Origin: an uncultured Planctomycetia bacterium
GTDB taxonomy: Bacteria > Omnitrophota > Gorgyraeia > 2-01-FULL-45-10
Direction of reading: 5' to 3'
NCBI GenBank assembly: GCA_964433975.1
Contig: CAYSSS010000004.1
Span: 1-50,671 of the forward strand
Length of the DNA stretch: 50,671 bases
Shown: positions 1 to 50,671 of the stretch, in pieces
How the letters are laid out: each line of letters opens with the position of its first letter
Position numbering within the stretch: position 1 is the stretch's first letter
The notes under the pieces: generated by a model
The model's input: the letters and a program-made list of their open reading frames with translations, nothing else
Databases searched by the model: none
What the model was told of the DNA's origin: nothing
Position numbers and translations under genes: made by a program

Positions 1-629
1 AGTCGATACCCCAGGAGCTTAAAAAGATGGACGACGCTTTTGAAGAGAAGAAGAGTGACCTTAAAAAGCTGGAAGATTCTCTCAAAGCGCTCCAGATGAA
101 GCGTAAGGAGAAGGAGATGGACCTTGAGATTAAGGAAGGTTCGATAAAGAAGTTCCAGTCCCAGCTTTATCAGATCAAGACGAATAAGGAGTACGCAGCG
201 CTGGAGGGCGAGATAGCGAGGACCAAGGCCGATAATTCATTGATCGAAGAAGAGATATTGAAGATATTCGACCAGATGGATCTCGAGAACCAGAAGATAT
301 CCAAAGAGAAGGATCACCTGAAGATCGAAGAAGGCAAGCTGAACGAGCAGAAGAAGAAGTTCGATGAGGAGGTCGGCCGCATAAAAGCGGAGGCCGAGGG
401 ACTCAACGCACAGAGAACCGCCTTAGCCGCAAAGGTCGATAAGGCAGTGCTTGCCAAATACAACAGGATAATCAGGAGTAAAGACGGATTGGCCGTTGTC
501 CCCGTAGCGGGCGATTCCTGCCAGGGGTGCTTTAGGATACTGCCTTCACAGGTGATACACGAGATAAGAACGAAGAAAGAGCTTGTCTGCTGCGGAAGCT
601 GCGCGCGGATACTTTACATTGAAGAATAA
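1..629 (+). CDS. C4-type zinc-ribbon coiled-coil protein (HP0958/CdsZ-like), 5'-truncated by window edge
   Basis: Frame is open from position 3. Long coiled coil with the TNKEY motif, then a C-terminal CQGC...CGSCARIL zinc ribbon. Typical neighbour of rnhA and rnpB. Confidence 0.88.
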   Translation, partial: SIPQELKKMDDAFEEKKSDLKKLEDSLKALQMKRKEKEMDLEIKEGSIKKFQSQLYQIKTNKEYAALEGEIARTKADNSLIEEEILKIFDQMDLENQKISKEKDHLKIEEGKLNEQKKKFDEEVGRIKAEAEGLNAQRTALAAKVDKAVLAKYNRIIRSKDGLAVVPVAGDSCQGCFRILPSQVIHEIRTKKELVCCGSCARILYIEE

Positions 630-1035
630 AAAAATTGAGATCTATGTAGATGGCGGTTCAAGAGGGAACCCCGGCCCGTCCGGTGTGGGGGTGGTGATCC
701 TGGACTCAAGCGGCAAGAGGTTGAAAGAGATCTCAAGGTACATCGGAGAAGCTACTAATAATATAGCCGAATATAACGCGCTCCTTTACGGATTGGAAGA
801 AGCGTTGATGATGAGGACCGACGAAATAGTTGTAAACCTCGACAGCGAGCTTGTGGCCAAACAGCTGACGGGCGATTACCGGGTCAAGGACCCGGGGCTG
901 AAACCGCTCTTTGAGCGAGCGATGAATATGCTGAAGAGTTTCAAAGATTTTGAGATAAGGCATATTAAACGCGAGAAGAACAAGGAAGCGGACAAGCTGG
1001 TAAATAGAGCGATAAACTTAGCGAGTTTGGTATAG
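619..1035 (+). CDS. rnhA: Ribonuclease HI
   Basis: Motifs YVDGGSRGNPGPSG, TNNIAEY, DSELV and REKNKEADKL carry the D-E-D-D catalytic residues. TTG at 619 chosen because it overlaps the upstream stop. Confidence 0.92.
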   Translation: MKNKKIEIYVDGGSRGNPGPSGVGVVILDSSGKRLKEISRYIGEATNNIAEYNALLYGLEEALMMRTDEIVVNLDSELVAKQLTGDYRVKDPGLKPLFERAMNMLKSFKDFEIRHIKREKNKEADKLVNRAINLASLV

Positions 1036-1037
1036 AT

Positions 1038-1406
1038 TTTTAGCAGACCGGATGGTCGCTTCGCCGGTTTTTAGGGCGGAGAGGAAAGTCCGAGCTCCAT
1101 GGAGCAGCGTAACGGCCAACGGCCGTCCGTCGCAAGACGAGGATCAGAGGACAGAGACGAGTCCTGTACCACTAAAATACCTTTGGTATTTTTCGGGTAC
1201 AGGGGTGAGACGACCAATCTCTACGCGGAGCAAGATCAAATAGGTCCCGATTTAAGGGTTGCTCGCCCTTACTGTAAATACATCAGTATCGGGACGGGTA
1301 AGGTCGCTCGATCGCCGGAGTAATCCGGCGGCTAGATAGATGACCATCTCGCATCGTGTCGAAAGGCGCGGTGCAAGACAAAACTCGGCTTACAGGTCCG
1401 CTAAAA
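1038..1406 (+). ncRNA. rnpB: RNase P RNA (class A-like, apparently lacking P13/P14)
   Basis: GAGGAAAGTCCGAGCTCC (1081-1098), GGAGCAAGATCAAATAG, TAGATAGATGACC and ACAAAACTCGGCTTAC are present. P1 is TTTTAGCAGACC/GGTCCGCTAAAA; P4 is GTCCGAG/CTCGGC. Confidence 0.97.
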
Positions 1407-1443
1407 TAAAGAGGCGCTTCGAAAGAGGCGCCTCTTTATTATT
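1405..1443 (+). terminator. Intrinsic terminator after rnpB, possibly bidirectional
   Basis: AATAAAGAGGCGCTTC-GAAA-GAGGCGCCTCTTTATT hairpin with T-rich 3' side and A-rich 5' side. Confidence 0.85.
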
Positions 1444-1453
1444 CTTCAGAGAT

Positions 1454-1632
1454 GGCGGACCTTGCGAGGGCCGCCTTTCGCGGGCGTCCCGCCATATTAG
1501 GCATATGGTGGGACTCGACAAAATTTTTACAAAAATTTAACTTCTTTCAGGAATTTAAATTTTTAGCTATACCGCCACAATGTGTAAAAATTTTGTAACG
1601 CCGCTTCAGGCGTTTCCCTCGCAAGGTCCGCC
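1454..1632 (+). repeat. Structured dispersed element, copy A (179 nt)
   Basis: Perfect 17-bp terminal inverted repeat (1454-1470/1616-1632) plus internal hairpins. Homologous to 1716-1913 (-) and 44544-44730 (+). Confidence 0.85.
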
Positions 1633-1715
1633 CGATGTAACAAATCAAATAAAACTTTTCTGTTCTAGAATAATAGGGGTCAGGCGTTTTTAGGTAGGTA
1701 TCTGACGCTTATTGA

Positions 1716-1913
1716 ACAGGCGGGCCTCGCGGGGCGTTGCCGAAGCGGCGTTACAAATTTTGATACATTATGGCAATCTAGAAAGGCCGGACAAACTGCT
1801 CAAGCTATGGATGGTTTGCAGGTTGGACGGACATCAAAATTTGTCTGAATAAATTGGTATGCCTAATCCAATTTATGTCCACTGAGGCAACGCCCCGCGA
1901 GGCCTCAGCCTGT
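1716..1913 (-). repeat. Structured dispersed element, copy B (inverted)
   Basis: Perfect 19-bp inverted repeat (1723-1741/1886-1904). The reverse complement shares GGACATAAATT, TAGGCAT, GACAAA and TAACGCCGCTTC with copies A and/or C. Confidence 0.8.
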
Positions 1914-1996
1914 GATTGAAATATCCCGAGAATTTTCAGGCAGGACCCGCAATCAATTAAGCATAGAAACAGAAAAGTTTTTAATAACCAATACGC

Positions 1997-2025
1997 TTGA
2001 CAAGGGTGGGGGTGTAGTGTATACT
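1997..2025 (+). promoter_or_regulatory. Sigma70-type promoter of the dcw operon
   Basis: TTGACA (1997-2002), 17 bp, TATACT (2020-2025). Confidence 0.85.
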
Positions 2026-2037
2026 TTGTAATACTGA

Positions 2038-2061
2038 GTGGTTAAAAGTGGTGTAAAGTGG
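2038..2061 (+). promoter_or_regulatory. MraZ binding repeats
   Basis: GTGG at 2038, 2048 and 2058 with exact 10-bp periodicity just upstream of mraZ; a further GTGG lies in the promoter spacer at 2006. Confidence 0.8.
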
Positions 2062-2074
2062 AGGATTCAAGGTC

Positions 2075-2518
2075 ATGTTCTACGGTGAGCATGAACATAC
2101 TATAGATAAAAAGGGACGTATCATAATCCCGTCGAGATTCCGTGAATTTTTCAAGGAATACGATATAAAGAGATGCTATATAACAAGAGGCCTGGATAAG
2201 TGCCTCTTTCTCTTTACGGAGGACGAGTGGAAAGCCCAGGAGTCCAAGTTCAAATCGATGCCTTTTACGAATTCGGAATCTAGAAAGTTCAACAGGCTCT
2301 ACTTCTCGGGCGCGACCCAGGTTGAGTGCGACACGCAGGGGAGGATATTGCTGCCGAAGTACCTGAAGGACTTTGCGGATATAAAACGAGATATCATGAT
2401 AATAGGTGTTTCGAACAGGATCGAGATATGGGCCAAGGAGATGTGGCGGGATTATTACGAGAGCTCGAAAGGTTCTTTCGAGGAGATAGCAGAAAAGTTG
2501 ATGGCCCGGGAAGAGTAA
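2075..2518 (+). CDS. mraZ: Transcriptional regulator MraZ
   Basis: MFYGEHEHTIDKKGRIIIP and DTQGRILLP are the two DxxGR AbrB repeats; IIGVSNRIEIW. Confidence 0.97.
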   Translation: MFYGEHEHTIDKKGRIIIPSRFREFFKEYDIKRCYITRGLDKCLFLFTEDEWKAQESKFKSMPFTNSESRKFNRLYFSGATQVECDTQGRILLPKYLKDFADIKRDIMIIGVSNRIEIWAKEMWRDYYESSKGSFEEIAEKLMAREE

Positions 2519-2537
2519 TATTAAGGAGGTGGTCTTC

Positions 2538-2723
2538 ATGAGTCCGAGGTATCGTAGATCGATAAAGAAGGTGAAGCTCTATGACGCCAGCATGGATTGC
2601 TTTATCGAGAGGATGAGGAAGGTCAGGGCGCTCAATGGTGATCCCGCGCTCTGCGGCATGGATGGCGACGCGTTAAAGAAATTTTCTTTCCATAGGGTGG
2701 AACTGCTGACTAAGCTCTTATAA
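2538..2723 (+). CDS. 61-aa hypothetical protein, possibly a truncated STAS-like domain
   Basis: Strong RBS AAGGAGGT (2523-2530) before ATG 2538; fills the mraZ-rsmH gap. ERMRKVRALNGDPALCGM resembles the second half of a STAS domain. Confidence 0.55.
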   Translation: MSPRYRRSIKKVKLYDASMDCFIERMRKVRALNGDPALCGMDGDALKKFSFHRVELLTKLL

Positions 2724-2743
2724 TACCGGAGTTATATCTAGTT

Positions 2744-3637
2744 GTGCATCAAAGTGTGTTGCTGAATAAAGCCGTAGGTTATCTGAACCTTTCAAAAGGC
2801 TCCTTTGTGGTCGACGCAACGATCGGCGGCGGAGGGCATTCGGAGGAGATACTTAAGAAGATACTCCCCGGAGGAAGGCTCATAGGCATTGACGCCGATC
2901 GAGGTGCGCTCTCCATAGCAAGTGACAGGCTGAAGAGTTTCAGCGGTTCTTTCACTCTGGTCAATGATAACTTCAGGAATATCGACAGGATACTCAAAAA
3001 GGAGAATATAAAGAACGTAGATGCCGTGCTGCTGGATATCGGGATCTCGTCGTATCAGCTCGATGACGCGTCGAGAGGATTCAGTATAAGGTCCGATGCC
3101 GCTCTCGATATGAGAATGGACAGAAACTCGCCGCTCACTGCATATGACGTCGTTAATAAATACAAGGAAGAAAAGCTCTCCGAGATAATAGAGAAGTTCG
3201 GGGAAGAGCGGTTCCATAAGAGGATCGCGAGATTCATAAAAGATGCGCGCCAGCATAAGCGTATCGAGACGACAGGAGAGCTTGCAGATATAGTGAAGAG
3301 GGCCGTTGGTTATAAGTACAGGAATCTGAAGATACATCCGGCAACACGCACTTTCCAGGCTATAAGGATATTTGTAAATGACGAGCTTGGCGCGCTTGAA
3401 GATGCCTTGAAGAGCGCGATATTCTGGCTCAATACGGGAGGGAGGATAGCGGTCATATCCTTCCACTCGCTCGAGGACAGGATAGTAAAGAATATGTTTA
3501 AGGGGTATTCCAAATTAGGAGTCTTAAAAATTATAACAAAAAAACCCTTGATTCCTGAGCGTGAGGAGGTCATAGGAAATCCCCGCTCAAGGAGCGCTAA
3601 ATTAAGGGTCGCGGAAAGGATCGAGCAGCAATCATGA
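2744..3637 (+). CDS. rsmH: 16S rRNA m4C1402 methyltransferase RsmH
   Basis: VDATIGGGGHS, DIGISSYQLD, RGFS, LDMRMD, HPATRTFQAIRI, SFHSLEDRIVK, NPRSRSAKLR. Confidence 0.98.
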   Translation: MHQSVLLNKAVGYLNLSKGSFVVDATIGGGGHSEEILKKILPGGRLIGIDADRGALSIASDRLKSFSGSFTLVNDNFRNIDRILKKENIKNVDAVLLDIGISSYQLDDASRGFSIRSDAALDMRMDRNSPLTAYDVVNKYKEEKLSEIIEKFGEERFHKRIARFIKDARQHKRIETTGELADIVKRAVGYKYRNLKIHPATRTFQAIRIFVNDELGALEDALKSAIFWLNTGGRIAVISFHSLEDRIVKNMFKGYSKLGVLKIITKKPLIPEREEVIGNPRSRSAKLRVAERIEQQS

Positions 3638-4017
3638 GGTTTTTTAGATACATTGTAATGTTGGGTCTGATCACCTTTACCGCTTTGGTATATGTCCACC
3701 AGCAGGTCGAACTGGTAAAGTTAAGTTACGAAATAGACTGTAAAGAGAAGAAGCTCAAAGAGTTGCTTGACCGCAAAGGTATACTCCGATATAATATATC
3801 CAACTTGGAATCGCCCTCCCGTTTGGAGAAGGTTCTTTTGGAGAGGAAAGTGTCGGTATCCTATCCCAGGAAGGGCCGGGTAGTAAGGCTGGCGAGAAAT
3901 CCTTCTTATGTGCCGAGCGGACCCTTGAGAATCTCAGGCCTCGAAGAGAGGGCGGGGATATTTAAATTATTTGATTTTCTTGGCGGCAGGCCGGAAGTCC
4001 ACGCCAGAGAAAAATAA
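3634..4017 (+). CDS. ftsL: Cell division protein FtsL-like
   Basis: N-terminal TM segment, coiled coil and LESPSRLE; lies between rsmH and ftsI. Confidence 0.75.
   Translation: MRFFRYIVMLGLITFTALVYVHQQVELVKLSYEIDCKEKKLKELLDRKGILRYNISNLESPSRLEKVLLERKVSVSYPRKGRVVRLARNPSYVPSGPLRISGLEERAGIFKLFDFLGGRPEVHAREK
3767..3795 (+). promoter_or_regulatory. Internal sigma70-type promoter within ftsL
   Basis: TTGACC (3767-3772), 17 bp, TATAAT (3790-3795). Confidence 0.6.
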
Positions 4018-4019
4018 TG

Positions 4020-4062
4020 CCTCGGCAAAAGCTCAAAGCTCATCCTGAGCCAGCCGAAGGAT
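4020..4062. repeat. REP-like palindrome
   Basis: CCTCGGC..GCTCA..TGAGC..GCCGAAGG, the same architecture as 29315-29367. Confidence 0.6.
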
Positions 4063-4078
4063 AACGGATTTATATCTT

Positions 4079-5776
4079 GTGCATAGCGGAACCTTTCGTA
4101 CTCGCCAGATCTCAGTATTTCTCTTCTTTCTTCTCTCTCTAGCGCTTCTTATAGTACGCCTCTTTTATCTGCAGGGAATAAAACACTCTTTCTACTACAA
4201 GATAGCCAACGAGGAGCATATCGTAACTGTCGAACTCCAGCCTAAGCGAGGTACGATATTTGACAGGAATATGCGGGTTCTCGCGGTTAACTTGAATAGG
4301 ATATCAGTCTATGCTAATCCGCGTGAAATTAAGGATAAGACGAGAGCCGTAAAGATAATCTCAACCGTATTGGGCCTGAAAAACGATTTTGTCGCGGAAA
4401 GATTATCGAGAGATAAAGGCTTTATATGGATAAAGCGCAAGGTCTCAAATAAAGAAGCCGCAGCGCTCAAAAAATTTAATATCACGGGAATAGGTTATAT
4501 CGACGAATCAAAGAGGTTCTATCCAAACGCCGATTCCGCGTGCCACCTGATAGGGTCGGTTGACATAGACAATAAAGGGCAGGAGGGCCTCGAAACGCTT
4601 TATAACGAATACCTGAAAGGGCAGGAAGGCTTTCTTGTCGCGACCCAGGATGCCAAGAGAAAATTGCTACATTCCTACCGGGAGGATTTCCTGGCTCCAA
4701 AGAACGGCTACAATCTCGTACTTACAATAGATGAAGTTATCCAGAATATAGCCGAGCGCGAGCTCTACAAGATGTATGATAAGTACCACGCCAAGGGCGC
4801 GGCGATAGTCGTTATGGATCCGAAGAACGGAGACATACTGGCTTTGGCCAGTTTCCCTAATTATGACCTCAATAACATCGCCAAGAGGCAGGCCGACTCA
4901 GTCAGAAACAGGGTCATAAATGATTTTTTTGAGCCGGGCAGCGTATTTAAGATAGTCACGGCAAGCGCTATACTCGAAGAACGCGCCGTGGATCTCAATG
5001 ATAAATTCGATTGCGAGAACGGCGCGTGGAAAGTCGGAAGAAGAGTTCTTCACGATCACAGGCCTCACGGAGTGATGACATTCAGAGAAGTCATAGAGAT
5101 GTCGAGTAATATCGGTACGGTCAAGGCTGCCGGCGTTCTCGGCTCCGCAAAGATGAACAAATATATGAATTTATTCGGTTTCTATGAGAAGACCGGCATA
5201 GACCTTCCTGGCGAGGTCCTCGGCATGAACAGGCCCTTATCCAGATGGACCAAGACCAGCATGCTTGCCATACCGATGGGCCAGGAGGTTACGGCGACCG
5301 CGATACAGCTTGCTTCAGCCATATCCGTGATAGCGGACAACGGATTTTTATTGAGACCGCGCATAGTTAAATGGATAGAGGATGACAAGGGACAGGTGAT
5401 AAAGGAATTTCCTCCCCAGGTCAAGAGGAAGGTAATATCCCCGATGACCGCTTACCGGATGAGAGTGCTCCTGATGGGGGTCGTAGAATCCGGCACCGGT
5501 AAAAAAGCGAAGGTCGAAGATTTCAGCACGGGCGGCAAAACAGGGACCGCGCAGAAGGTTGAGCCGCGCGGGGTATATTCGCATGACAAGTTTATAGCAT
5601 CGTTCATAGGTTTTGCGCCAGTCGGAAAACCGGCTATAGCCGTGGCGGTTTGCGTCGATGAGCCTCATCCCGTATATTTCGGCGGGGATGTCGCCGCTCC
5701 GGTATTTAAAAATGTTGTGGACGAATCCCTGAAGTATCTTAATGTTAAGGATACCAGGCCGGTTGTGGTAAAATAG
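4079..5776 (+). CDS. ftsI: Class B penicillin-binding protein (PBP3/FtsI)
   Basis: N-terminal TM; RGTIFDRN; EPGSVFK (SxxK); SSN (SxN); GKTGT (KTG). Confidence 0.95.
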   Translation: MHSGTFRTRQISVFLFFLLSLALLIVRLFYLQGIKHSFYYKIANEEHIVTVELQPKRGTIFDRNMRVLAVNLNRISVYANPREIKDKTRAVKIISTVLGLKNDFVAERLSRDKGFIWIKRKVSNKEAAALKKFNITGIGYIDESKRFYPNADSACHLIGSVDIDNKGQEGLETLYNEYLKGQEGFLVATQDAKRKLLHSYREDFLAPKNGYNLVLTIDEVIQNIAERELYKMYDKYHAKGAAIVVMDPKNGDILALASFPNYDLNNIAKRQADSVRNRVINDFFEPGSVFKIVTASAILEERAVDLNDKFDCENGAWKVGRRVLHDHRPHGVMTFREVIEMSSNIGTVKAAGVLGSAKMNKYMNLFGFYEKTGIDLPGEVLGMNRPLSRWTKTSMLAIPMGQEVTATAIQLASAISVIADNGFLLRPRIVKWIEDDKGQVIKEFPPQVKRKVISPMTAYRMRVLLMGVVESGTGKKAKVEDFSTGGKTGTAQKVEPRGVYSHDKFIASFIGFAPVGKPAIAVAVCVDEPHPVYFGGDVAAPVFKNVVDESLKYLNVKDTRPVVVK

Positions 5777-5781
5777 GCCAT

Positions 5782-7248
5782 ATGATAAGATTAATGGATC
5801 TGTTGAAGGGAGTTGACTACAGGACCGAAAGAAATATCTCCGGTGTCGCGATCAGGAGAGTGACGAACGATTCCAGGAAGGCCGGCAGTGGAGATCTCTT
5901 TATAGCGTTACGCGGCTATAAGATAGACGCGCACGGATTCATAAATGACGCCATCAAAAAAGGGGCCAACATAATAGTATCCGAGAGGGGTTTCAAAGCC
6001 CCAGCTAACGTGATCAAGATACTGGTGAAAGATGCCCGCGCGGCATCTTCGATTATAGCCGCCAACTACTACAAAGATCCTTCCAAAAAGCTCAGGATCA
6101 CAGGAGTCACCGGGACCAACGGCAAGACGACCGTAACATATATAATCGAAAAGATGCTCGAAGAGGCCGGCAAGCACGTTGGTGTCATCGGAACTATAAA
6201 TTACAGGATAAACGGAAAGCGGCTGCCCGCGGCCAATACCACGCCGGGCCCGCTCGCGTTGCAGGCTCTCTTCAGCAGGATGTTAAAGAGCGCCGTTAAG
6301 GATGTCGTGATGGAGGTCTCCAGCCATTCGCTTGACCAGGGCAGGGTGGATGGCATTCTATTCGATGTAGGCATATTCACGAATATAACAAAAGAGCATC
6401 TCGATTATCATAAGACCGTAGAAAAATATTTCGACGCCAAAGTAAAGTTGTTCGATAAGCTAAAGACCGGCGGCGTTGCCATATTGAACAACGACGACCG
6501 TATGGTCTCCGGTTTAAAGAAGCGCATAAATAGAGAGAATACCCTTACCTACGGGCTGACCAGAAGATCCGATATTATGGCTTGTGGCATCAAGATTTCG
6601 ATGCGTAATACATCCTTCACGGTCAAAACGCCAAAAGGGTCGTTCGCGGTTTCCACCGGTCTCATAGGCAGACATAATATTTCAAATATTTTAGCCGGTG
6701 TCGGCGCCGCGATCGCTTTAGATATACCGGCGGGCACGATAAAAAAGGGCATCGAGTCCTTTGGGACAGTCCCGGGAAGGCTTGAGCTTGTTGATGAGGG
6801 GCAGCCATTCAAAGTCTTCGTTGATTATGCACATACCGAAGACGCGCTCTATAATGTATTGAGCTTACTGAGAGGTATAGTGCCGGATAGGAAGATAATA
6901 ACCGTCTTCGGATGCGGCGGTGACAGGGATATAGCGAAGAGGCCTCTTATGGGGAATGTGGCTTGCAGGTTCTCGGATAACGTCATCGTAACTTCCGATA
7001 ACCCGAGATTCGAGGATCCGTCCGAGATAATCTCGCAGATAGAATCCGGGATGCGCGGTGAATTTTCGAATTATGATATAGTTGAGGACAGGCAGAGCGC
7101 CATCAACAGGGCGCTTAAGATGGCTTCAAAAGGCGATGTAGTGGTGATAGCGGGTAAAGGGCATGAAAAATATCAGATAACGAAAGACAGGGCGGTGCCT
7201 TTCGATGATTGCGGTATCGCCAGATCAATACTGAAAAAAATAAGATGA
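5782..7248 (+). CDS. murE: UDP-MurNAc-tripeptide synthetase MurE (meso-DAP type)
   Basis: GVTGTNGKTT, MEVSSH, HLDYH, VDYAHT; SDNPR indicates DAP specificity. Confidence 0.97.
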   Translation: MIRLMDLLKGVDYRTERNISGVAIRRVTNDSRKAGSGDLFIALRGYKIDAHGFINDAIKKGANIIVSERGFKAPANVIKILVKDARAASSIIAANYYKDPSKKLRITGVTGTNGKTTVTYIIEKMLEEAGKHVGVIGTINYRINGKRLPAANTTPGPLALQALFSRMLKSAVKDVVMEVSSHSLDQGRVDGILFDVGIFTNITKEHLDYHKTVEKYFDAKVKLFDKLKTGGVAILNNDDRMVSGLKKRINRENTLTYGLTRRSDIMACGIKISMRNTSFTVKTPKGSFAVSTGLIGRHNISNILAGVGAAIALDIPAGTIKKGIESFGTVPGRLELVDEGQPFKVFVDYAHTEDALYNVLSLLRGIVPDRKIITVFGCGGDRDIAKRPLMGNVACRFSDNVIVTSDNPRFEDPSEIISQIESGMRGEFSNYDIVEDRQSAINRALKMASKGDVVVIAGKGHEKYQITKDRAVPFDDCGIARSILKKIR

Positions 7249-8606
7249 AGATAAGCGAGATGCTTAAAGCGACCGCGGGCAGGTTGATATCGGGCTATCC
7301 AGGTTCCGATATAGACCCGGCCGCCTTCTCGACCGACTCCAGGACGATAGGAGAGGGAGGATTCTTCATTCCCGTGAAAGGCGCTAATTTTAACGGCGAG
7401 GAGTTTGTAGAAGACGCCTTAAAGAACGGCGCCGCGGGCGCGTTTGTTACGGATAATACCGCATATAGTAGTATGCGCGGAAAGATAATAATAAAGGCCA
7501 AAGAGACCACCCGTGCGTTGCAAGATTTGGCCTATTATCACAGGATGAGGTTTAAAGTTCCTATCGTAGGAGTTACGGGATCCAACGGCAAGACTACCGT
7601 GAAGGATATGATCGCGGGGGTACTCTCATCGAAATTCAATGTGCTGAAGAACGAAGGCACTAAGAATAATCATATAGGAGTTCCGCTGACGCTTTTGAAG
7701 CTCAACGATTCTCACGACATCTGTGTTATAGAGATGGGCACGAGCCATCAGGGCGAAATACGTCTTCTCGCCGGCATCGCTTCTCCGACTATAGCCGTGA
7801 TCACCAACATAGGTCCGTCCCACCTGGAATTCCTTAAGGATATTAAAGGTGTTTTTACGGCAAAGAGAGAGATACTGACAGCGCTCGACAGGGACTCCAT
7901 GGCGATCCTGAACGGCGATGACGAGTACCTGGGAACGGTAAAGAGCAAGGTCTTCAAGATTATGAGGTTCGGTTTTAACGCCGGCAACGATTTTCAGGCC
8001 TCAGGAGTCTCGGCCGCGGGCTCCAAAATAAGATTCACCTTGAATGAAAGATCGCCGTTTGTATTGAATCTCCTGGGCCGGCATAACGTATACAATGCTA
8101 TGGCGGCGATAGCGGTCGCCTATAATTTCGATATAAGCTACATGGAGACTAAGAAAGCCCTATCGGAATACCTGCCCGCCAATATGCGGCTTAATGCCAG
8201 GCAGGTGGGGGACGTTACCGTCATAGACGATGTCTACAATTCCAACCCGTTGTCGATGAGGTTCGCCATAGAAGCGCTCAGCGGGTATCCTGCGAAGGGA
8301 AGGTGGATAGTTAGCGCGGATATGCTTGAATTGGGCCAAAGAGAAAGAGAGTTCCACGGCATGATAGGGGAGACGATAGCGCAATCGGGCCTTAGCGGGC
8401 TGATCACCTTCGGTGACCTCTCCCGGTATACGTCATCGCGCGCGCTGGAATGCGGCATGGATAAGAACAGGGTATGGCACTGTTCGGAGAGAGGCCAGGT
8501 CGCGGGTATACTAAGAAAATTCATGGAGAAGGGCGATGCCGTGCTCGTCAAGGGTTCACGGGCAATGAAGATGGAAGAAGTCATAGAAAATCTGAAAGAG
8601 AGATAG
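7245..8606 (+). CDS. murF: UDP-MurNAc-pentapeptide synthetase MurF
   Basis: GVTGSNGKTTVK, NNHIGVPLTL, DDVYNSNP, DMLELG, LVKGSR. ATGA overlap with murE. Confidence 0.96.
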   Translation: MKISEMLKATAGRLISGYPGSDIDPAAFSTDSRTIGEGGFFIPVKGANFNGEEFVEDALKNGAAGAFVTDNTAYSSMRGKIIIKAKETTRALQDLAYYHRMRFKVPIVGVTGSNGKTTVKDMIAGVLSSKFNVLKNEGTKNNHIGVPLTLLKLNDSHDICVIEMGTSHQGEIRLLAGIASPTIAVITNIGPSHLEFLKDIKGVFTAKREILTALDRDSMAILNGDDEYLGTVKSKVFKIMRFGFNAGNDFQASGVSAAGSKIRFTLNERSPFVLNLLGRHNVYNAMAAIAVAYNFDISYMETKKALSEYLPANMRLNARQVGDVTVIDDVYNSNPLSMRFAIEALSGYPAKGRWIVSADMLELGQREREFHGMIGETIAQSGLSGLITFGDLSRYTSSRALECGMDKNRVWHCSERGQVAGILRKFMEKGDAVLVKGSRAMKMEEVIENLKER

Positions 8607-9694
8607 TGTTATACTACATACTCTATTCACTCAAAGATCACTGGACCGGATTTAACGTATTCAAATACCTGACGGTTAGAACCGCCATGGCAAGCCTTAC
8701 GGCCCTGTTGATATCCCTTATATTCGGCCCGGCGATAATAAGATGGCTGAAGAAGCTGAATTTCGGGCAGTACATAAGAAGGGAGCACGTCGAGAGCCTG
8801 TACGATATCACCAAGCATAAGCAGGGGACTCCCACTATGGGCGGAGTTCTGATAATCGTTTCGATCGCGGTTGCCACCATTCTTTGGGCGGACATACTGA
8901 ATATCTATGTCTTGATGACGCTTGGAGCGTTTATATTTTTGGGAATAATCGGTTTTGCCGATGACTATATAAAGGTAGTCAAGAAGAGGAACCTCGGACT
9001 CACCGCTAATGTGAAATTATTAAGCCAGGTATTTCTCGCTCTTATCATAGCCACTTTCGTAATAGTCTTCACGCCAATACCCACCACTCTCAATGTACCG
9101 TTCTTGAAATTCTTTTCATTGGAATTGGGCCTGCTGTATCTGCTGTTCGTGGTCATAGTCATAACCGGTTCCAGTAACGCGGTAAATCTTACGGATGGTC
9201 TCGATGGCTTGGCTATAGGATGCACTATAATAGCGGCCATCTCTTATGCCGCGCTTACTTATATAACCGGAAACTTCAAGTTTGCAGATTATCTCAATAT
9301 ATTTTATCTGCCCGGCGCGGGAGAGCTCTCTGTTTTCTGCGCTGCCATGGTCGGAGCCGGGTTGGGGTTTTTGTGGTTCAATTCGCCCCCGGCCACTATA
9401 TTCATGGGAGACACCGGAAGTCTCGCCCTGGGAGGCGGGCTCGGGGTAGTGGCGGTATTTATTAAGAAGGAGCTTTTACTCTTTCTGGTGGGAGGGATAT
9501 TTGTTATTGAGGCATTATCCGTACTTTTGCAGGTGCTGTGGTTCAAGACTACAAGAAAGAGACTATTTTTGATGTCGCCTATACACCATCACTTTCAGCT
9601 TCTCGGCTGGCCGGAGCCGAAGATCACTGTGCGTTTCTGGATAGTGGCGATAATATTGATGCTCTTGAGCCTTGCGACGCTAAAATTACAATGA
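8606..9694 (+). CDS. mraY: Phospho-MurNAc-pentapeptide transferase MraY
   Basis: KQGTPTMGG, GFADDY, NAVNLTDGLDGL, FMGDTGSL, PIHHHF. GTG start overlaps the murF stop. Confidence 0.97.
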   Translation: MLYYILYSLKDHWTGFNVFKYLTVRTAMASLTALLISLIFGPAIIRWLKKLNFGQYIRREHVESLYDITKHKQGTPTMGGVLIIVSIAVATILWADILNIYVLMTLGAFIFLGIIGFADDYIKVVKKRNLGLTANVKLLSQVFLALIIATFVIVFTPIPTTLNVPFLKFFSLELGLLYLLFVVIVITGSSNAVNLTDGLDGLAIGCTIIAAISYAALTYITGNFKFADYLNIFYLPGAGELSVFCAAMVGAGLGFLWFNSPPATIFMGDTGSLALGGGLGVVAVFIKKELLLFLVGGIFVIEALSVLLQVLWFKTTRKRLFLMSPIHHHFQLLGWPEPKITVRFWIVAIILMLLSLATLKLQ

Positions 9695-11037
9695 TAAACA
9701 AGAGAGTAACTGTTATAGGTCTGGGTAATAGCGGGCTCAATGCCGCGCTTCTTCTGAAAGACGCCGGGGCGGCGGTCAGAGTTACAGAAAACCGGGAGAC
9801 CTTGGGCGTGAGAGAGAATGCCGCGATCCTGAAAGGGAGAGGAATAGCTTATGAGCTTGGCCGGCATACAAAAGATTTTATTCAGGATAGCGAGCTTGTG
9901 GTCATCTCTCCCGGCGTCGAAAATTCCTCGTCGGCCGTAAAGTGGGCAAACGAGCTCAACGTGCCGATAATAAGCGAGATGGAGCTTGGGTATAGATTCT
10001 GCAAAGGGAAGATCATAGCTATAACCGGAACCAACGGCAAGAGCACCGTCACCGCTCTTATCGGAGAGATCCTGAAAGACGGCGATAAAGATACCGTCGT
10101 CTGCGGTAACATAGGGAACTCCCTGTGCGGTGAAATATACCGGATAAAGAAAGATACGTGGGTGGTACTTGAGGTAAGCTCGTTCCAACTAGAGAGGGTC
10201 GTGGATTTTAAGCCCGCCGTCGCCGTCATACTTAACGTCACAGATGACCATATGGATAGATATGATAAATTCGAGAGCTACTTTAATGAAAAGATGAAGA
10301 TATTCAAGAACCAGGGCGAGACAGAGACGCTTATATTGAACCGCGACGCCAAAGAGCTTAAAGATGTGGAAGGCCGCGCGAGTTCGAAAGTTTTATATTA
10401 TTCGAGACTCTCTAAGGTCGACGGCTCTTTCCTGGAGGGCGACAGGATGGTTTGCAGCGCCGGCCCGAGAAAAGAAGATCTGTGCGCGCTGGAAGATATA
10501 AAGCTTAAGGGCCTGCACAATATTGAGAATCTTCTTGCCGCCGTGCTTGCCGGAACTTTAGCCGGCGTCAGGGCCGATTCTATGAAAGAGACCATAAAAA
10601 AGTTTACTGGATTAAGGCACAGGTTTGAGACCGTGTCGGTAATAGACGGGGTTGAGTACATTGATGACTCGAAGGGAACGACCGTGGACTCCACTTTAAG
10701 GGCCCTTGAGTCATGCACAAGGCCTGTTATATTGATAGCCGGAGGAAAGGATAAGAAGAGCGATTATTCGCTTGTAAGGGATATAGTAAGCAAGAGGGTC
10801 AAATGCCTCGTGCTGATAGGTGAGGCCAAGAACAGGATTAGAGAGCTTTTGGGAGAAGTTGTCGAGACCCGTGAGGCCGCCACCATGCAGGAGGCGGTAG
10901 AGCTATCCAGGGACCTTGCAAGGACCGACGATCTCGTCCTACTGTCGCCCATGTGTTCGAGCTTCGATATGTTTAAGGATTACAAGGAACGCGCGGAGGC
11001 ATTTAAAAAAGCCGTATTGGCTTTGGGGATGAAATGA
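9691..11037 (+). CDS. murD: UDP-MurNAc-L-Ala--D-Glu ligase MurD
   Basis: GLGNSG, ITGTNGKSTVT, GNIG, EVSSFQL, DDSKGT, LLSPMCSSFDMF. Confidence 0.97.
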   Translation: MINKRVTVIGLGNSGLNAALLLKDAGAAVRVTENRETLGVRENAAILKGRGIAYELGRHTKDFIQDSELVVISPGVENSSSAVKWANELNVPIISEMELGYRFCKGKIIAITGTNGKSTVTALIGEILKDGDKDTVVCGNIGNSLCGEIYRIKKDTWVVLEVSSFQLERVVDFKPAVAVILNVTDDHMDRYDKFESYFNEKMKIFKNQGETETLILNRDAKELKDVEGRASSKVLYYSRLSKVDGSFLEGDRMVCSAGPRKEDLCALEDIKLKGLHNIENLLAAVLAGTLAGVRADSMKETIKKFTGLRHRFETVSVIDGVEYIDDSKGTTVDSTLRALESCTRPVILIAGGKDKKSDYSLVRDIVSKRVKCLVLIGEAKNRIRELLGEVVETREAATMQEAVELSRDLARTDDLVLLSPMCSSFDMFKDYKERAEAFKKAVLALGMK

Positions 11038-12128
11038 GATCAACGCGTTCTTCTATTTTTATGATAGTGGTCGTCCTGATAGCGGTCGGGATCGTGATGA
11101 TATATTCCACAAGCGCCATCTATGCCAACGAGAAGATGGGCGATAGTCTCTACTTCCTGAAGAGGCACCTTGTCTATCTTGTGGTAGGCCTATTCATGAT
11201 GCTCTCGGTTATGGCCGTAAAATTACAGACGATAAAAAAATATTCAAAAGCAATAATGGTATTTTCTATAATGCTTTTGGTGATTGTTCTCATACCGCAC
11301 ATAGGCAGGGAGGCGGCAGGAGCCAGGAGATGGTTCAGGATAGGGCCGCTCAATTTTCAGCCGTCCGAATTCGCCAAGATCGCCATATTAATATATCTGG
11401 CCGATCTTCTGGCCAGGAAAGAGAAGCTCGTGAAAAGCTTTATTCACGGATATCTGCCGCCGGTTCTAGCATTGGGTTTGGTCCTGGGACTCATACTCCT
11501 GGAGCCGGATCTTGGGACCGCGATAGCCATATCGGCTGTAAGCGTCATCATGCTCTTTGTGAGCGGGGTCAGGGTAAGCTATATCTTTGCGTCGATACTT
11601 GCCAGCATTCCGGCGCTTTATTTTCTTCTTTTCAGGGTTCCTTACAGGAGAAAGAGGATGATGATATTTCTGAATCCGTGGTCGGATAAGAGGGGCGCCG
11701 GATTTCAGATCATACAATCATTCGTAGCGCTCGGTTCCGGCGGCCTGTTGGGCGTAGGCCTGGGGCAGTCCAGGCAGAAGCTCTTCTATCTGCCGGCATC
11801 GCACACCGATTTTATATTTTCAATAATAGGAGAAGAGCTCGGTTTCTTAGGCTCGGCCGCGGTCGTAACCCTATTTATACTATTTGTGTGGGAAGGAATG
11901 AAGATAACGTTTAAGGCGCATGGCAGATTCGAGAAGTTATTGAGCATGGCACTCGTTTCGCTGATAGCGCTGGAGGCCATTATAAATATAGGAGTCACGG
12001 CCGGGGTGCTGCCGACTAAAGGGCTACCGCTGCCTTTCATAAGTTATGGCGGAACATCATTGATATTTCATTTAACTGCGGTCGGGCTGCTTTTGAATAT
12101 AGCCAAATCGAGCGAGGTATACAGATAG
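11034..12128 (+). CDS. ftsW: SEDS peptidoglycan polymerase FtsW
   Basis: GARRW, QPSEFAK, EPDLGT, HTDFIFSIIGEELG, LPFISYGG. Confidence 0.96.
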   Translation: MRSTRSSIFMIVVVLIAVGIVMIYSTSAIYANEKMGDSLYFLKRHLVYLVVGLFMMLSVMAVKLQTIKKYSKAIMVFSIMLLVIVLIPHIGREAAGARRWFRIGPLNFQPSEFAKIAILIYLADLLARKEKLVKSFIHGYLPPVLALGLVLGLILLEPDLGTAIAISAVSVIMLFVSGVRVSYIFASILASIPALYFLLFRVPYRRKRMMIFLNPWSDKRGAGFQIIQSFVALGSGGLLGVGLGQSRQKLFYLPASHTDFIFSIIGEELGFLGSAAVVTLFILFVWEGMKITFKAHGRFEKLLSMALVSLIALEAIINIGVTAGVLPTKGLPLPFISYGGTSLIFHLTAVGLLLNIAKSSEVYR

Positions 12129-13228
12129 TGAAGATATTGATAGTTTCCGGGGGATCAGGGGGCCATATATTTCCGGCGGTTGCTCTTGCCGAAGAGCTTG
12201 GACTTGAGGGATCTTCCGCCGAGATATTGTTCATTGGAAGCAACAAGGCCCTGGATAGAAGGATATTCGAAAAGGAAGGCTTTAAATACCGCCTCTTGTC
12301 CGACAACAAGCTTCCTTATCGAGCTTCTTTCAAGACGCTTTTCTTTCTATTCAAGCTATCGATCGATATCTTAAGATCCCTTGCGATCATTATGAATTAC
12401 AGGCCTGATGCCGTAGTGGGTTTTGGCGGATATGTCTCGGTGCCTGTGATGGCGGCGGCGTATATTTTTGGTGTTCCAAGGATCGTCCATGAGCAGAACG
12501 CCGTACCCGGCAAGGCCAACGCCATGCTATTCCGTTTCGCGGACCGTATAGCCGTAAGTTTTGAGGAGACAAAAAAATACCTCGGGGCTTACGCCAGGAA
12601 GGTTGTATTCACCGGCAATCCCATAAGAGCGGCCCTTTTAAAAGATGACAAAGCCGGAAATATCAAAAGACTGGGCCTCGATCCGAATAAATTCTCTATA
12701 CTTGTAATAGGAGGCAGTCAAGGAGCTCATAATCTAAATAAATCCTTTCTTAAAGCGCTGTCGAAGATGGACTCAAGTGTCACGCGGTCTTTACAGGTGA
12801 TACATATAACAGGTGTAACCGATTACGGATGGGTGAGCGCTGCTTACAAGGAGTTATCCGTGGAGCACCGCGTGCATTCATTTTTGGACAGGATAGAGGA
12901 GGCTTACAGCGCCTCCGATCTTGTTGTGACGAGAAGCGGAGCGTCCGCGATATTCGAGATAGCCTATTTCGGCAGGCCCATGATACTGATCCCGTACCCG
13001 TTTGCTATGGGCCACCAATATGAGAACGCGCGTATATTCTGCGCCAAAGGCGCGGCTTTAGAAATTGATGAAAAAGAGCTCTCTCCCGACATCATGAGGG
13101 ATAGAATAGAGGGGCTCTTAAAGGACAGGAATAAGTTGTCCGACATGGGAGAGTCCGCCAGGCGTATTAGTGTGCCGGATTCGTCACGCAGCCTAGCTCT
13201 GGCGGTATTAAATATAAGGAAGAGATAA
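12128..13228 (+). CDS. murG: Lipid II GlcNAc transferase MurG
   Basis: GGSGGHIFP, GFGGYVS, HEQN, GNPIR, GGSQGA, RSGAS. Confidence 0.97.
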   Translation: MKILIVSGGSGGHIFPAVALAEELGLEGSSAEILFIGSNKALDRRIFEKEGFKYRLLSDNKLPYRASFKTLFFLFKLSIDILRSLAIIMNYRPDAVVGFGGYVSVPVMAAAYIFGVPRIVHEQNAVPGKANAMLFRFADRIAVSFEETKKYLGAYARKVVFTGNPIRAALLKDDKAGNIKRLGLDPNKFSILVIGGSQGAHNLNKSFLKALSKMDSSVTRSLQVIHITGVTDYGWVSAAYKELSVEHRVHSFLDRIEEAYSASDLVVTRSGASAIFEIAYFGRPMILIPYPFAMGHQYENARIFCAKGAALEIDEKELSPDIMRDRIEGLLKDRNKLSDMGESARRISVPDSSRSLALAVLNIRKR

Positions 13229-13230
13229 GA

Positions 13231-14604
13231 ATGATATTAGAGAAGAATAATATTCACTTCATAGGCATAGGCGGAATAGGTATGAGCGGCATAGCGCTTG
13301 TGCTCCTGAGGATGGGGTATAAAGTATCGGGTTCGGATCTGGGATCGAACAATCTGACCGATAAGTTGGTTGCCGAGGGGGCCGGGATCCGTTTAGGGCA
13401 CGATAATGATAATATACCGGCTGATACGGAGGTTGTAGTATACTCCTCATCGATAAATGATTCCAACCCCGAGATTCTGGAGGCGCATAGAAGGAACCTT
13501 CTCATCGTGAAGAGAGCTCAGGCGCTTGCGGAATTATTGAATGGCAAGAAGGGAATAGCCGTTACGGGGACTCATGGTAAGACAACTACAAGCTCACTGA
13601 TATCGGTGATGCTTGAGAACTGCGGCCTAGACCCGAGTGCGATCATAGGCGGGGAGGTGGAACTCTTTAAAGGGAACTCAAAATACGGTAAAAGCGAATA
13701 TGTTGTCGCGGAAGCGGATGAGAGCGACGGGTCGTTCCTGTACTTAAAACCGTTCTACTCCGTGATAACGAACGTGGAGATGGAGCATATAGACTATTAT
13801 ACAACGCTTGAGGATGCCATAGATTCCTATACCGCTTTCGCCAATAACACAAAAAAGGGAGGGTGCCTTTTCTATAACGCCGAAGACGGGAATATAGAAA
13901 AAGTTCTGAAGAATTTCAAAGGAAATAGAGAGAGCTTCGGATTATCGAAAGGAGCCGACATATATCCGCACGAAATAATGATGAATGAATTTTATACCTC
14001 CTATGTTTGCGTCTACAAAAATGAGATCATTGGCAGGGTATCTTTGCGCATCCCGGGCAAACATAATATCTCAAACAGCCTTGCCGCTATACTCGTCGGA
14101 TTCAAACTCGGCCTTTCATTCGAGGAGATATGCCGCTCTATACAGGATTTTACCGGGACTAAAAGACGATTTCACATGAGAGCGAATGTTGAAGGCGTTA
14201 TGCTGATAGACGATTACGCCCACCATCCCACCGAAATACGCGCGGTTTTGGACGCCTGCAGAAACTGGAAGGATAGAAGGTTGGTAGTGGTATTCCAGCC
14301 GCATCGCTATACAAGGACGAAGTTCCTAGCGGAAGAGTTTGGCAGATGTTTCAAAGGTGCCGATAAATTGATACTCACTGACATATACGGCGCCAGCGAG
14401 GATCCTATAGAGGGCGTTTCCGTAAAAAATATTTATGACAGGGTAAGACTGCACGGCCTAAACGATGTTGAGATGATGAGCAAAGAAAAGATCACCCGGC
14501 ATATAATGGATACCAAGAGACGCGGCGATATAATAGTAGTGCTGGGAGCGGGTGACATAAAAGAGGTAAGCGATGAACTTTCCGAGAGGCTTAATAAAAG
14601 GTAA
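13231..14604 (+). CDS. murC: UDP-MurNAc--L-Ala ligase MurC
   Basis: IGIGGIGMSG, GTHGKTTT, EADESD, DDYAHHPTE, FQPHRYTRT. Confidence 0.98.
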   Translation: MILEKNNIHFIGIGGIGMSGIALVLLRMGYKVSGSDLGSNNLTDKLVAEGAGIRLGHDNDNIPADTEVVVYSSSINDSNPEILEAHRRNLLIVKRAQALAELLNGKKGIAVTGTHGKTTTSSLISVMLENCGLDPSAIIGGEVELFKGNSKYGKSEYVVAEADESDGSFLYLKPFYSVITNVEMEHIDYYTTLEDAIDSYTAFANNTKKGGCLFYNAEDGNIEKVLKNFKGNRESFGLSKGADIYPHEIMMNEFYTSYVCVYKNEIIGRVSLRIPGKHNISNSLAAILVGFKLGLSFEEICRSIQDFTGTKRRFHMRANVEGVMLIDDYAHHPTEIRAVLDACRNWKDRRLVVVFQPHRYTRTKFLAEEFGRCFKGADKLILTDIYGASEDPIEGVSVKNIYDRVRLHGLNDVEMMSKEKITRHIMDTKRRGDIIVVLGAGDIKEVSDELSERLNKR

Positions 14605-15472
14605 TATAGCTTTGGGCGAGAAGCTGGGGCGCCATACGTCCTTAAGGATCGGTGGGCCCGCGGCTGTTTGGGCCCAGCCCCGGGATGTAAAAGAACTGAA
14701 GAGGCTGGTGATCTTTGCCGCCGAGAAGCGTATACCAATATTTATAATGGGCGGCGGGACGAATGTGCTGGTAAGAGATGAAGGTTTTAAGGGTATAGTG
14801 ATAAATTTGGGTGCGAGCGCTTTCAGGGATATCAGGATCAGCGGCACCGCGATAAAGATAGGGGCTGGGTATAGCGTTCCGGCATTGGTCAGGTTATGCT
14901 GTGATCGGGGATTGAGCGGCCTGGAATCGCTCATAGGGATACCCGGAACCGTCGGGGGCGCCGTATGCATGAATGCCGGCGGCTGGTCCAGCCCCTTATA
15001 TAAAAATATAGGCGATTATGTTACGAGCCTGAAGGTGATGGACAGGCGTGGATATGTCAAGACTCTCAGGAAAGATGCCCTCTCTTTCGGTTACAGGTCC
15101 TCAAACCTTTTGGCCTATATAATACTTGAAGCGAGGCTTGAGTTGAGCAAGGAGAAGAGCGCGGCCCTTAAATCGAGGTGCTCGAAGTTTCTGAAGATGA
15201 AGAGAGGCAAGCAGGTCCTCGATATGCCGAGCGCCGGCTGCGTCTTTAAGAACCCGCAGGATTCCCAATTTACCACAGGGCAGATGATCGATATGCTGGG
15301 ATTGAAGGGGCGCGTAATAGGCGGAGCACAGGTCTCGGAGAGACACGCCAATTTTATAATTAACAGAGATCGCGCCAGCTGTAAAGACGTACTGAAGCTC
15401 GTAGATATGATAAGGAAAAAGGTGATGGATAACTATAATATCGCGCTTGAGCTGGAGATAAAGATCATATAG
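14573..15472 (+). CDS. murB: UDP-N-acetylenolpyruvoylglucosamine reductase MurB
   Basis: IGGPA, GGGTN, GIPGTVGGAVCMNAG, SAGCVFKNP, HANFIIN. Confidence 0.96.
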   Translation: MNFPRGLIKGNIALGEKLGRHTSLRIGGPAAVWAQPRDVKELKRLVIFAAEKRIPIFIMGGGTNVLVRDEGFKGIVINLGASAFRDIRISGTAIKIGAGYSVPALVRLCCDRGLSGLESLIGIPGTVGGAVCMNAGGWSSPLYKNIGDYVTSLKVMDRRGYVKTLRKDALSFGYRSSNLLAYIILEARLELSKEKSAALKSRCSKFLKMKRGKQVLDMPSAGCVFKNPQDSQFTTGQMIDMLGLKGRVIGGAQVSERHANFIINRDRASCKDVLKLVDMIRKKVMDNYNIALELEIKII

Positions 15473-15500
15473 TCCATAGTTGATCTTCAAGGAAGTTACA

Positions 15501-16424
15501 ATGAATAGCAAATTTGGGAGAATCGGGGTCTTGGCCGGCGGGCCGTCCAGCGAAAGAGAGATAAGCCTGCGGTCAGGAAGGGCCGTCCATGACGCGCTGA
15601 TTAAGGAAGGGCTCGATTCTCTATTCCTCGATGTGAAGAATGATATCAGCGAGATCGTAAAGAATGGCCGCATAGACGTGGCCTTCATAGCGCTCCACGG
15701 GAGGTTCGGAGAGGATGGGACGGTTCAGAGAATTCTTGAAGATGCAGGCATTCCTTATACCGGTTCCGGGGTTGAGGCATCTGCTGCCGCGCTTGATAAG
15801 GCCGCATCGAAAGACCTCTTCACCAGGAACCTTATTCCGGTGCCGAGACACATAGTGTTGATCAAGGGGCTTTCCGTCCCGTACGACTTCAATAAGATTG
15901 GGATGCCGATCGTGGTAAAACCCCATCTGGAAGGCTCCAGTATCGGTTTGTCGGTAGTAAGAGAGGAGAGTCTGTTGCAGGAAGCTATAGATAGAGCGTT
16001 TAAATACGGAGATAAGGTCATTCTGGAGGAATATATAAACGGCAGAGAGCTTACCGTGGGCATACTCGGCGACGAAGCGCTGCCCGTTATTGAAATAGTC
16101 TCCAAGGATAAAGTTTACGACTATTACGCCAAATATGAAGACTTAGATACCAAATATCTTGTGCCGGCGCCTATACCGGAAGATCTTTCAGGAGAAGCCC
16201 GAAGGCTTGGCATGCGGGCGCACAAAACGTTGGGTTGCAGGTCGTTTTCCCGGGTCGATATGATGATGGCTCCATCAGGTGATATATTTGTGCTCGAGGT
16301 CAATACCATACCCGGTATGACAGAACGCAGTTTACTGCCGAAAGCGGCCTTAGCTACGGGTTTGCGTTTTGGCTCCCTTTGTGTTAGAATCCTTGAAGAC
16401 GCCGTAACAGCGAGCAAGGGGTGA
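15501..16424 (+). CDS. ddl: D-alanine--D-alanine ligase
   Basis: GGPSSEREISLRSG, LHGRFGEDG, GSSIG, YDYYAKY, EVNTIPGMT. Confidence 0.97.
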   Translation: MNSKFGRIGVLAGGPSSEREISLRSGRAVHDALIKEGLDSLFLDVKNDISEIVKNGRIDVAFIALHGRFGEDGTVQRILEDAGIPYTGSGVEASAAALDKAASKDLFTRNLIPVPRHIVLIKGLSVPYDFNKIGMPIVVKPHLEGSSIGLSVVREESLLQEAIDRAFKYGDKVILEEYINGRELTVGILGDEALPVIEIVSKDKVYDYYAKYEDLDTKYLVPAPIPEDLSGEARRLGMRAHKTLGCRSFSRVDMMMAPSGDIFVLEVNTIPGMTERSLLPKAALATGLRFGSLCVRILEDAVTASKG

Positions 16425-16427
16425 AGA

Positions 16428-17204
16428 ATGGCAAAGCAGAAGAAGTTTAAAAAGATGCGGATGCCCAAAGTGCAGAAGATGCACTGGGTAGGAGCTGTTA
16501 TCTCAACGATATTTATAGTATCGTCATGGCTACTTGTTACTGCATTCCTGGCTCGGTCAGACTACTTCAAGCTTAGATCCGTAGAAACCAGCGGCGCCGC
16601 GGAGAGAAGCCTGTTATCCGCGAGGAACGAGATATTGGCGGGTTATAAAGGTGAAAATATATTCAAGATAGACCTCAAGGCGATAGCAAGCGGCCTTGAG
16701 CCTAAATACCCGGACGCCAAAGAGATAGCGGTTAAGCGGATACTGCCCGACACGTTAACTATAGAACTTAATTTCCGCAGGCCCGTAGCTATGCTGAGTA
16801 ACGGGCGCAATTTCCCGGTAGACCGGGATGGGGTAATACTCGTTAATAGAGACCTTTCGAACCTGGGGGATCTTCCTGTAATAAAGGGCGTGAATCCCAA
16901 ATACGCCGGGAGGTTCAGAAAAAAATGTGAATCTGCCAATCTTAAGGCGGCCCTCGAGCTTATTGAAGTTATAAATAGAACAAGGTTTTTGGATAAGTAC
17001 CGCGTGAGGGTTTTGGATGCAAGCGATATGAGAAGTATGTCCTTCGCTCTCGGGGAAAGCGGCCCAACCATAATAATAGGGTATGAACACCTTAAGGATA
17101 GGCTTGAGGCGCTCCACGATACGTTAAGGGATCCGCGCCTTGTGCTCGATAGTATAAGTTATATAGATGTAAGGTTTAAAGACATAGCCATAAGTCCGAA
17201 ATGA
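16428..17204 (+). CDS. ftsQ: Cell division protein FtsQ/DivIB
   Basis: Basic N-terminus, single TM, POTRA-like region (VKRILPDTL), C-terminal YIDVRF; lies between ddl and ftsA. Confidence 0.85.
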   Translation: MAKQKKFKKMRMPKVQKMHWVGAVISTIFIVSSWLLVTAFLARSDYFKLRSVETSGAAERSLLSARNEILAGYKGENIFKIDLKAIASGLEPKYPDAKEIAVKRILPDTLTIELNFRRPVAMLSNGRNFPVDRDGVILVNRDLSNLGDLPVIKGVNPKYAGRFRKKCESANLKAALELIEVINRTRFLDKYRVRVLDASDMRSMSFALGESGPTIIIGYEHLKDRLEALHDTLRDPRLVLDSISYIDVRFKDIAISPK

Positions 17205-18274
17205 TAAAGAAGCCTTATACGATTACCGGCCTCGACATAGGTTCGTCGAAAATATCCGCAGCGACGCTTGAGATATTTGACGGGACCCGGTCGAGGATAC
17301 TCGCGTACGAGAGCCAGCCGTCGAAGGGCGTCTTCAGGGGGGGCGTGGTGAGCCTCGACGAGGCCTCCGGCTCAGTTGCCAAAGTTTTAACGAAGCTTAC
17401 CGGGAAGATATCCAGGCCACAGGGGAATATCTACGTTAATATTAGCGGTGACACCGTATCGGGAGAGAGATCCCGTGGCATGATCCCATTATCCTCAAGG
17501 GGCAGGGAAGTCACGAGGTCAGACATGGCCAAATGCGTAAATGCAGCAGGCACCATAAGGCTGCCGTTCGACAGGGAGATCATACATAGAATCGTCCTGA
17601 ACTACTCCATCGACGATCAGCCGGCCATAAAGAACCCACTTGGCCTTTATGCTTCTAGGCTGTCGTGTGAGATGTATATGATAACGGCGGGAATCAACCA
17701 TATAGAGAATCTTTATAAATGTGTCGATAACGCCGGATACGATATCGAGGGAGTCGTCTATTCCGGGGTAGCAGAGGGAGCCGTACTTTTGAAGGACGCC
17801 TGGAAGGACGAGGGCGTTCTTCTCCTGAATATAGGTGCTTCGCTTACGGAGATATCGATATTCTCCGGGGGCGTATTAAGCGCTATGAGCGTAATACCTG
17901 CCGGCGCCGTTGATATAAAAGGAGATCTCAGGGCAAGCGCTGAGTTTGATAGTATCGTCTCCAGCGTCAAGGCAAAGTGCGAAGAGTTCTCAAGTAAGGG
18001 CGAGAATATAAAGCTGGCGGTGATCGCCGGCGGATTTACTTTTTCGGAAGGGGCGGTCGACATTCTTGAGGAGAAGTTATCCTATCCTGTGAAGATGGGG
18101 GTCGTAAAGAATGTGCAGGGCAATATATCGAGCATCGACAGTATGCGAGGTTTGACCGCAATAGGACTTGCAAGATACGCGCAGGTAGAGTACCATCCTA
18201 AGCCGTTTCAGACAAAGGGCCTTGCTAAGGACATATCCGATAAGGTCGTGGATATATTCAATAACTATTTTTAG
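17201..18274 (+). CDS. ftsA: Cell division protein FtsA, shortened (357 aa)
   Basis: GLDIGSSKI phosphate-1 motif, 1C/SHS2 region, TAIGL and C-terminal amphipathic helix. The subdomain 2B region is short and phosphate-2 is degenerate (NIGASLT). Confidence 0.88.
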   Translation: MIKKPYTITGLDIGSSKISAATLEIFDGTRSRILAYESQPSKGVFRGGVVSLDEASGSVAKVLTKLTGKISRPQGNIYVNISGDTVSGERSRGMIPLSSRGREVTRSDMAKCVNAAGTIRLPFDREIIHRIVLNYSIDDQPAIKNPLGLYASRLSCEMYMITAGINHIENLYKCVDNAGYDIEGVVYSGVAEGAVLLKDAWKDEGVLLLNIGASLTEISIFSGGVLSAMSVIPAGAVDIKGDLRASAEFDSIVSSVKAKCEEFSSKGENIKLAVIAGGFTFSEGAVDILEEKLSYPVKMGVVKNVQGNISSIDSMRGLTAIGLARYAQVEYHPKPFQTKGLAKDISDKVVDIFNNYF

Positions 18275-18336
18275 GGCCCTTCAACAAAAGCTCGTGATAC
18301 TACCATGACGGGTAAGGATGAAAGATAGGAGCGGAT

Positions 18337-18780
18337 ATGCTGTATACGAAAGAGAGACGGCATTTTATAAGGCATCCGATCTGTTATCCTCTGGAATTCG
18401 AACATGCTCCGAAGAAGATTAAGGAGAGGACCAAGACCCTGAATGTGAGCGAAGGCGGTCTTCTCTTTCTTTCCAAACATCCTATTAAGAAGAACGAGAT
18501 TATAATACTTAAAATGCCTTTGCAGGACAAGGTCTTCAGGATTAGGGCCAGGGTGATGCACGCCGCTAAAGACAGGGATAATACCGGTCTCTTCAATATA
18601 GGGGTCTCATTCTATCGCTATTCGGACGCTTTTAAGGTAAAACTCGTAGAGCAGCTCTATCTAATAGATGAATACAGGATGTTGCGGTCGCTCCAGCTTG
18701 GTCATGAGTTGTCGATGCAGAAGGCGTCCGAACAATGGATAAAGCGCTATTCAAAAAGGTTTGCAAGGTTATATTGGTAA
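18337..18780 (+). CDS. PilZ-domain protein
   Basis: ERRHFIR (RxxxR) and NVSEGG (D/NxSxxG) c-di-GMP motifs, plus a helical C-terminal extension. Confidence 0.85.
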   Translation: MLYTKERRHFIRHPICYPLEFEHAPKKIKERTKTLNVSEGGLLFLSKHPIKKNEIIILKMPLQDKVFRIRARVMHAAKDRDNTGLFNIGVSFYRYSDAFKVKLVEQLYLIDEYRMLRSLQLGHELSMQKASEQWIKRYSKRFARLYW

Positions 18781-18824
18781 AACGTCACTCGCAAAAAAAG
18801 AGGATCTATTTTTATAAAGAAATG

Positions 18825-18871
18825 TCTGCCTGCCCTGTACCATATCGGTACAGGGCAGGCCGGCAGGCAGG
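18825..18871. repeat. Nested REP-like palindrome
   Basis: GCCTGCCCTGTACC-ATATC-GGTACAGGGCAGGC (perfect 14-bp stem) nested in CTGCCTGCC...GGCAGGCAG. Confidence 0.75.
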
Positions 18872-18881
18872 GAGGACTGCA

Positions 18882-19211
18882 ATGAATAAGATACTATCAG
18901 TATGTTTTGCTCTGCTTGTCATCTTCGCGTCATCCGTTCCTTTATATTGTCAGAGCGATTCTCTCGTGGACGGCATAAAGACCGTTGACGGCCATGTGGT
19001 ATCAGTGGATCTGGAGAACTCAAAAATAGTGGTCAGGTCATCCGAAGTTATGACGTTTTCAGTCCCTTCAGACGCCAATATCATCGATTCGGACGGTTTC
19101 AGTATGGAGCTGGCGGGCGTAGGCGTGGGCGATTATGTCACAGTTAGCTATCATAACGACAAATCCGGAGATCGCATAATGAACGGCATGGAGGTGGAAT
19201 ATAAGAGTTAG
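18882..19211 (+). CDS. Small exported beta-rich (OB-fold-like) hypothetical protein
   Basis: RBS GGAGGA; signal peptide MNKILSVCFALLVIFASS; GHVVSVD...GVGDYVTVSY pattern. Confidence 0.7.
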   Translation: MNKILSVCFALLVIFASSVPLYCQSDSLVDGIKTVDGHVVSVDLENSKIVVRSSEVMTFSVPSDANIIDSDGFSMELAGVGVGDYVTVSYHNDKSGDRIMNGMEVEYKS

Positions 19212-19227
19212 GCGTTATAAAGAGCCC

Positions 19228-19256
19228 TTGCCGTTACAGCTTTTATAGGGTATACT
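19228..19256 (+). promoter_or_regulatory. Sigma70-type promoter
   Basis: TTGCCG (19228-19233), 17 bp, TATACT (19251-19256). Confidence 0.7.
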
Positions 19257-19280
19257 ATTTAGCAGAGAGAGGTGATCATT

Positions 19281-19325
19281 ATGTGCGCGACATGTGGTTG
19301 CCGGAAGAAAAAACCGAAGAAATAA
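19281..19325 (+). CDS. 14-aa micropeptide MCATCGCRKKKPKK with a CxxCGC metal-binding motif
   Basis: Upstream promoter, RBS GAGGTG 6 nt before ATG, and downstream terminator-like hairpin. Too short for the supplied ORF track. Confidence 0.65.
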   Translation: MCATCGCRKKKPKK

Positions 19326-19343
19326 AAGATATAATTTTCCAGC

Positions 19344-19382
19344 GAGACGGCCGATAGATCGATCGAGAGGCCGTTTTTCTTT
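19344..19382 (+). terminator. Intrinsic terminator or attenuator after the micropeptide
   Basis: GAGACGGCC...GGCCGTTTT stem running into TTTTTCTTT. Confidence 0.6.
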
Positions 19383-19405
19383 ATGTGATCGTTTGAGGCA
19401 GACAA

Positions 19406-20200
19406 ATGCAAAAAATATTCGTGGCCTTCATCTGTATTATACTCTGCGCGTCGCCGTCTTTTTCCAAAGAAGAGATGGAGTATAAAGAATTCAAGTTTGA
19501 TGACGCCTCATGCAAAGTTGGGGTGCATTATAATAGCGCCGAAAGTGGGCTTCTTATAGGAGTTTCGGCGATAGCCACAGGTAAAGGCGCGGAGTTCAGA
19601 AAATGGGAAGTCTCCAATATAAAGGTGTATATAGACGGCCGGCGCTTTGTGCCGGATAAGGAGAGCAAGTTCTATGTTACGGAGGAGTCGTTATTCAGGG
19701 TGCCGGGCGCAATAGTATTTGCCGCGATCGGGGGTTTTGGAGAGTACGGAGGGAGCAACTTTAATAATAACCTGAGTAAGATTGGCGTCGGGCTCGGGAT
19801 GGGCCTTTTAGCGCTCCAGGCAAAGGGTGAAATAACCGGCGAGCGCTGCGTATTCAATATTCCAACGGATAAATTGGAAAAGATAGATGAGGGCCGAGGT
19901 TTCATAGAGATAACGATAGAAGATGAAGATATGCATCTTGAGGAATCTATAAAGATCGCTATCATAAAGCCTTCGGGAGAGCTGAGCGATAAGTACAATT
20001 TTTCCAATATGACCGAAAGCGGACTTTCAGGCCTCATGGATACGCTCAAGGACAGGATCGCCATGCTGGAAAAAGAGCAATCGGATTATAAATACGGGCG
20101 GGATCCGGAGTTCGACGTAATCCAGAAAAAGATAGAGAGCTGCGAGGCGCAGCGCGGCATGGCATATAAGGCGTGGTTCGAAAAGCGGGCCCAAAGATAG
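19406..20200 (+). CDS. Exported or membrane hypothetical protein
   Basis: Signal peptide, two Gly-rich hydrophobic segments and a C-terminal coiled coil; RBS GAGG. Confidence 0.75.
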   Translation: MQKIFVAFICIILCASPSFSKEEMEYKEFKFDDASCKVGVHYNSAESGLLIGVSAIATGKGAEFRKWEVSNIKVYIDGRRFVPDKESKFYVTEESLFRVPGAIVFAAIGGFGEYGGSNFNNNLSKIGVGLGMGLLALQAKGEITGERCVFNIPTDKLEKIDEGRGFIEITIEDEDMHLEESIKIAIIKPSGELSDKYNFSNMTESGLSGLMDTLKDRIAMLEKEQSDYKYGRDPEFDVIQKKIESCEAQRGMAYKAWFEKRAQR

Positions 20201-20202
20201 AT

Positions 20203-20478
20203 ATGAGCGATATGGATAAGATGGCTTACATCGAAAACCAGCGCAGGAGCTCCAAGGAGTATGAGGCCCTTTGCAGGCAGTGCGGCAAGTGCTGCGGTAT
20301 CGAAACCGATCCCTGCGCCAATCTAAAGAAAGATATATCGGGTAAGTGCTATTGCGCCGTATATGAGTCCCGCCTTGGCAGGCAGGTGACCGTATCGGGA
20401 CGCGAATTTACTTGCGTGCAAATAAGAGAAGTTGTCAAAGTCGGCCTGACCGGTATGGAGTGCGGTTATGGAAGATAA
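20203..20478 (+). CDS. CxxCxxCC cysteine-cluster protein (YkgJ-like, Zn/Fe-S chelating)
   Basis: LCRQCGKCCG...PCANL...CYCAVYESR...C. Confidence 0.75.
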   Translation: MSDMDKMAYIENQRRSSKEYEALCRQCGKCCGIETDPCANLKKDISGKCYCAVYESRLGRQVTVSGREFTCVQIREVVKVGLTGMECGYGR

Positions 20479-21076
20479 TCTACTCGATGAGAAGTTTGCC
20501 GAATGGACGAAGTCGCTTTCCGCTAAGAGTGCCAGGATATCGATATACCATCATATAAGGGATATCCCTTATATGATGGTGCCTGAGCTGAGAGATCCCA
20601 AGACCGGACCATCGGGCTTAATAAGAATGAATAGAGGATCGTGTGGCCCGAAACACTTTCTTATGGCCTTGATGATGAGCGAGCTCGGACTTCCGGTTAA
20701 GTACGTGACGTATCTATTTAACTGGAACGATCCCGCCGTAAAGTTCCCGCCCGGTCTAAAGAGGATAGTTAAGAATATGCCGATAACTGCACACCTGGCT
20801 ACAAAGATCAACATTGACGGCAGGTGGACCCTTGTGGACGCCACATACGATCTTCCCTTAAAGAAGGCCGGATTCCCCGTGAACGAATCATGGGATGGTC
20901 TCAGCGATACAAAGAATGCCGTGATCCCCATGGAAGAGGTGGTCCATGACTCATTGCAGGAGAGGCTCTCTTTTGCGGGTAAGAGGGTAGGCGAGTATAC
21001 AGATAAAGAGAGAAGGGCATACGCGGAATTTACAAAAAAATTGAATTACTGGCTCGACGAGTTGAGAAGAAGATGA
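20468..21076 (+). CDS. Transglutaminase-like (papain-fold) protein
   Basis: GSCGPKH, AHL and GRWTLVDAT give a Cys-His-Asp triad. Confidence 0.7.
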   Translation: MEDNLLDEKFAEWTKSLSAKSARISIYHHIRDIPYMMVPELRDPKTGPSGLIRMNRGSCGPKHFLMALMMSELGLPVKYVTYLFNWNDPAVKFPPGLKRIVKNMPITAHLATKINIDGRWTLVDATYDLPLKKAGFPVNESWDGLSDTKNAVIPMEEVVHDSLQERLSFAGKRVGEYTDKERRAYAEFTKKLNYWLDELRRR

Positions 21077-21498
21077 ATAAAATAAAGCTCCTGCTCTCGT
21101 ATCTGACCGGTCACAAAAGACAGGTCACCGCCGCTGTGATCGAGAAGGACGGCAAGATCCTGATAGCCCAAAGGCGAAAGGGGCGTACTCTCGGCGGGAG
21201 ATGGGAATTTCCCGGGGGAAAGATCGAGCCAGGCGAGACGGCCGAAGCGTGTTTAAAAAGGGAGATTAAAGAAGAGTTTGGAATAGAGTCCGAAATAGGA
21301 AAGTTTATTATAGCTAGCCGTTTCACGTACTGCCTGGTGCCGATCGAATTGCTCGCCTACAGGGTAAGGCATCTTTCCGGAGAATTCAAGGCCAACGAGC
21401 ACGACCAGATCCGATGGGTCAGCCCATCCGAACTTGGCTCATACGACTTCATGAGCGCCGACCTGCCAATCGTCAAATTACTACTGAAAAATTCCTGA
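21073..21498 (+). CDS. MutT/NudG-family NUDIX hydrolase
   Basis: WEFPGGKIEPGETAEACLKREIKEEFGI is a Nudix box. Confidence 0.92.
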   Translation: MNKIKLLLSYLTGHKRQVTAAVIEKDGKILIAQRRKGRTLGGRWEFPGGKIEPGETAEACLKREIKEEFGIESEIGKFIIASRFTYCLVPIELLAYRVRHLSGEFKANEHDQIRWVSPSELGSYDFMSADLPIVKLLLKNS

Positions 21499-21501
21499 TT
21501 T

Positions 21502-21558
21502 TCGCCTGCCATTAGTAGAAGGCGGGCACCGTAAGTTCCCGCCCAAGGGCGCGGGCGA
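21502..21558. repeat. GC-rich palindromic (REP-like) intergenic element
   Basis: GCCTGCC/GGCGGGC and TCGCCTGC/GCGGGCGA inverted repeats. Confidence 0.45.
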
Positions 21559-21592
21559 TCCTTTGGGTTTTATAATAGGCTATATTTTTTGG

Positions 21593-21621
21593 TTGCTATT
21601 TGGGCCGATATATGCTATTTT
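21593..21621 (+). promoter_or_regulatory. Possible sigma70 promoter for the yggS operon
   Basis: TTGCTA, 17 bp, TATTTT, with an extended -10 TG at 21613-21614. Confidence 0.45.
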
Positions 21622-21641
21622 ATCTCGTTGCAAATAGCCCT

Positions 21642-22313
21642 ATGATCTCCGAGAATCTAAAAGCTGTAACACAAAGAATATCAAGGAGTTGCGAGAAATC
21701 CGGTAGGCCGGCGGATAGCGTAAAACTTGTATGTGTCACCAAAGGGGTGGGCCTTCCGGAAATTGAAGAGGTTTTGGCCTTAGGCATTAAGGATATCGGC
21801 GAGAACAGGGTGCAGGATGCCCTGGTTAAATACAAGGCTATAGGCGACAAGGCCGTCTGGCATATTATAGGGCACTTGCAGACGAATAAGGTCAGGGATG
21901 CTGTCGGGATATCTTCGCTGATACACTCGGTGGAGAGCTTTCGTTTGGCAGCGGCTATAGACAGGGAAGCTAAGAGATTAGACAAGGTCCAGGATATACT
22001 CGTACAGGTAAATACGTCTGGTGAAGAGAGTAAATTCGGGATATCCGAACATGAAGCCGGACCTTTTTTTGAAAAAGCCGCATCGTATTCTAATATAAAT
22101 ATATTAGGTCTAATGACCATGGCGCCTGAAGTAGTGGACCCGGAAGAGGCAAGGCCGTGTTTTTGCAGGCTTCGCCGGCTGCGCGACGAACTGCAAAAAT
22201 TGAAGCTATCAACTGTTAAGTATAAATTATCAATGGGCATGACCAACGATTTTGAAGTAGCGATAGAGGAAGGCTCGGACATGGTGAGAGTGGGAAGGGC
22301 GATATTCAAATGA
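21642..22313 (+). CDS. yggS: PLP homeostasis protein YggS
   Basis: VCVTK, GENRVQD, WHIIGHLQTNK, EESKFG, GLMTM, LSMGMTNDFEVAIEEGSDMVRVG. Confidence 0.97.
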   Translation: MISENLKAVTQRISRSCEKSGRPADSVKLVCVTKGVGLPEIEEVLALGIKDIGENRVQDALVKYKAIGDKAVWHIIGHLQTNKVRDAVGISSLIHSVESFRLAAAIDREAKRLDKVQDILVQVNTSGEESKFGISEHEAGPFFEKAASYSNINILGLMTMAPEVVDPEEARPCFCRLRRLRDELQKLKLSTVKYKLSMGMTNDFEVAIEEGSDMVRVGRAIFK

Positions 22314-23122
22314 TCGATAAAAAGATCGGAATAATTGGCTGTGGAAATATGGGCGAAGCCATTCTTAACCGCCTTTCGAACGTTCTTGAAAAGAGCACGT
22401 CGATAATGGTCAGTGAGTTCGACGCCAGCCGGAGGGACTACATCCAATCAAAATATAAGGTCATAGTAGGGGTAGACAATAACGAGGTCGTTAAATTCGC
22501 CGATGTTATAATATTGGCCGTGAAACCCAGGGACCTCGAAGCGATCTTAAAGAGCGAAGTCTGCTGCGGCGCTTCAAAGGAGAAGCTCCTGATATCTATA
22601 GCCGCCGGAATTACAACCGGATATATAGAAAGCATAGTCGGTAAAGACGTTCCCGTCATAAGGGTTATGCCAAATATGGCCGCTGCGATAGGAGAGTCAG
22701 TATCCAGCATATCTGCCGGGAGCTCCGTTAATCCCAAAGATATGGCGCTTGCCAAAGAGATATTCTTAGCGATAGGTGATGTAGTGGAGGTCGATGAGAA
22801 GCTGGTAGATACAGTGACCGCTATAAGCGGAAGCGGTCCGGCGTACTTCTTCTACGTGATAGAGGCGCTGATCGAAGCCGGATGCGCCGAAGGACTTAAA
22901 GAAGATGTTGCCAAAAAACTCGCAGTTAAGACGGCGCTCGGAAGCGCGAAGTTGTTGGAAGCGCTGAAAGAGGATCCCGCCGCATTGAGGGCAAAGGTGA
23001 CATCCAAAGGCGGCACCACCGCGGCCGCTATCGAAGTCTTTGAATCGAAAAAAATCAAGAGTATAATAAAAGAGGCCGTGAGTGCGGCAAGAACGCGTTC
23101 AAAAGAAATCCAGAAGAGGTGA
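22310..23122 (+). CDS. proC: Pyrroline-5-carboxylate reductase
   Basis: IGCGNMG, LAVKP, SIAAG, RVMPN, SGSGPAY, VTSKGGTT. Confidence 0.97.
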   Translation: MIDKKIGIIGCGNMGEAILNRLSNVLEKSTSIMVSEFDASRRDYIQSKYKVIVGVDNNEVVKFADVIILAVKPRDLEAILKSEVCCGASKEKLLISIAAGITTGYIESIVGKDVPVIRVMPNMAAAIGESVSSISAGSSVNPKDMALAKEIFLAIGDVVEVDEKLVDTVTAISGSGPAYFFYVIEALIEAGCAEGLKEDVAKKLAVKTALGSAKLLEALKEDPAALRAKVTSKGGTTAAAIEVFESKKIKSIIKEAVSAARTRSKEIQKR

Positions 23123-23124
23123 TC

Positions 23125-23424
23125 ATGTTCGTATTCGGAAATCTCATAGCGGCGCTGGCGACGGTATTGAACTACGTTCTGACAATAGCCAGTTGGCTCA
23201 TAATAATCAGGGCGTTGTTAAGCTGGGTAAATCCGGATCCGTATAACGTTATAGTGCAGTTCCTTTACAAAGTGACGGAGCCGTTACTGGCGCCGTTCAG
23301 GAGGCTGGTACCGGCGTATTCCATAGGAATAGATATATCAGTCATATTCGCGCTCTTGGCGATATGGTTTTTGAAGCTCTTCCTGGTAAGGACGCTTTAC
23401 GGTATAGCGATAAGGATGGGATAG
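23125..23424 (+). CDS. yggT: YggT family membrane protein
   Basis: IRALLSWVNPDPYN, TEPLLAPFRR, IDIS. Confidence 0.93.
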   Translation: MFVFGNLIAALATVLNYVLTIASWLIIIRALLSWVNPDPYNVIVQFLYKVTEPLLAPFRRLVPAYSIGIDISVIFALLAIWFLKLFLVRTLYGIAIRMG

Positions 23425-23499
23425 TACGAAGTTATCCACAATGTAGCCGACGCTTAACTGCCGGCAGGCAGAAAGACAGGCTACCGGAAGGGGTTTGTG

Positions 23500-24369
23500 A
23501 TGGCAGGCAGGATAGGCATAATAGGCGGAAGCGGTTTTTATAATATCGACGGGATAAAAGACGTGAAACCGGTAAAGGTGACTACGCCCTTCGGTGATCC
23601 TTCGAGCGAATATGTGACCGGCGTGCTTGAAGGCGTCGAGGTCGTCTTCCTGGCCCGACACGATAAAGGGCACAGGATCCTGCCGAGCGAAATTAATTAT
23701 CGCGCGAATATTTACGGCATGAAGAAGCTGGGTGTCGAGCGCATCATATCGGTCTCGGCGTGCGGCAGCTTAAAAGAGGAGCTCAAGCCTCTCGACATAG
23801 TAGTGCCTTACCAGTTTGTGGACAGGACGAATTACGGGCGCGAAATGACATTCTTCGGGAACGGCATAGTCGCTCATATCCAGTTCGCTGATCCGGTATG
23901 CCCGCATCTGTCGAAAGAGCTTTACGCCGCAGGGGTAAAGGCAGGGGCGTCGATGCATCTGGGCGGCATATACATAAATATGGAGGGCCCTCAGTTCTCC
24001 ACCAAAGCGGAATCCTATCTTTACAGATCATGGGGTATGGATATAATCGGCATGACGAATCTTGCCGAGGCGAAACTTGCCAGGGAAGCCGAGATATGTT
24101 ATGCGACCCTGGCGTGCATTACGGATTATGACTGCTGGCACATGGATCAGGTCGTCGAAAGCGTATCGCTGGATATGATAATTCAGAACCTGCTTAAGAA
24201 TGTCGATGTCTCAAAGAGGATAGTGAAATCGGTGCTGCCGAAATTATCAAAAGAGAGGGACTGTGTCTGTGCGTGCGCTCTCAAAGATTCCATAGTCACA
24301 AGACCCGAAGCCATTCCGGCAAAGAAGAAGAGAGAGCTGGAGCTGATAATAGGAAAGTACGTAAAATAA
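23500..24369 (+). CDS. mtnP: S-methyl-5'-thioadenosine phosphorylase
   Basis: IGIIGGSG, TPFG, LARH, NYRANI, EGPQFSTKAES, IGMT, TDYDCW. Confidence 0.95.
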   Translation: MAGRIGIIGGSGFYNIDGIKDVKPVKVTTPFGDPSSEYVTGVLEGVEVVFLARHDKGHRILPSEINYRANIYGMKKLGVERIISVSACGSLKEELKPLDIVVPYQFVDRTNYGREMTFFGNGIVAHIQFADPVCPHLSKELYAAGVKAGASMHLGGIYINMEGPQFSTKAESYLYRSWGMDIIGMTNLAEAKLAREAEICYATLACITDYDCWHMDQVVESVSLDMIIQNLLKNVDVSKRIVKSVLPKLSKERDCVCACALKDSIVTRPEAIPAKKKRELELIIGKYVK

Positions 24370-24370
24370 G

Positions 24371-27091
24371 ATGGACTATAAGCAGACATTAAATCTACCG
24401 AAGACCGATTTTCCCATGAGGGCCGACCTGCCCAACAGGGAGCCGAAGTTTATCAGGCATTGGCAGGAGATAGACCTTGCCGGCAAGATCCGCAGGCTTT
24501 ACAAAGGAAGAGAGAAGTTTATCCTGCACGACGGCCCGCCCTACGCCAACGGCAATATACATATGGGACATGCGCTGAACAAGATCCTGAAGGATATAGT
24601 AATACGTTACAAGACGATGCGCGGATACGATTCACCTTATGTGCCGGGATGGGATTGTCACGGCTTGCCGGTAGAGCATCAGCTCTTCAAAGAATTGAAG
24701 ATGACCAAATACGAGATCGACCAGGTTCAGTTCAGGAAGAAGGCCTACGATTACGCGATGAAATATGTGGATATTCAGCGCGAGCAGTTCAAGCGCCTTG
24801 GAATAATGGGCGAGTGGGCCACTCCGTATCTGACGTTATCGAAGGATTACGAAGCGTCTATAATCAGATCTTTCGGCAAGCTCGTGGAGAAGGGCTACAT
24901 TTACAAGGATCTTAAACCTGTCAATTGGTGCGCGACCTGCGAAACCGCCCTCGCGGAAGCGGAGGTTGAGTACATGGATAAGGCGTCGCCATCCGTTTAT
25001 GTAAAGTTCAAATTAGGAGATAGCACATCGTTCGTTATATGGACGACAACGCCATGGACGCTGCTTGCCAATGTCGCGATAGCCGTCCACCCGGATGCGG
25101 ATTATGTGTATGTAACCGGTAAAAACGACGAAGTTTATATAATGGCAAAGATGCTGGTAGATGCCGCCATGGAAAAGATAGGGATAAAGGGGTACAAGAT
25201 CCTTAAGACCGTTAAGGGCAGAGCCCTTGAGGGGCTAGAGACGAAACATCCTTTTATCGATAGAGTTTCAAAGGTGGTATTGGCCCCCTACGTGTCGATG
25301 GAGGACGGGACGGGGTGCGTTCATACCGCTCCGGGCCACGGCCAGGAGGATTACATTACCGGTAAAAGATATAAGCTCCAGACATTGATGCCGGTTGACT
25401 CCAGCGGTAAATTTGATAATACCTGCGGCGAGTTCAGCGGCCAGCATGTCATAAAGGCGAACAAAGAGATATTGGGTAAACTGAAGTCTCTAGACCGTTT
25501 ATTGCACGAAGAAGAGGTGACCCACTCATATCCGCACTGCTGGAGGTGCAAGAAGCCCATAATATTCAGGGCCACGGACCAGTACTTTTTGAAGATAGAT
25601 CACAAAGACCTGCGCAAGGAGATGCTGGAGACGATATCATCCAGGGTCAGGTGGATACCTGAAGTAGGTCTGTCGAGAATATCCGCTATGGTAGCCAACA
25701 GGCCGGACTGGTGCCTGTCGCGCCAGAGATATTGGGGCGTTCCCATAATAGCCTTCTACTGCAAAGACTGTAAGGAAGTCCTGCTCGATGCCAAGGTTAT
25801 AGACCATGTTGCAAAGATCGTTGAGGTCGAAGGTGCCGATGCGTGGTTTATCAGGGAAGAGAAGCTTCTTATGCCGGCCGGGACAAAGTGCGGCAAGTGC
25901 GGATCCGGTAATTTCAAAAAAGAGACCGATATCATAGACGTCTGGTTCGACTCGGGCGTAAGCCATCAGGCGGTACTGAAGAAGAGAGAGATGCTCGATT
26001 ATCCATGCGAACTTTATCTTGAAGGTTCCGATCAGCACCGGGGATGGTTCCAGTCGGCTCTCATAACCGCGATGGCTATAGACCAAAAAGCGCCGTATAA
26101 ACAGGTGCTTACTCACGGCTTTGTGGTTGACGGCGAGGGAAAGAAGATGTCCAAGTCGTTGGGCAACGTAATAACTCCCGAAGAGGTCATGAAGAAGTAC
26201 GGAGCGGATATATTGAGGTTGTGGGTGGCATCGAGCGATTATTCGGAAGATGTCAGGCTCTCAGGTGAGATATTGACCAGGCTTGCGGATGCCTACAGGA
26301 AGATAAGAAATACATACAAGTACCTCTTGAGTAATCTGTACGACTTTGATCCCGAGCATGACAGGGTCGCCTATAAGGATATGCCGGAATTTGACAGGTG
26401 GATACTTCACAAGCTCGCTCTATTGTTAAAAGAGACGACCATGAACTACGAAACGTACTCTTTCCACAAGGTATACAGAGATGTCTATAACTTCTGTGTC
26501 ACCGAGGTCTCATCGATCTATCTGGATGTTATGAAGGACAAGATGTACACGTTCGCGAAGAGATCTATCGAGCGCAGGTCCGGGCAGACGGCGATGTTCG
26601 AGGTGCTCGGCGCCCTCCTTAAGATTATGGCCCCGCTCTTGGCCGTCACTGTCGATGAAGCGTGGGGATATATTAACTCAAAGATAAAAAGCGAATCGGT
26701 GCATCTTGAATCATGGCCGAGCGATACGGTATACAACGGCTGGGTAGACGAGAGCCTGGATAAGAAATGGAGTATTCTGGTTCATATGAGGGAAGAGGTA
26801 CTCAAAAAGCTGGAAGAGAAGCGATCGGCCGGCGAGATTGGCTCGGGCCTCGAAGCCTCCGTTACTATAACTACAAACGACCTTGAGGTCAAAAAGGTAT
26901 TGAATGAGAAAAAAGACTTCTTAAGATATCTCTTCATAGTTTCAAATGTCGAGTTGAGGGACGGTGAAGAAGCCGTCTCCATAGAGAAGGCCAAAGGTGA
27001 CAAATGTTCCAGGTGCTGGAACTACAGTCCAAAGGTTGGTTCGTATAAGGATCATCCTGCCCTTTGCGAAAGATGCGTTAGTAATATCTAA
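24371..27091 (+). CDS. ileS: Isoleucyl-tRNA synthetase (type 1)
   Basis: LHDGPPYANGNIHMGH, WTTTPWT, GTGCVHTAP, WCLSRQRYWG, EGSDQHRGWF, KMSKS and a C-terminal Zn finger. Confidence 0.98.
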   Translation: MDYKQTLNLPKTDFPMRADLPNREPKFIRHWQEIDLAGKIRRLYKGREKFILHDGPPYANGNIHMGHALNKILKDIVIRYKTMRGYDSPYVPGWDCHGLPVEHQLFKELKMTKYEIDQVQFRKKAYDYAMKYVDIQREQFKRLGIMGEWATPYLTLSKDYEASIIRSFGKLVEKGYIYKDLKPVNWCATCETALAEAEVEYMDKASPSVYVKFKLGDSTSFVIWTTTPWTLLANVAIAVHPDADYVYVTGKNDEVYIMAKMLVDAAMEKIGIKGYKILKTVKGRALEGLETKHPFIDRVSKVVLAPYVSMEDGTGCVHTAPGHGQEDYITGKRYKLQTLMPVDSSGKFDNTCGEFSGQHVIKANKEILGKLKSLDRLLHEEEVTHSYPHCWRCKKPIIFRATDQYFLKIDHKDLRKEMLETISSRVRWIPEVGLSRISAMVANRPDWCLSRQRYWGVPIIAFYCKDCKEVLLDAKVIDHVAKIVEVEGADAWFIREEKLLMPAGTKCGKCGSGNFKKETDIIDVWFDSGVSHQAVLKKREMLDYPCELYLEGSDQHRGWFQSALITAMAIDQKAPYKQVLTHGFVVDGEGKKMSKSLGNVITPEEVMKKYGADILRLWVASSDYSEDVRLSGEILTRLADAYRKIRNTYKYLLSNLYDFDPEHDRVAYKDMPEFDRWILHKLALLLKETTMNYETYSFHKVYRDVYNFCVTEVSSIYLDVMKDKMYTFAKRSIERRSGQTAMFEVLGALLKIMAPLLAVTVDEAWGYINSKIKSESVHLESWPSDTVYNGWVDESLDKKWSILVHMREEVLKKLEEKRSAGEIGSGLEASVTITTNDLEVKKVLNEKKDFLRYLFIVSNVELRDGEEAVSIEKAKGDKCSRCWNYSPKVGSYKDHPALCERCVSNI

Positions 27092-27100
27092 AAAAGGAGA

Positions 27101-27577
27101 GTGCTTCATATGAAAAAAGTAAAAAGAGCGGCGAAGAGGAAAGCTGTAAAAAGAGCAAAGTCTGTTAAAGCGCGGGCTATGCCTGGGAAGAAGAAGGTTA
27201 AGAGGATGCCTAAGAAAACCCTCAATAAGTACAAGGCGCTTTTGGTAAAAGAGCGCGAGAAGATAGGCGGCGGCATCAACCATATAACTCAGGATGCTCT
27301 TAAGACGTCGCAGAGAGAGGCCTCAGGAGACCTTTCCGGATACTCGTTCCATATGGCGGACGTAGCAAGCGACAATTACGAAGTCGAGTTCTCGCTCGGC
27401 AGGGCCAGTGACGAACAAAATATCCTGTATACGATAGATGAGGCGCTGAAGAGGGTAGAGGATGGCTCCTACGGAAACTGTACCCAGTGCGGTAAGCAGA
27501 TACCCAAGAAACGTCTAAATGCGCTGCCTCATACGGAACTCTGCATAACATGCCAGTCCAAGAACGAAAGCAAGTGA
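27101..27577 (+). CDS. DksA/TraR C4 zinc-finger protein with Lys-rich N-terminus
   Basis: HMADVAS at the coiled-coil tip; YGNCTQCGKQIPKKRLNALPHTELCITC. RBS AAGGAG before GTG 27101 (alternative ATG 27110). Confidence 0.9.
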   Translation: MLHMKKVKRAAKRKAVKRAKSVKARAMPGKKKVKRMPKKTLNKYKALLVKEREKIGGGINHITQDALKTSQREASGDLSGYSFHMADVASDNYEVEFSLGRASDEQNILYTIDEALKRVEDGSYGNCTQCGKQIPKKRLNALPHTELCITCQSKNESK

Positions 27578-28026
27578 TACTTAAGGTACTAGCGCTATCT
27601 TCGTTGGTCGTGATAGTTGACAGGCTGACAAAGTATCTTTTATTCAGAAATCTTTCTGAGGGGAAGTCGGTCAGGGTCGTCCCCGGCCTCTTCCACATCA
27701 CTTTGGTCCTGAACAGCGGAGCAGCTTTTGGACTCTTCAAGGGCCGCAGCGTATTCTTCATGGTCTCCTCAGTTCTTGTAATAGCCCTGATATTTCTTTA
27801 TCTATGGCGCGGCTCGTGCAGAGAGATTCTGGTGATGACAGCGCTGGGTCTTATACTGGGCGGCGCGGTTGGTAATCTCATAGACAGGGTTCTATTCGGT
27901 TATGTAATAGATTTCCTCGATTTTCGAATCTGGCCGGTATTCAATATCGCGGACGCGTCCATTACAATAGGCGCTTGTATTTTAGCCATAAGGTTGATAT
28001 TCAACAAAAGATGCTGTACGACTTAG
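27574..28026 (+). CDS. lspA: Lipoprotein signal peptidase
   Basis: DRLTK, NSGAAFG, GNLIDR, VIDF, FNIAD. Confidence 0.96.
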   Translation: MILKVLALSSLVVIVDRLTKYLLFRNLSEGKSVRVVPGLFHITLVLNSGAAFGLFKGRSVFFMVSSVLVIALIFLYLWRGSCREILVMTALGLILGGAVGNLIDRVLFGYVIDFLDFRIWPVFNIADASITIGACILAIRLIFNKRCCTT

Positions 28027-29369
28027 GTTTTCTCATATTTTCCGTTATCTATCTGCCTACTCTGGTATTTAAAGGGAGGCTGCACAGGGATTTTCCCGAG
28101 AGGTTTGGCAGATACGATAAGATCAAAGAGAGGGCGCTTCTCTCCGGCAGAGATCGTATATGGATACAAGCTGTGAGCGTCGGCGAGGTGGCCCTGTGCA
28201 GAACCCTCATTCCGCTCTTGAAGGAGAGTTTCCCCCGACGCGACCTTGTGATATCTACCATAACAAAGAGCGGTAACGATCTCGCTAAAAAACTCTTTTC
28301 CAAAGATGCAATTATAATATATTTTCCGCTCGACTTCAGTTTTACGGTGAAGAGAGCCGTAAAATATATCAAACCCGGCATATATATAATGGTGGAGACA
28401 GAGATCTGGCCCAACCTGCTGAATGAGCTTTCGCTGAAATCCGTCCCTTCGATTATGATTAACGGGAGGATATCGGACCGATCGATAGGGAAGTATAGGC
28501 TGGCCAAGCCTTTTTTGAAGAATGTGATCTCAAAGATTAGAAGCCTCTGTATGCAGGATTCCATCGATGCCGATAGAGTGATCTCTCTCGGTGCCCAACC
28601 CGATAGGGTGAAGGTTACGGGAAATATGAAATTTGACGCCGAGGCACCGGCCAGTGTGGGAACGGCGGATTCTATCCGCCGGTCCTTGCGACTCGACGAA
28701 GGTGATATGCTGCTTGTGGCGGGCAGCACTCATAACGGTGAGGAAGAGATGATCGTCGAAGCTTTCAAAGAGCTTGTTACTGAGTTTCCTAAGCTTAAAT
28801 TGTTGATAGCCCCTCGCCATATCGACCGCGTCAGGGCGGTAGAAAACGTTATAAAAAGATACGAGTTCGAGCCTGTCAGGGTATCAAGACTTAACGAATC
28901 ACAAACTACGCTTCCGGCCCTAGGGGCCGATAGGCCCGGAGGGAAGAACGAACGACGAATAATGATTCTCGATACGATAGGACATCTCAACGAAGCTTAT
29001 TCGATCGCTATGCTGGTATTCGTAGGCGGCAGCCTTGTTAAGCACGGAGGGCAGAACCCCTTGGAGCCGGCCATCCTGGGCAAGGCCATCATCTTCGGCA
29101 ACCATATGTTCAACTTCAGATATATAACCAAGGTCTTGTTACAGGAAGATGGCGCAGTGCAGGTCGCCGGCAAGAAAGAGTTGACTGATGAGTTACGAAA
29201 ACTTGTCAATGATCCATCAAGAAGAGCCGATCTCGGCGAAAACGCAAAGATGGCGATCGCCAAGAACCGCGGCGCGACAAGAAGGAATTTAGAAAAGATA
29301 GGCGAAATATTAAGATGCCCCTCGACGCGTTTCACTTGCTCGGGGCATGGTGAGCGAGTCGAACCATGA
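28011..29369 (+). CDS. waaA: Kdo transferase WaaA (KdtA)
   Basis: QAVSVGE, ETEIWPN, NGRIS, GNMKFD, AGSTH, APRH, VGGSL, GGQNPLEPA. Confidence 0.95.
   Translation: MLYDLGFLIFSVIYLPTLVFKGRLHRDFPERFGRYDKIKERALLSGRDRIWIQAVSVGEVALCRTLIPLLKESFPRRDLVISTITKSGNDLAKKLFSKDAIIIYFPLDFSFTVKRAVKYIKPGIYIMVETEIWPNLLNELSLKSVPSIMINGRISDRSIGKYRLAKPFLKNVISKIRSLCMQDSIDADRVISLGAQPDRVKVTGNMKFDAEAPASVGTADSIRRSLRLDEGDMLLVAGSTHNGEEEMIVEAFKELVTEFPKLKLLIAPRHIDRVRAVENVIKRYEFEPVRVSRLNESQTTLPALGADRPGGKNERRIMILDTIGHLNEAYSIAMLVFVGGSLVKHGGQNPLEPAILGKAIIFGNHMFNFRYITKVLLQEDGAVQVAGKKELTDELRKLVNDPSRRADLGENAKMAIAKNRGATRRNLEKIGEILRCPSTRFTCSGHGERVEP
28894..28961. repeat. Heptamer array containing an in-frame 33-bp palindrome within waaA
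   Basis: ACGAATC ACAAACT ACG[CTTCCGGCCCTAGGGGCCGATAGGCCCGGAGGG]AAGA ACGAACG ACGAATA. Confidence 0.65.
29315..29367. repeat. REP-like palindrome at the waaA/lpxK junction
   Basis: ATGCCCC/GGGGCAT, TCGAC/GTCGA and TTGCTC/GAGCGA pairings. Confidence 0.7.
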
Positions 29370-30403
29370 CCGATTTTATCTATTCCTTGATGACCGACAA
29401 AAGAAAAGGCGCGATTTTTTTCCCGTTCAAATTTATACTCTATTTGATTTCGCTCGTATACGGATCAGTTATTATTGTAAGAGGCCTTCTTTATGGACTG
29501 CATATCTTCAAGAAGTATAAAGCGCCGCTTAAAGTTATAAGTGTCGGTAATGTGACCCTCGGGGGCACCGGGAAGACCCCGTTCACGATGGCGATCGCAA
29601 AGATATTGGAAGAGGAGTTAAAAAGGAGTGTATGTATTCTGATACGCGGATACGGATGGGATGAGCAAGAGATGCTTAAGCGCAATCTTGCCGATGTGCC
29701 GGTCTTGGTAGGGCAGGATAGGTCCCGGTCGTCGAACAAGGCGGTAAAGCTTTATGGCAGCGATACGGCGATACTTGATGATGGTTTTCAGCACTGGGAG
29801 CTGGCGAGAGACCTGAATATAGTTTTAGTCGACTCGCGTAATCCGTTCGGCAATGGTCACCTATTCCCGCGCGGGGTATTGCGCGAACCAAAAAAGTCCC
29901 TAAGGAGGGCAGATATCGTAGTGCTTACAAAAAATAACGGAACGGCTGTCGGTATGGATGTCATCAGAAAAGAGATGAGAGCCATCAGTAGGAACGCGAT
30001 GATCCTGGAGGCCACGCACGTGCCCAAATATCTTTATGAGGGCAGAGCTAGGAGGATCCATGAACTGTCAACGATCAGATCTAAGAGGGTTATCCTCCTT
30101 TCCAGCATAGGAGATCCCGCCTACTTCGAAGAGACGGTAAGAGGCTTGGGGGCCGATGTTATCGAGCATTTAAAATTTCCGGATCATTATGATTACAGAA
30201 AGAAGGACATAGAGAGAGTGACCGCAAGATGCGATGAACGACATTTTGATTTTGTAGTAACAACCGAAAAGGACATCGTTAAATTGAACCGTCTCGGGCT
30301 CTTTATCGGCTCGTACAAAGTCTTGACCCTGGTAGTGGAGATGCAGATACTCTCCGGGAGAGAGGGATTAATTGCTAGATTACATAGCCTCTATACTCGC
30401 TAG
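29366..30403 (+). CDS. lpxK: Tetraacyldisaccharide 4'-kinase
   Basis: SVGNVTLGGTGKTP, RGYG, LDDGFQH, PRGVLRE, FPDHY, TTEKD. Confidence 0.96.
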   Translation: MTDFIYSLMTDKRKGAIFFPFKFILYLISLVYGSVIIVRGLLYGLHIFKKYKAPLKVISVGNVTLGGTGKTPFTMAIAKILEEELKRSVCILIRGYGWDEQEMLKRNLADVPVLVGQDRSRSSNKAVKLYGSDTAILDDGFQHWELARDLNIVLVDSRNPFGNGHLFPRGVLREPKKSLRRADIVVLTKNNGTAVGMDVIRKEMRAISRNAMILEATHVPKYLYEGRARRIHELSTIRSKRVILLSSIGDPAYFEETVRGLGADVIEHLKFPDHYDYRKKDIERVTARCDERHFDFVVTTEKDIVKLNRLGLFIGSYKVLTLVVEMQILSGREGLIARLHSLYTR

Positions 30404-32315
30404 AGGGCTCAACAAGCTTTTTCATTTTATTCCTATAAAGGCCAACCTTTGGATCGGGAGGTTTTTCGGCGGGATGGCTTTTGCTTTCAACAGAAAGAGG
30501 CGGCTTATAGCCTATGCCAATCTTAAGGCCGCATTCGCCAAAGAGAAGAGTCCCGAAGAGCTGCGCGCCATTACCAAAGATGTTTACGTGAACCTTTTCC
30601 AGACATTTTCCGAGATAGTGAGCCTTACCAAGGTGAACAAAGATTACGTTAATAAGTACGTGGAAGTGGTAAATATGGAGCGTATAGAGAATGCGGCCAA
30701 GTCCGGTAGGGGCACTATGCTTCTAACCGGCCATTTCGGAGATTGGGAGCTCTCCAGCCTCGTAAGCGCCATGAAGGGCTTTCCGATAACGGTCCTGGCA
30801 CGCGAGCAGAAGATGAAACGTTTAAATGAGTTATTGAACCGCTTGAGGGAGTCGAAGGGGTGTAAGGTCGTCAGAAAGGGAATGTCGACGAAAAATATCC
30901 TGAGGGAGCTTTACAAGAAGAGTATGGTTGGAATATTATCCGACCAGGATGCGGGCAAGAAGGGAACGTTTGCGAACTTTTTCGGACGCCCCACATCCGC
31001 GCATTTAGGGCCTTTCGAGATAGCAAAGCACACGGACTCCATAATACTGCCTAACTTCATAGTGCGCGTCAACGGCCCGTTTCATAAATTATATCTAGAG
31101 GATTACATCGATGTCAGGCATTCTATGGGCAGGGAGGGTTTGGTTGACGGCCTACAGAGGTATATGATGCTTCTGGAAAAATATATACGGAAGTATCCGG
31201 CACAGTGGCTGTGGCTGCACAAAAGATGGAAGTCTACGCCCAAGAGGACGGTCCTCATCCTCAATGACGGAAAGGCCGGACATCTCAATCAATCGCTTGC
31301 GGTTGCGCGCCAGATACAGAGGGCCAGGACAACCCAAAATTACGGGCTGAGCGATACCAATATAGTCGTTGCGGAAGTAAGGTATAGGAACAAATTTTTT
31401 AGGGCTCTCTTGACGTTTGCATCAATATTTGCCTCATGGAGATGTCACGGCCGCATGAGCTTTATGAAGATCTGCCTTGAGAGAGATTCTTACGAAAAGC
31501 TCATGAAGAGTTACGCCGAGTTTATAGTCTCTTGCGGCTCGAGCCTGGCACCCGTTAATATCTTCATGTCCAAGGAGAATAATGCAAGAAATATAGTCGT
31601 GATGGATCCGGCCATTCCATTCGCCCTGAAGAAGTTCAGTTTTGTCATAGCGCCGAAACACGACAGCATAAAAAAGGGCAAAAATATAATTACCACAACA
31701 CTTGCGCCGAACCTCGTGAACGCGGAATCGTTGCGACTTTCTGGGGAAGATCTTAAAAAGAACCTGAGAATCGAAAAAGATAAGATGCTGGGCCTTTTAA
31801 TCGGCGGGGACAATCCCGAATTTGAGCTTTCAGATAACCTGCTGCGGGAGGTCCTGGCCGACACGCTTAAGATATGCGAAGCTAATGATGCCGAGTTGCT
31901 TGTTACGACCTCAAGGCGTACAAATAGATCTCAGGAGTCTATAATTAAGGCTGCGTTGCAGAAAAATCCGAGATGCAGGCTCCTTGTGATCGCTAATGAA
32001 AATAACCCGGAAGGAACCCTCTCCGGGATTTTAGCATTGGGTAATGTCGTTATTGTTTCCGGCGAATCGATATCGATGATCTCAGAGGCAATAAGCTCGG
32101 GAAAGAAGACGGTGGTATTTAACCTTGAGAAGAAAAGAAGCGGCATAACTAAGCATGAGCTTGCATTGGAAAATCTCGTGAAAGAAGGTCACGTCTCCAT
32201 AGCCAGAAGAGGAGAGCTCATATCTCTGGTGGGACGTGCGCTCAAAGACGCCTCTCCCTCGAAGAAGATCTGTGATACGGACAGGATCTACGAGGCGATG
32301 CGCGCTTTGATCTAA
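30372..32315 (+). CDS. Fusion of a lipid A acyltransferase (LpxL/HtrB family) and an ELM1/GtrOC1-like putative glycosyltransferase
   Basis: N-half has HFGDWE, DQD, FFG and QWLWLHKRWK. C-half has DGKAGHLNQS, LLIGG, TTSRRT and ESISMISEA. Confidence 0.85.
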   Translation: MLDYIASILARGLNKLFHFIPIKANLWIGRFFGGMAFAFNRKRRLIAYANLKAAFAKEKSPEELRAITKDVYVNLFQTFSEIVSLTKVNKDYVNKYVEVVNMERIENAAKSGRGTMLLTGHFGDWELSSLVSAMKGFPITVLAREQKMKRLNELLNRLRESKGCKVVRKGMSTKNILRELYKKSMVGILSDQDAGKKGTFANFFGRPTSAHLGPFEIAKHTDSIILPNFIVRVNGPFHKLYLEDYIDVRHSMGREGLVDGLQRYMMLLEKYIRKYPAQWLWLHKRWKSTPKRTVLILNDGKAGHLNQSLAVARQIQRARTTQNYGLSDTNIVVAEVRYRNKFFRALLTFASIFASWRCHGRMSFMKICLERDSYEKLMKSYAEFIVSCGSSLAPVNIFMSKENNARNIVVMDPAIPFALKKFSFVIAPKHDSIKKGKNIITTTLAPNLVNAESLRLSGEDLKKNLRIEKDKMLGLLIGGDNPEFELSDNLLREVLADTLKICEANDAELLVTTSRRTNRSQESIIKAALQKNPRCRLLVIANENNPEGTLSGILALGNVVIVSGESISMISEAISSGKKTVVFNLEKKRSGITKHELALENLVKEGHVSIARRGELISLVGRALKDASPSKKICDTDRIYEAMRALI

Positions 32316-32390
32316 TCAGGTTAGTCTAATCAGATTAGTCTAGATTAGTCTAATCAGGTTAGTCTAATCAGATTAGTCTAATCTGATTAG
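32311..32390. repeat. Tandem 14-bp self-complementary repeat
   Basis: Five full units TCTAATC(AGG/AGA/TGA)TTAG plus one 10-bp truncated unit. Confidence 0.9.
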
Positions 32391-32440
32391 GGTTACGGGG
32401 TTGCGGAGATGCGGGGCTAGAGCGAACACAGGTATAACTC

Positions 32441-34543
32441 ATGAATATATTGCAGATATTACCGTCACTGGATGTGGGAGGGGTCGAGACTGGGACGATC
32501 GACCTGGCGAGATACCTTGTGCAAAAAGGGCATAAGGCGGTCGTTATCTCGTCCGGCGGCAGGCTCGTAAGAGAGCTCGACAAGATCGGCGCGCGCCACT
32601 ACACATTGCCTGTAGGTAAGAAATCCGTTGTCAGCGTTATAAAGATGATCGGGCGGGTCTGCGATATTATACGCAACGAGGATGTCGACATCGTGCATGT
32701 CCGTTCGCGTGTCCCGGCCCTTATAGCTTACGTGGCATGCAAGATCACGAACCGGGTATTCTTAACGACCGCTCACGGATACTATAAGAAACATCTACTG
32801 AGTAAAATAATGGCCTGGGGAAGGTTCGTAATAGTGCCGTCGAACATGATAGCCAGGCATATGGTAGCAGAATTCGGCGTACCGCATGACAGGATCCGTT
32901 TCATACCGCGCGGCGTTGATCTCTCAAGATTTAAGTTCAGGGCCCCAGGAACGCATCAATCAAAAGGATTTACCGTAGGGATGGTATCGAGGATAACGCC
33001 GCTAAAAGGGCATTCTTTCTTTATAAAAGCCGTATCTCTCCTGCGCAAAAATATTCCCGGCTTGAAAGTCATGATAGTCGGCACCGCTGCCAAGGATAAA
33101 TATATGGCCGACCTTGAAATGCTTACCAGGAGGTTCGGCCTGACTAGAATCGTGGAGTTTTTGAGCGCCCGGGATGACGTCTCTTTGATAATGCATCAGC
33201 TCGATTGCCTGGTATCGGCTACAATAACCCCAGAAGCTTTCGGCAGAGTTATCGTAGAAGCGCAGGCATCGGGAGTCGCAGTGGTATCGACAAGGGTTGG
33301 AGGGGTTGTTGACATAATAGAGGACGAAAAGAACGGTCTCTTCTGTAACGCCCAGGACCCGCAAGATATGGCCGACAAAATACTCAAGCTCTACCGGGAT
33401 AAGGATCTCCGTAACAAGCTGGTTATAGACGCCAGGAAAAGGGTCGAGGAGAATTTCGGTCTCGATACGATGATGACTAAGACCCTTTCCGTATACACAG
33501 AGGCTTTGAAGGCGGTAAATATACTCGTAATAAAGGTGAGCGCTATAGGAGACGTGATATTGAGCGTCCCTTCGTTAAAGGCGATAAGAGATAAATTCAA
33601 AGACGCGGATATCAGGGTGCTGGTAGGTCTGCAGGCCCGGGATGTGCTGGACGGCTGCCCTTATATAAACGGCAAGATAGTATGCGATTTTACGGGCAGG
33701 GATAAAGGGCTATCAGGCCTTTGGAAGCTCGGAGAGGACCTCAGGAAGCGCTGTTTCGATATAGCGATAGACCTCCAGAACAATAAGAAGAGCCATATAC
33801 TCTCTTTCTTGAGCATGGCTCCGCTAAGATACGGATACAACAACGGCAAGTACTCGTTTCTTCTGAATAACGGCATCAGGGATGACGCGCCGTACCTGGA
33901 CCCGTTGGAGCATCAATTCAGGGTGCTGAAGTCCGCGGGCATAAAGCCGGTTGACAAGCGACTGGAGCTTTGGCCTTCGCCCTCGGACTCCGAGAGGATA
34001 GATGCCCTTTTCCAGGAGAACTGGATCAAGCCCTCTCAGGCCCTGGCAGGCATAAATGTGAGGGCGTCGTCGCGTTGGAATTCGAAGAACTGGCCGCCAA
34101 AACGCATAGCCGAGCTGTGTGACAGGCTTGCGAAGGAGTTCAATATGCGCGTGGTACTTACCGGAACGAAAGAAGACGCGCTCTTTACAGAAAAGATAAA
34201 AGGCCTGACATCATCAAAGCCGGTTGTGGCGGCTGGAAGGACGGCCGTAATGGAGCTGGCAAGCCTCATAAAGAGGTGTAAGGTATATATAACACCCGAT
34301 TCGGCTCCCATGCATATAGCATCGGCGCTTGGTACGCCTTACATTGCGCTATTCGGTCCGACCGACCCTGCGAGACACGTAGTGCCTTCGGAAGACCACG
34401 TCGTTATAAAAAAGGACCTGAAATGCAGCCCGTGCTACAATCCCAACTGCTCGAAAGGATTCAAGTGTATGAGCGGTATAGAAGTTGAAGAGGTATTCGC
34501 CGCCGTAAAGAAAATTTTGTCAAAGAGCGAAGGGCCGTCATGA
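32441..34543 (+). CDS. GT4 glycosyltransferase fused to a GT9 heptosyltransferase-like domain
   Basis: N-half has GGVE and EAFGRVIVEA (GT4). C-half has SAIGDV, KNWP, DSAPMHIA, ALFGPT and a Cys-rich tail (GT9). Confidence 0.9.
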   Translation: MNILQILPSLDVGGVETGTIDLARYLVQKGHKAVVISSGGRLVRELDKIGARHYTLPVGKKSVVSVIKMIGRVCDIIRNEDVDIVHVRSRVPALIAYVACKITNRVFLTTAHGYYKKHLLSKIMAWGRFVIVPSNMIARHMVAEFGVPHDRIRFIPRGVDLSRFKFRAPGTHQSKGFTVGMVSRITPLKGHSFFIKAVSLLRKNIPGLKVMIVGTAAKDKYMADLEMLTRRFGLTRIVEFLSARDDVSLIMHQLDCLVSATITPEAFGRVIVEAQASGVAVVSTRVGGVVDIIEDEKNGLFCNAQDPQDMADKILKLYRDKDLRNKLVIDARKRVEENFGLDTMMTKTLSVYTEALKAVNILVIKVSAIGDVILSVPSLKAIRDKFKDADIRVLVGLQARDVLDGCPYINGKIVCDFTGRDKGLSGLWKLGEDLRKRCFDIAIDLQNNKKSHILSFLSMAPLRYGYNNGKYSFLLNNGIRDDAPYLDPLEHQFRVLKSAGIKPVDKRLELWPSPSDSERIDALFQENWIKPSQALAGINVRASSRWNSKNWPPKRIAELCDRLAKEFNMRVVLTGTKEDALFTEKIKGLTSSKPVVAAGRTAVMELASLIKRCKVYITPDSAPMHIASALGTPYIALFGPTDPARHVVPSEDHVVIKKDLKCSPCYNPNCSKGFKCMSGIEVEEVFAAVKKILSKSEGPS

Positions 34544-35649
34544 GAGTACTTCACGTAAATACTCATATGGATATAGGAGGAATAGGGCAGTACATAGTGT
34601 CACTTACAAAGGCGCTGAAGCAAAAGAGGGTAGAATGTTTTGTCGCTTCAAGCGGAGGTGAGCTTGAGGCCGAACTTGTCAGGCTAGATATAAGGCACAC
34701 CCGCCTGGATATGAAGACGAAATTCGAATTCGGACCGAAGGTATTCCATTCGGCGTCACGGCTGGCTCGGATCATAGAAAATAACAATATAGACCTGATC
34801 CACGCGCACACAAGGGTTTCACAGGTCGCGTCATATCTTGCGTCGCGGCGCACCGACATCCCGTACATAGCCACTTGCCACGGATATTTTAACGCGAAGC
34901 TTTCCAGGAGATTGTTCGATACCTGGGGAGTGAAGATCGTAGCTATAAGCGAGGCTGTCAGGGCCCATTTGGAAAAAGACTTTAATGTGGATCCTAAGAG
35001 AATAGAAGTGATATATAACGGTATCGATCTAAACAGGTTTTCGAATATCTATTCCAAGGATCAAATAGCGAGAGCGAAAAGGTCTCTGGGTATTCAGCGT
35101 GGAGACGTAGTTGGGACCATGGGACGTCTCTCTTCGGTAAAGGGGCAGAAATTTCTTATAGAGGCCATGAAAGAGGTCGTCTCCAGATCGAAGGAGACAA
35201 GGTGCCTGATCATAGGAAGCGGCCGTGAAGAGGCGGCCTTGATAGATCTCTCCAGGTCGCTCGGCCTGGAGGACCGTGTCATCTTTACCGGTGCTGCGTA
35301 TATGGATATACCGCTCTATCTGGCCTGCATGGATATATTTGTGCTGCCTTCTATAGAAGAGGGGTTGGGGCTTGCCCTTCTTGAGGCGATGAGCCTCGGC
35401 AGACCCTGCGTGGCATCAGCTACGGGCGGGATAAGAGATATTGTAAATGACGGAGTCAACGGCATTCTTACGCCGGTAGGAGATAGCGGCGCAATAGCGA
35501 AAGCCATTCTGAAGATATTGAGCGACAAGGATCTTGCAAAAAATATGTCGAAGAGCTCAAAGGATTTTGTAAGGGGGAGATTTTCCATCGAAACCATGGC
35601 AGATAGTATGATAGATCTCTACAAAAGGGTGATCAGTGCGAAACGTTAA
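34540..35649 (+). CDS. GT4 glycosyltransferase
   Basis: GRLSSVKGQ, EGLGLALLEAM. Confidence 0.92.
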   Translation: MRVLHVNTHMDIGGIGQYIVSLTKALKQKRVECFVASSGGELEAELVRLDIRHTRLDMKTKFEFGPKVFHSASRLARIIENNNIDLIHAHTRVSQVASYLASRRTDIPYIATCHGYFNAKLSRRLFDTWGVKIVAISEAVRAHLEKDFNVDPKRIEVIYNGIDLNRFSNIYSKDQIARAKRSLGIQRGDVVGTMGRLSSVKGQKFLIEAMKEVVSRSKETRCLIIGSGREEAALIDLSRSLGLEDRVIFTGAAYMDIPLYLACMDIFVLPSIEEGLGLALLEAMSLGRPCVASATGGIRDIVNDGVNGILTPVGDSGAIAKAILKILSDKDLAKNMSKSSKDFVRGRFSIETMADSMIDLYKRVISAKR

Positions 35650-36424
35650 GAAGGGGCTTCTTTTATCCGGCGCAGCCATTCTCTTAGTACTTATATCGCT
35701 CGTTTACTACGTAGGTCTGAGCTCGAGTTCGGTCGTGCCGGTATTGATGTACCATTCCTTCCAAGCTGAAGAAGATAAGTTGATACCCTATGTGTCGCCC
35801 GATATATTCGCCCATCAGATGAAATTTCTGGCAAAGCATCATTACAACGTCGTGGGGCCCGATAAGGTTATCGCCTACATGACAGGAATTGAGAAGATGC
35901 CGGCAAAGACCGTAATCATCACCGCGGATGACGGGTACTATAATTTTTATTCGAACGCTTATCCGGTATTGAAAAAGTATAACCTGCCGGCGACATTTTT
36001 TATAGTTACAAACAGGATAGGAGAGAAAGGCTATTTGGGCTGGAAAGAACTAAGCGAGATGTCGGATTCCGGCCTTATAACTATAGGCAGCCATACAAAA
36101 TCACATCCCTGGATACCTTCTGTATCCATAAATGACCGGAAGCTTTGGGACGAGCTGGCAGGTTCCAAAGAGGTCCTGGAAAAAGGATTGGGTAAGAGGG
36201 TAGATTTTATATGCTATCCGAACGGCGGTTTTAACGATCTGGCCAAAGAGACTGCAAAGAGAGCCGGTTATAAAGGGGCCTTTACGACCAACCCGGTTCG
36301 GAAGAGCGGCATAAACGATATCTACGCCATAAGGCGTATAAAGATGTCTTCATCATCCGTAAGTCCGATCATCCTTTGGGGCAAGATATCCAGGTGGTAT
36401 GCATGGTTCAAGGAGCGCAGATGA
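35636..36424 (+). CDS. Polysaccharide deacetylase (NodB/CE4), membrane-anchored
   Basis: PVLMYH, TADDGY, GSHTKSH, YPNG, and an N-terminal TM. Confidence 0.9.
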   Translation: MRNVKKGLLLSGAAILLVLISLVYYVGLSSSSVVPVLMYHSFQAEEDKLIPYVSPDIFAHQMKFLAKHHYNVVGPDKVIAYMTGIEKMPAKTVIITADDGYYNFYSNAYPVLKKYNLPATFFIVTNRIGEKGYLGWKELSEMSDSGLITIGSHTKSHPWIPSVSINDRKLWDELAGSKEVLEKGLGKRVDFICYPNGGFNDLAKETAKRAGYKGAFTTNPVRKSGINDIYAIRRIKMSSSSVSPIILWGKISRWYAWFKERR

Positions 36425-37464
36425 TAAGTAGTTCAGACCGCGGGAAGAGGATACTCATAGTAAATGTGAACTGGATAGGGGACGTGATATTCTCCACGCC
36501 ATTTATCAAAGCTGTTCGCGACGCTTATCCGGACGGTTATATAGCCTGTCTTCTGCATCCAAGGTGTGTGGAGATCCTTAAGGGAAGCCCGCGAATAGAC
36601 GAGATCATCGTTTATGACGAAGAAGGGGAGCATAAAGGCATTATCGGAAAGCTGATGCTCATATCGTATTTACGCAAGATTCACTTTGACATAGCATTTG
36701 TGCTACACAGGTCTTTTACCAAGGCGCTACTGACCTTCCTGGCAGGGGTAAAGGAGAGGATAGGTTATCCTACCAAGAATAGAGGTCCTCTGCTCACCAG
36801 AACCATAGACCTGCCCGAAGATGAAGTCCACAAGGTGGAATATTTTTTAGGCCTTGCCAGGGGTTACGGCATAAGAGTGCGCGAAAATTCTTATGAGTTC
36901 TTTGTTGAGGATGCCGACAGAGAGAGCGTGAAGAAGTTTTTGAAAGGGCACGGCGTGGCGGACAGTGACAAGATTGTAGTTCTATGCCCTGGCGGCAATT
37001 GGGCCCCGAAGAGATGGCCCAAGACCAATTTCGCCAGACTCGCTGATATGCTCGCCGAAAAGACAAGCGCAAAGATAATTCTGTCGGGAGCGAAGAAAGA
37101 CGCTCTGTTGGTAGAAGAGATCAGGCTCATGATGAATAGCATTCCGGTAATTTCGTGCGGCATGACGACGCTCAAGGAACTTGCGGCGATGCTGGAGAGG
37201 GCGGATCTGGTAGTTGCCAATGATTCAGGCCCGATGCACCTGGCCGTGGCTATGAAATCCCGTGTTATAGCTTTGTTCGGTCCTACATCGCCCACGCTGA
37301 CCGGACCGTACGGGAAAGGTAATTACAGGGTAATATGTAAGACCAAAGAGTGCGATGTTCCTTGTTATGATGTTACGTGCACCGACAACCGCTGCATGGC
37401 GCTCATAACGGTTCGGGATGTCTTTGACGAAGCCGAAAGGGTTCTAAATGCCGGTAATAGATAA
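36421..37464 (+). CDS. waaF: LPS heptosyltransferase II-like (GT9)
   Basis: NWIGDV, PKRWP, NDSGPMHLA, ALFGPT. Confidence 0.82.
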   Translation: MISSSDRGKRILIVNVNWIGDVIFSTPFIKAVRDAYPDGYIACLLHPRCVEILKGSPRIDEIIVYDEEGEHKGIIGKLMLISYLRKIHFDIAFVLHRSFTKALLTFLAGVKERIGYPTKNRGPLLTRTIDLPEDEVHKVEYFLGLARGYGIRVRENSYEFFVEDADRESVKKFLKGHGVADSDKIVVLCPGGNWAPKRWPKTNFARLADMLAEKTSAKIILSGAKKDALLVEEIRLMMNSIPVISCGMTTLKELAAMLERADLVVANDSGPMHLAVAMKSRVIALFGPTSPTLTGPYGKGNYRVICKTKECDVPCYDVTCTDNRCMALITVRDVFDEAERVLNAGNR

Positions 37465-38428
37465 AGCGCAGATCAAGCGTATACTCGTCATCACACTGAG
37501 CAATATAGGCGATATAATTTTGACGACGCCCGTCATAAGGGCCTTGTCGCAGGAATTTTCCGGTTCGAGGATAGACGTGATGGTAGGCCCAAACGGCAAG
37601 GATATATTCGATAAGGACCCAAGAATATTCAAGCTGGTGGTCTACGACAAGCATATATCGATAGCCGAAAAGCGGAGGTTGCAGCTTAAGTTGAGAAGAT
37701 TGAAATACGATCTCGTGGTCGATCTGAGGAATACGGTCTTTCCGCTTTTGCTGGCACCCAGGTACAGGACCAGCCCGATACAATCTTTCCCAAAGGATGT
37801 GGTGCATAAGAAGGAGAGGCATCTTTACAGGCTTGCTCCGTTCGGGATCGATGGTCTCGGTGAGAGATCGTATATACATATCACCAAAGAGGATGAGGAT
37901 TATGTCGATGATCTCATCAAGGCGAATGCGGTAACCGAGCCCATTGTTATAGTGAGCCCCGGAGCCAAGAGCCATTTGAAGAGATGGGCCATTGAGGGAT
38001 TTGCCGAAGTCTGCGACGGTTTAGCGGGTGAATGCGCCGCAACAATAGTCTTCGTGGGGACCGGTCCGGACAAAGAGATCTCTCTGTCCGTCGCCAGGAA
38101 GATGAAGGGCAAGTATAAGGATTTTGTCGATAAGACCAACATAAGGCAGCTCGCGAGCCTCTTGAAGCGATCAAGCCTTCTTATAACTAATGATAGCGCG
38201 CCGATGCATCTCGGATGCGCCGTCGGTACGAAGGTCCTGGCGATATTTGGCCCGACCGATCCTAAGAAGTACGGGCCTACGGGCGAGTTCGACGCCGTCA
38301 TAAGCAAGAAATTATTCTGCTCGCCGTGCGAAGTTGCAGCATGTAAGTACGGCCACGAATGCATGAAATTGGTATCTGCCGATGAAGTACTCGATAGGGC
38401 TAAGATGATGATCGAGGGTTATGAATAA
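37448..38428 (+). CDS. GT9 glycosyltransferase
   Basis: SNIGD, KRW, NDSAPMHL, IFGPT. Confidence 0.88.
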   Translation: MPVIDKAQIKRILVITLSNIGDIILTTPVIRALSQEFSGSRIDVMVGPNGKDIFDKDPRIFKLVVYDKHISIAEKRRLQLKLRRLKYDLVVDLRNTVFPLLLAPRYRTSPIQSFPKDVVHKKERHLYRLAPFGIDGLGERSYIHITKEDEDYVDDLIKANAVTEPIVIVSPGAKSHLKRWAIEGFAEVCDGLAGECAATIVFVGTGPDKEISLSVARKMKGKYKDFVDKTNIRQLASLLKRSSLLITNDSAPMHLGCAVGTKVLAIFGPTDPKKYGPTGEFDAVISKKLFCSPCEVAACKYGHECMKLVSADEVLDRAKMMIEGYE

Positions 38429-39476
38429 GAAAATAATCATCATCAGGATGGACAGGATCGGGGATGTCGTATTGTCGAGCCCCGCAATAAAGGCGGTACG
38501 AGATGCGTATCCGGATGGCCGCATAGCCGTTCTCGTCAGGCCTTACGCTCGCGGGGTCGTGGACGGCAATCCTTACATCGATGAGGTTATAACCTACGAT
38601 AAGTCAGGTAAGGAGAGGAGCTTGTTAGGAAAGATCAGGTTTATAGCCCGGATCAGGAATAGAAGATTCGATCTGGCCATTATACTCCATCCCAAGAACA
38701 GCTCTCACATAGTTACATATTTGGCGGGAATACCGGAAAGGCTCGGTTATGACAGGAAATTCGGGATCCTCCTTACGAAGAGAGTTCCGCATACAAAACA
38801 GTACGGACTGAAGCACGAGATAGATTACGCTCTCGGCCTTTTGAGATATATAGGCATCGACTCCTCGGATAAGAGGCTTCACGTACCGCTTAGCAGGTTG
38901 AGCGAGGAGAGGATGAAGGAGCTGTTCGATAAGAACGGGATCTCACAGGACGATCTGGTGATCACGGTCCACCCTGCGGCGAGCTGCCGCTCGAGAAGGT
39001 GGGCGCTGGAGCGTTTTGCGAAGACCTCTGACGCCCTTGCCGAAAAGTACGGCGCCAGGATAGTCATAATCTCCGGACCCGGTGACGATAAGATGATAGG
39101 GGATAGGGCCGCCGCGTTGATGAAGTCCAAGGCCTTAAACCTTGCAGGCAAGACTATCGTATCGGATCTTGCCAGCATATTGAGAAGGTCCCGGCTCTTG
39201 ATATCAAATGACTCCGGCCCGGTACATATATCGTGCGCTGTAGGTACACCCGTGATATCGATATTCGGCCGCAAAGACAGGGGCATCTCGCCCGAACGAT
39301 GGAGGCCTTTAGGCGATAGAGATATTGTGCTACATAAAGACGTGGGATGCGATATCTGCCTTGCGCATAACTGCAGGCTCGGATTCAAGTGTCTCGATGC
39401 GATAAGCGTCGAAGAGGTCCTCTTGGCAGCGGATAAGATATTGAAAAATCAAAGTTACTGTGGTAAGATATCGTAA
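38421..39476 (+). CDS. GT9 glycosyltransferase
   Basis: DRIGDV, RRW, NDSGPVH, IFG. Confidence 0.88.
   Translation: MNKKIIIIRMDRIGDVVLSSPAIKAVRDAYPDGRIAVLVRPYARGVVDGNPYIDEVITYDKSGKERSLLGKIRFIARIRNRRFDLAIILHPKNSSHIVTYLAGIPERLGYDRKFGILLTKRVPHTKQYGLKHEIDYALGLLRYIGIDSSDKRLHVPLSRLSEERMKELFDKNGISQDDLVITVHPAASCRSRRWALERFAKTSDALAEKYGARIVIISGPGDDKMIGDRAAALMKSKALNLAGKTIVSDLASILRRSRLLISNDSGPVHISCAVGTPVISIFGRKDRGISPERWRPLGDRDIVLHKDVGCDICLAHNCRLGFKCLDAISVEEVLLAADKILKNQSYCGKIS
39441..39469 (+). promoter_or_regulatory. Internal sigma70-type promoter for the DHS-like/hldA/kds genes
   Basis: TTGAAA, 17 bp, TAAGAT, with an extended -10 TG at 39461-39462. Confidence 0.55.
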
Positions 39477-39495
39477 CCTTAAGGACTATTAGAGT

Positions 39496-40431
39496 ATGAC
39501 AAAGCGTATAGACCTCTCAAAAATCAAGACTATACATCTCGATTCGAGAAAGTGCAAAGTCACCGTTAAGGACTTTGCGTCCCTGCCAAAGAAAGGCTCG
39601 TCGTTTAAGAGTTACTACGACTCTCTTCCTAATATACTCGCGGCCCGGAATTTCAAAGAGACCGTGGACGCTATAGTTTCCGCCGGCGCGAAGAAGAGAA
39701 TGGTGATATTCATGATGGGCGCGCACGTGATAAAGTGCGGGCTGTCGCCGATCGTTATAGACCTGATGAAGAGGGGCATTGTAAAGCATGTTGCCTTGAA
39801 CGGCGCCGGCATAATTCACGACACTGAAGTGTCGATGATAGGCAGGACGAGCGAGGATGTAGGCGAAGGGATAGTCGATGGCTCGTTCGGAATGGCCCAG
39901 GAGACGGCGTCATTCATAAACGGGGCCGTGAACTACGGGTTCAGGAACGGCATAGGTATCGGCGAAGCGGTCGGCTCGCGTATAATGAAGTCTAATTTTT
40001 CGTGCAAAGAGAAGAGCGTTCTCGCTATGGGATACAAGCTGGGAGTGCCCGTTACGGTGCATGTCGCTATAGGTACAGACATAATTCATCAGCACCCGAG
40101 CGCGAACGGCATGGCGATAGGCGAAGGCTCTCTATTGGATTTCAAGACTTTTATTTACAGCGTCTCTAAGCTGGAGAACGGCGTGGCGGTCAACATAGGA
40201 TCCGCCGTTATACTGCCGGAAGTCTTCCTGAAAGCCGTTACGGTGGCGCGCAATCTCGGGTATAAAATTCGTAAATTCACAACAGCGAACTTTGACATGA
40301 TAAGCCATTACAGGCCCCACCAGAACGTAATCTTAAGACCCACCTCTACCGGGGGCAGGGGCTATAACATCACGGGCCATCACGAGCTTATGATACCGCT
40401 TCTTTATCGTTCGATTATAGAAAAGGTTTGA
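39496..40431 (+). CDS. Conserved protein with a deoxyhypusine-synthase-like (DHS/NAD-binding) fold, function unknown
   Basis: GAHVIKCGL, NGAGIIHD, GSFGMA, HVAIGTDI, GSAVILPEVFLKA, GHHEL. Family assignment is from recall only. Confidence 0.65.
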   Translation: MTKRIDLSKIKTIHLDSRKCKVTVKDFASLPKKGSSFKSYYDSLPNILAARNFKETVDAIVSAGAKKRMVIFMMGAHVIKCGLSPIVIDLMKRGIVKHVALNGAGIIHDTEVSMIGRTSEDVGEGIVDGSFGMAQETASFINGAVNYGFRNGIGIGEAVGSRIMKSNFSCKEKSVLAMGYKLGVPVTVHVAIGTDIIHQHPSANGMAIGEGSLLDFKTFIYSVSKLENGVAVNIGSAVILPEVFLKAVTVARNLGYKIRKFTTANFDMISHYRPHQNVILRPTSTGGRGYNITGHHELMIPLLYRSIIEKV

Positions 40432-40433
40432 GC

Positions 40434-41432
40434 ATGAGAAAGAGCGATTTTAATAAACTGAAGAGCATCATAGGGAATTTCGAGAACGCTAAAGTACTGG
40501 TTGTAGGCGATCTTATACTCGACGAATTCATATGGGGCGATGTCTCGCGCATCTCTCCCGAGGCTCCTGTGCCTGTAGTATGGGTCAAGAGAGAGAGTTT
40601 TATGCCGGGCGGCGCCTCGAATGTCGCCAATAATTTAAGCTCTATGGGCGCACGTACATATCTGGCAGGAGTTATAGGGGATGATGAGCGCGGGGCCATA
40701 TTGAAGGGCGAGCTTGAGCAGAAGAATATCGATGTAAGCGGTATCGTGGTGGATGAGTCGCGTCCAACCACGCTGAAGACCCGTGTTGTGGCGCATCACC
40801 AGCAGGTGGTGAGGATCGACAAAGAGAAGGTGGGCGGTTTAAGTGACTATACGATGAAGCGCATAATAAATAATACGAAGAATATAATCGAGAAGATGGA
40901 CGCCGTGATCATAGAAGATTACGGCAAGGGGGTCATTACGCCGAAGCTTTTGAAGGAGATCGTCCCGTTCGCCAAGGCGCGTAGAAAGATAATCTCGGTC
41001 GATCCCAAGGAAGAGCACTTGAGGTACTACAATGGCATAACACTGATAACTCCCAATAACCACGAAGCGTCGAAGGCCGTAGGTTTTGAGATCAAAGACG
41101 CCGTTACGCTCAAGAAAGCCGGAGCGGCTTTGCTGAAGAAGTTTAAATGCAAGATAGCTTTGATAACTCTGGGTGAGAACGGGATGGCGGTCTTCGAAAA
41201 GGACAAACCCATGAAGCATATAGAGACGGTAGCCCAGGACGTATTCGACGTATCGGGCGCGGGCGATACCGTTATAGCCAGCTATACCCTCTCTCTCGCT
41301 TCAGGCGCGAACCCCCTGCAGGCGGCGCATATTTCAAATTGCGCAGGAGGTATAGTCGTAGGCAAAGTGGGCATAGCTGTAGTGACTCCGGAAGAACTTA
41401 TAGATAGGATAAACAGGGAGAGGGTTAAATGA
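40434..41432 (+). CDS. hldA: D-glycero-D-manno-heptose-7-phosphate kinase (RfaE domain I)
   Basis: GDLILD, RISPEAPVP, GGASNVA, DYGKG, DVSGAGDT. Confidence 0.93.
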   Translation: MRKSDFNKLKSIIGNFENAKVLVVGDLILDEFIWGDVSRISPEAPVPVVWVKRESFMPGGASNVANNLSSMGARTYLAGVIGDDERGAILKGELEQKNIDVSGIVVDESRPTTLKTRVVAHHQQVVRIDKEKVGGLSDYTMKRIINNTKNIIEKMDAVIIEDYGKGVITPKLLKEIVPFAKARRKIISVDPKEEHLRYYNGITLITPNNHEASKAVGFEIKDAVTLKKAGAALLKKFKCKIALITLGENGMAVFEKDKPMKHIETVAQDVFDVSGAGDTVIASYTLSLASGANPLQAAHISNCAGGIVVGKVGIAVVTPEELIDRINRERVK

Positions 41433-42175
41433 AAGCAATAGGTGTTATACCGGCACGTTGGGGATCAACGAGATTTGAAGGTAAGGTTCTGGCCGATCTT
41501 TTGGGTAAGCCGGTAGTCCAGCATGTATGGGAGAGCGCCAAGAAGGCCAAGGCGCTCGATGACCTTGTGGTTGCGTGCGATGACGAGAGGATAATGAAGG
41601 TGGTAGAGGGGTTCGGCGGGAAGGCGGTATATACATCCGTTGATCAGCCTTCAGGTACCGACAGGCTGGCCGAAGTAGTTAATCCCATGGATGTCAAGAT
41701 AGTTGTCAATATCCAGGGGGATGAGCCGCTTGTAAAACCCATAATGATAGACAACCTTGTGATGGCCCTTGAAGACGAGAAGATCGCGCAGATGGCCACC
41801 ATGGTAAAGAGAATAGAGGATGACGCCGAGCTCACAAATTCCAATGTAGTCAAAGCCGTATTTGATAAGAACGGGTATGCCATATATTTTTCAAGATATG
41901 CTATACCCTACAACAGGACCAATACGACGGATAAAGAGAAGAAGCCGGTATACTACAAACACATAGGTATGTATGCCTTTACGAAAGATTTCCTCTTTAC
42001 TTTTAGGAACCTGCCGAAATCTTCCCTGGAGAGCGCAGAGAAGCTTGAGCAATTGAGAGTCCTCGAATACGGCTATAAGATAAAAGTTGTCGAGACTAAG
42101 TTTGATACTATAGGGGTCGATACGCACGATGATCTTATGAGAGTGAAAGAGATGATGCTTTCGGAGAGGCAGTAA
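41429..42175 (+). CDS. kdsB: CMP-Kdo synthetase
   Basis: IPARWGSTRFEGK, SGTDR, NIQGDEP, YFSR, EKLEQLR. Confidence 0.97.
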   Translation: MKAIGVIPARWGSTRFEGKVLADLLGKPVVQHVWESAKKAKALDDLVVACDDERIMKVVEGFGGKAVYTSVDQPSGTDRLAEVVNPMDVKIVVNIQGDEPLVKPIMIDNLVMALEDEKIAQMATMVKRIEDDAELTNSNVVKAVFDKNGYAIYFSRYAIPYNRTNTTDKEKKPVYYKHIGMYAFTKDFLFTFRNLPKSSLESAEKLEQLRVLEYGYKIKVVETKFDTIGVDTHDDLMRVKEMMLSERQ

Positions 42176-42182
42176 AAATACT

Positions 42183-43019
42183 ATGCCAGCGACAAGAGAG
42201 GTCAGAATAGGAAGCGTCAAGTTAGGGGCCGATAATCCTTTCGTGCTTATAGCCGGGCCGTGCTCGATAGAGTCCGAGCAGAGCGCCTTGCGCCACGCCA
42301 GGGCTTTGAAGGATATCACCAGGCGCCTTGGCGTCTCATTCGTTTATAAGGCGAGTTATGACAAGGCCAACCGCACCTCAATAGATTCTTTTCGCGGCCC
42401 GGGGCTAAAGAAGGGCCTTAAGATATTGAAGAGTATAAGAGAGAAGCTGGGCATCCCGGTACTATCGGATGTCCACTGTAAGAAAGATGTGAGAGAGGCC
42501 GCCAAAGTACTCGATATGATCCAGATACCCGCCTTCCTCTCAAGGCAGACCGATCTTATCGTTGCCGCCGCGGAGACGGGTAAGGCAGTGAACGTAAAGA
42601 AAGGGCAATTCCTGGCGCCCTGGGATATGCGCCACATAATCAAGAAGATAGAGGCATCTGGAAATAAGAATATAGTGCTTACCGAGAGAGGCACCAGCTT
42701 CGGTTACAATAATCTCGTGAGCGATTTCAGGTCCGTTCTTATCATGAAGGACCTCGGTTATCCGGTCGTATACGATGCTACCCATTCCGTGCAGATGCCC
42801 GGAGGCCTGGGTGACAGGTCAGGCGGAGAAAAACGTTTTATTCCATATCTTTCCATGGCGGCTGTTGCCTGCGGCGTCAACGGGATTTTCGTGGAAGTTC
42901 ACGAGGATCCGGAAAAGGCGTTGAGCGACGGGCCGAACATGATCAAGCTGGATGAGCTGGAAGCCATGTTGATGAAATTAAAGAGGGTAGAGAGGGCCTG
43001 CCAAACGTCCGGCAGGTAA
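42183..43019 (+). CDS. kdsA: Kdo-8-phosphate synthase (metal-dependent type)
   Basis: AGPCSIE, KASYDKANRTS, QIPAFLSRQTD, KKGQF, DATHSVQ, SDG. Confidence 0.97.
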   Translation: MPATREVRIGSVKLGADNPFVLIAGPCSIESEQSALRHARALKDITRRLGVSFVYKASYDKANRTSIDSFRGPGLKKGLKILKSIREKLGIPVLSDVHCKKDVREAAKVLDMIQIPAFLSRQTDLIVAAAETGKAVNVKKGQFLAPWDMRHIIKKIEASGNKNIVLTERGTSFGYNNLVSDFRSVLIMKDLGYPVVYDATHSVQMPGGLGDRSGGEKRFIPYLSMAAVACGVNGIFVEVHEDPEKALSDGPNMIKLDELEAMLMKLKRVERACQTSGR

Positions 43020-43030
43020 ATGGTGTAGCG

Positions 43031-43990
43031 ATGTCCTTAGAGACAGCAAAGAGAGTTTTACGGATCGAGCGGGACGCTCTCTCCAGCCTGATAAAGAGGA
43101 TAGACTCGAATTTCGGGAGAGCGGTAAACGCCATCTATAATATAAAGGGAAGAGTCGTAGTTACCGGCATGGGTAAACCCGGTTTTATCGCGCAGAAGAT
43201 ATCGGCCACGCTCTCTTCTACCGGAACACCATCTCTATATCTGCATCCCGCAGAGGCTTTACACGGGGACCTCGGCAGGGTTACAAAAGACGACCTTATA
43301 CTCGCTCTTTCCAACAGCGGCGAGACGGAAGAGGTGGTGAAGTTACTGCCCATAGTTAGAAAGATCGGGGCTAAGCTTATGGCCATGGTAGGGAATAGAT
43401 ACTCAACCCTGGCCAGGAACGCGGATTACATAATAAACACGTCGGTGAAAAGAGAGGCGTGTTCGCTAGGTCTTGCTCCGACGACTTCAACGACCGCGAT
43501 GCTGGCGATGGGAGATGCCCTCGCCGTGGCATTATTGGACAAAAAGGGCTTTAAGGCCAAGGACTTTGCTCTCTTTCATCCGGGCGGCATACTCGGGAAG
43601 CGCCTGATACTGAGAGTGGAAGATATAATGAGAAAAGGCAGGGACAGCCCCATAGTGAATGAAGGTTTTACGGTTAAGAAGGTGCTGCTTGCGATAACGA
43701 AGGCGCGCGCAGGAAGCGCCAGCGTTGTGAACGCCAAGGGGAAACTCACAGGCATATTTACGGACGGTGACTTAAGGCGCCATCTGGAGTCAGAGCCGGA
43801 CCTGATAAATAAAAGAGTTAAATATTTCATGACCAAAAACCCTACTACCATAAAGAAGGAGAGATTGGCCGCGGAGGCTTTCGACATACTCCGTTCGAAA
43901 AAGATAGACGAGATACCGGTGGTCGACGACCGGAAGAGGCCCGTCGGTCTACTTGATGTACAGGATCTATTGAAGGCGGGGCTCGTATGA
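43031..43990 (+). CDS. kdsD: Arabinose-5-phosphate isomerase (SIS + CBS domains)
   Basis: GMGK, EALHGDLG, SNSGET, APTTST, FHPGG, GIFTDGDLRR. Confidence 0.96.
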   Translation: MSLETAKRVLRIERDALSSLIKRIDSNFGRAVNAIYNIKGRVVVTGMGKPGFIAQKISATLSSTGTPSLYLHPAEALHGDLGRVTKDDLILALSNSGETEEVVKLLPIVRKIGAKLMAMVGNRYSTLARNADYIINTSVKREACSLGLAPTTSTTAMLAMGDALAVALLDKKGFKAKDFALFHPGGILGKRLILRVEDIMRKGRDSPIVNEGFTVKKVLLAITKARAGSASVVNAKGKLTGIFTDGDLRRHLESEPDLINKRVKYFMTKNPTTIKKERLAAEAFDILRSKKIDEIPVVDDRKRPVGLLDVQDLLKAGLV

Positions 43991-44517
43991 TAAGCAGCGA
44001 GACAGTAGAAAGAGCCCGGCGCGTAAAATTGCTGATAACGGATATCGACGGCGTTATGACCGATGGGCGTATCGTCTACAGCGTTTACGGAGATGAACTG
44101 AAATTCTTCGACGTGACTGACGGGTTCGGAATATCGCTTCTACATAGAGTCGGCATAAAGACGGTGATAATCACCGCAAAGAAGTCACGCATTGTAAAGC
44201 TTCGCGCCAGGGATCTGAAAGTCGCAAAGGCCTATGCGGGTTTTATTGATAAGCGCATTCCTTTTGAAGATGTGCTTAAACGTTTCAAGATTCCTGAGGA
44301 CGAGATCTGTTTCATAGGCGATGACCTGATAGATATACCTATCCTGAATAGAGTCGGGTTCGCAGTCTCGGTCCCGAACGGTATGGAAGAAGTCAAGCTG
44401 ATAGCCCACCATGTCACCGCCAAACCCGGCGGCCGCGGGGCTGTGCGCGAGATCTGCGAGCTCATCCTCAAGTCCCAGAACAAATGGGACGAAGCAACTT
44501 CCAGATACTTCAAGTAA
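43987..44517 (+). CDS. kdsC: Kdo-8-phosphate phosphatase (HAD family)
   Basis: DIDGVMTDG, GDDLID, GGRGAVRE. Confidence 0.95.
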   Translation: MISSETVERARRVKLLITDIDGVMTDGRIVYSVYGDELKFFDVTDGFGISLLHRVGIKTVIITAKKSRIVKLRARDLKVAKAYAGFIDKRIPFEDVLKRFKIPEDEICFIGDDLIDIPILNRVGFAVSVPNGMEEVKLIAHHVTAKPGGRGAVREICELILKSQNKWDEATSRYFK

Positions 44518-44543
44518 TACCCCTTAATTAATATTTTACTCCA

Positions 44544-44730
44544 GGCAGGCATCGACCTCGCGGGGCGTGCCTTTCGCGGACATAAATTTGGATTGGGCAT
44601 CCAAATTTATTCGGACAAAATTTGATAAAATTTTAACTTCTTTCAGGAATTTAAAATTTTTTCTGTATCGCCATGAGGTATCAAATTTTTTAACGCCGCT
44701 TCAGGCACCACCCCGCGAGGTCTGCCTGCC
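44544..44730 (+). repeat. Structured dispersed element, copy C (187 nt)
   Basis: Terminal stem GGCAGGCA..GACCTCGCGGGG / CCCCGCGAGGTC-TGCCTGCC. Shares TTTAACTTCTTTCAGGAATTTAAA and TAACGCCGCTTCAGGC with copy A. Confidence 0.85.
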
Positions 44731-44745
44731 ATAACCTCTATGGAA

Positions 44746-45127
44746 GCGGGCCACCGGGTATTCCGCCTGCGCCTGTCAGCGCTACAGGGCTTTGTGAGCG
44801 GCCATTAGAAATTTTTTGGCACATTGTATATGGCTAGTCGGTGTGCAAGGATTTACGTTGAGCGAATGCAGGAACTGACCGACCAACGCCCATACCGATA
44901 CAGGAACACCTTGAAACTGTATGGGCTTAAGGGAGGGAATTCCTGCAAATTCGCGAAACGTAAACCGCAGCACACGGCAAAAAATTTCGCATATACTCGC
45001 TTGGAGAAATCCCCGAGCGAACCAAATGCGGAATTTCCATACCGGTGAGCGAGGGAAATTTCAGGCCGCGAACAAAGACCTGGAGTGATGGCAGGGGGAT
45101 GTCAGTGCACACTTTGGCGGCCTCCGC
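44746..45127 (+). ncRNA. Candidate ~380-nt highly structured RNA of unknown family
   Basis: Long nested stems with G-U pairs on the + strand and two tandem GA/GA internal loops; no credible ORF. Confidence 0.5.
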
Positions 45128-45134
45128 AACAATC

Positions 45135-45163
45135 TTGACAAGCATACAGTAGTATTATATAGT
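45135..45163 (+). promoter_or_regulatory. Sigma70-type promoter of the lpxL-lptC/A-lptB unit
   Basis: TTGACA (45135-45140), 17 bp, TATAGT (45158-45163). Confidence 0.75.
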
Positions 45164-45173
45164 TATATGGCAT

Positions 45174-46067
45174 ATGAAGTATAAATACAGGAGGTACTTC
45201 CTCTATTACCTCGGAAGAGCTGCCGCATTTTTAGTATATCTGCTGCCCACTAGGGTAGCTTCAGCGATTGCCGCGTTTTTTGGCAGGTGCGCTTTTTATA
45301 TTCTTCCCGAATATAGAGATATAGCGATAGATAACCTTACTCACGCATTCGGCAGTGAAAAGAGCCCGGGCCAGATCAGGCGCATTGCCGGAAAAGTATT
45401 TGAAAACCTCGGCAGGAACGCGGCCGAGCTGATAAATTTTCCCAAGATAAATAAGGAAAATATAGACCGTTTTATAAAGATAGAAGGCATCGACGTCGTC
45501 GACGGTTCTTTCGCAAGGGGCAAAGGTACGATAATACTTGCATCCCACTTTGGTAACTGGGAGCTTCTCGGCCTGACATTTCGCGTTAAAGGTTATCCGG
45601 GTTCAACCATAGGCAGGAAGATATATTTCTATAAGTACGACAATTGGTTGAATAGCCTGAGGAGAGAACAGGATATCAATGTTATATACCGCGATGAATC
45701 CCCCAGAAAGATGCTGAAAGTATTAAAAGAGAACAAGATACTCGGCATAGTCGCAGATCAGGATGTTGATTCCGTAGAAAGCGTCTTTGTGAATTTTTTC
45801 GGACGGCCGGCCTTTACACCGGTAGGACCGGTTGTGCTGGCGCGTGCAACCGGAGCGAGCCTTGTGCCGACTTTTGTTATACGAGAGGGCGGCCACCACC
45901 GTTTTATAATAGAAAAACCGATAGAATTGGTCGATACCGGAAACAAAGAGGCCGATATAGTGACCAACACCCAGAGATGGTCGGATGTTATAGAATCTTA
46001 TATCAGGAAGTATCCAGAGCAGTGGGTCTGGATACACAAGAGATGGAAGACAAAGAAAGTCAATTGA
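45174..46067 (+). CDS. lpxL: Lipid A late acyltransferase (LpxL/HtrB family)
   Basis: HFGNWE, ADQD, FFG, PEQWVWIHKRWK. Confidence 0.9.
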   Translation: MKYKYRRYFLYYLGRAAAFLVYLLPTRVASAIAAFFGRCAFYILPEYRDIAIDNLTHAFGSEKSPGQIRRIAGKVFENLGRNAAELINFPKINKENIDRFIKIEGIDVVDGSFARGKGTIILASHFGNWELLGLTFRVKGYPGSTIGRKIYFYKYDNWLNSLRREQDINVIYRDESPRKMLKVLKENKILGIVADQDVDSVESVFVNFFGRPAFTPVGPVVLARATGASLVPTFVIREGGHHRFIIEKPIELVDTGNKEADIVTNTQRWSDVIESYIRKYPEQWVWIHKRWKTKKVN

Positions 46068-46879
46068 GATCTAATAGGTACTTTACATATATATTTCTGA
46101 TGATGGCGCTCATCGTAACGGGCTGCGGAAAGAAAGAGCCGCCGAAGGTCGATCCCGTAACGACCGTTGAGCCTAAGGGGAGAGATCAGGCCAAGAAAGA
46201 GCAGTCTGAAAGCATTGAACACAATGTTCTGTCGTTCAATCTCGAGGGCATGACCGAAAAAGGCGAGAAGAAGTGGGAGGTGATAGGCAGGACGGCCAAA
46301 TCGATATCGGAGAACGAGATCAAGCTCGAAGATATAGTCGCAAAGACCTATGGTAGCGAAGAGGCCGTAATTACGGCCGACGAAGGGGTCTATGATAAAT
46401 CAAAGAATAATGTCAGGCTCCAGAAGAACGTTGTGGCGACTATTGAAAACGCGGGTTCGACATTGAAGGAGCAGATGGGTTTCTCGCCGCTCCCGGAAGG
46501 CTCGGCAAAGAGCGGTGGCGCCAAGGATGCGGCGTCGAAGCCTAAAGAGAAGAAAAGAATAGTGATAACATGCGACGGCGAGGTTGAATTCGACTATGCC
46601 AAGAATCTGGCGTACTTTAAGGATAATGTAAAGGTCAAGAGCGCCGACGGCGATATAGACGCTGACAAGATAACCGTCAACCTGGATCCCGGCACAAAGA
46701 AGATAAACGATATAGTAGCGGAGGGCCATGTGAAGATAACCCAGCGTGATAATGTCGCTTACGGCGATAATGCGAAATACAATGAAGCGGAGAAGAAGGT
46801 TTCTATAAGCGGAAACCCTAAGATAATTATCGCCCAGGAGGGCGATAGCGTAATAGAGGACGCTTTCCCGGGGAGATGA
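46064..46879 (+). CDS. LptC-like + LptA/OstA-like fusion with lipoprotein signal
   Basis: LIVTG-C lipobox; two beta-jellyroll-like repeats (ADEGVYD..VRLQKNV and ADKI..IVAEGHVKI..SGNPKI) joined by a low-complexity linker; directly upstream of lptB. Confidence 0.75.
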   Translation: MRSNRYFTYIFLMMALIVTGCGKKEPPKVDPVTTVEPKGRDQAKKEQSESIEHNVLSFNLEGMTEKGEKKWEVIGRTAKSISENEIKLEDIVAKTYGSEEAVITADEGVYDKSKNNVRLQKNVVATIENAGSTLKEQMGFSPLPEGSAKSGGAKDAASKPKEKKRIVITCDGEVEFDYAKNLAYFKDNVKVKSADGDIDADKITVNLDPGTKKINDIVAEGHVKITQRDNVAYGDNAKYNEAEKKVSISGNPKIIIAQEGDSVIEDAFPGR

Positions 46880-46880
46880 T

Positions 46881-47603
46881 ATGCATCTATTAGAGACGAC
46901 CGGCTTGATGAAGACTTACGGCAAGAGGTGTGTGGTAGATAGCGTGGATATTAATGTCAAGAGAGGAGAAGTCGTAGGGCTTTTGGGTCCGAACGGAGCC
47001 GGCAAGACTACCACCTTTTATATGATCACGGGCCTTATAGCTCCCGATAGTGGTAGGATAATCTTTGACAGGCAGGATATAACCGGTATGCCGATGCATA
47101 TGCGCGCGCGCTCAGGTATCGGGTATCTCTCCCAGGAGCCTTCGATATTTCGGAAGCTTACGGTCGAGGAGAATATAATGGCGGTTCTCGAGACGCTGGA
47201 CTTTTCGCCTCGTGAACGCAAGAGAAGATGCGATGAGCTGTTGAACGAGCTCAAGACAACGCACCTCAGGAAGAATATGGCATATACTCTTTCAGGAGGG
47301 GAGAAGAGGCGCGTGGAGATAACCAGGGCGCTCGTCACAAATCCGATGTTTATATTACTGGATGAGCCCTTCAGCGGGATAGACCCGATAGCTGTCGGCG
47401 AATGCCAGGAGATAATAAAAGAGCTGCGGAATAAAGGATTGGGCATACTGCTAACGGATCACAACGTGAGGGAGACCCTGACCATATGCGACCGCTCCTA
47501 TCTCATGGCGGGAGGCAGGATTCTCATATCCGGGCCGAAAGAAGAGCTGATCTCGGATCCCAAGGCCAGGGAGATATATCTCGGTGAAAAATTTTCTATG
47601 TAA
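46881..47603 (+). CDS. lptB: LPS export ABC ATPase LptB
   Basis: GPNGAGKTT, YLSQEPSIFRKL, LSGGE, LLDEPF, TDHNVRETL, YLGE. Confidence 0.97.
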   Translation: MHLLETTGLMKTYGKRCVVDSVDINVKRGEVVGLLGPNGAGKTTTFYMITGLIAPDSGRIIFDRQDITGMPMHMRARSGIGYLSQEPSIFRKLTVEENIMAVLETLDFSPRERKRRCDELLNELKTTHLRKNMAYTLSGGEKRRVEITRALVTNPMFILLDEPFSGIDPIAVGECQEIIKELRNKGLGILLTDHNVRETLTICDRSYLMAGGRILISGPKEELISDPKAREIYLGEKFSM

Positions 47604-47682
47604 TGCGTGCGGAAAATTCCACGAAGTGAAATTTTTAATATGATGCGTACGGAAAATTCCACGAAGCGAAATTTTCAATGTG
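47603..47682. repeat. 40-bp tandem duplication, each unit a hairpin
   Basis: ATGCGT(G/A)CGGAAAATTCCACGAAG(T/C)GAAATTTT(T/C)AAT(A/G)TG twice, 36/40 identical. Confidence 0.85.
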
Positions 47683-47717
47683 ACCATATTCAATGTTGTT
47701 GTGAGGTATTGAATATG

Positions 47718-47792
47718 GTCATTACAAGGACGAAGTCCGAAGCAATCTCAAAAAACGAGATTGCTTTAGTCGCTTCGCTCCTTCGCAATGAC
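47718..47792. repeat. GTCATTGCG...GCAATGAC-type palindromic element (RPE/REP-like)
   Basis: GTCATT...AAGCAATCTC-AAAAAAC-GAGATTGCTT...GCAATGAC. Confidence 0.75.
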
Positions 47793-47812
47793 GGTTAGTG
47801 CCATTTGTTATA

Positions 47813-47841
47813 TTGCGGTGATATAGGTTTTGTGATATAAT
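47813..47841 (+). promoter_or_regulatory. Sigma70-type promoter of tig-clpP
   Basis: TTGCGG, 17 bp, TATAAT, with an extended -10 TG. Confidence 0.75.
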
Positions 47842-47941
47842 TACGACTTCCAAAAATTAGGAGAGAGATGAACCCCGTTACACCTTTTAAAATTAGTCGT
47901 TAGTGTGGTGGGGTATAATATTTGAGCTGGAGGTGTACTGG

Positions 47942-49219
47942 GTGAAGACGAAGGCGAAAGCAATAGAAGAGTGTTCCACTCTTTTTGAGATAGAGGTCCC
48001 TAAAGAGACTGTCGACCAGGCGTTCGAGGAAGTCTACAGCGGGATAGCCAAGGCGGCCTCTGTGCCGGGCTTCAGGCCCGGGAAGGCTCCTAAGGAGCTC
48101 GTGAAAAAGCATTACTCTAAAGAAGCGAAGAAAGAGGTGATAAATCATCTCGTTCCGGATGCCTACCAGAAGGCTGTGGATGAACACAAGATAGACCCCA
48201 TAGGTTTTCCCGATATAACCGACTTAATATTTGAGGAGGGCAAAGCGATGTCCTTCAGGGCAAAGACGGATACCAGGCCGAAGTTCAAGTTAAAAAATTA
48301 TAAGGGGATAGAGGTTGAGAAGAAGAAGGCGATAGTTAAAGACGAAGATATCGATAAGGCTCTGGAAAATCTCAGGCAATACAGCGCCAGGTATCTGGCG
48401 GTCGAAGACAGACCTGCAGCGATGAATGATTACGTGGTGAGCGATCTCGATTGCACGGTGGACGCAAAACCGGCTCATAAGAAGAGGGAGAACCTCTGGC
48501 TTTACCTAGAAAAGGGCTCTATCATGAGCGGCCTAACCGAGAAGATGGTCGGGATGAACAAGAATGATGAGCGCGATATCGAGGTGGAGCTGCCCAAGGA
48601 GTATCCGGATAAAAATATTGCCGGCAAGAAGGCCATTTACCACGTCAAGGCCAAGGAGATAAAAGTAAGAAGCCTGCCCGGCGTAGACGATGAATTCGCG
48701 AAGGACCTGGGAAAAGAGAACCTGGCGGACCTGAAGAAAGAAGTGGCGAAGGAGCTTGAAAATAAGATGAGGTCCGACAACGAGATAGCCGCGGAGAATC
48801 AGCTGCTCAATAAGATCATAGACGCTAACGACTTCGCCGTACCGTCCGCGCTTGTAAAGAAACAGATACGCTTGATGTCCGAAAACGCCAAGGTGCGCCT
48901 GGAGGAAAAAGGTTTTAAGAAAGAAGATCTTGATAAAAGGAACGGCGAGCTGGAAGAGCGTTTTAAGGATGACGCGCTCAAGCAGGTCCGCCTATTATTC
49001 ATACTCGATAGAATAGCCAAGGATGAAGATATCAAAGTCGACGCTAAGGATCTCGAGGATGCATACAAGTCGATATCCGTAAGGTCCGATAAGAGCGAAA
49101 AAGATGTCAAGGATCATTACGAGAAAGAAGGCCTTGTCGACAGCCTGCTTGAAAGAATTAGAGAGGAGAAGACGATAAGTTTTCTCTTGAAGAGCGCCGA
49201 GATAAAAGAGAAGGATTAG
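47942..49219 (+). CDS. tig: Trigger factor
   Basis: Ribosome-binding signature PGFRPGKAP; RBS GGAGGT before GTG 47942; precedes clpP. Confidence 0.95.
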
Positions 49220-49299
49220 CGGCGGAGATGTCCTTCGGCTGCTCCGGTTTGTCGCAGCCGCAGGATCAATTTTGTTTCACAAAATTGGGGGGCTGGATC

Positions 49300-49911
49300 A
49301 TGAGTATACTTGTTCCTATGGTAATTGAGACAACCGGTAGAGGCGAGAGGGCGTATGATATTTATTCAAGGCTTCTGAAGGACAGGATTATCTTTATAGG
49401 TACGGCCATAGACGATGTGGTCGCCAATCTAATCATAGCCCAGATATTGTTCCTGCAGATGGAAGATCAGGATAAGGATGTATCCATATACATAAATACG
49501 CCGGGCGGATCCGTTACGAGCGGATTGGCGATTTACGATACTATGCAGTTCATTAAACCCGACGTCAACACTTATTGCGTGGGCCAGGCTACCAGCATGG
49601 GGGCGCTTCTCCTGGCCGCCGGCACGGCCGGAAAACGTTATGCTCTTCCGCACTCGCGCATCATGATACATCAGCCATGGGGCGGAGTGCAGGGCGCGGC
49701 ATCAGATATCAGCATACAGGCGCAGGAGATACTGAGATTGCGCGCGAGGCTCGAAGAGATACTGGCTAAACACACGAAGCAGCCTCTGGAGAAGATAAAG
49801 AAGGACAGCGACAGGGACTACTTCATGTCAGCCGAAGAGGCGAAGGCATACGGTATCGTGGACGAAGTGGTAGAGAATATCACGAAGAAGTCCCGCCGGA
49901 CAGCTTTATAG
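49300..49911 (+). CDS. clpP: ClpP protease proteolytic subunit
   Basis: [24 protein letters not shown] (catalytic Ser), MIHQP (His), DRD (Asp). Confidence 0.98.
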
Positions 49912-50023
49912 CAATAGGCGAGATTTTTAAAGGTGTCCGCGGGATCCCGCAAAACACCTTAAAAAAAGTAAGGCTACTATTAAAGATGTTTTGCGGGAAA
50001 AAAATAAAATAGGAGAGGCTAAG

Positions 50024-50671
50024 ATGAGCAAGGAGTATTTGATGACGCCGGGGCCCACGCCGGTCCCCGAAGATATAAGGCTTGAGATGGCCAAGCCCAT
50101 TATCCATCACAGGACGAAGGAGTACCAGGCCATATTCAAAGATGCGACAGAAGGATTGAAGAAGATATTAAAGACATCGAATGACGTCTTCACGTTCACA
50201 TCCAGCGGGACGGGTGCGATGGAGGCATCCGTGGTAAATGTCCTTTCACCCGGTGACAAGATAATAGTAGTCCGCGGAGGGAAGTTCGGAGAGAGGTTTG
50301 GCGATATAGCCAAGGCGTACGGCGTTGAAGTCATCCCGATAGACGTGGAATGGGGCACCGGTCCTAAGCCCGCGGTAATAAAGGAGACATTAGAGAAGAA
50401 TCCGGGGGTGAAGGCTGTATATACGACCCTTTGCGAAACATCCACGGCAACCGTTTTTGATATAAAGGCGATCGGAGAGATCGTGAAGGCTACGGACGCG
50501 CTCTTTGTGGTCGATACGATAAGCGGCCTCGGAGCCGATGACTTTGAAAATGATAAATGGGCCGTAGATATAGCGGTATGCGGTTCGCAGAAGGGCCTTA
50601 TGATACCACCGGGGCTCGGTTTTTGCTCGGTCAGCGAAAAGGCGTGGAAAGCGGTAGAAACTTCCCGGCTT
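50024..50671 (+). CDS. Class V PLP aminotransferase (serine-pyruvate/alanine-glyoxylate family), 3'-truncated
   Basis: Translated by eye: MSKEYLMTPGPTPVP, HHRT, SSGTGAMEA, GKFGERF, ETST, VVDTIS, GSQKGL. RBS AGGAG. Missing from the ORF track because it runs off the window. Confidence 0.92.
   Translation, partial: MSKEYLMTPGPTPVPEDIRLEMAKPIIHHRTKEYQAIFKDATEGLKKILKTSNDVFTFTSSGTGAMEASVVNVLSPGDKIIVVRGGKFGERFGDIAKAYGVEVIPIDVEWGTGPKPAVIKETLEKNPGVKAVYTTLCETSTATVFDIKAIGEIVKATDALFVVDTISGLGADDFENDKWAVDIAVCGSQKGLMIPPGLGFCSVSEKAWKAVETSRL

Follow-up and report, generated by a model that had tools for sequence, protein, structure and literature searches.

A family of structured non-coding repeats, most likely mobile or recently mobile, in the intergenic DNA of one Omnitrophota lineage

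Omnitrophota are uncultured bacteria with small genomes, and to our knowledge their non-coding DNA is almost unexplored. In other bacteria, classical MITEs have defined inverted termini and target duplications (for example, of TA), and they often have a known parent IS. REP and REPIN sequences flank their RAYT gene. For IS200/IS605-derived elements and the HEARO or omega RNAs of TnpB, folded ends are recognized in a structure-dependent and strand-specific manner and the target is not duplicated. IS200/IS605-derived elements have a TnpA/TnpB partner and insert 3' of a set tetra- or pentanucleotide. HEARO and omega RNAs were multi-copy structured motifs that were first seen as 'orphan' RNA motifs. 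A different kind of structure is the purine riboswitch aptamer, wherein a closing helix and a three-way junction are combined with two near-parallel hairpin arms whose loops contact each other by Watson-Crick G-C pairing.

One published account (PMC3184786) describes bcr1, a non-autonomous intergenic repeat of ~155 bp from the Bacillus cereus group whose distribution is not conserved between relatives. In the same account, bcr1 is a transcribed element located between 5-bp direct repeats, and its branched fold of independent stem-loops is maintained by compensatory base changes (PMC3184786). This source also depicts the classical bacterial MITEs (Correia/CREE, ERIC, RUP, Nezha, and Chunjie) as having a long RNA-level fold and as being frequent at the 3' ends of genes (PMC3184786). 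REPs of ~35 nt and REPINs of ~100 nt are simple hairpins, with sizes that derive in part from the same account (PMC3184786).

Here we describe a repeat family represented three times in a stretch of 50,671 nucleotides, hereafter the window. The window belongs to an Omnitrophota genome (G000) that comprises 1.87 Mb in 127 contigs. The members of this family are most likely non-coding, mobile or recently mobile DNA repeats that reside in the intergenic DNA of one Omnitrophota lineage.

Three copies in the window and the family around them

Copies A, B, and C lie where the preliminary description of the window had placed them. Their boundaries (Table 1) are those of a covariance model, called R1, that was built from 19 copies in G000 and that scores the three at 169-207 bits. 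All three copies contain the stems quoted in the preliminary description, along with the GCCA motif, the TT(A/G)GGCA loop, and TAACGCCGCTTC, and they share a mean column identity of 76% when aligned with each other.

Copy A is of a short type, with an inner hairpin (P4a) of 34 nt, and it begins 5 nt past the terminator of rnpB. Copy B is of a long type, wherein P4a reads GTCCGTCCAACCTGC...GCAGTTTGTCCGGCC. These two copies are convergent, with their 3' ends facing each other. The 'tail' hairpin that adjoins the 3' end of copy B has a motif that, in the alignment of copies, also follows two other copies on contig C34, and in the C34 case the motif belongs to the DNA lacking from an empty site in a related genome (G002). 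Copy C is again of the short type, and is located 27 nt past the stop codon of an ORF that, as read from the sequence, resembles kdsC.

Table 1. Positions of the three repeat copies, the helices of copy C, and neighboring features in the window.
Feature	Position	Strand	Basis and remarks
RNase P RNA gene (rnpB)	1040-1408	+	Rfam RF00010, 199.9 bits; context
rnpB terminator hairpin	~1410-1443		Context
Whole inserted block	1446-1988	.	Copy A, spacer, copy B, and flanking extras; absent in two congeners
Copy A	1448-1636	+	R1 190.9 bits (positions 1-187); z -11.9 for the RNA fold of -91.2 kcal/mol
'Tail' hairpin, ~38 nt (AAGCGTCAG...CTAAAAACGCCTGACCCC)	1676-1714	-	Adjoins the 3' end of copy B
Copy B	1715-1914	-	R1 169 bits; RNA fold z -8.3
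mraZ promoter-like site, TTGACA-17-TATACT	1997-2025	+	11 of 12 consensus positions; context
mraZ	2075		Downstream of the promoter-like site
Copy C	44544-44730	+	R1 207.2 bits; RNA fold z -10.0
Copy C, helix P1	44544-44565 with 44711-44730	+	From the fold
Copy C, helix P2	44567-44572 with 44703-44708	+	From the fold
Copy C, helix P2b	44576-44579 with 44696-44699	+	From the fold
Copy C, helix P3	44582-44593 with 44599-44610	+	From the fold
Copy C, P3-loop GGC	44596-44598	+	Kissing-loop pseudoknot partner of the P4-loop GCC
Copy C, helix P4	44617-44626 with 44680-44689	+	From the fold
Copy C, inner hairpin P4a	44627-44660	+	From the fold
Copy C, P4-loop GCC	44670-44672	+	Pseudoknot partner of the P3-loop GGC
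Solo fragment (..GGGCCACCGGGTATTCCGCCTGC)	44745-44770	+	Similar to the P2'/P1' (3') arm of a different subfamily, as read in the alignment beside the 3' end of the C24 copy

The family suggested by these copies is real, but it has about 24 members in G000 rather than three. A profile of the three copies yields 31 non-overlapping nhmmer matches in this genome (E < 1e-3), ~21 of which are near full length, and the two covariance models used in this study yield 24 and 25 matches. Only two pairs of G000 copies exceed 95% identity, which gives no indication that the family expanded in a recent burst. Most copies are 70-88% identical, yet all are well paired. TAACGCCGCTTC had been called invariant, which is true of the three copies but not of others in the family (for example, TGACGCC and ACAGTCGCTCC).

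Members range in size from ~155 to 250 nt and carry no conserved ORF. Copies sit singly between housekeeping genes, examples being the rnpB-mraZ, kdsC, and xerC loci. Integron attC sites, by comparison, form arrays between cassettes beside an integrase and have paired R''/R' core sites. Many copies in G000 are found at contig ends, and the repeat breaks assemblies and marks rearrangement hot spots in these MAGs.

The preliminary description had also proposed a search of related MAGs with a covariance model, which revealed a family that is widespread within its lineage. Full-length matches to R1 are present in all 40 genomes, and in all 21 genera, of the GTDB family that includes G000 (f1), with counts of 1 to 32 per genome that are lower bounds because part of the candidates was scored. 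In a sample of the class, R1 matched five of 101 genomes. A second covariance model, R2, was built from metagenome copies and had matches in 39 of the 41 genomes sampled from the order, including all 36 from f1 besides G000, two of three from family f3, and zero of one from family f2. In a sample of the phylum, 12 of 151 genomes were matched by R2.

Pattern searches reached further sequence collections. A strict motif pattern matched one named record, a MAG titled Omnitrophica bacterium, and a second pattern matched 107 metagenome stretches, 80 of which were fetched and each of these 80 carries a model match. The second pattern has no matches in viral contigs, and no match was obtained by blastn against phage and plasmid collections.

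The absence of a recognizable Rfam family, remarked upon in the preliminary description, is borne out by a search of the whole window with Rfam 15 at gathering thresholds, which returned RNase P alone and no family for the copies. When matches with E values up to 10 were admitted for positions 1400-2000, only weak ones far below threshold appeared, and none corresponds to a self-cleaving ribozyme of the hammerhead, twister, pistol, hatchet, or HDV-like kind. A full-text literature search found no description of this element, which is a thin basis for calling it unpublished.

Fold, covariation and strand

The consensus architecture begins with a GC-rich terminal stem, P1 and then P2, followed by a short P2b, and together these helices close a three-way junction with P3 and P4. 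The P3 substructure is a 12-bp hairpin with the loop ATTRGGCAT, whereas the loop of P4 carries GCCATAAGGT and, optionally, the inner hairpin P4a. Copies that lack P4a are 155-162 nt long, and those with a short, long, or longer version of this hairpin are about 188, 203, and 245 nt, respectively. The unpaired motifs CTTCCGC, ATTAGGCAT, GCCATAAGGT, and TAACGCCGC are preserved. The RNA folds of copies A, B, and C beat those of their shuffled counterparts, with none of 200 shuffles folding as well (z values in Table 1).

Covariation supports the earlier proposal that selection acts on structure, in the sense that structure rather than sequence is preserved, be it by selection or by some copying mechanism, and the covariation persists as more copies are aligned. 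On an alignment of 110 distinct copies from 30 genomes, which was fitted to the model and therefore favors it, 95.3% of 4657 pair cells hold standard pairs. Changes on both sides are seen for 39 of the 44 pairs, and none of 500 shuffles reaches the observed values. As a control, each partner was slid by 1-3 columns, upon which pairing falls to 28-46%. The test was repeated with 91 distinct metagenome copies that were outside the building of R1, giving 93.4% paired cells and changes on both sides for 38 of the 44 pairs.

In addition, the P3 and P4 arms contact each other by a 3-bp loop-loop pairing of GGC with GCC, which is the pseudoknot that had been put forward on the basis of the three copies. 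This contact covaries across the family, wherein 99.4% of 318 cells are paired and eight cells are changed on both sides, a result that none of 500 shuffles reaches. The variants, an A-U at the first pair in seven distinct copies and a C-G at the second pair in one, are spread over six genomes and no fewer than three subfamilies, and so represent few independent events.

Outside the genus of the window, about 40 of 101 copies, from many genera, have an outer AT-rich stem, called P0, that is formed by AAATTTTTCG.. with ..CGAAAAATTT. Among the 101 copies, 52 have flanks with exact complementarity of at least 7 nt, and ~40 of these carry the AAATTTTTCG motif. This stem varies in a compensated manner (CGGCTT/AAGCCG, CGCTTC/GAAGCG, CGTCTC..), and the TAA that ends the upstream gene often falls within it. 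In one genus (g1), P0 has decayed and the inner fold is intact.

Neither RNA nor DNA is favored by the folds as the acting form. When copy C is folded as DNA, its two strands fold equally well, at -56.3 and -58.0 kcal/mol. The helices contain 140 G-T or T-G cells versus 42 A-C or C-A cells, with 103 of the G-T cells falling at three helix-end positions. If these end positions are set aside, the main helices have 37 G-T cells versus 40 A-C cells. With G-T and A-C so evenly represented there, the pairs offer no pointer to an RNA strand, and this symmetry fits either neutral decay of inserted copies or constraint on both strands. A scan for promoters and terminators inside the copies gave three promoter-like sites versus 1.1 expected and zero terminator-like sites, and thus nothing convincing. 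The RNA data consisted of contigs from three RNA runs, which covered only the conserved core of rnpB.

Insertion sites, neighboring genes and transposases

The copies are insertions, as is evident from empty sites, nesting, and interruption by other elements. In two congeneric genomes, G001 (locus L039) and G004 (locus L040), the rnpB terminator runs directly into the mraZ promoter, and therefore the whole block between these features is extra in the window. The right boundary of this block is the mraZ promoter-like site, which is conserved in both of these congeners. One DNA contig from run X1 joins position 1405 to position 1988. In a third congener, G003, the spacer between rnpB and mraZ is filled by a convergent pair with the subtypes in reverse order, and one copy of this pair is split by an insert of ~240 nt.

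Other loci show the same contrast of filled and empty sites. The site of the C34 copy is empty in G002, and the gap that holds the C27 copy is 431 nt versus 62 nt in G001 and G004. A clean case is provided by another pair of genomes, wherein the gap is 268 nt in G055 versus 5 nt in G013. At the three junctions that are readable in such comparisons (rnpB-mraZ, C34/G002, and G055/G013), there is no direct repeat of 4 nt or more that would indicate a target-site duplication. The other comparisons (the C27 case and a set of repeats in G049) are too rearranged to be read for a duplication, and palindromic AAATTT flanks are indistinguishable from the stem. No fixed flank motif was found in 101 pairs of flanks.

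Copies are themselves hosts to other insertions. An element of ~70 nt lies inside P4 of three copies with AAATTT on both of its sides, and uninterrupted copies have a single AAATTTT at this place. An IS3-type element adjoins a 3' fragment of the repeat and interrupts that copy.

Most copies are single. Among copies less than 200 nt apart, 11 pairs are convergent, one is tandem, and none is divergent, a count that includes some same-locus pairs of related genomes. In G000 alone, all five close pairs are convergent. The units of convergent pairs are mostly of unlike subtypes. The characteristics are those of a short non-coding repeat with inverted termini, formed by P1 and, where present, by P0.

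Orientation relative to genes was counted for 107 copies by using crude ORF calls and with related loci included. Copy and upstream neighbor share a strand 58 times and are on opposite strands 41 times, whereas copy and downstream neighbor share a strand 60 times and differ 31 times. In spacers that separate co-directional genes, 38 copies are oriented along the gene direction and 16 against it, a bias that could be explained by transcription as well as by replication. When the upstream ORF is co-oriented, 28 of 58 copies begin no more than 30 nt from the end of the ORF. Since many copies are located directly behind stop codons and run along the upstream gene, transcription probably makes them part of its 3' untranslated region. 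In such regions, the repeats may act like REP, ERIC, or Correia elements.

A copy is located directly behind xerC in three genomes from two genera (G054, G055, and G006), and another follows xerD in two genomes that belong to a third genus. The xerC copies agree exactly in their loops and junctions, whereas compensated blocks distinguish their P3 and P4a, and the DNA past the element does not align. This pattern could mean that the element is selected in place for a host function rather than for mobility. At one locus, however, the main difference between the copies of G000 and G001 is the wholesale exchange of the P3 stem, which points to conversion between copies, and gene conversion of this kind could mimic conservation in place.

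The search for a mobilizing enzyme covered the Y1_Tnp, TnpB, RVT_1, and DDE_3 domains in G000, and Y1_Tnp also across the family. Transposase genes are few in G000, with four of the Y1 type (IS200/RAYT-like) and one of the IS3 type. Also present are two RT genes, which, by one motif, resemble DGR-type enzymes. No TnpB domain, IS630-type gene, or multi-copy DDE gene was found in this genome. Clustering of ORFs within 1.5-2.5 kb of ~190 copies uncovered no recurring transposase-like ORF, and the neighbors are housekeeping genes. Similarly, no autonomous IS with the same termini was found near these ~190 copies or among the multi-copy ORFs of G000, although the MAGs are incomplete and repeats assemble badly.

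The preliminary description had advised looking for copies next to genes of the TnpA-REP or IS200/IS605 kind, among others, and for Y1 genes the outcome was negative. Genes of the Y1 type are found in 34 of the 40 family genomes, but a covariance model search of 33 Y1 loci (104 kb) revealed no copy at any of them, and therefore the linkage expected of a REPIN and its RAYT gene is not observed. In G000, the short repeats that flank a Y1 gene are particular to that gene, and they do not resemble the ~190-nt element. Furthermore, six genomes that carry copies have no Y1 match, including G045 (92% complete, with at least six copies) and G008 (79% complete, with 16 matches).

Competing readings and comparison with known systems

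On balance, we favor the reading that the element is a non-autonomous, fold-dependent mobile repeat that is moved in trans by an enzyme for which no gene has been found. The preliminary description had left a choice between an ncRNA or ribozyme-like motif and a non-autonomous element with a folded RNA or single-stranded DNA intermediate. The mobile-element option fits better. The empty sites show that the element behaves as a non-autonomous insertion, and no observation suggests a ribozyme or an RNA that acts in trans. The fold might be formed by single-stranded DNA or by a transcript, and an enzyme supplied in trans would recognize it when the element is copied or moved. Recombination between copies would shuffle stem 'alleles'.

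Some of our observations would also be expected if the element had spread as mobile DNA and were now kept as an adopted cis-acting RNA, whose fold in the 3' untranslated region binds a protein, blocks exonucleases, or terminates transcription, and whose conserved loops are protein contacts. The close spacing of copies to co-oriented upstream ORFs, the frequent presence of the TAA within P0, and the excess of co-oriented copies between co-directional genes are consistent with such a role. So are the xerC copies with identical unpaired motifs and stems that change in compensated blocks, the observation that most G000 copies are old and still fully paired, and the decay of P0 around an intact inner fold in genus g1. 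However, orientation is loose, with 41 of 99 upstream neighbors and 31 of 91 downstream neighbors on the other strand, and many copies face a convergent partner. Copy A is located beyond the rnpB terminator, the main helices show no surplus of G-U over A-C, and conversion such as that seen for the swapped P3 stem could mimic conservation in place. These considerations somewhat dampen our enthusiasm for an adopted RNA, which we consider unlikely. Still less likely is an ordinary MITE of a DDE transposon, wherein a transposase would bind P0 as the terminal inverted repeat and duplicate a target of AAATTT or TA, with an inner fold that is either incidental or kept by hairpin-templated repair. In favor of this possibility are the complementary flanks that often carry AAATTTTTCG, the unrelated G049 repeats that end in the same AATTTTTCG/CGAAAAATT, and the nested ~70-nt element with AAATTT on both sides. 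Yet neither AAATTT nor TA is duplicated when the empty site in G013 is compared with the filled site in G055, and P0 itself covaries, which is unexpected for an inverted repeat that is bound by protein. Moreover, a pair of G000 copies with 98.5% identity shares only the core that is bounded by P1, the appropriate IS630-type or multi-copy DDE gene is missing from the G000 search results, and a loop-loop pairing that covaries would not be maintained if the fold were incidental.

The strong fold of the element as DNA, the prevalence of inverted pairs, and the lack of a target duplication at readable junctions all recall REPINs and would fit movement as folded single-stranded DNA by a RAYT-like Y1 (HUH) transposase, and Y1_Tnp is the only common transposase type in these genomes. 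We nonetheless regard this as very unlikely, given the Y1 loci devoid of copies, the different repeats that flank the Y1 genes of G000, the copy-bearing genomes such as G045 and G008 that yield no Y1 match, and the convergent pairs that are mostly composed of unlike subtypes. Kissing loops on a compact three-way junction, together with unpaired nucleotides that are strongly conserved, could also belong to a free-standing structured RNA, such as a ribozyme or a ligand- or protein-binding RNA, that is present in many gene copies. The shape recalls the tuning-fork form of purine riboswitch aptamers. But there is no Rfam match to a ribozyme or riboswitch even at permissive E values, and the copies have no conserved promoter or terminator. 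They occur in either orientation, with 1 to more than 30 matches per genome and with presence or absence between species, and their helices are near-perfect Watson-Crick on both strands. Thus, a free-standing RNA seems highly improbable.

A broader proposal, which we put forward only tentatively, is that the fold is the working part of a system that has not been described so far. Its role could be that of an enzyme substrate, with the three-way junction and its kissing loops guiding a mobile element by structure, or that of an RNA module, derived from a mobile element and adopted by the host family in many 3' UTRs, that binds a specific partner via the invariant loops. If the fold is the handle for an enzyme, then it would extend the small set of mobile DNAs that are recognized by structure (attC sites, REPs, and the ends of IS200/IS605) with a new kind of substrate. 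If the host is what keeps it, then a mobile repeat would have turned into a widespread RNA module at 3' ends. The family offers several hundred natural variants of a single branched fold that includes a tertiary contact, which is enough for a solid Rfam-style model and for structure probing.

Among known systems, the closest kinds are bcr1, MITEs of the ERIC/Correia type, and REPINs. The Omnitrophota repeat is set apart from these by a three-way junction with a covarying loop contact, by a modular inner hairpin, and by the fact that no duplication or partner gene was found. As with bcr1, compensatory changes keep a branched fold. In a comparison that relies on the published description of bcr1 rather than on its sequence, the two differ in that no duplication is seen at the junctions of the Omnitrophota repeat. 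By the same description, they differ also in the covarying loop-loop pairing and the modular inner hairpins of the Omnitrophota fold. Classical MITEs resemble the repeat in their size of 100-250 nt, lack of coding capacity, inverted termini, location between genes, and presence or absence between relatives. Unlike theirs, the termini of the Omnitrophota repeat covary, and neither a duplication nor a parent element was found.

The likeness to REP/BIME sequences and REPINs extends to palindromic intergenic repeats that are often in inverted pairs, to the lack of target duplication, and to RAYT-like genes in the genome, whereas the Omnitrophota unit is a branched fold of ~190 nt that is absent from all 33 Y1 loci. 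Points in common with IS200/IS605 systems are a structured motif in many copies and no target duplication at readable junctions, and recognition of the fold would be another. In contrast to these systems, G000 has no TnpB-type domain and the repeat has no Rfam match to HEARO or IS605-orfB motifs. The repeat is also one closed fold, as opposed to the two separate subterminal hairpins of IS200/IS605 ends. Finally, compared with the purine riboswitch, the Omnitrophota element has arms of 12 bp, larger loops, many copies, no Rfam match, and a location behind genes rather than in 5' leaders. What it has in common with the purine riboswitch aptamer is architecture only, a resemblance of shape and not membership.

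Repeats adjoining or nested in the element

The 3′ ends of three copies of the ~190-nt folded element are followed by another non-coding sequence, called repeat Y, which begins 4-40 nt beyond the element. One of the three is the window's copy C; the other two lie at contig ends, on C13 and C21. The interior of repeat Y is similar to a ~70-nt element that is found, in both orientations, as a nested insertion in the P4 arm of three copies. The sequence AAATTT is present on either side of this insertion, and a single AAATTTT is present in uninterrupted sister copies. Judged from these sequences, the AAATTT flanks look like a true 6-bp target duplication.

At two loci of another genome, G049 (L113 and L116), element copies are adjoined by two unrelated repeats of ~215 and ~330 nt. 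These repeats terminate in AATTTTTCG / CGAAAAATT, motifs that are shared with P0, the extra outer AT-rich stem of the element.

Locations of features associated with element copies, and of transposase and reverse transcriptase genes (G000, the genome containing the window; C, contig; L, locus)
Feature	Location	Remarks
Repeat Y, non-coding, ~340 nt	window 44771-45108	starts ..CTACAGGGCTTTGTGAGCGGCCATTAGAAATTTTTTGGCA
Copies with ~70-nt element nested in P4	L012:297-550; L004:1511-1766; L053:1732-1988	nested element in either orientation
Bracketing sequences of copy B	window 1645-1671 and 1952-1978	AAAACTTTTCTGTTCTAGAAT and near reverse complement
IS3-type element (orfA/orfB)	L016 (G000:C87) 15-1136	adjoins 3′ fragment of element at 1137-1204
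Second 3′ fragment of element	L016 (G000:C87) 5139-5214	inverted
Short-repeat array, period ~14 nt	window 32312-32391	TAATCAGATTAGTC-like
Y1 (IS200/RAYT-like) genes	G000 C19:4603-5334; C28:7654-8235; C36:13175-13825; C71:5208-5780	
Paralogous reverse transcriptase genes	L131 (G000:C50) 440-1573; L132 (G000:C54)	

Interrupted and bracketed copies, and a copy in another family

The IS3-type element lies as if it had inserted into an element copy. A long-type copy adjoining rnpB (L041, G003:C127) has its P3 loop interrupted by a ~240-nt insert, with ATTGGGCAT on either side. Reading of the sequence by eye also revealed that copy B and its tail are bracketed by AAAACTTTTCTGTTCTAGAAT and its near reverse complement, as if this copy resided inside a larger inverted-repeat unit.

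One copy (L079, 109 bits) is located at a contig end in G063, which belongs to another family of the class. It is almost identical to a copy in G045, a member of family f1, which points to mis-binning of the contig or to recent transfer.

Transposase and reverse transcriptase genes

The four Y1 genes of G000 span 190-243 codons, and each has its own short palindromic repeat family on both sides. Of these genes, the RAYT-like one on contig C71 is flanked by arrays to which the short-repeat array in the window is related. The window's array also recurs at approximately 10 further loci and looks like a separate REP/RAYT system. Both reverse transcriptases carry the motif IGNLTSQFFANVYL, which looks like the motif of diversity-generating retroelements.

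Follow-up and report, generated by a model that had tools for sequence, protein, structure and literature searches.

The closest described counterpart of the gene reported here is the N-terminal metal site of HypB. According to PMC12284835, Ni(II) is held by the CxxCGC motif of HypB in a square-planar site of picomolar affinity, whose ligands are Cys2, Cys5, Cys7 and the amine of the N-terminus, and small CxxCGC peptide models are reported to bind both Ni(II) and Zn(II), forming a helix with Zn(II) (PMC12284835, citing Chung 2008, Douglas 2012, Hecel 2021). E. coli HypB in which this head is missing or mutated is reported to leave cells deficient in hydrogenase. PMC13202556 sorts GTPase-type HypB proteins into subgroups according to whether they have this head.

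We investigated a locus at which this head appears to be encoded on its own. The window, that is, the whole 50,671-nt stretch of DNA analysed here, belongs to a genome of Candidatus Omnitrophota (1.87 Mb, 127 contigs, 88.6% complete). At 19228-19382 it carries a very short open reading frame whose predicted peptide begins with MCATCGC, so that C-x-x-C-G-C occupies residues 2-7 after the initiator Met, and terminates 7 residues past the motif, with 3 Cys in 14 residues. The original prediction, made from the window sequence, had equated this M-CxxCGC head with the high-affinity Ni(II) motif of E. coli HypB, and the two indeed share motif and position (PMC12284835). Two interpretations had been offered, a self-contained minimal metallopeptide and a leader peptide that attenuates the downstream genes; comparison across genomes favored the former and spoke against the latter.

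Anatomy of the micropeptide gene

Positions 19228-19382 were confirmed to be a real, self-contained unit. The promoter-like hexamers, the ribosome-binding site, the 15-codon ORF including its stop and the hairpin with its T tract all lie where the original prediction had placed them:

19228..19233, + strand: -35-like hexamer TTGCCG (promoter scan), unchanged in all 4 aligned copies from the genus
19251..19256, + strand: -10-like hexamer TATACT (promoter scan), separated from the -35 by a 17-nt spacer
19267..19275, + strand: Shine-Dalgarno site GAGAGGTGA, 5 nt upstream of the ATG
19281..19325, + strand: micropeptide ORF MCATCGCRKKKPKK, 14 sense codons followed by TAA at 19323-19325
19344..19382, + strand: intrinsic-terminator-like hairpin, with arms ACGGCC (19347-19352) and GGCCGT (19369-19374)
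19374-19382, + strand: T-tract TTTTTCTTT, directly after the hairpin

The -35/-10 pair has a match score of 9/12 in the promoter scan, and comparable matches are no rarer here than expected by chance (4 found vs 3.2 expected); in the alignment of the four genus copies, the -10 reads TATACT in three and TATGCT in one. The hairpin (-13.9 kcal/mol) was detected with a custom hairpin-plus-T scan and also recovered by RNAfold; the loop, at more than 8 nt, caused a consensus terminator scan to miss it. Its stem and the T-tract are unchanged across the four genus copies and its loop varies, with no compensatory stem changes among these copies, leaving the stem without covariation proof. The fold of the entire 156-nt unit is ordinary compared with shuffled sequence (RNAfold, z = -1.24), and a search of window positions 18000-21000 against Rfam 15 returned a best E of 0.91, far under the gathering score. 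An antisense ORF (19259-19411) overlaps the micropeptide gene; it does not behave as a conserved entity, because the variable sites are third positions of the sense strand. The next gene begins 24 nt beyond the T-tract. Among the sequencing runs found for the locus, 7 are of the DNA type and none is of RNA.

Taken by itself, such a unit would be unconvincing, and it is conservation across genomes that raises it above chance. In its gene anatomy, 19228-19382 shows a putative autonomous, monocistronic micro-gene, with a predicted promoter, a Shine-Dalgarno site, 14 codons and a predicted terminator.

Conservation in the genus and in related Omnitrophota

The block from the -35 to the T-tract is kept in 4 of the 6 genomes of the genus (G000, G001, G004 and G005), and the sequences on both sides of it diverge; in G005, the flanking genes also differ from those of the other genus copies. 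Genomes G002 and G003 have the same neighborhood with an empty site, the stop of the upstream lipoprotein gene lying a few nucleotides before the next start. G005 has an additional copy, flanked by argB and argD, and no such ORF is found in the argB-argD spacer of the window genome (79 nt, contig C84). The conservation of the block, the empty sites and the second copy in G005 thus indicate a cassette that is gained, lost and relocated as a unit.

A set of 41 related Omnitrophota genomes was searched with a head-only pattern that encodes M-C-x-x-C-G-C alone, with the reversed pattern as the control. Matches were obtained in 16 of the 41 genomes, at 18 places, compared with 0 for the control. 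Thirteen of these places, distributed over 12 genomes, contain 13-15-codon ORFs in which the head continues into a tail of the form x-K-K-(K)-P-(P)-K/R-K that ends at a stop, and each of the 13 is preceded by a GGAGG-type site. Since neither the tail, nor the stop, nor the Shine-Dalgarno site is demanded by the head-only pattern, these features support a gene. The remaining five places comprise four Cys-rich proteins of 36-37 residues, which have the same head and contain 9-10 Cys, and one chance-like match. When the pattern was freed of the ATG and extended by the KKP tail, it recovered the same 13 places in the 41 genomes and nothing else (control 0), with motif and KKP directly behind an ATG in all 13 and no alternative start codons or internal motif copies; in these genomes, therefore, the motif is never protein-internal. 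Pattern searching, as the original prediction had proposed, yielded plentiful homologs, and their neighbors differ between lineages.

Selection on the encoded peptide

The pattern of nucleotide variation among distinct copies was compared within two groups, counting pairwise codon differences:

9 distinct Methanocellaceae copies: variable columns at codon positions 1/2/3, 1/0/10; 166 synonymous vs 8 non-synonymous differences
15 distinct Omnitrophota 14-mers: variable columns at codon positions 1/2/3, 4/4/12; 429 synonymous vs 224 non-synonymous differences

Changes in the Omnitrophota 14-mers are confined to residues 3, 4, 8, 9 and 13. Ungapped identity in the flanks amounts to 0.26-0.32 for Methanocellaceae and 0.29-0.31 for the Omnitrophota 14-mers. 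All three stop codons occur among the Methanocellaceae copies, upstream of which only the GGAGGTGA site is kept; likewise, the only conserved upstream columns among 48 distinct members of the family are G-rich and SD-like, at -12 to -7. Position 4 is mostly Thr: of the 48 sequences, 37 have A as the first base of this codon and 40 have C as the second. All three Cys and the Gly are invariant family-wide, partly by construction because the search patterns fix the Cys and Gly codons; left free were the third positions, the Shine-Dalgarno site, the stop and, in the head-only searches, the tail. Read at the codon level, this variation shows protein-level purifying selection on the predicted micropeptide.

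Distribution in bacteria, archaea and phages

The predicted products constitute an unannotated micro-gene family, in which an MCxxCGC head is joined to a short KKP(K/R)K tail in peptides of 12-25 residues. Its distribution in Omnitrophota is patchy: a longer pattern, consisting of the head, 1-2 residues and K-K-P, matched 11 of 401 genomes in a phylum-wide sample, with 0 control matches. Applied to one genome per prokaryote species, the same pattern identified 64 loci:

40 loci: ORFs of 12-25 codons preceded by a Shine-Dalgarno site, including one locus with two copies
4 loci: short ORFs lacking a Shine-Dalgarno site, probably chance
8 loci: HypB-like N-termini, 3 verified over the cut-off
2 loci: 85-residue Nfu-like proteins, both verified
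10 loci: other or chance

By record label, the 40 SD-led loci divide into 19 from Omnitrophota, 8 from Planctomycetota, 9 from Methanocellaceae/Methanocella and 4 from DPANN or unclassified archaea (Aenigmatarchaeota, two Woesearchaeota and one 'uncultured archaeon'). The 'Planctomycetota' labels are unreliable because at least two of these loci (L034 and L044) are identical to loci (L013 and L015, respectively) of genomes assigned to the order or class of the window genome. Family members also occur on 6 viral contigs, and one Aenigmatarchaeota genome of ~1 Mb carries two copies.

In the Methanocella order, the head pattern matched 15 of 15 genomes, at 46 places vs 5 control matches, and 30 of the 46 places were inspected individually:

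11 places: 12-residue form, MCD(T/S)CGCGKKPK
3 places: versions of 22-28 residues with a Lys/Ala/Pro tail
1 place: 27-residue variant
12 places: family of 52-84 residues private to Methanocella
3 places: chance

Judged by the seven-residue head, the short form is present in 13 of the 15 Methanocellales genomes, and in 11 it was confirmed through to the stop. Tails rich in Lys, Ala and Pro lengthen to 22-84 residues in Methanocellales and phages; longer tails of the AKKA/PKK type occur in Methanocellales and phages and also in one GC-rich 'Planctomycetota' MAG. Carriers are available in culture, at least one of them a completely sequenced Methanocella strain.

The expectation that gene callers would miss the gene was borne out, in that the family is unannotated. 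Exact look-up of four sequences of 20-25 residues found none of them among ~15 billion predicted proteins; one of four 36-37-mers is catalogued there, as a 'hypothetical protein', and no NCBIfam or Pfam family covers the 20-25-residue variants. Our literature search found no description of a free-standing MCxxCGC peptide, although truncated forms in the supplementary alignments of HypB studies might escape such a search. The chemistry of the head is already known, and its existence as a free-standing, conserved, cross-domain micro-gene appears to be new.

Genomic context

All-against-all clustering of neighboring genes identified only lineage-specific contexts. Seven Omnitrophota genomes from two families share the arrangement argJ-argB-[peptide]-argD-argF; in the window genus, the gene follows ftsA, a PilZ gene and a lipoprotein gene and precedes three hypothetical genes; and in Methanocellaceae, it comes after an aIF2-alpha/PAC2 cluster and is convergent with a KH/RIO-type gene. 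At five loci, the peptide gene is followed by a terminator, a promoter and nrdJ, which encodes class II ribonucleotide reductase. The nrdJ promoter contains repeated boxes that we take to resemble NrdR boxes, and Rfam detected no riboswitch between the peptide gene and nrdJ. Across eight related loci, the only Rfam match was to rRNA, an archaeal 16S fragment.

Many other copies are lone units among unrelated neighbors, with TTGACA/TATAAT-like hexamers and a hairpin followed by a T-tract. Such a hairpin and T-tract lie within 130 nt downstream at 18 of 30 distinct bacterial loci, compared with 5 of 30 in the upstream control and 10 of 30 in the reverse complement; two of the 18 sites fall inside argD and are spurious, which leaves 16 of 23 non-operonic loci.

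Pfam analysis covered 63 of the 86 nearest-neighbor ORFs, from 51 distinct loci, the 23 ORFs left out coming mostly from near-duplicate or same-context loci, plus one locus lacking a Shine-Dalgarno site. Among these 63 proteins, no family with a metal, cysteine or regulatory role recurred; MsrA, MsrB, rubrerythrin, a nitroreductase and an FMN reductase each neighbor the gene at a single locus. More generally, no linkage to metal genes was seen in the genomic context, whether to HypB, to CbiM or among the neighbor families.

Relationship to HypB and to nickel enzymes

The ORF in the window is not itself a hypB gene, given that it ends after 14 codons and lacks a G3E P-loop GTPase domain with its CH...C metal site, and the next ORF has no HypB match. 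Relatives of 20-28 residues touch only HypB_prefix_1/2 among the curated models, aligning from positions 1-10 to 1-24 and reaching 14-17.5 bits against cut-offs of 30 and 35 (NF053667 and NF053668, models of 72 and 64 positions). Other lineages carry this head in fusion with HypB G-domains (3 verified) and with Nfu-like domains (2 verified), and true HypB proteins with this head score 258-276 bits on TIGR00073.

HypB (TIGR00073) was not found in the 88.6% complete window genome. Only 1 of the 41 related genomes has a HypB over the cut-off, and that genome is a non-carrier of the micropeptide gene; in the Aenigmatarchaeota genome with two copies, neither a HypB over the cut-off nor a NiFe hydrogenase was found. 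Because its own genome and most carriers lack HypB, the micropeptide does not appear to be hydrogenase-specific. A Ni/Co uptake component of the CbiM type is present in the window genome, and transporters of this type occur in 8 of 12 carriers vs 16 of 29 non-carriers, which gives no signal in a set of related and incomplete genomes. In the window genome, no NicO was detected, all HypA matches were weak and below threshold, Prismane is represented by one fragment, and hits for the large subunit of NiFe hydrogenase cover the N-terminal part only. Together, these CbiM, HypA, Prismane and NiFe-hydrogenase results are too little to name a client enzyme.

Predicted function and alternative explanations

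We propose, with moderate confidence, that the gene encodes a translated, trans-acting, metal-binding micropeptide of the buffer, carrier or chaperone type, with a candidate Ni(II)/Zn(II)-binding head and a polycationic tail. The product would be translated and act in trans. Methionine aminopeptidase removes the initiator Met before a Cys at position 2, and in this case its action would yield a peptide that starts with a free Cys. The alpha-amine and the thiolates of Cys2, Cys5 and Cys7 could then form an N1S3 site like that of E. coli HypB, with N1S3 or S3 coordination of Ni(II)/Zn(II). That the motif stands only behind an ATG is what one would predict were the free N-terminus to act as a ligand, the way it does in HypB. 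The R/K-K-K-P-K-K tail most likely holds the metal head on RNA, DNA, the ribosome, acidic lipid or a partner. As a rule, Lys-rich tails have affinity for nucleic acids or other polyanions, and the lengthening of the tails into Lys/Ala/Pro-rich stretches suggests such a polyanion-binding function. The position behind Met, the invariance of Cys and Gly, the contact with the HypB_prefix models and the recurrence of the head on HypB and Nfu-like proteins tie the micropeptide to the HypB head module and not to a Cys pattern arisen by chance; it would be the free-standing form of a head found elsewhere in fusion with HypB, with Nfu-type proteins and with longer Lys-rich tails. The minimal metallopeptide with a polybasic tail envisaged by the original prediction fits the Cys/Gly invariance, the N-terminal position and the continuum with longer tails. 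Translation in vivo, removal of the Met, metal binding, the choice of metal and the role of the tail are inferences, and Cu(I), Co(II), Fe-S, As(III) or redox chemistry would be just as feasible for the three thiols.

A cis-acting leader or upstream ORF, in which translation of the Cys-rich and Lys/Pro-rich codons, through charged-tRNA supply or stalling of ribosomes at KKKPKK, would control the terminator at 19344-19382 or translation of the next gene, would account for the hairpin behind the ORF and for the closeness of the next gene to the T-tract, and Lys/Pro runs can slow ribosomes; moreover, in seven related genomes the ORF lies 10-25 nt before argD inside the arginine operon, so that translational coupling is possible. 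We nevertheless regard this explanation as highly improbable. The downstream gene differs within the genus and over the 51 distinct loci, most non-operonic copies are monocistronic with a terminator of their own, and at the five nrdJ loci the ORF and nrdJ are kept apart by a terminator and, behind it, a separate promoter. In the arginine operon, an Arg codon is present in only 1 of the 7 copies, with no tandem regulatory codons, and no alternative antiterminator pairing stands out in the window copy, whose fold is ordinary. Selection acts on the amino acids at all positions, Gly included, and not on codon identity, and the same peptide occurs in archaea and phages, where its settings are unrelated. 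The Cys/metal-sensing leader that had been proposed is therefore not supported: downstream genes are unconserved, copies are self-terminated, and neither a cysteine-biosynthesis operon nor a metal operon follows any copy. It is scarcely credible that the locus is no gene at all, whether as a chance ORF on a small RNA or as a decayed 5' remnant of hypB. The ORF is very short, its transcript would resemble a small RNA with a terminator, and its head matches the first residues of many HypB proteins, some of which continue with K-K-(x)-P; but an RNA element or a pseudogene is not expected to combine third-position variation and a constant peptide with unalignable flanks and changing stops. The stop follows the tail in 13 of 13 copies in the short relatives and at 40 of the 64 species-wide loci, no HypB-like sequence lies downstream or was found in the window genome itself, and Rfam gave no match (best E as above), so the locus does not represent the 5' fragment of a longer, broken gene, a possibility that the original prediction had raised against itself.

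Harder to dismiss, although still rather unlikely in our judgment, is a translated, trans-acting peptide with a role other than metal binding, that is, a dithiol/disulfide redox peptide or one that binds and modulates a protein, in the manner of other very small proteins; its Cys residues would then be structural or redox-active, and its tail would serve as a docking element. The evidence for a real gene serves this explanation equally well, metal-gene linkage is lacking, and the contexts include nrdJ at five loci, the arginine operon and scattered redox and repair neighbors, one locus each. However, the spacing of C-x-x-C-G-C right behind Met is that of a characterized metal site, the head recurs on two types of metallochaperones, HypB and Nfu-like, and no single partner gene co-occurs with the peptide; a plain CxxC redox couple, furthermore, would leave the strict N-terminal position unexplained. 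We thus retain the metal-binding micropeptide as the preferred interpretation.

Extending this interpretation, we raise the possibility, tentatively and as the less likely outcome, that these are the smallest conserved encoded metallochaperones or carriers known: a mobile, trans-acting 'metal hook' of 12-14 codons that moves between bacteria, archaea and phages. The hook may, for example, supply the high-affinity Ni site to head-less HypB, as in Methanocella, or may feed other Ni/Co/Zn clients while tethered by its tail to RNA or DNA; it could also be the evolutionary source of the heads in HypB subgroups 2 and 3 and in some Nfu proteins. Methanocella sp. MCL-LM encodes a 215-residue HypB without the head, which is compatible with, and no proof of, a head supplied in trans.

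If the proposed metal-binding role is correct, the nickel-head chemistry of HypB exists as a free-standing gene product of 12-14 residues in two domains of life and in phages, adding to metal trafficking a very small new player that is invisible to standard annotation. It would also suggest where the modular heads at the N-termini of metallochaperones come from and place the gene among the shortest prokaryotic genes under clear protein-level selection.

Comparison with known systems

Bacterial metallothioneins are likewise small and Cys-rich and use thiolate ligands, but the three Cys of the micropeptide would suffice for a single site, not for a cluster. Among the Pfam metallothionein models, none scored above its cut-off, the best E being 0.02, for one 36-mer relative against Metallothio_Euk. 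Attenuator leader peptides and regulatory uORFs are of similar size and, like the gene described here, consist of an SD-led mini-ORF followed by a terminator, and some copies precede argD; in contrast to such leaders, the micropeptide has no runs of regulated codons, no conserved operon and no alternative pairing, and stand-alone copies exist. In the nickel hook of NiSOD and in ATCUN sites, a few N-terminal residues that include the free amine make up a complete metal site. The ligands are His1 and backbone amides in NiSOD and include His3 in ATCUN sites, whereas the micropeptide, which has no His, would use a different set.

The nearest relative remains the N-terminal site of HypB, with the same motif at the same position and with Thr frequent at position 4 (compare CTTCGC in E. 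coli). Unlike HypB, the micropeptide has neither the GTPase domain, nor the rest of the N-terminal extension, nor the His-rich stretch, and its genes are unlinked to hyp or hydrogenase genes. In size, the proposed natural micropeptide is similar to the synthetic HypB CxxCGC peptides; those, however, are laboratory constructs that lack a polybasic tail, whereas the micropeptide is genetically encoded and conserved, with a promoter and a terminator of its own.

Genomic surroundings of the peptide gene

In the window, the genes for the PilZ protein and the lipoprotein are separated by a space that holds a palindrome, a REP-like repeat:

18826-18862, palindrome of 37 nt (TGCCTGCCCTGTACC...GGTACAGGGCAGGC), PilZ-lipoprotein intergenic space

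A second copy lies elsewhere in the same genome (contig C14:2939-3001), and G003, another member of the genus, contains several short matches. Given this palindrome, the true start of the 158-codon ORF called at 18735 is probably a later Met (MNKILS...).

Downstream of the peptide gene, the CxxCxxCC protein of the original prediction was located, with the pattern present in a 101-residue protein (20173-20478) for which Pfam returned no match at E <= 1. A 202-residue protein (20468-21076) gave a weak match to the transglutaminase core (E 6e-5). Outside the genus, neither protein accompanies the peptide gene.

At five other peptide-gene loci, the next gene downstream encodes a class II ribonucleotide reductase (nrdJ-like), separated from the peptide gene by a promoter of its own:

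roughly 100-200 nt beyond the peptide ORF, nrdJ-like gene and its promoter with paired ACACAATAT...-type boxes, in L028, L060, L062, L074 and L081

The paired boxes resemble NrdR operators; no riboswitch was found at these nrdJ-linked loci.

Some of the NCBI titles of MAGs in the group of the window are taxonomically unreliable. Two loci from public MAGs labelled 'uncultured Planctomycetia' (L034 and L044) are identical to L013 and L015, and the genomes carrying the latter two are assigned to the same order or class of Omnitrophota as the window.

Phage and archaeal proteins with the same head

Viral contigs in IMG/VR encode short phage versions of the peptide, 15-21 residues long, of the form MCATCGC(R/K)KKPK..., together with longer phage proteins of 52-59 residues that begin MCATCGCGKKPAKK:

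15-21-residue phage versions, IMG/VR viral contigs: L126, L128, L129, L133, L136, L140
52-59-residue phage proteins, IMG/VR viral contigs: L121, L122, L125, L130, L132, L134, L135, L137, L138

Gene neighbours of the short versions were read in 4 of the 6 contigs. A membrane protein of ~140 residues is encoded immediately upstream in three of these four (L126, L129, L136), and a hydrolase-like gene, presumably CHAP/NlpC-like, whose product contains the motif ...IEGPKDNETKYG...PWCGSF, lies immediately downstream in L126, L133 and L136 and one gene further downstream in L129. Most of the 52-59-residue proteins contain a DxNKNGxLDxxDF loop resembling an EF hand, and their gene is often followed by one for a Cys- and Lys-rich protein of 76-84 residues starting MC(A/K)(K/S)CGCGC, so that the two are tandem genes with a common head.

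Methanocellales encode a 52-84-residue family, MCISCGCGMPxDKHNNPxLIT...AAKNIA...C, with one to several copies per genome. Alongside the 12-residue form, this order also has another short paralogue, 22-28 residues long, in which MCK(S/G)CGC(S/A)TKPK leads into a Lys/Ala/Pro tail:

52-84-residue family, Methanocellales: L091, L097, L098, L102, L103, L106, L109, L110, L114, L115, L119, L120
22-28-residue paralogue, Methanocellales: L092, L093, L099

The 32 matches to the 52-84-residue family are exclusively Methanocella-type sequences, the named ones all 'hypothetical'; several public gene calls begin 8 residues late and for that reason lack the Cys head.

Cys-rich and Nfu-like proteins with the same head

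The MCxxCGC head also opens a 36-37-residue protein in four Omnitrophota genomes (L002, L007, L016 and L018, in G024, G011, G035 and G029, respectively). With 9-10 Cys in the layout MCxxCGC(T/S)PCxxCGK...C.C.KK, these proteins appear to form a metallothionein-like family of Omnitrophota not previously described. Pfam and NCBIfam gave nothing above cut-off, and one of the four is present in the protein catalogue, as 'hypothetical protein'.

Finally, the form MCxxCGCGEK constitutes the N-terminus of 85-residue proteins resembling Nfu or the C-terminal part of NifU, in Phycisphaerae and Pirellulales MAGs (L019 and L040); the head is thus not restricted to HypB.

Follow-up and report, generated by a model that had tools for sequence, protein, structure and literature searches.

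A mosaic of hairpin repeats upstream of the lpxL-like gene

The window, by which we mean the whole 50,671-nucleotide stretch of DNA that was analysed, carries an extensively paired region at positions 44746-45127 in the kdsC-lpxL spacer. The lpxL-like gene (45174-46067) is preceded by a sigma-70-type promoter at 45135-45163 on the + strand (TTGACA, 17 nt, TATAGT; 11 of 12 consensus positions). This promoter lies outside the repeats, is conserved in two related genomes (G003 and G004) and was correctly placed 7 nt downstream of the paired region in the preliminary description. The 380-base region itself is a mosaic of nested and adjoining non-coding hairpin repeats, not one RNA gene. Four parts can be distinguished: a foldback termed E2, a mini-element termed E3, an outer arm made of end remnants of a repeat termed E1, and a full E1, previously called copy C.

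Copy C (44541-44732, + strand) is a 190-nt hairpin repeat with ~28-nt inverted ends (GGCAGG.../...CCTGCC) and an AT-rich interior. Downstream, a solo 3′ end hairpin of an E1 variant (44746-44771, + strand) makes up the 5′ half of the outermost arm. Specifically, this segment is 96% identical to E1-variant 3′ ends in three related genomes (G001:C134, G005:C73, G003:C284) and also matches the 3′ end of the C24 copy in the window's own genome. In contigs of runs X1 and X3, position 44748 follows directly on the body of an E1 variant, and 44735-44772 is lacking in most relatives and in a run X2 contig. The 3′ half of the outermost arm (45113-45127, - strand) is the end-hairpin remnant of a reverse-oriented E1; the orthologous spacer of G003 and G004 holds a complete reverse-oriented E1 with the same end point, just before the lpxL promoter. 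The arm that had been taken as part of one RNA is made, on both sides, of E1 end remnants.

E2 occupies the space between these remnants. nhmmer places the window copy at 44767-45103, and it was aligned with 36 others. The first part of E2 (44770-44988, + strand) begins with the outer stem and its tandem G-A loop, continues through an A/T helix and a variable side hairpin, and ends with the conserved core arms, the 5′ core arm being followed by a variable tip and then the 3′ core arm. The last part (45056-45103, + strand) provides the 3′ sides of two helices, the A/T helix and the outer stem, and in most relatives position 45056 directly follows 44988. In the window, the 67-nt E3 (44989-45055, + strand) lies between the two parts and corresponds to the third arm of the earlier fold. 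Of the 37 aligned E2 copies, 2 contain E3 and 35 do not. A direct repeat, AAATTT(C), borders it on the left (44982-44988) and on the right (45056-45062); the repeat is single in uninterrupted E2 and E1 homologues and doubled with E3. The proposal of a single ~380-nt RNA fails on this point, since the third arm is a separate insertion that is also found within E1 copies elsewhere.

Pairing in the region

The pairing in 44746-45127 is real. Every helix listed in the preliminary description was located in the sequence, and its three arms all lie within the predicted fold of 44740-45135. The outer helices, GA/GA mismatches included, join 44746-44758 with 45113-45127, 44772-44778 with 45089-45095, and 44790-44803 with 45064-45077. 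On the + strand, 44740-45135 folds at -171.8 kcal/mol against -122.1 +/- 6.2 for shuffled sequences (z -8.08), a value that none of 100 shuffles matches; the - strand folds at -154.7 kcal/mol (z -5.44 against shuffles). The segment GAAATTTTTT (44808-44817) faces either 44979-44988 or 45053-45062. Both pairings, previously taken for two alternative folds, do exist, but the segment has two partners because AAATTT(C) is duplicated around E3.

A search of Rfam 15 with the window and with an E3-free copy, under gathering and E-value thresholds, returned no family at threshold in the region, where the below-threshold matches are weak miRNA-type hairpins. The sole match at threshold within the window is RNase P (1040-1408). 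A literature search on Omnitrophota repeats and structured RNAs, extended partly beyond Omnitrophota, found no description of such elements, in agreement with the view that the element is undescribed.

E2 is a single foldback unit

Without E3, E2 measures ~260 nt (44770-44988 plus 45056-45103). Copies were gathered from the genomes of relatives, 29 public genome contigs and 53 metagenome contigs. This yielded 163 non-overlapping nhmmer hits, 86 of them near end to end, and after removal of exact duplicates 60 unique full copies of 192-338 nt. The arms lie at most 131 nt apart wherever both were found, and no copy carries a gene or ORF as cargo. E2 is a single unit because the outer stem is never found without the core (0 of 61 related genomes). 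We rejected on the same count the idea that the outer stem is a separate element invaded by the core.

An E3-free copy (L034) is in essence a single long, imperfect hairpin from which a small hairpin branches to the side. Folded as RNA, its + strand reaches -142.3 kcal/mol (z -11.7) and its - strand -127.0 (z -13.1); with DNA parameters the values are -90.3 and -75.3, so that the + strand is ~15 kcal/mol more stable with either set. E2 as a whole is an inverted repeat, whose conservation, in the 37-copy alignment and in subfamilies, is highest in the centre and lowest at the ends. The termini, the least conserved part, differ between subfamilies. The diverged metagenome subfamilies have almost invariant central arms surrounded by stems that covary, and keep their loops purine-purine at the same sites (GA/GA, GGA/GGA and GAA/GAA). 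A 'mini' E2 subfamily of ~130-170 nt, with another outer stem and the same core and purine loops, was also observed on metagenome contigs (L118, L149, L150, L156, L159, L160, L162, L165 and L170).

Covariation and strand asymmetry

The E2 hairpin is maintained by compensatory changes, as shown by a MAFFT alignment of 37 copies in which 52 pairs were compared with 500 shuffles. Standard pairs fill 98.2% of cells, against 90.6% in shuffles, and 21 of the 52 pairs have changed on both sides, against 12.2 in shuffles; no shuffle of the 500 attains the observed pairing or covariation values. Sliding the partner by 1-3 columns lowers the pairing to 27-52%, and RNAalifold agrees with the covariation count. 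Compensatory changes occur in 6 of the 7 E2 helices, although the counts overstate independent events because the copies are related. The expected combination of strong structure with covariation among homologues holds for E2, the main element.

Across 60 copies and 54 pairs, 3032 cells are Watson-Crick, 63 G-U, 22 A-C and 68 other. The strand bias of G-U pairs that had been pointed out survives in these totals (63 cells versus 22), but it is weak per pair, with 26 pairs having any G-U and 14 any A-C (p 0.08), the relatedness of the copies inflates the cell counts, and G-U accounts for only ~2% of cells. The loops are more telling. Purines make up 77% of the unpaired positions on the 5′ arm and 67% of those on the 3′ arm, where a strand-symmetric palindrome would mirror the 77% as ~23%; paired columns are 42% (5′ arm) and 58% (3′ arm) purine. 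Because the loops are purine-rich on both arms and purine-purine loops are kept in the subfamilies, it is on the + strand that the selected fold lies, whether the molecule is RNA or single-stranded DNA.

E1 and E3 outside the spacer

The window's own genome contains 26 copies or pieces of E1, and the depth of E1 is 20-40x that of flanking genes in Logan contigs from four DNA runs. Two further copies lie in the window, copy A at 1432-1650 (+ strand) and copy B at 1701-1929 (- strand). These two opposite copies directly follow the RNase P RNA gene (1040-1408), so the E1 family is also found behind an essential RNA gene.

E3, with doubled AAATTT, also sits inside E1 copies (L153; L079, in G004; and G000:C101), and AAATTT(C) is doubled around E3 at three kinds of target. 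In a related genome (G005:C79:5569-6899; L171, L042), a truncated E2 with an E3 variant is directly preceded by an ORF for a reverse transcriptase of the group II intron type, a configuration that may represent an intron landing in an E2 copy.

Where E1 and E2 adjoin, their polarity is fixed: E1 lies 5′ of E2 on the same strand in every case (13 versus 0), and among the 60 unique E2 copies none has a same-strand E1 downstream. A terminal CCTGCC is common to E1 and E2 in C13 and C21. This polarity is consistent with oriented insertion beside a hairpin foot, or with movement of an E1-E2 composite. The suggestion that the paired region forms one unit with copy C is borne out only sometimes: a same-strand E1 lies upstream, within 45 nt, in 11 of the 60 unique E2 copies.

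Copy number, distribution and mobility

The window's own assembly (1.87 Mb, 127 contigs) contains nine E2 matches. Because five of these lie at contig ends (C21, C13, C110 and two on C37), E2 is an assembly-breaking repeat; its depth in contigs of run X1 is ~2-8x that of its flanks. Matches occur in 24 of 61 related genomes. The core motif was found on 29 public contigs, 24 labelled Omnitrophota and the other 5 Planctomycetia or Bacteroidales. In a phylum-wide sample of 401 genomes, its 18-nt form occurs in 10, with 0 control matches, and the positives comprise 7 of 17 genomes in the window's family and 3 of 60 in one other, with 0 in other classes. No match to E2 was obtained in viral contigs, plasmids or phages.

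E2 multiplies within genomes and comes and goes at given gene junctions. The nearest relative of a copy is in the same genome for 28 of 30 copies, against 2.6 expected by chance. The kdsC-lpxL spacers of three congeners (G001, G003 and G004) carry other repeat combinations and no E2. A check for empty sites at this junction had been proposed: the three spacers are empty of E2, but other repeats fill them. Conversely, the window has no E2 at 39447-39495, where G003 and G005 carry E2 and other repeats. No E2 insertion could be matched to a clean empty site, and at 39447-39495 the whole spacer differs. Just outside both ends of E2, several subfamilies have AAATTT-containing sequence.

The interval 39447-39495 is the spacer before the first gene of an hldE-kdsB-kdsA-kdsD-kdsC cluster. 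It measures 49 nt in the window and 600-950 nt in L040 (G005) and L036 (G003), where it holds E1 or E4, a further repeat family, plus E2; more distant metagenome contigs also have E2 before this cluster.

Gene context and orientation

All E2 copies seen are intergenic, and the neighbours at 98 E2 sites are housekeeping genes, among which no recurrent gene was found that could be an autonomous partner. Orientation was counted with simple gene calls at 75 unique sites. Relative to E2, the downstream gene is co-oriented in 35 cases and opposite in 25; for the upstream gene the numbers are 20 and 18. Thirty copies have a gene on either side; 14 of them run in the sense direction of both neighbours and 10 run antisense to both. 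A cruder count had pointed to a downstream-gene bias (30/42), which disappeared with better gene calls and more copies (35/60).

On the + strand of the window copy, no promoter was found before E2 and no terminator after it. With neither signal, and with an orientation that is random relative to its neighbours, the region does not behave as the ncRNA gene that was first proposed. One gene stands out: in 5 of 5 lineages, orthologues of the window gene at 39496-40430 are preceded by an E2 in the same orientation, which could reflect a hot spot or retention for a cis function.

Candidate mobilising enzymes

Homologues of Y1/HUH transposases (Y1_Tnp) occur in 51 of 61 relatives and in 5 of 5 E2-rich genomes, with no enrichment alongside E2 (21 of 24 E2-positive versus 30 of 37 E2-negative genomes). 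Three E2-positive genomes (G001, G027 and G052) have no visible Y1 homologue. At the flanks of seven Y1 genes, four in G000 and the others in G005, G006 and G009, E1 and E2 are absent and other short repeats are present instead; for four of these flanks, an nhmmer scan gave no E1 or E2 even at E <= 10.

The other enzyme families that we considered are scarce. In the five E2-rich genomes, IS110 (PF01548) and TnpB (PF07282) are each absent (0/5), and of the DDE families DDE_3 is found in 0/5, rve in 1/5 and DDE_Tnp_1 in 1/5. The reverse transcriptase domain RVT_1 occurs in 14 of 61 relatives and in none of the E2-rich genomes G002, G003, G006, G009 and G010. Movement through RNA, which had been entertained for the region, is disfavoured, since a reverse transcriptase occurs in just 6 of the 24 genomes with the element. 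The genome has no dispersed IS-like repeat of at least 700 nt, and no longer E2 relative with a transposase gene was present among the loci searched.

Some of the Y1 genes have surroundings of their own. Three paralogous genes share an upstream promoter-like block (G000:C19:4614-4662; C28:7527-7580 and 8225-8302; C36:13796-13861), and at least one of them is bracketed by inverted GGGGACGTTTCAC-type repeats. These paralogues resemble RAYT or IS200 units that have ends of their own. The window also contains tandem 14-nt repeats (TAATCAGATTAG-type) at 32297-32394, and repeats of the same type flank a Y1 homologue on G000:C71 (5129-5211, 5765-5797), which suggests a separate repeat-plus-HUH system.

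Nature of E2 and its relatives

The region is probably an intergenic mosaic of interspersed, non-coding repeats, centred on E2, a ~260-nt non-autonomous foldback. The best reading of E1, E2 and E3 is that they are non-autonomous mobile repeats of the ERIC/REPIN/MITE kind. Within this mosaic, E3 has inserted into E2 at an AAATTT site. The hairpin would be the form recognised for propagation, and E2 would be read on the + strand only, as single-stranded nucleic acid; in the simplest form, this would be single-stranded DNA during transposition or replication, with the enzyme supplied in trans. HUH/Y1 (RAYT-like) transposases would be the best, if unproven, candidates, and recognition of the + strand hairpin by a trans-acting HUH-type enzyme is the version that we prefer by elimination. 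PATEs, the non-autonomous elements of IS200/IS605 type, have strand-specific hairpins that are recognised as single-stranded DNA, and they insert in a set orientation beside a short target without duplicating it; hints consistent with this type are the + strand asymmetry, the position of E2 3′ of same-strand E1 (13 versus 0) and the presence of Y1. Where a copy happens to be co-transcribed, the mRNA of the neighbouring gene would incidentally gain a stable hairpin.

Several findings count against the mobile-repeat reading. Y1 genes and E2 are linked neither by co-occurrence nor by flanks, clean empty sites for E2 are missing, the G-U excess is weak per pair, the E2 before orthologues of the gene at 39496-40430 may be retained for a cis function, and the ends of E2 are least and its centre most conserved, the reverse of a classical terminal-inverted-repeat transposon; the centre-conserved pattern would also suit a functional RNA. 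The direct repeat that flanks E3 suggests a staggered-cut mechanism, and HUH enzymes do not use staggered cuts.

We think it unlikely that E2 represents a family of functional structured RNAs, be it a multi-copy cis-acting module or a small RNA gene, whose spread as a repeat is secondary. The conserved core and G-A-rich loops would then bind a protein or form a tertiary fold, in line with a nearly invariant core beside outer stems and a tip that covary, loops that are purine-rich on both arms of one strand only, tandem G-A loops retained across subfamilies, more G-U than A-C cells, and the co-oriented E2 before orthologues of one gene in 5/5 lineages. Yet the window copy has no + strand promoter or terminator, orientation is unbiased (35 versus 25; 20 versus 18) with 10/30 copies antisense to both genes, G-U pairs fill ~2% of cells, and both strands fold at z < -11. 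Congeners also differ in the presence of E2 at the same junction, the copies cluster by genome, and Rfam offers no match. More speculatively, and at similarly low confidence, E2 may be more than selfish DNA: a widespread structured nucleic acid of Omnitrophota, active on one strand only, with a conserved protein-binding core of tandem G-A loops and invariant central arms. It would then be either a new class of mobile structured RNA or the recognition hairpin of a so far unrecognised single-strand mobilisation system, to which the phylum's other mosaic repeats could also be traced.

We consider it quite improbable that E2 and E3 are ordinary MITEs, moved as double-stranded DNA by the cut-and-paste action of a DDE transposase that recognises their inverted ends, with AAATTT as the duplicated target. 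AAATTT(C) does flank E3 and is single-copy in uninterrupted homologues, AAATTT-containing sequence extends beyond both E2 ends in several subfamilies, and size and lack of coding capacity fit the portrayal of MITEs in PMC3184786. Against it, the loci searched gave no longer, transposase-bearing relative, the genome lacks a dispersed IS-like repeat of at least 700 nt, DDE families are rare in E2-rich genomes (rve 1/5, DDE_Tnp_1 1/5, DDE_3 0/5), the E2 termini are its least conserved part, and strand asymmetry in the loops is unexpected for a double-stranded substrate. Spread via an RNA intermediate and reverse transcription would agree with a strand-specific fold, and the AT-rich AAATTT flanks might recall target-primed insertion; with no promoter, and with RVT_1 in 14/61 relatives, 6/24 genomes with the element and none of G002, G003, G006, G009 and G010, it is highly improbable. 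A chance palindrome or an assembly artefact is harder still to credit: repeats at contig ends can be mis-joined, but more than 60 distinct copies from many assemblies and metagenomes share one architecture, separate run X2 contigs cover parts of the E2 region, and the fold z-scores are -8 to -14.

Comparison with known repeat families

Mobile repeats of the kind favoured here have several well-known counterparts. ERIC is presented, in PMC3184786, as a ~127-bp MITE-class repeat able to change the fate of mRNA. Like E2, ERIC/IRU elements of Enterobacteriaceae are non-coding imperfect intergenic palindromes, multi-copy, inserted in either orientation and folding into a long hairpin; both are co-transcribed by chance, and neither has a known transposase. 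Longer ERIC forms contain ~70-bp insertions at fixed internal sites, resembling E3 in E2. The two share no sequence relation, however, and E2 is twice as long and restricted to Omnitrophota. Unlike ERIC, E2 includes a side hairpin, and one of its strands bears conserved purine-purine loops; the TA flanks of ERIC-type repeats are not seen at E2.

The build of the spacer recalls BIMEs, which the same paper describes as mosaics of different hairpin modules in one spacer (PMC3184786); that of the window clusters E1, an E1-end remnant, E2 containing E3, and another E1-end remnant. E1 has the layout of a REPIN, in which a spacer is enclosed by two end hairpins in inverted orientation. Resemblance to the REP/RAYT system extends to the Y1 homologues in 51/61 relatives, and a strand-specific hairpin would suit a single-strand enzyme. 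Yet REPs are G+C-rich palindromes, single or in inverted doublets, that measure 20-40 nt against ~260 nt for E2, so that only the ~25-nt end hairpins of E1 are REP-sized, and the conserved 5′ tetranucleotide tag of REPs was not found here. A RAYT gene is flanked by its own REPs, whereas the Y1 flanks examined are without E1 and E2, and Y1 presence does not track E2 presence, unlike in the REP/RAYT system.

Correia/NEMIS elements of Neisseria, RUP and Nezha MITEs resemble E2 as small, non-autonomous intergenic inverted repeats of variable location that are sometimes nested. E2 is likewise small, non-coding, multi-copy and variable in location between relatives, and the direct repeat flanking E3 resembles a MITE target duplication. 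It differs from MITEs in that no autonomous partner or target duplication was found for E2 and its ends are less conserved than its centre. E2 falls outside the strict definitions of MITE, REP and ERIC alike, though it behaves like them. The Rickettsia palindromic elements (RPE) are hairpin repeats that spread in one small-genome lineage without a recognisable transposase; RPE often lie in frame inside genes, whereas the E2 copies seen are all intergenic. Among structured RNAs, 6S, HEARO/omega RNA and the IS110 bridge RNA have a similar size range and extensive pairing, and some are multi-copy and tied to mobile elements. E2 differs from 6S, omega and bridge RNAs in having no Rfam match and no promoter, with IS110 (0/5) and TnpB (0/5) missing from E2-rich genomes, and it does not co-occur with reverse transcriptase as an RNA borne by a retron, group II intron or SINE-like retroelement would (RVT_1 in 6/24).

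E1, E2 and E3 are undescribed repeat families of a familiar selfish-DNA kind, and the fold of E2 is unusually conserved and strand-specific. Such repeats break Omnitrophota assemblies and mimic large structured RNAs, misleading RNA-discovery screens; for paired, RNA-like intergenic matches in this phylum, copy number should be tested first. Annotation would benefit from a catalogue of E1, E2 and E3, which could also supply strain markers. E2 combines a conserved centre and one-strand purine loops with genomes in which the classical transposases tested are rare, and finding its mover could show how hairpin repeats spread in small, gene-dense uncultivated genomes.

Further repeats

Two other repeat types were encountered. 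E4, a family of ~250 nt with ends AAACCTAAGCC / GGCTTAGGTTT, often shares spacers with E1 and E2; examples are L008 (G000:C21) at 1540-1830, L077 at 1040-1300, and L036. Just after the lptB-like gene, the window has two tandem 40-nt direct repeats that are 85% alike (47589-47668), and a weaker third copy lies at 36202-36241.
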